From NCBI RefSeq assembly GCF_033153115.1, contig NW_026889758.1, forward strand, positions 36,518,001 to 36,582,000: a DNA stretch of 64,000 nt, in the 5' to 3' direction. Under the pieces are notes generated by a model. It saw nothing but the letters and a program-made list of their open reading frames with translations, was not told the origin of the DNA and searched no databases. Shown here one piece after another: positions 1 to 64,000 of the stretch. The translations under genes and the position numbers were made by a program. Positions within the stretch are counted from its first letter, which is position 1. Every line of letters starts with the position of its first letter. Origin of the DNA: Saccostrea echinata. Its lineage: Eukaryota.

Positions 1-762
1 TGAACAAGGGTCTTGGCTGGTTCAAATGTAATGTCATATTCCGTGAGACCGCATTCAATGAGGATAACAAATATTGGATATCTGTCAACATGTTTTGTAG
101 GGCTATCTTCAAGTAAGGCTTTGGCATAGGGAGTCTTGGTTTTCACAATGAGAGACTTGCCCATTAAATTACTGACCAACTTGCTGACATCTGTCTTTAA
201 GACCACTCGTTTGTTCACATAGACAAACTGATGGTCTTTCCTTGAACTACCTTCTTTGCCAAAATAAGCATGAATCTTAAAATACTCATTCTCAGCTTTC
301 AATTCACAAAGACACCTTGATTTTGCAGCCCCAAACAAACGGGTGAATGTGTTCAGCAAGGAATTAGTCTTGCGAGTCTGTAGAATAACTTGTCCTGTAC
401 AGTCATTTCTCAAGCTGAGAGAGATACTGGACTGAACTAGAGCAATGGCCTCCAACTTTTGCCTGATCTTTTCCAATTCCAGATTCTGGTTTATATGTTT
501 CTGTCTGACAGGAAGGTTGTAAAACAAGTCATGAGCTGTTATAGTTGTTCCCACACTAGGGCGAGGCACTGTGGATTCTATTACAGGCAATGGGCTTCCA
601 TTTTGGAATAACTTGCAGTAGGATACTTGGGAAACTTTGGTTCTTGAGACAATCTCTAACACAGCTGATATTTCTCTCAGACTTGCCACTGCCTCTCCAC
701 GGTATCCAAAGTAACACAAGTTGTCCAGGTCACTGACTGTATGGCACTTACTTGTGTAATAC
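1..762 (-). CDS. MLH3: MLH3 coding exon 3 (MutL ATPase/transducer region), truncated by window edge
   Basis: Acceptor tttggcag|G at 762. Translates RYYTSKCHTVSDLDNLCYFGYRGEAVASL...GTTITAHDLFYNLPVRQK...QFVYVNKRVVLKT...EYDITFEPAKTLV, matching MLH3-type MutL motifs (RYxTSK, GF/YRGEA, LFYxLPVR). Open to position 1. Confidence 0.95.
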
Positions 763-924
763 CTGCCAAATATTTTTAAAAAAATTGTTGAAAATTGGGT
801 GTTCTACTTTCACAAATTTCCCTCATTCACTTTAATGCTTTTGATCAGTCAATAGTGTAGCTAAAATAATTTACCAAAAAAAAAAATAATAATAATAATT
901 AATGGTGCAATGGTATTATGGGCA

Positions 925-1135
925 GGAGGGCCTATTGGCCCCAACAACTTAACTCTGCTGTTCTTCAGACGAACATTTTTAAAGATTTTTTCCCCTTATA
1001 TATTCCTGGGTTCATATGTAAAACTCTGGCCCCTATGAGCCATGATTTAAACAAACTTAAAAGTACATTACATGGGGAAACTGGCCTATCAATAACTTTT
1101 CATGGCTCTGCTATTCGATCTGCAAAGATATTTAC
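925..1135. mobile_element. Decayed HINE/166-bp-satellite-related fragment
   Basis: gggcctattggccc terminal palindrome, plus motifs (ctctgctgttctt, tttttaaaga, catgatttaaacaaactt) shared with the 22.2-23.2 kb element. Confidence 0.5.
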
Positions 1136-1414
1136 CCAGTAATTATTATGATATCAAACTATATTTTTATGCACAATTTGAATCAGCACCACTTTTTTTG
1201 TAGTGTAGCATCATAAATAATTTTAGACCATTTGAGTTAATGAAATATAAACAATTTTTGAAGCAGATGTCTTTCTATGCATGTACAACAAAATGAGGAT
1301 ATAGACATTTACAATTAAAAGTATTTTTAACATTTAAAAGTATTTTTGATAATGAAACAGTAATACATGTATGTGACACTTTATCCATGCATTTCTGCAA
1401 TGAGATTGCATGTA

Positions 1415-1593
1415 CCGTATATACTCGCCTATAAGTCGGTCCGCCTATAAGTCGGTTGCATTTTTTAAGCTTATATTAGAGGGATTGACCCTCTAAAATA
1501 CCAATCATTTTATGACTCGCCTATAAGTCGGACACAGAGTTTTGGACCAAAGTTCAACTCCCAGAAAACCGACTTATAGGCGAGTATATACGG
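1415..1593. mobile_element. pogo/Tc2-type MITE (179 bp)
   Basis: 26-bp TIR CCGTATATACTCGCCTATAAGTCGGT with its inverse at the right end. TA on both flanks. Internal repeats of cgcctataagtcgg. Confidence 0.85.
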
Positions 1594-2271
1594 TATGTAG
1601 TTACATTTAAGAATATTCATAAGAAAAGCTACAATCTGCAATTGATTTCTTTACCTACGTACTATAAGTGCAGAAGGCTTTTTCTCATAATTTTTGGTGC
1701 AGACTTCTATTTTATATAAATAACACAGGCAAATTCATGTTCATTTTTCTTCAACCTCCTCCCAAACCCCTAGCATAAAATTAAAAAGGTTTCTACAACT
1801 GACATAGCCTATAGCTCTAATGTTTAAATATATAAACTTCATCTATAAAATCTTCATCAAAACTAGAAATATGTCCATATATAGGATATGAATGCCACAT
1901 CTGATTTGGTATATCTGTACAGTATTGCAACATGAAAAGACTTTTTCCTTATTTCATTAGTCTTGATTTAGAAGCCGGTAGTAAAATACAATGAAGCAAG
2001 AAAAATGTTCATATTTTTTCATATCCAGAACTGAATGACATTTTTGCAGTTGTTGCTTTTTGTAGCATGGTATATATATAATTCTTTATACACACAGATG
2101 ATGTCTTATTTCTTTAAATTCATTCTCATTGTAAGCAGTGAATTTACATAAGATCTTTGAAGTACATACCATACATGTATCATGCTACATGTATTATCTT
2201 CACAGAAAAGTTTTTAAAGTTAATAATTCTTTGCATAAACAGATACAATTTAATATGAAATTGCTTAAAAT

Positions 2272-3721
2272 AAACCAGAAGTCTCTGATGAGACTGTAGC
2301 TCTACTGGTCTGTTTGTATAACAAAAGAAAAGTAGCACTTGGATTTGAAACATTGCAACATGCAACAATAAATAGAATTATGTATCTTAATGTAGTCTAC
2401 TTCTGTGCCAAGTTATATTGAAATCAAATGAAAACTGTAGGAGGAGTAGCGTTTTGAAAGTATTTCAGGGAAATTTCTATTTTTAGTAACCATGACAACA
2501 CCATTCACCCAAATAAAAAAAAACAGAAATACATATTATGTATCGTAGTATATTCTAACTGTGTGCCAAATTAGATTGAAATCAGACCAAAATTGTAGGA
2601 GGAGTAACGTTTAATGGGAATTTCACAAAAATTTCTATTTTAAGTAACCATGGCAACACTGTTCATTGAATTCAAAAACCAATGCAATAAATTATGTATC
2701 TTAGTATAGTCTTCTTGTATGCCTAATTATATTAAAAGCAGACTAAAACTGTAGCAGGAGTAGTGTTTTAAAGGAATTTCATAGAAATTTCTATTTTTAG
2801 TAACCATGGCAACACCGTCCATTGAATTCAAAAACCGATGCACTAAATTATGTATCTTAGTGTAGTCTACTTGTGTGCCAAGTTATATTGAAATCGGACC
2901 AAAACTGTAGGAGGAGTAGCATTTTAAAGGAATTTCACAGAAATTTATATTTTTAGTAACCATGGCAACACCGTCCATCGAAATCAAAAACCGATGCACT
3001 AAATTATGTATCTTAGTGTTGTCTACTTGTGTGCCAAGTTATATTGAAATCGGACCAAAACTGTAGGAGGAGTAGCATTTTAAAGGAATTTCAAAGAAAT
3101 TTCTATTTCTAGTAACCATGGCAACACCGTCCATCGAAATCAAAAACCGATGCACTAAATTATGTATCTTAGTGTAGTCTACTTGTGTGCCAAGTTATAT
3201 TGAAATCGGACCAAAACTGTAGGAGGAGTAGCGTTTTAAAGGAATTTCAAAGAAATTTCTATTTCTAGTAACCATGGCAACACTGTCCTTCGAAATCAAA
3301 AACCGATGCACTAAATTATGTATCTTAGTGTTGTCTACTTGTGTGCCAAGTTATATTGAAATCGGACCAAAACTGTAGGAGGAGTAGCATTTTAAAGGAA
3401 TTTCACAGAAATTTCTATTTTTAGTAACCATGGCAACACCGTCCATCAAAATCAAAAACCAATGCACTAATTTATGTATCTTAGTGTAGTCTACTTGTGT
3501 GCCAAGTTATATTGAAATCTGACCAAAACTGAAGGAGGAGTAGCGTTTTAAAGGAATTTCACAGAAATTTCTATTTTTAGTAACCATGGCAACACCGTCC
3601 ATCGAAATCAAAAATCGATGCACTAAATTATGTATCTTAGTGTAGTCTACTTGTGTGCCAAGTTATATTGAAATTGGACCAAAACTGTAGGAGGAGGAGC
3701 GTTTTGAAAAATTGTTTACAG

Positions 3722-3759
<38 letters not shown>

Positions 3760-3828
3760 GGACGGACGACGGACACCTTACTATCGCATAAGCTCTTCTG
3801 GTCTCTGACCAGTAGAGCTAAAAAAAAC
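2272..3828 (-). mobile_element. HINE/DINE-1-like non-autonomous Helentron element with central tandem array
   Basis: Read on the minus strand: T-run, subTIR agctctactggtc with partial inverted copy (3791-3819), (TCTG/TCCG)n microsatellite (~3718-3775), 156-bp tandem repeats, second subTIR (~2298-2310), short palindrome agtctc..gagact, then TTT. Confidence 0.85.
2377..3705. repeat. 156-bp tandem repeat array, ~8.5 units
   Basis: Marker GTAACCATGRCAAC at 2486, 2644, 2800, 2956, 3112, 3268, 3424 and 3580. Period is 156 (first unit 158). Confidence 0.95.
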
Positions 3829-4624
3829 ACATTAACGTATCATTACGTCAAATGCATGGAAATCAAGGTCAGAAAATGTTGACACAATTAAACTGTTCTC
3901 ACCAATATGCATCAGTGCTGGAACAGTATCTTTAAAACTGAATATAACACAAATTGGGGAAAAGTGAGGTCAAAATCAAATGTAAGGTCAAGGTCAGAAA
4001 ATTTACAACAGTTGAATTGCTTCACTAATATGTATTAGTGTATTAAGTTTGATGTAAATCTTTAACTGAGCTAAGTTAACACAAAATGAAGTTAAGGGAG
4101 ATGAAGATTAAACAGGAGGTCTAGGTTGGAAATCTTATTAAAGTTCAGTTGCACTGGATCTCCAATATGTGTATCAGTTTATGAAGTAAGATGAAAATAT
4201 CTTGAACATAGTTTATTTGAACACATGGCTCATCTCATTAAACAATAAATAAAAATGTAATTTGGTGTAGTTATGAAGAAATCCACTTTTTTTCACTTTT
4301 GCTGTATTTTCCCCCAATATTCAAGTACCATCTGTACCTATTAGACTGCCATTGCTGAAATTCCCAACACATTTTGCACCTGTGTCTACCACTGATTAAA
4401 TCATCAGCTGGATATTACCTGACTTTTAAGTTTTGATGTTCTTACAAATATTCTCTAATTGATCATCATGTTGTTTCCATTTCTGGCACTTTCTGCATGG
4501 TATTACGGTAAATGAAAACAACTCAATCCATGCAGATTTCAATGAAACATGAGTAGTCTCTTAATACTTTAATTAAGAACCATTACTTAAAATAAAATAA
4601 CTGAGGAGCTATGTTACTGCTGAC

Positions 4625-4730
4625 CTCTCTGCCACTGTTTCTAAGTCATTCTTCTGTATTCCATGTCCATTGTCAAACACCTGAACCTTGAATCGTGACA
4701 TGTCCACCCTCACAGCAATGCATGTTGCAC
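4625..4730 (-). CDS. MLH3: MLH3 coding exon 2
   Basis: ttgtag|GT...AG|gtca. Encodes GATCIAVRVDMSRFKVQVFDNGHGIQKNDLETVAER (GHKL DNGxG motif). Phases 1 and 2 fit the neighbouring exons. Confidence 0.95.
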
Positions 4731-5016
4731 CTACAAAATAAAACGTGTGTGTACAACGGAGGAGTAAATAACACAATTAGAGTACAGAATGCACTCTTGG
4801 AGGTTGAACTTTTCAATGTTTTGATAATTTATGTATTACATGTGTTTACTTCATAAAAACATGTACATAGATATTTTGAGATTTCAACAACAAAAAAATA
4901 TATTAATGCATTTTTAGAGTCTGGATTGTTATGGAATAAGTCTTAACCTTCAACCCCTCTAATCAGTAATGAACTTGTCTTTACAGTACCAAATGTGCTA
5001 TGATTAGGTCAAAATA

Positions 5017-5989
5017 CGAGGGGTGATCAAAAAGCTCGTCGCGAACTAATTGAATTACTTCCATAAAAGAAATGAAATTAGGTTTCAGTGTTCATTATCA
5101 TTTGACGTAGTCCTCTCCGATTTAAATGCACATCTGCAACCGTTCTGTGCATGTCCGAATCGCGTGATATAGGCGGTCACGTGACATGCTCCGTAGCGTT
5201 CTGTTCACAGAAGCTAAAAGATTTTTCCGAGTCTTATTTTACTTACCATGCAAGTTATTTTTTATAACAAGAACAGTGAATTTGTCAGAAATGGCAAAAT
5301 CTCTGCAATAGGATGGGTGAATAAGGATATCCTTTCCCACAATGAGCATGACCACCATCACAACCCGAGTCTTCTGTCTTGGAAGCGTCGTTCATACATT
5401 GTGGATACAGTATGGGCGCCTTCTTTTTATCATATCTGATATGTTTAAAGTCTTAAGTAAACAGTATTTTAGGGATTTAATAATTATATTACAGTGTATA
5501 GTTAAGATATTCAACTATTTTTTCTGACTGTAACTTGGCAATCTTTTATAACAAATTGCTCAACTAAGGACACATCTCTTCCCCAGCTTGCTTTCATTGA
5601 GCAACAGAACAAACATCATTTTTAACCATCTCCCTTCCTTCACTAAAACAATCGATCCAATTAATGATTGAACTTCTAGCAAGTCTTTTGTCTTCACAAA
5701 CTTTGTACAAATCATTATATGCTACTGCAAAGGAATTTCCAAGACACACGTAAAACTTTACAGCCTTGCGTTGCGCGAGTACTACTGAGTCAATCATTTT
5801 TAGTAACAAGTCAACTACAGATTGATATCATTTTCACATTGTGACGTCACAAACATGGAGCAAAACACTACATAACATTTGCTATTTATAGAACATCTGT
5901 ATGACTTCATCTGTGCCAAATTTCATTTTGATCTGAATTGTGGTTTTGAAAATATAGAGATAGTTTGCGAACTTTTTGATCACCCCTCG
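5017..5989 (-). mobile_element. Internally deleted, decayed mariner (irritans/Hsmar2-like ends)
   Basis: TIR CGAGGGGTGATCAAAAAG with its inverse, TA TSD both sides. Minus-strand remnants: N-terminal HTH (QRKAVKFYVCLG...INWIDCFSEGRE), HPSYCRDFAISD (~HPPYSPDLAPSD) and a C-terminal RLQMC..GEDYV. Confidence 0.9.
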
Positions 5990-6806
5990 TACTGTTCACG
6001 GTTTCATAACACTCATTTCCATGCAAGCTAAAAAAACCTTTTTAATACTTAAAATCTTAACCTGTACATTGTTCAATAATCCATTTTACCTATTTCCTAC
6101 AAAATGTGGAATGAAAACATATCATGAGGTTTGTAGTTTTTTTTCAGCAGATGCATACATGTATACATGTATATGAGCATAAGATTGCAAGGTACGGTAC
6201 ACTTAAATTCAATGGCTCATATGGAAGTGGAGCTACAAAATCATTGCATGTTTTTTTTGTGTTGGCCAAGAGAGATTGAACATAAGTTCAAAAGTTCAAC
6301 TCCCAAAAACTGACAAGTACATGCATTTTGATTCTTAAATATCTTTGTTCAGATTTCAAATATTTATATCATGCTTATGTCACAGACTCACAGTCATAAA
6401 ATTGGTAAATTTTTTGTTGAAATAAAGTCATAAACACCTTATGGGTTTGATATAATATTATATTCAATATATGAAAAAATGGTCATTGAAAAGACAATTC
6501 TTTATCATCATTGTAAAATGAGACTGACAATTTGGAGATAAATTCTAATTTCTTTCTTTCTCCTTGCTGTCAAAGGATGGAGTTGGTTAGTTGAGATATT
6601 TGGCACCAAGCATGTGCACATTATGTAAAACTGATAGATCACCATCAATCATACAACTCTAAGCTACATCCTAGCTGACCTTTCTCACTCCAAATCCAAC
6701 CCATGAGCATTTAACTTCAAATGAATGAACTATTTCAGTTTTCAAGACACCAGATTTGATTAAATAAAAAGCATCATATTTAATTTAAACATTAAGTTTT
6801 ATTAAC

Positions 6807-6930
6807 CTGCATCTATTGAGTTTAGGACAAGCTCCTCCATACACTGTACCATGCTAGTTAACGCCACACCTGTCCTAAGGAGGGACTGCAGGTCGGGTGA
6901 CAGAGGTTGTAGTGCTCTTTTAACATCCAT
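6807..6930 (-). CDS. MLH3: MLH3 coding exon 1
   Basis: ATG at 6930. Encodes MDVKRALQPLSPDLQSLLRTGVALTSMVQCMEELVLNSIDAG (MLH3-type LRxG...QCxEELxLNSIDA). Donor G|gttaat. Confidence 0.93.
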
Positions 6931-7719
6931 TGTGTACACAACACCAATTACCACGCTTACTTAAGTAACCTCACCTTGCATCATTTTTCTAATCTTAAAA
7001 AGCAGAAGAAAGAGCTCAACATAATGCTATACTTAACGCATATTTACAGTTATAAAACATCATATAACAAGGTAAAGATCAAATGCAAATGTCAATACTG
7101 GTCAATACACTGATACATGTGCCCAGTTCACATTTTGTATTGTTTAAAGAATTTGTGAAAATGATCACTGTTCTTTATAGCGAGTGCAGTGAGGCGGCGC
7201 AGAGCGCCGCTCGCGGCCGCCGCTCGCATAGCGAGCTCCATAGACAACGTGTACGAACGGAGGAAATTGGGGTTGAAATCTGCACATTGTTCAAAGAAAT
7301 TTTTATTGTCCCACGTGAAAATATTCAATACTCCCAATAATCCTTTGCAGTGCATAGCAACATGGTGCTTTATCATAGCAACAACTTACTTGATAATAAT
7401 AATAAACAACGATTTGTTTCAATTTCCATGCCATAATTGCCCACAAAACTATTGTTTGCGTCCTTGGACACCACTTTGTATGTGACGTCATATTTTCGTC
7501 ACTTCAACGATTTGGGTATATCCGATTTTGTCGGAAATATCCAAGAAATTAGGAATTTCGATCCCGATGCATGGGGAGTCTGCAACGTTAGAGAATATAT
7601 ACTTCAATAATGGTTTTTAAAAAAAAAAAAATTATGTACGATACACAGTAAACGCGTGATAAAAGTGTTATAAGCAGAATGTAAAACGACATCTGAGAAG
7701 ATGTGTAGAGTTTAGAAAA

Positions 7720-7839
7720 CACAGGGGCTTGCTCCCGGCGTGTAATAATTATTTATTTTTAAAAAATCATGTTTTAGTATTACCGTATATGATTTTTTTT
7801 AAATAAATAATTATTACACGCCGGGAGCAAGCCCCTGTG
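7720..7839. mobile_element. 120-bp foldback MITE with CACA...TGTG ends and 5-bp TSD (Transib/RAG-like signature)
   Basis: 39-bp perfect TIR CACAGGGGCTTGCTCCCGGCGTGTAATAATTATTTATTT. GAAAA at 7715-7719 and 7840-7844. Confidence 0.7.
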
Positions 7840-8149
7840 GAAAATGAACTGCGCTCGCCCTAACGGTTTCATCGTCGGACATGTTACAATCTATTTATAA
7901 TTTCAGCACATTTAACTGTTTGTTACATAATCTGTCAATATGCATTACCCGATGATTTATCAGTTTATAACTAGTTTGCTGACAGTCAGACAAGTACGAT
8001 TGAATGAAAGTAAACTTTTAAAAAACAAACCATTGTTACTTTATAGAGTAACATCTTGGCATTTATAAAACATAATTCATTTCCACTATACGGAAATAGC
8101 CCACACAGCATTAGTCATTGCATGCAAAACTTTCTACTTTCGAATTCAA

Positions 8150-8462
8150 GAAGTAGCGCGAGATATTCGCGAGATTTACCTTGTTACTAAGCCAGATAAA
8201 ACATTTACTTTTAATTCAATATTCAGATTATTTTATCGTATAAAAATTAATTTTTTATTACATAGTTATTAACATTTTACTGTTTTAAAATGGTATTATC
8301 TTTTATTATCCCACTTTACTCCTTTTAGAACTTTGCCCTATTTTGTTTACGTATCAGTTGTCAAGCTAATGTAAACAATATGGCGGCGACCATGCCAGTT
8401 TTTATTGGGTTGTGACAACAGGTATACAATAGAGGGAACAAAGCAGTTATCAGCCTAAAACG
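8150..8462. promoter_or_regulatory. Probable bidirectional promoter and non-coding first exon of the ZC2HC1C-like gene
   Basis: Two (T)CGCGAGA motifs at 8157-8174. Forkhead sites TGTTTAC (8344) and GTAAACA (8371). YY1-like AATATGGCGGC (8377-8387). Donor CG|GTAAGG after 8462 could splice to the acceptor ttcatgcag at 10442. Confidence 0.55.
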
Positions 8463-10462
8463 GTAAGGGAAAAATATTGGCACAGTTGTATTCAATAACG
8501 TGAGGTAACTTCATAAGAATATTTAAAAGAAAATTAACAAATACCAGAAGGTAATTATCTTAATTAATAATATGATTTAGGCCTAGCTATGTACGAATAA
8601 TTTGAAAAATAAGACAATAACTTATTTCATATGTATTTAGCCTATCGACCTCCCGAAAAAAATATCCTCTAACTTTTAAAGTTTATTTCTTTAGAAAAAT
8701 AATGTTTTATTCATGAACTTTATGTCTCTGGAGCAGGCTGGAAACCATGCATATTTGTACATGTACTGGGATCTAAAACTGATATTAGTTATAAATTAAT
8801 ATTAAGCGTAAATGGTGTAGAAAAAGATAACTATCATCATGCTATTTCTTGAGTTTGACCTTTTATTTATATCAAAAACAATATTTGTAAAAAAGATTTC
8901 TGATTTTTTTCCTTTGTACCTCTAATCAAGAATGTTATAGGTGTTAACCATTTTTTTTGGGGGGGGGGGGATATTAATTTACTAAAATTGACCCTCCTTG
9001 TATCTACAATTGATTGAAAGAAAATGCATAAAAATTTTAGCCATTGACATTGGAATATCACAGAGTGTTTACGATTGTTTTAATTATTGTTATTCAATTT
9101 ATTTTGGTTTAGAGATCAAGATAAATCAAGTTTCAAGACGAATCGGTAGCTTTCTAATAATCAACCATATTAATATCGAATATATGTTAATTGTATTAGA
9201 TAATTTCAAAGACGCATTGGTACAGACTGAGAACCTATTTGTTTATATATTTTTTTTTTGGAATTTAATATCTGTTTATAATCATATAAGCAAATTTAAT
9301 TTTTGTTTCTTTTTTTTTTTAAATGTTCTAATTTCTTTTTTTAATTCAACTTAACATGTATTATTTACATGATCATTAAATAAGTTCAGGGATTTAAATA
9401 TTAGTTATGAATCCAATTTAAAACTCAATACATAATAATGGTTTCATATTTCAGTGGCATAAAAGTACATTAGTTAAACTATGCTAGGTTCTTATATTTA
9501 ATGATTTTGTCATGATATTGATGATGATCTTTGAAATGCATTGTATTTGCAGACAACATATTATAAGGACATTTTTTTCTATTTCTATGATCATTTACTA
9601 CTGGTAGGGGTTCCCTGGTAGGATATTTCTATTGCGTGAAATACCTAATATATGAGGATTAGTTAATTAATGTATGAGAATTAATTAACAGTCACAAAGT
9701 AGATGTTTGTATAAGCTTAATAATTTCAAGCTAATTATGTTTACAATTTATAAACACGTTAAAACCTGATTTTTTTGTTTTACCAGTAATTACCTGTTAA
9801 AGAAAGAGAAACAAAAGAACAATTTTAAAAAGACAGCAGTGTTTTTAAGCTGAATCAATTTAGAATGGATAGTAACACTTTATGTGTAATAATTAATTGA
9901 AATGCATAAATAATTGCAATTTAATTCATGAATAATCTTGAAATTTAATTCATGAAAAATGAAAATGGATCTCTTCAACATGTAACCTTTTATATTCAAA
10001 ATTTCATCATTTTACTTTGACTGCTTGTTGCAACAAAGCAGAGATTAATAAGACACAGACACTGTACATACATGAGAAGGTGATCTTTCAGTCAATCAAA
10101 TCAGCTCCCTTGTGGATTTATGCTATATCAATTATTGATACCTTGCTTGGGAAGGTAATGGATTTGAGAGAGATTGATCCTCTTTGTTGCTTACCTTTAT
10201 CTATAAACACATACATTTGTATATGTACCACTCAGTGGATTGTTACAGTGAGTGAGTGTATTGATGACAGGGAGAATTTAATATTTCTTCAATATTAGAA
10301 AACGTATGCAACAAGGGAAGTAATTTCTTAGCTCATGACCATGAAATTAAATTAGAATTTGATACATAAAATAAATTATGTGAATAAATTCTGTTTAGGT
10401 TAGTTTATTGAATTATATTACGCTTTAATTATTTTCATGCAGGTACACTTTTGCAAGCCCAA

Positions 10463-11434
10463 ATGAGCACACTGGATTATGCTCCTGCAGCTACAGGGAT
10501 GTCAAAGATACCCAGATTTCAGCCTCAATCTCACCCCTTACCACCTCTAGAGACCAACAATGACAGAACAGGACAGAAGCCCTCCAGACTTCAGCAGCTT
10601 CAATCCAACTATCAACAGAAAATACTCAGGGAAAAGGAAGAGAAACTCATTAATATGTATGAAGAAAACCAGAAGAGAGCTCTTCAAAAAATGCAAACCA
10701 AGGGCTCCATGAGAGATTTCTTCAAACAACGTAGAGAGATGGAACAAAATGGAAATATTCAGCAAGCACCAACTATGACTAACCATTACAAGAAGATGAG
10801 ACAGGTTGGTTCTTCACCAACTGGAGGCACCTGGTCCCCAAACAGCAGACAACATTCTGGAAGCTCCATCAATTCCATGGGACGTGACAGGAGTAAACCT
10901 TTGGCTCCTATTGACCGTAATGCTCCAGTACCCCAGAAACCTCAAAGACATGGTCGCCCAAAAACCAAAGATTCCATTGTTGAAGAAAAAAAGCAACATT
11001 TTAATGGGAATATCAAGGGTGCTCATGCAAGTTCCAATGGTGTCAGCTACAGATCTGAGAGATCTCCAGTGGGTGAAACCCCTCCTCCAAACATGTCAAA
11101 CCTGAAAAGTATTAGAAATCAGAAAATTAACAGATCTGGAAAACCTCCTTCTGGAAAACCACAACAAGCCAAGATGTCAGACTTCCAGAAATTCCAGATG
11201 GATCAGGATCAGGCACGAGAAAATAGGTTAAAGGCTCACAGGGAGGCACAAAGACAGGAAAATTCAGGCTATGAGTACGAAACCAGCGAGGATGAGGCAG
11301 ATGAAAATGAAGAAAATAATTACAATCCTCAAGAGGATATTGCTAGGAAACAGCGAGAACTCATGGAAAGAATTGCTAATCAGCAGGCTGAACTGGAGAG
11401 GATCAGACTTGAGAGAGAACGGGAAGAAATTGAG
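10463..11434 (+). CDS. ZC2HC1C: ZC2HC1C-like zinc finger C2HC protein, coding exon 1
   Basis: ATG at 10463 just after the acceptor at 10442. 324 open codons (low complexity/coiled coil). Donor GAG|gtagat, phase 0. Confidence 0.85.
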
Positions 11435-11744
11435 GTAGATACTAGACAATTGATACAAAAAATACTTTTGTTTATTTTGATTATTATGAGTATTTAATTA
11501 CATGATGATTAAAAGTAAAAATTAAAATTATTAAAATCGATTATTAAATTTAAGATTAGAATTTAAAGTACTCTACCATGATTATAAAAAAGTGGCTTGC
11601 ATCTTTCAGTGTTGAATCTTATGAATATAATCATACAGATAGGAAAACATTCATTCCATCTGTTGTAAAAAAGTGACTTGCATCTCTTTCAGTGATTATA
11701 ATTTTATAATAAACAAACTGAGGAGAAAATCCATTCCATCATCA

Positions 11745-12305
11745 ACTTCCCATATTTATGTAGCATTAATTCTATCACCTGCATATGGGGTCTATGTCTC
11801 CCCATTAATTTGGTACATAATTTTTTTTTATAAATCAAGGCAGGCTACTGACATACAAGTAGATGAAAGAGGGCTTTTAAATTAACATTTCAAATTTTGA
11901 CTTCAGATTACCCTGTTGACCTGATCAATATATACAGAGGGCCAGCGTGTGACAGGTCAACAGGGGATTCTTACAATACTCCTCCTAGGCACCTGGCCTC
12001 ATGATCATGAAGCAGTTTTAATAAAGTCAGAATTTGTACATTTATCAAAAAGTTTTGTTTTAGAAAACACATAAAATTTGAAATGTTATTAAAAATTGTT
12101 CCCCATGGCCCTTTCATGTTGTTAATTTTAATTTCAAACGTAAGTTTAAAAAACATTTTGAATAATTGAAATTTTTACTTAATTCCAGGATACTTCTTGG
12201 GGCCTGATCCCACCTCTGGTATTTCCAGAGGCCCATTTTTTGCCCTGTTCTTAATTTGTATTATTTTTATGATTTATGAGATTTATCACTGTTTGTTATC
12301 TTCAT
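11745..12305 (+). mobile_element. Strongly decayed 3' part of a Naiad Penelope-like element in the ZC2HC1C intron
   Basis: SPAYGVYVS remnant. 3' motif gtgtgacaggtcaacagggga...ctcctcctaggcacctg / ctgatcccacctctgg..ccagagg, split by an AT-rich ~180-bp insert. Confidence 0.7.
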
Positions 12306-12361
12306 CTTCTTATCTTCTTAGTGATTATTATTCAAACAATGTGTACTTTTCATATCTATAG

Positions 12362-51085: not shown

Positions 51086-53728
51086 AGGTACTCTTCTGAG
51101 ACATTTTCCAAGAGTTTCTCCTTGGCAGATTGTAATGCAGTGGACTAATTTTTGTTTCATAAATGTTCTTTTCAATTTTTGCAGGTTCATCTATTGTACA
51201 TGTATATCAAAATGTCCTTCCAATTTTCCCGCAGAAGGGCGGTAAAGCGCATTAATCAGCTTAAATGCGACGCAATCAGTGTATATTATGTCTCTTGTAT
51301 ATGAGGAGTACCGAGTTATTTAATTAGTTTTCACTGTACTGGTCAATGCCAAAAAACAAAGGGAAAGAAAGTTCAAAAGAGCATTTTATTTCTGAGATTT
51401 CTCCTACAACAAAGCGAATTACGTGATTGTCCCACGCCAATCCTTGTTTCTCGGTTGCTTGAAAAGCATTGGATCCGGGAATGACATGAAGTGATTGTTG
51501 TCTGTGTTAGTTAACAGAATGAAACTTATCCATTTTTTTTACAGGAGAGAGTCCAATTGGATAAAAACAAGCGGATTTTCCTGCATTAGTTTCTATGTTC
51601 TATATGCCTGAGTAATACAAGGTTGTTTACCTTTAAACAGAAGTTTGTGGGAAAAAAAAATCATATTTGGTTATTTCATCCATGTTTTGAAATTGATTGA
51701 TACATGGTTGCTGTGACTGAAACTTTTCACTGGTTATTTCATGAACAATTAGTTTCTATACTAATCATCAATAATATCCACAAACAACAAAAACAGTCAG
51801 AAGTGACAGAGGATCAATGCTTCATCATTTAGAATCCATGCAAAATAATATAGAAAAAGAAAGATGCTGTGTCAAAGAAAATGCACCTTCTTACCAAAAT
51901 CTAGATTTATGACATTTGCATTTATCAAGTCATATTATAATTAATTAACTCAGTCATGTTTCTGGTCATTTTAAATAAAACACCATAGTCTTAAAGTCGT
52001 GTTGACTGTAAGAGCGCCGTTGTTGGGTATGCTGTGTGAAAATCTCTTCGAAGAAGAAACTGTAAATGCAACAAACGCTTTCATCAGTAATTTTCCATTA
52101 TTTATTGTTGACAATGAATTGAATGTTTATCGTTTTTAGACTATCCTTGATCATACCAATGAATGGAATCTTCACAAGACAATGCTTTTAAAAGAATAAA
52201 TTATCTTTATCAAGGGCTCCGTACCAATCTCGAAAACTACAATAAATGGAAAACAATTTTGATGTTAATGTTTCATTTTAATAATGCAACTTTATGAACA
52301 TTTACTTTTTGAACCTTGTATAAAAACAAAAGTATAATTTAAAAGTCTTAATAAAATGAAATTTTTCGTAACATTAACGGAGAAGTCGCTTTTAGATACG
52401 TTAGTTTAAAAATAATCTAAAGATCAGCGGTCCATTTTGGTTTTCATGCGATGGTTTACCCAGACTTATCCGACGTCTTGTGAAAACACAACTTATTACC
52501 TCGTTTCAGAGGTACTTATATTGAAAGCCTTATCTATGCATAATAAATATATCCTTTTTGGTTTTTTGCCCGGTATCATTGTATATGATGGTCTTTCTGA
52601 TGTTCTCCTCACGAAACACACTGTCTATATGCACAAATAAACAAATAAAATATTTTCTCGCACCTGCAAATGTCGTAAATTGACAATTTACTTAATTCTG
52701 CTTTCTGTGCAATACTTAAGTTTTCTCTTTTTTCATATTATAGTTTTTGTGTACAATATGGATAAATTTTCCCCAGTTCATTTTACCTAAAGTCAACTTG
52801 TTGAGACAGACAAATACTGAATATGCAGAAAGTTGCTTACATACACATCACTACATGTGCTCCCCATAAACTGTTTTATCGATGAAGATCAATTCTTTCC
52901 ACATATTTTTGTGATTACCACTACGATGACAAGTGTCATCTTTTAATTATTTGATGATTTGTGCAATGACATCGTTTCTTTGTTAAGATGAGTCTTCCTC
53001 TTAAGTCTGCCACGTGCTCGCACAAGAAACCATTAAGTGACAAATTCGAAGAGATATTGAACTATGATATTTATCTTTACATTCATATTGGCCGGTTACT
53101 TAAAACAGTTTTAAACTTGAAGTGAATCATTTTTAGCTAAAAAGCATAATTTACCATAAAGAAAATCCCAAATATCATATAGTTTTACATGTAAATGTAC
53201 AGTGATATTAATAATAGCACATGTATATACAGTTTAAATTGAATGTTGCAATTTAGAAAAATACATAAAAATCTGCCAAATGTTTTTACACGAAGTCTTT
53301 ATATTCTATATATATGCAGTAAAACTTGGCTAATCTGGCCACCGCTGGTTCCAAAGAAATTGATCAGATCAGACAACATCCCAAAGTAGACAACATTTTA
53401 AACAAATAAAGCGCAAGCGCCGGGAATTGAATTTATACCACTACCGACAGAAAATATATTGTAGTTTCTACTGACAGCCTACAGGCTCATAGCAGAAAGA
53501 AATACTTTGTTCAAAATCCCGCATGAAGTAGATGTACGTCTCCACCCTTCCCTTTTTTTGTAAAAACTTGAAAAATAAAAAAATTCATTAATTGACGTTT
53601 ATTGTGAAACTATGTTATGGATATTGTACTTCAGATGGTCTTATTTCATTTCCGTCAAGGATAAAAGCAAGGAATATGCACATTTTACTGATGAATTGAT
53701 TTTTTTTTTTTGGGGGGGGGGGGGATTT

Positions 53729-53856
53729 CACAGGTACTTGGGTCTTGGTTTATAAATATGTGTGCATCTTATTGATATGTAAAAAATGTACTTAACTTTT
53801 TTCATATCAATAAGGTACATACATATTTATAAACCAAGACCCAAGTACGCCCTATG
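53729..53856. mobile_element. ~125-bp foldback MITE
   Basis: gtacttgggtcttggtttataaatatgt with a perfect inverse ending at 53848. Outer ends CACAG.. / ..CTATG. Confidence 0.7.
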
Positions 53857-56286
53857 AATAAGCCGAGTATTTGATACAAAAGACTGTATTCAGAAAAAGA
53901 GAAATGTATTGATTAAAGCACAAAATTTACAGCTTTAATTGTATTTGAACAATACCTTATTCATTATCTTTTTTCATGTCAGCAAGTTTATTACGAAGTA
54001 CAAATTGTACTTCGGGTTCGTTGCCACGATGCTCTCAGTGAGGAATATATACAATTTTTACCGCTAAATTCATTAGGAAAACCCAAGTACATATATTTAA
54101 TAATCTTTCGATATATAAATATATTCACAACTTACAGTGTTATCAATGATTTACTATTATTTCAATGACCATTCACACAAAAACTTTTTTATGTTCATGC
54201 GGCTATACTCGTCTCGTTTTTCTTTTTAACCTCGGGCTTGATGTTGTATGATGTTCCAGTAGCTTCCGTCAATATTAAGATCAGTGAATGACGAAAATAA
54301 TTTGCACATTTCCCTTTTCAATCGGTTTTCACAACTTATATCTTTTATATCATTTAAATCAAGTTTTGATTGAATAATTCAATGATGACGTCTTATGAAA
54401 TAAATAAACGATTGCTTTTTGTCAGTTTCATTAAAAATTGCCAGTAAATTAGATCCGCCAACCGGAAACGCCACCGTACTCACGTTTTTGCTATTTCATG
54501 GCTGTTTATAGAAAATGAAAGTAGACTTTTAATTTAATATACAATACTTACTATGCGAGTGAAATCTAAATATAGTTTACGGATATCATCTTGTATCTAG
54601 TCTATTCTTAAAGGAATTAGTTAGAACTCTGGTGCACCCGTTTCGGAGTTTAGTTGCAAAATTTATTAATTTATAAGTATAGAGTAGATAATCATCCCCC
54701 AGATGATTATTTTCTTTAACATTAAATCGAACAGAGGAGATTTTATACGAGAGTTGTCCGGTAAAATCGTGGACAAGTTGTCTAGAGTGAAAAATAATCA
54801 CCACTGCGTTCTAAAATTTTCACTATTGTTTAGTACATTTTTCATCAATATATATAGCAAATTTCAGAGATATGTGCTCAAATAAACAAAATATGAGACT
54901 TTATGTAATGTGTGGTATCGTCTTACGGCGCACGGATGATAATGTCAAAGTGTCCAAAGCAGCGTCACTTTTCCTCTTTGCTAAAAAAATTTGGATAAGC
55001 CCCACTTAAATTCGGTGATTTCATTGAGACACATACTTGAGTTTCCCTTTATTCCTCCATAAACAGTCGAGGAACCAATCTCGCACACACATGGGACCTT
55101 CTGAGGATTTATTAGTTGTGAACAGTACTCTCACTATCATTCAACTACATTGTAAATAGCCTATTGCCAGCTGTTTGTCCGTATGTTTTGCTCTACCCGG
55201 GGGACCCAATAAAAAAGCTTCCGCTTAGAAAACTCCCATTTCTATGGAACGCCATAGCTGCCTGTAGGTCACTTTTATATTTTATGAGGTGGTATAACCT
55301 TTATATAAAGAGATGAAATCATTATATATAGTGGTAAAATCATTATATTCAGTGATAACTTTATTATATGCAGTGGTTTTATCATTATATGCAGTGGTTT
55401 ATCGTTACATACAGTGGTTTCATCTTATATATATTGGCAACGTCATTATATGTAGTGGTTAAACAATGTAATGGAGTGATAATATCGTTATATTATGCTG
55501 TAAAATCATAATATGCAGTGGTTATTTCATCATATACATTAATGAAATCTTTATATACTGTGATAAGTTCAATATATACAGTTAAAACATAGTTTGTGTG
55601 AAACACGCTGCATGTCCAGTGCCAAGTTCATTTCATTCAGTGCGACACCTTTACATAAATTGAAAAAAAAATATTATGTGCAGTACTAAGATCATTATAT
55701 TATGTAGTAAAATTATTATGTATATTTTAAAATCATGCTATGCAGTGGTAATATCCTTATAAAAGGTGGTTAATAATTATATGTCGTGGTTAATTCATTA
55801 GATGAATAACATGAAACGACTAAAGCATATAAAGAATTGACCACTTTATAAAATGAATTAACAACGACATACAATTATTAACCACCTCATATAAAGATGT
55901 AACCACTGCATAGCATGATTTTAATATATATATGATAATTTTACTACATAATATAATGATTTTAGTACTGCACATAATATTTTTTTTCAATTCATGTAAA
56001 GGTGTCGCACCGAATGAAATGAACTTGGCACTGCACATGCAGCGTGTTTCATTTAGTGTAATGATTGCACTCTCACACAAACTATGTTTATAAATGTATA
56101 TATTGAACTTATCACATCATAGAAAGATTTCATTAATGTATGTAATGGAATAACCACTGCATATAATGATTTTACAGCATTATGTAACGGTACTATCACT
56201 TTATTACATTTTTTAACCACTATATATTATGATTGCGACTGTATATATTGATAAAACTACTGCATATAATAAAGTTATCACTGGAT

Positions 56287-56537
56287 ATAATACCGCATAT
56301 TTGAGCTCGTCTCACAATATGCGTCGTTATCAAAGCTCTACTCTGTTATTAATGTCATCATTCGCCTCTTATTTTGTGAGAAACTCATGATTGAGTAAAG
56401 TCGGAATTTTGTAATCCACCCATACAGTGTCGGTACTTAGTCACTATGTTTCCGGGTTATCTCCCCTTTTCTATGCATCAATGAAAGTGAAAGGTGGGTG
56501 ATGAAAGTATCTGATTTAATTTTTGTATTTTGAAATA
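56287..56537 (+). repeat. Split direct repeat A1 (251 bp)
   Basis: Reads identical to 61047-61297, constant offset 4760. Confidence 0.95.
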
Positions 56538-59500
56538 GTCTATCACAATTTATGTTTTTTAAAGTTAATTTTCAGGCAAAATAAGTAGCATTAATTATTT
56601 TATTGACATTTATATTGCTCGATGGCGAATATTTGATTGGATGGAAACAGATTGATTTGCCACCCCATTCTTCCATTGTACTGGCACATGTTACAAGGGA
56701 TAACAATGGCAATAACCAATTTCATCAACAGATTTTGAATAAAGAAAATGTTATTTAGTTGAATAATCTTAAAAAGAGAGCCATCGTGAAAATGATGATT
56801 ATTAAACTTCAAATTTATTCTGTACCCTTCTTCAAGGTCAAAAACGTATCTGGATATTTAGATACTTATATGTCCCTTGGCCACAGTATTTAGGGGAATA
56901 TCCATATTATTCTCACAGTGGCTTCTGTAACATAGATTTGTTATATATATTTATCAGTTTAATACTTGAAAACATTTAGTGACAAAAAAAAGGTTATTGT
57001 ACAAGGATAGTGCTACCCTGTACCTTTAAAGCAGTAAGTAAATAAATACAGATTGAAAATTAATTAGAATACAGTAAATCTATTGCAGCACATCCAAATG
57101 TTATATAGCGGAATTCACAAAGGGAAGTACTGTATTTATTTTTAAGTGTATACATAAATAATGGTTTATTTCCAATCAAGCCCCCCCCCCCCCTCCCCGA
57201 GAGGGATGAAAAAGATACATTTGTATACAAATGCAGTAATTAATTGTGATATAAAATCATGTAAAGTAAAATACATGCAGAGCAAGTTGTTGTGCTCTAC
57301 AATGTCGTATTACAAAAATGCATTATAATATGTATATGAATAAAACATAAGTAGAAGTGTCTATAATTTTCCACATATTTACTTTTGTCACATGTAGTGG
57401 CAAACCTCTAGGAAGGTTAAAATGAATGAATGAATGATGACTTAATATATTTGAGACATAAATATCAGTTGGATGGAAGCATTACAATGAGCAATTCAGG
57501 CTATTTAAAATGGAGGCATGAGCACCCTAAGTCGAATTGTACATTGTCCAAATCCACAATACAGTTAAATTTGAGCCAGCAGCATCCTCACCTATCAGGA
57601 TATCACTTCTCTTATAGGGCTTGGCAAGGAGGACAATTTCGGCCTCCACCAGACGGATAATAGAAGGGCATCGCAATTTAAAAACACAATTGTTCACCAG
57701 TTAGGGTAGATAGGATTCCCCATATTTTTAATAATTAGCTAAAATTCTATCAAGGCTAGCTACTGTTTTGCTTGTCGGATATCAAATGGGTTCAGACTAA
57801 TTAAGATGGGGTCAAAGACATGTTTCAGATATATATTCTGTGTCTGCTCATTGGTTCAGTTTTAAGATTATAAAGGAAATCAAGGAGGTTTGGGCTATTG
57901 GGTCATTTTCAAAACTGTGTCCACCTTGCATAATCATGAACTTCTCTAATAGAGCCTGTACTTTAATTGAGTGAAGGTTTAATGATAACATGTTTATTGT
58001 CCTCTCTCTCCTGCCCCCTAAGGCCCCTTGGGTATGATACATAAATTTATAGAGTTGTGTTAAGTAAAAGTTTTGTACCTTCTCAAGTTAACCTCAAAAA
58101 CTCAAATAAACTTACATTATTTTCACATTATATAGAATATTTCTCATTTAGGCTTGGGAAAGTGTTTGATTTTACATGTAGGAACTAATTTCATCATGGG
58201 AGTTTTCTCTCAATGTAATAAATTTAAAAAGCTTCTGGTCTTGTTTGATATTTTTAGGCACACAAGGGCCTTTTAGGTTCAAATATAAATACAATAATAC
58301 AAATAGTTTAAGTAATTAAATAAAAAAATAAATAAATAAATAGGTAAAATGAAATGCAGATAATTTTAGCAGAGCTTCAGGATAAAATTGTCACAGAAGA
58401 CATTTTAACTTGACAAGTTTATTAGAAATATGCACAGTTAATCCACTGAGTTATCTGTCTTATCAGAGGGTTGGTTAACCTTAAAATATGATTATGCAAC
58501 TTAAATTTCCTGACCTTTTACAATTTTACTCGAGTAACTTAGTTTTGACAAATGAATAAATTATAGGGTTCCTAAATTGTTACAGTCAATGCTGGCATAT
58601 TGGGACAGGGCTGTGGATGTGAATCTTTTGTTTTTTTGGTTGGGAAGGAACATTGATCAATGGTCAAGCAGTTTGGGGGAAAAAGGCTATAATAAAACAT
58701 TATGTAAAATTGGGGCCTAATTTTTGGTCCTTGATGGTTTCTGTTGTGTCTCTAAGTGGGAAAAATAAAATAAAAAGATTTGTAATTTAACTCAGGTAAA
58801 AATTGCTTTAGTTCAAATTTTAATTCACGGTTCTTAAACTCACAAAAGGTGATATGTTTGGGAAACTGGTTTTATTCATCATGAAATATAAAACATAAAA
58901 AACTGAGCATAAGGCAGGATTTATTATTAATCTGCTATGCAAGCAGATGCAAATTCTTGGGGTTGAAGGGGGAGGGGGGTTAGACATATATTGTTCCACA
59001 GACCTGAATTGAATAGAATCTGATCCATTTCCTGCAATGTTTTGTATGTAGTTTTCAGAAATGAGGCGACGGGTTTGTTAAAGACAGCAATTCTACAAAA
59101 ACTGCTGACACATATCATGCATATATCTAATGGGCATTTCTCCAATGAAAAATGTCAGTTCAAACCCAATTGCCAATTACATATATGTCATTGGTGTACA
59201 CCCCTCAACTAAGCAGTTAGCATACATGTACTTTTATAATTATGTTTATATATTAATGTCAAAGGTTATTCAGATGCATCTTCAATGCATATATAGTTTA
59301 CATCCATGTATCAGCTGGTGGGTACAACTGCAAATCTGAGGGAGTTAAAGATTCATTTTAGCAAAACTTCCCTAACATTTTAGGGTATTAAATAAAGGAT
59401 AGGTTGCCATTGCCTTAGCTCATACTTGGACAATTAATTTGTACACTGGCCTTCATATAATTATGCATATTTACAACTTTAAAACAGATTAAGTCCATAT

Positions 59501-60633
59501 CCCCCCCCCCCCCCCCACCTAGTCTTAACCATATTTTTGCCTTGGGGTGAGGGATGGGGGTAACCCATTCTTAATTAATGTTACAGTTTCAGTATTCCTG
59601 AAGTAAGAAGTTTAAGGTGACAAGTTGCAGTTTCTGAGAGAGCATCAGCTGGGCAAGGGTCTGGAATATAGAATTTAGTCCTATAGGTACTTCATGTCTG
59701 GTGCAGTACATGTACATTTACAAATACTTTGGAAACACTTCATAGTCCTCCATTGTGTCTCAAGACTCTTGGGTTGGAAGGTAATTAGTATACGTTTTAA
59801 TCAATTTTAAATGGAGAGGCTTTAGCAGAGCTTGGCTTCAGAAATAAGTGGTATGACCTCATTCCTTTAGAACCATCACAGCTACTGTTGAGCAAAAATG
59901 GTTTTCCAGATTAGGTAATAAAGATAGCAGGGAGATAGGTATCCCTTAATCTATTCTGGAATTTACAAAGTGGGAATGTGATAACACTTAACATTTTGTC
60001 ATTGCAACATTGTCAAGAATGCAGGAACTGCAGCCATATGCAGATGGGAAAAAGGGGGGGGGGGGGTAAAGGGGATTTGTGCCTGTTTATTACTTGTTTG
60101 CAATCTCAGCTGGAAAGTAGTTAAGAACTTTCCAAATTACTTTAAAAAAAATAAATAATGAATAAATTAAGTAAATAAATAGATGAATAAACAAATAAAT
60201 AAAAATACAAGAATAGGGTAAGTGGGGAGGAGATTGAAATTATTTACATATTTTCTTACACCAGGCTAGTTTAGTTCTTATTCATGCCTCAGTAATAATA
60301 ACCTGTCGTTACTAAAAATATTAGGGTAATAAAAAGACCCAAAGCAGAATAAACAAAAACTTGTACTAGATTCCAGGGAGGGGGTGGGGTGTTTTCAGGC
60401 ATACTTAATTTGTAGGGAAACTAGATCATTTATCTCAATACAGCAGGGATGGCTGATAAAGAATTGATTTAATCTTGTATTGAAGATATATTGAGTAGTG
60501 GAGACAATTAGAAAGTGGTTTTCACAGTGGGTGGGGTGCTGAGGGTTTTGAGTAGGCTAGGGGTCCACGGTGGGTGTTTAAATTGAAGCTGCCTACCCCC
60601 ACCAGGTGGCGGTGGGCATTTGCGGTGCCCATG

Positions 60634-61297
60634 TGGCGAAATCGTCACCTTCAATTTAACCATTGAACTATTTATATTCTTGACTTGTTGTGGTTGATGT
60701 TGATATATGTGATGGTTGATGTTGATATATGTGATGTTGACTTTGAAAATTATATCTCATATTGAGTAAATCTAAAGCAAAATTATGTAATATAATTGAT
60801 ATAATTAATTATAATTAATATAATTAAAGATAATTTGTGTTGAAATGTGTCCGTAGCACGATTGAGGTCAACCCAGCGTGCTACTTTTCCCGTCAGGGAG
60901 GGCACAACTTAATTGTTGATGTTGGGGGATGTGCCAGTTTGCCGGCTGCCCCACTGTTGTGTAGACCACTGTGGACAATACCTGCCAACTCGAATAAAAC
61001 ATATAAAATAAATAAGGCATTTGTTTTAAATATATTAAGGTCTTTGATAATACCGCATATTTGAGCTCGTCTCACAATATGCGTCGTTATCAAAGCTCTA
61101 CTCTGTTATTAATGTCATCATTCGCCTCTTATTTTGTGAGAAACTCATGATTGAGTAAAGTCGGAATTTTGTAATCCACCCATACAGTGTCGGTACTTAG
61201 TCACTATGTTTCCGGGTTATCTCCCCTTTTCTATGCATCAATGAAAGTGAAAGGTGGGTGATGAAAGTATCTGATTTAATTTTTGTATTTTGAAATA
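60634..61297 (+). repeat. Internal B1|A2 junction repeats
   Basis: B1 (418 bp) and A2 (251 bp) overlap at ATAAT 61047-61051. Confidence 0.95.
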
Positions 61298-61605
61298 CCC
61301 TCCCACCACAACCCTTGAGCTAGGTGTTTAAGTATACCCTTTCTCCTTTCGTACATCTACATAGTTTTACATGATTGGGCTATACCTATATTTATTGACA
61401 GTTATGGAAATGTTATTGAGATTCTTTTCTGCTTTGGGTTTTTTGTTTTTGTCTTTTCAGAAATTAGCGGTGCCGTTGAAGGAGACCAACGATGTTGATC
61501 AGGATTGCCTGTTATTTCCGTTTCGGACCTTTTGAATGATTTTGGGCCAAATACAGTATCCTTCCGAGGAGTTCGGGGAAAAACCATACTTCACAGTGGT
61601 CAGAT

Positions 61606-62023
61606 TGGCGAAATCGTCACCTTCAATTTAACCATTGAACTATTTATATTCTTGACTTGTTGTGGTTGATGTTGATATATGTGATGGTTGATGTTGATAT
61701 ATGTGATGTTGACTTTGAAAATTATATCTCATATTGAGTAAATCTAAAGCAAAATTATGTAATATAATTGATATAATTAATTATAATTAATATAATTAAA
61801 GATAATTTGTGTTGAAATGTGTCCGTAGCACGATTGAGGTCAACCCAGCGTGCTACTTTTCCCGTCAGGGAGGGCACAACTTAATTGTTGATGTTGGGGG
61901 ATGTGCCAGTTTGCCGGCTGCCCCACTGTTGTGTAGACCACTGTGGACAATACCTGCCAACTCGAATAAAACATATAAAATAAATAAGGCATTTGTTTTA
62001 AATATATTAAGGTCTTTGATAAT
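61606..62023 (+). repeat. Split direct repeat B2 (418 bp)
   Basis: Reads identical to 60634-61051, constant offset 972. Confidence 0.95.
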
Positions 62024-64000
62024 GATTTCACCACTATATATAATGACTTCACCACTTCATATAAAGGTTATACCACCTCATATAATATGAAAGTGACCTT
62101 CAGGCAGCTATGGCGTTCCATACATTTAACTTGTATACTAAAGATCTAGTGATTTTTTTTTAAATTTTTTTCTTCTGTAGTAATTTAAAGTTTCTTAGGG
62201 CGTCAGTACGACGTCTATATCAAACTGAACTGCTCTTCGATGTGTCGTAACGTCACCAAACGTCGCCATTTTTGGCTTGTTGATTTTACCACTTTCCCAT
62301 TTCAAATGCTCGGGAAACTGCGAAAAATTAAGCAAATGCCTTGAAAATTTTCAAAAGACGACATAATAGATAATGGATTAGAAATAGTATAATTTTTACC
62401 CCAACCTTTTCTATTCAGTCCTTTTATTTCGAAATAATGCTTATGTATTCGTAAATGAAACCCTGTTTTTTTTATTGTGCGCCGTAGGACCGTACCCAGT
62501 GTACATTCAAGCATAAAAAATCTTTATTTGTGTCTATATTTTATCCAAAATATTACGATGCACTTAAATATGATAAACAATTGCTGAAAATTTCAACTAA
62601 GTGTGCCCAATACTAGTATTTTTCGAGAAAAACGCTTTGTCCACGATTTTACCGGACAACCCTCGTGTGTACATGTATAGTAATTCATCTTTTAGGAAGT
62701 TTCAAAACAAAGTAAACCTTTTGGGGGAAAGATTTTCAAACAGATGATTTTCCACATAGAATGCAGGATTTGTATATGAATATTTTAAGAACACGATGAA
62801 ATTTATCCCTAAACAAGATTAACTGCTTTAATGTCAAACCTTTTGTTTGTAAACACCTGTCTAGCACCTGTCGATAAATGTGTAAAAACTTATTGTAATA
62901 TCTGTGGTAATATATGTAACTGTAACTTATAGGCCAAAGAGACATTCATATAATATGGCACCGGTAAAAGTTTCTGTTATCAAATCAAGCCTTTGGAAAA
63001 AAGTATTTTAGTTTTATGCATCTTTTTTGCGTAAAATGCACAAGACTAGCCATAAAAAACTTTCCATTTCAATCCTGATTGCAGATCATTTTTTTTACTG
63101 TTTACGAATTCGATACGGAGAGGAAAGAGAAATACTATTACTCAGTATTTCAATCCTACATCAAGTGAAAACAAAGAGGCAATACTGGGTATGTCGCCAG
63201 GTATGCTTGGCTCCTTAGTAATTTGTTGTAGAAAGACAACGACTATTATACAAGTAATTGTTTTCATAGAATATTCAATAAATACAATCATTTTACAGAA
63301 AACATAATAAATAACAAAAATTTTAATTTACTTAACATTAATTCTATATCCCAGTCCAAAATCATGGACGAACTACATGTAGTTTTTATCTTGATTATAA
63401 AATGTGTAGTTTTGAAGGTACACTTTAAGTTTCTAAAAAAAAAAAATCAGCATTTGTTATCAAATAATTATTAGTGAATATCGTATTCAACTTTTCTTCA
63501 CGTATTTTGTTTAATTATTCTCTAAGTAAGGGAAGCTCATATTTTCCTGTCATATCCTCGCTCGAAAAATGAGTGGAAACAATCTTATATACACTTAGCA
63601 GGATTGACAAAGATTGTAGGACTTACTTTAAATTCGTTAAGTTTACCATTCGAAAAAAAAAGAACTTGGCGTCCGAAATCTATTTGAAATTATTTTTGGT
63701 ATTTACGAAGCTTAGTTCAGGTATATTTTAATAGAAAAAAATGTCAGTTAATTGGTGTAAAAGTTGTGCAGATAAGACCAAAACGTGTCATAAATATGAG
63801 GTGTGACGTTTTCACCGTCAACAAGTAACGTGAACGACATTTTTGTACACTAGTAATTTCGGATGTTTTGTTCTAATTTAATGATCAAATAGTTCAAGAA
63901 GTAATACATTTAACAAACAGATAAATTGTATGACAAAAAATAATTAGCAATTTCCGTCAAAACAGATCTACGTGTGACGGCTTAAGGCAGCTTAGTAAAA

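What the first reader, a model, noticed from the sequence alone, without database searches (positions are those of the whole stretch)
61042..61095. The B|A recombination junction folds into an integron attC-like hairpin
Seen: CTTTGATAA-TAC-CGCATATT-TGAG-ctcgt-CTCA-C-AATATGCG-TCG-TTATCAAAG. This gives a 9-bp stem, a 3x3 unpaired spacer, an 8-bp stem, one extrahelical base, a 4-bp stem and a 5-nt loop. The full outer stem exists only when B is joined to A, and the crossover core ATAAT lies at the stem/spacer border. Established: integron IntI and Xer/CTX-phage systems recombine folded single-stranded sites built from two paired boxes, an unpaired central spacer and (for attC) extrahelical bases. 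DIRS/Ngaro integration is usually drawn with a double-stranded circle. Inference: this family may integrate a folded single-stranded cDNA junction, which would also explain needing only a few bases of target identity.
Basis: partly seen in the sequence, partly recalled or inferred. Interest (0 to 1): 0.82.

Follow-up and report, generated by a model that had tools for sequence, protein, structure and literature searches.

The report
Conserved hairpin at retrotransposon circle junction
The 54-base hairpin is real and lies exactly where the two ends of a tyrosine-recombinase retrotransposon are joined; the same two-tier fold, with the crossover at its inner spacer, recurs with compensating base changes in unrelated relatives, so a folded single-stranded joining or integration site is now testable but not shown.

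Summary
It spans the B1|A2 junction of a 5.7-kb non-coding element laid out A1-int-B1-A2-x-B2, which is young and multi-copy. An unfilled paralogue in the window and 40 copy ends place the crossover at ATAA^T, with no target duplication.

In other split-direct-repeat (SDR) families with RNase H, methyltransferase and tyrosine recombinase (YR), the junction carries the same design: outer stem, small mismatched spacer, inner stem, loop. These came from the same genome and from marine metagenome contigs. A model of that hairpin finds 42 copies, all on the recombinase-sense strand, with strong covariation in both stems.

The crossover lies at one spacer edge. It is on the 5' side in four families, including the window's, and on the 3' side in two.

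This supports a conserved junction module that most likely acts in a single-stranded state. It does not show attC-like integration. Neither of two other 5'-side families whose folds were compared base by base has an extrahelical base in the matching place. A splint for joining ends, as in DIRS-1, or duplex inverted binding arms remain open.

The parts
56287..56290 (+). Target-derived ATAA 4-mer at the left end; the crossover lies after 56290.
   Evidence: Left ends of 12 copies read ATAA (9), ATAT (2) or ATTT (1) before T-ACCGC, so this 4-mer comes from the target. The unfilled paralogue has a single ATAAT.
56291..56537 (+). A1, the left terminal repeat. It holds a copy of the inner hairpin (56294-56323) and of the outer 3' arm (56327-56335) but lacks the B-derived 5' arm.
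   Evidence: 100% identical to 61051-61297.
56538..60633 (+). Internal region of 4,096 bp, non-coding.
   Evidence: No open frame over 76 aa. tblastn with the frames of 12 recombinase loci of this genome found nothing. No Rfam match.
60634..61050 (+). B1, the internal copy of the right terminal repeat. Its last 9 bases (61042-61050) form the outer 5' arm of the hairpin.
   Evidence: 100% identical to 61606-62022.
61042..61095 (+). The two-tier junction hairpin: outer stem 61042-61050 with 61087-61095; spacers 61051-61053 and 61084-61086; inner stem 61054-61065 with 61071-61083, with C 61075 unpaired; loop 61066-61070. The crossover lies between 61050 and 61051.
61051..61297 (+). A2, the internal copy of the left terminal repeat.
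61298..61605 (+). x, 308 bp between A2 and B2 and absent after A1. It is present at this position in all five other copies whose 3' region was recovered in the 7-10-kb loci. I infer that it is the rest of a longer ancestral A.
   Evidence: The L034 copy has an extra A-x-B unit.
61606..62022 (+). B2, the right terminal repeat. The element ends at ...CTTTGATAA, and base 62023 belongs to the target.
   Evidence: 28 right ends all read ATAA followed by T (19), A (5) or C (4).
55231..55460 (-). Unfilled paralogue of the insertion site, in inverted orientation, lying in a short tandem-like repeat.
   Evidence: It aligns colinearly with the left flank plus the right flank when one ATAAT is kept.

Best explanation
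The hairpin is this family's version of a self-complementary circle-junction module shared by SDR retrotransposons of the DIRS order.

Shown: the module is two stacked stems separated by a small mismatched spacer, and the element/target crossover lies at one edge of that spacer.

Inferred: the module works while the nucleic acid is single-stranded, in a replication intermediate. It holds the last bases of B next to the first bases of A so that the ends can be completed and joined into a circle. This is the job assigned to the internal complementary region of DIRS-1. The same sequence then marks where the recombinase exchanges strands with a short ATAA-like target.

Open: whether that final exchange uses the folded strand or a duplex circle.

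The window copy encodes no protein and must be mobilised in trans.
For: Anatomy and crossover.

The family is young and multi-copy with the same layout.

The same design occurs at B|A in other families.
- L113 and L106: the last 10 nt of B pair with A at +42 and enclose a 9-bp hairpin. Two base pairs differ compensatorily between the two loci.
- L075/L077.
- L073/L076/L079/L119: two independent left ends and two right ends show that the outer 5' arm is replaced by target DNA away from the junction.
- L043/L045 and L042: the inner hairpin ends B, and the outer 3' arm is the first ~10 nt of A.

Model R1 finds 42 copies on the recombinase-sense strand, most of them 72-277 nt past the recombinase match.

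Covariation: 83.5% of cells are paired against 67% in shuffles (0 of 500 reach it), 13 of 16 pairs change on both sides, and single positions carry up to four pair types.

The junction hairpin is the strongest in the 3' non-coding region in 3 of 6 other family representatives (chance p about 0.01).

One-base mismatches and helix-end appositions are G.T 13 times and A.C never.

Literature: the DIRS-1 ICR is essential, its cDNA is single-stranded, and its circle junction is self-complementary (PMC7192593). The 3-bp AAT-type junction with no target duplication is known (PMC3266345).
Against: - There is no biochemical or read-level evidence. The public runs were available only as contigs.
- Inverted protein-binding arms in duplex DNA would also covary.
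- The better folding of the sense strand is mostly base composition (G 301 against C 160). After correcting for that, p = 0.036 with DNA parameters and 0.52 with RNA parameters.
- The G.T count includes related sequences and conserved spacer bases.
- The crossover was mapped in only six families.
- The window hairpin is analogous to the conserved hairpin, not detectably homologous.
- No autonomous partner of the window family was found.
Confidence: 0.5

Rival explanations
1. attC-like integration. The folded single strand is itself the recombinase substrate. The outer and inner stems act as the two binding boxes of a pseudo-duplex core site, one strand is exchanged with the duplex target, and replication resolves the product.
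For: - The design is two boxes, an unpaired spacer and a loop, with the crossover at a spacer edge.
- The 5'-side crossovers (window, L075, L113/L106, L076 family) and the 3'-side crossovers (L043, L042) lie diagonally across the spacer. This is where a tyrosine recombinase would cut the two strands of a core site.
- The end sequences behave like a point crossover. The left 4-mer follows the target in 3 of 12 copies, while the right 4-mer is the element's own in 28 of 28 (p = 0.022). The fifth base varies only on the right (p = 0.037).
- DIRS-1 intermediates are single-stranded.
Against: - Not testable here.
- No extra base in the matching place in L075 or L113, and spacers vary from 1 to 6 nt.
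- The implied overlap of about 3 nt is far shorter than the 6-8 bp of characterised tyrosine recombinases (my knowledge).
- The weak strand signal favours the sense strand, whereas the known DIRS-1 single-stranded cDNA is antisense.
Confidence: 0.2
2. Duplex site only. The palindrome is two inverted copies of recombinase-binding sequences in a double-stranded circle, and no fold is ever used.
For: - Classical tyrosine-recombinase sites are inverted repeats (my knowledge), and arms bound by one protein co-evolve.
- L043 has a small local palindrome centred on the spacer next to its crossover, with the crossover about 4 nt to one side.
- The standard DIRS model assumes a duplex circle.
Against: - The inverted arms lie 35-45 bp apart. 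The sequence immediately 3' of the crossover is not an inverted copy of the B arm in the window or in L113.
- Positions that vary freely among families (up to four pair types) still stay complementary in 91.5% of inner-stem cells. Uncontacted positions of two separate binding sites would not need to do this.
- G.T 13 against A.C 0.
Confidence: 0.2
3. An element of the sense RNA, for reverse-transcriptase recognition, self-priming or packaging. Its overlap with the junction would be incidental.
For: - All 42 R1 matches are on the sense strand, and the loop is conserved and asymmetric.
- There is a G.U-type bias.
- A 3' hairpin has been suggested as the primer for DIRS-1.
- In the 3'-side families the inner hairpin is the very end of the element.
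Against: - It does not explain why the crossover falls at a spacer edge in all six mapped families.
- It does not explain why the complete fold needs B joined to A.
- The composition-corrected strand test with RNA parameters is null.
Confidence: 0.08
4. A chance palindrome in AT-rich repeat DNA.
For: Ten equally strong hairpins occur in the 64-kb window.
Against: It coincides exactly with the junction (p about 0.002-0.005), and the same design recurs in five other families.
Confidence: 0.02

Closest known systems
DIRS-1 internal complementary region and circle junction (Cappello 1985 model; Malicki 2020, PMC7192593; Piednoel 2011, PMC3266345)
   Same: It belongs to a tyrosine-recombinase retroelement. 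An internal copy of the joined ends is needed to rebuild the element. The junction is self-complementary, target identity is short (an AAT-type core), there is no target duplication, and the intermediates are single-stranded.
   Different: DIRS-1 has inverted terminal repeats, so its junction palindrome is centred on the crossover. Here the terminal repeats are direct, and the palindrome is a compact two-tier hairpin with the crossover 20-35 nt off centre, at a spacer edge.
Split direct repeats of Ngaro and PAT elements (A1-ORFs-B1A2B2; PMC9210276, PMC4157794, PMC8547959)
   Same: The repeat layout and the position just after the recombinase gene in the coding relatives.
   Different: I found no description of a junction hairpin in the open-access papers searched. 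The window copy has no ORFs and carries an extra 308 bp (x) between A2 and B2.
Integron attC sites recombined as folded bottom strands by IntI (my knowledge, not tested here)
   Same: Two paired boxes, an unpaired central spacer, a variable loop, and the crossover in the basal box next to the spacer.
   Different: No extra base in the matching place in L075 or L113, no R/L box consensus, and a eukaryotic retroelement recombinase of unknown mechanism. In two families the crossover lies on the other side of the spacer.
CTX-phage attP(+) folded single strand recombined by XerCD (my knowledge)
   Same: A folded single strand recreates a core site with a mismatched centre.
   Different: There the fold pairs two separate inverted dif-like sites of a phage genome that is naturally single-stranded. 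No such strandedness is shown here.
Duplex core sites such as loxP, FRT and dif (my knowledge)
   Same: Inverted arms and a crossover at the edge of a central region.
   Different: In those sites the arms abut a 6-8-bp overlap. Here the partner arm lies 35-45 bp away.

Membership tests
SDR retrotransposon of the DIRS order (Ngaro or PAT type) | Repeat layout A1 ... B1-A2-B2 with A1=A2 and B1=B2 | tested here: met
   Both repeat pairs are 100% identical. All five other copies whose 3' region was recovered have the same layout. There is an extra 308 bp between A2 and B2.
SDR retrotransposon of the DIRS order (Ngaro or PAT type) | Insertion without target duplication, at a short identity shared by the circle junction and the target | tested here: met
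   The unfilled paralogue has one ATAAT. 12 left and 28 right ends were examined.
SDR retrotransposon of the DIRS order (Ngaro or PAT type) | Encodes reverse transcriptase/RNase H and a tyrosine recombinase | tested here: not met
   No frame over 76 aa and no tblastn remnant. The longer copies L031 and L032 carry non-coding insertions. At best the family is a non-autonomous derivative.
SDR retrotransposon of the DIRS order (Ngaro or PAT type) | An autonomous relative with matching termini exists | tested here: inconclusive
   None among 12 recombinase loci of this genome. The genome has about 693 recombinase candidates, but no more DNA could be fetched.
   No match in the window at E up to 0.1. 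The window hairpin shares the design, not the sequence.
attC-like folded single-stranded recombination site | Two paired boxes separated by an unpaired spacer, with the crossover in the basal box next to the spacer | tested here: met
   This is a structural resemblance only.
attC-like folded single-stranded recombination site | Extrahelical bases at a conserved position | tested here: not met
   C 61075 has no counterpart in the folds of L075 or L113. The other families were not compared for this feature.
attC-like folded single-stranded recombination site | The recombinase acts on the folded single strand and exchanges one strand | not testable with these tools
   The only support is indirect: the end sequences behave like a point crossover.

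The most novel reading that the evidence does not exclude
The two-tier hairpin is a folded pseudo-duplex core site for the retroelement's tyrosine recombinase. The outer and inner stems are the two binding boxes and the small internal loop is an overlap of about 3 nt. Families differ only in which 'strand' of the fold is exchanged: the 5' edge of the spacer in the window family, L075, L113 and the L076 family, and the 3' edge in L043 and L042. DIRS-order elements would then integrate, or close their circles, through single-stranded DNA, as integron cassettes and CTX phage do.
Probability: 0.2. Interest if true: 0.85.

Novelty: new variant of a known kind. Interest (0 to 1): 0.62.

Why it matters
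How DIRS, PAT and Ngaro elements close their circles and integrate is unknown. No recombinase of this order has a defined DNA site, and work on DIRS-1 has shown single-stranded cDNA intermediates without reaching the integration step.

A compact junction hairpin that covaries, with crossover points mapped to the base in several families, gives a concrete substrate for biochemistry. It suggests how direct-repeat and inverted-repeat architectures can do the same job, because a palindromic junction is both a direct and a complementary copy of the joined ends. If the folded-strand reading holds, single-strand tyrosine recombination would extend from bacterial integrons and phages to animal retroelements.

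Tried and rejected
1. Coding remnants in the 4.1-kb interior. None was found by ORF listing or by tblastn with the frames of 12 recombinase loci.
2. The longer copies L031 and L032 as possible autonomous parents. They carry non-coding insertions.
3. The divergent copies L024, L026 and L030. They belong to the same non-autonomous family.
4. Fetching 20 further recombinase loci of the genome.
5. The look-up of encoding contigs for bivalve relatives of the recombinase.
6. L104 and L130 as SDR junctions. I rejected both. The 29-bp repeat in L104 is not a clean B, and its conserved hairpin lies 90 nt further on. L130 is a copy of the L124 family with a broken B2. The L124 crossover stays ambiguous by 11 nt.
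7. The Ngaro-like L037/L038 family. Its right end could be mapped, but no internal B copy lies in the locus, so there is no junction to examine.
8. The strand test by folding energy. It is mostly explained by G>C composition.
9. G.T against A.C counts on the model-fitted alignment. These are unreliable because the outer-stem register shifts with spacer length, so I used per-sequence Watson-Crick folds instead.
10. Within-family substitutions in the hairpin. They are scattered single hits in decaying copies and are uninformative.
11. Public runs. Only contigs were available, so transcript ends, strand and circular forms could not be read.
12. Rfam. No match.

Full report
OBSERVATION

Folded as single-stranded DNA, the minimum-energy structure is the described one:
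- a 9-bp outer stem, plus one T.G pair;
- a 2-3-nt mismatched spacer on each side;
- an 8-bp stem;
- one unpaired C;
- a 4-bp stem;
- a 5-nt loop.

The energy is -15.7 kcal/mol, z is -6.1, and none of 200 shuffles folds as well.

CONTEXT

The hairpin spans the B1|A2 junction of an element laid out as follows:

| Part | Coordinates |
|---|---|
| A1 | 56291-56537 |
| interior | 56538-60633 |
| B1 | 60634-61050 |
| A2 | 61051-61297 |
| x | 61298-61605 |
| B2 | 61606-62022 |

- A1 equals A2 and B1 equals B2, both at 100% identity.
- The interior has no open frame longer than 76 aa and no remnant of recombinase-locus proteins.
- The genome is 923 Mb. The closest relatives of its recombinases are bivalve proteins.
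- It holds at least 23 junction copies at 95-100% identity. All five other copies whose 3' region was recovered in the 7-10-kb loci have the same layout, x included.
- One copy has an extra A-x-B unit (L034). One lacks A2-x-B2 (L054). Unequal and equal recombination between the repeats would produce these two forms.

An inverted paralogue of the target lies in the window at 55231-55460. It is unfilled and has a single ATAAT where the filled site has one at each end. There is therefore no target duplication.

CROSSOVER

Across 12 left ends and 28 right ends:
- the right end is always ...CTTTGATAA followed by T (19), A (5) or C (4);
- the left end is ATAA (9), ATAT (2) or ATTT (1) followed by T-ACCGC.

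One copy sits in an (AT)n tract and shows that the left 4-mer comes from the target. The exchange therefore behaves as a point between ATAA and T. Variants of the 4-mer occur only on the left (Fisher p = 0.022), and variants of the fifth base occur only on the right (p = 0.037). In the fold, this point is the inner end of the 5' arm of the outer stem.

IS IT MORE THAN CHANCE?

- Ten places in the window fold as well or better in 60-nt frames, which is 0.34% of frames.
- It is the single best hairpin in its 1.2-kb non-coding neighbourhood.
- A perfect 9-bp helix ending at the crossover arises in 0.45% of shuffles of A.
- The duplex energy of the B end against A gives p = 0.002.

OTHER FAMILIES

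I therefore used 12 recombinase loci of this genome and 80 metagenome contigs that encode relatives of one of those recombinases.

L042, L043 and L045 encode an RNase H, a Dam-like methyltransferase and a tyrosine recombinase, followed by B1-A2-B2. That makes them PAT-like members of the DIRS order.

Crossover on the 5' side, after the outer 5' arm, as in the window:
- **L113 and L106.** The last 10 nt of B pair with A at +42 and enclose a 9-bp hairpin. One outer and one inner pair differ compensatorily between the two loci.
- **L075/L077**.
- **L073/L076/L079/L119.** Two independent left ends and two right ends show that the outer 5' arm is replaced by target DNA everywhere except at B|A. The shared core is AAA.

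Crossover on the 3' side:
- **L043/L045 and L042.** The inner hairpin is the end of B, and the first ~10 nt of A supply the outer 3' arm. The full fold again needs B joined to A, and the B2|flank copies lack it.

L124/L130/L111 have the hairpin, but the crossover is uncertain by 11 nt. I discarded L104 and L130 as mis-defined junctions.

In three of six other family representatives, the junction hairpin is the strongest in the whole 3' non-coding region (chance p about 0.01).

CONSERVATION

Twenty-two of these hairpins align, with a conserved asymmetric loop. A covariance model built from them finds 42 matches in 396 kb. All are on the recombinase-sense strand. Most lie 72-277 nt after the recombinase match, and some lie at the 5' end of elements, which is what A1 copies would give. 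The model finds nothing in the window.

Pair counts:

| Measure | Observed | Shuffled |
|---|---|---|
| cells paired | 83.5% | 67% (0 of 500 shuffles reach the observed value) |
| covariation score | 0.419 | 0.13 |
| pairs with changes on both sides | 13 of 16 | 9.9 on average (2 of 500 shuffles reach 13) |
| inner stem paired | 91.5% | not computed |
| outer stem paired | 71% | not computed |

Single positions carry up to four pair types. The window hairpin, like that of L113/L106, shares the design rather than the sequence.

SINGLE STRAND OR DUPLEX, AND WHICH STRAND

Inverted binding arms in duplex DNA would also covary, so covariation alone does not prove a fold. Two points favour a folded state:
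- positions that vary freely among families nevertheless stay complementary;
- one-base mismatches and helix-end appositions are G.T 13 times and A.C never (binomial p = 0.0002, inflated by relatedness among the sequences).

The sense strand folds better in 18-20 of 22 cases. Most of that is base composition, and after correction p = 0.036 with DNA parameters and 0.52 with RNA parameters. The published single-stranded DIRS-1 cDNA is antisense.

Public runs were available only as contigs. They show the B-A-x part at 3-10 times the depth of the interior. In the two long contigs that span it (743 and 799 nt, runs X1 and X2, both organism A), none of the listed differences falls in 61042-61095.

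KNOWN BIOLOGY

From the open-access literature:
- The DIRS-1 ICR is essential.
- The DIRS-1 cDNA is single-stranded and mostly linear.
- The DIRS-1 circle junction is self-complementary.
- DIRS1-like elements recombine at a 3-bp AAT-type junction, without target duplication.

I found no description of a hairpin at the junction of SDR elements in these papers. Key reviews that are not open access could not be read.

MECHANISM

My best reading, at confidence 0.5, is that the hairpin is a junction module acting in a single-stranded intermediate. It holds the B end beside the A start, so the ends can be completed and joined, as the ICR does in DIRS-1. It also marks the recombinase crossover.

A palindromic junction is both a direct and a complementary copy of the joined ends. 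This would let a direct-repeat element use the splint logic of DIRS-1.

Other readings:

| Reading | Confidence | Main points |
|---|---|---|
| attC-like integration | 0.2 | Fits the design, the diagonal placement of the two crossover types across the spacer, and the point-like crossover. No extra base in the matching place in L075 or L113. Needs an overlap of about 3 nt. |
| duplex site only | 0.2 | see rival explanations |
| purely RNA role | 0.08 | see rival explanations |
| chance | 0.02 | see rival explanations |

VERDICT

The proposed comparative test is positive as far as it could be run, but the mechanism is not shown.
- Novelty: a new variant of a known kind.
- Interest: 0.62.

Noticed in passing
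window 61598, with runs X1 and X2: The most abundant contigs cover B-A-x and then leave the window sequence at 61598, 8 bp before B2, running into unrelated sequence that begins AAACTTGTCCAG. This sequence is in none of the loci held. It could be the 5' interior of the missing autonomous partner, which would make A+x its full A repeat, or it could be a splice, since GT follows 61598.
   Followed up: partly
window 60634-61662 compared with 56538-60633: In all four public runs the B-A-x part is 3-10 times deeper than the interior. This fits many solo or tandem A-x-B units. L034 has an extra unit.
   Followed up: partly
L119 and L079, compared with L076: In the L076 family, two copies are plain A...B insertions with no internal B|A copy after the recombinase gene, while L076 has the junction. 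Both forms therefore coexist, as with L054 in the window family.
   Followed up: partly
window 55243-55650, 56000-56291, 62019-62130: The target is a short tandem-like repeat (units containing ACCACT..ATATAATGA) that occurs twice in inverted orientation about 0.4 kb apart. The element sits in one of its TATAAT motifs.
   Followed up: partly
window 25589, 26489, 27661, 28965, 39457, 42069, 45545: Seven long near-perfect hairpins, stronger than the junction hairpin (-16 to -25 kcal/mol in 60 nt). Several share a GCGAAGC/GCTTCGC-type apex and belong to repeats seen at 26.1-26.6 kb and 41.7-43.8 kb. They are probably palindromic miniature elements.
   Followed up: no
window 2376-3770: A 156-bp satellite array of about 9 units at 72-87% identity.
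   Followed up: no
L044: A Crypton-type gene (DUF3504 plus tyrosine recombinase, 516 aa), flanked by 200-bp palindromic repeats, in the same genome.
   Followed up: no
L037 and L038: An Ngaro-like family (reverse transcriptase, recombinase and a third 208-aa frame) whose two copies diverge at ...GATTCAATTAA. No internal copy of that end lies within the 3.4-kb loci.
   Followed up: partly
L046: A 2.1-kb element with A1, a 168-aa frame, a recombinase gene and B1-A2-x-B2, but no reverse transcriptase. It is a short derivative with the same repeat logic as the window element, including an x segment.
   Followed up: no
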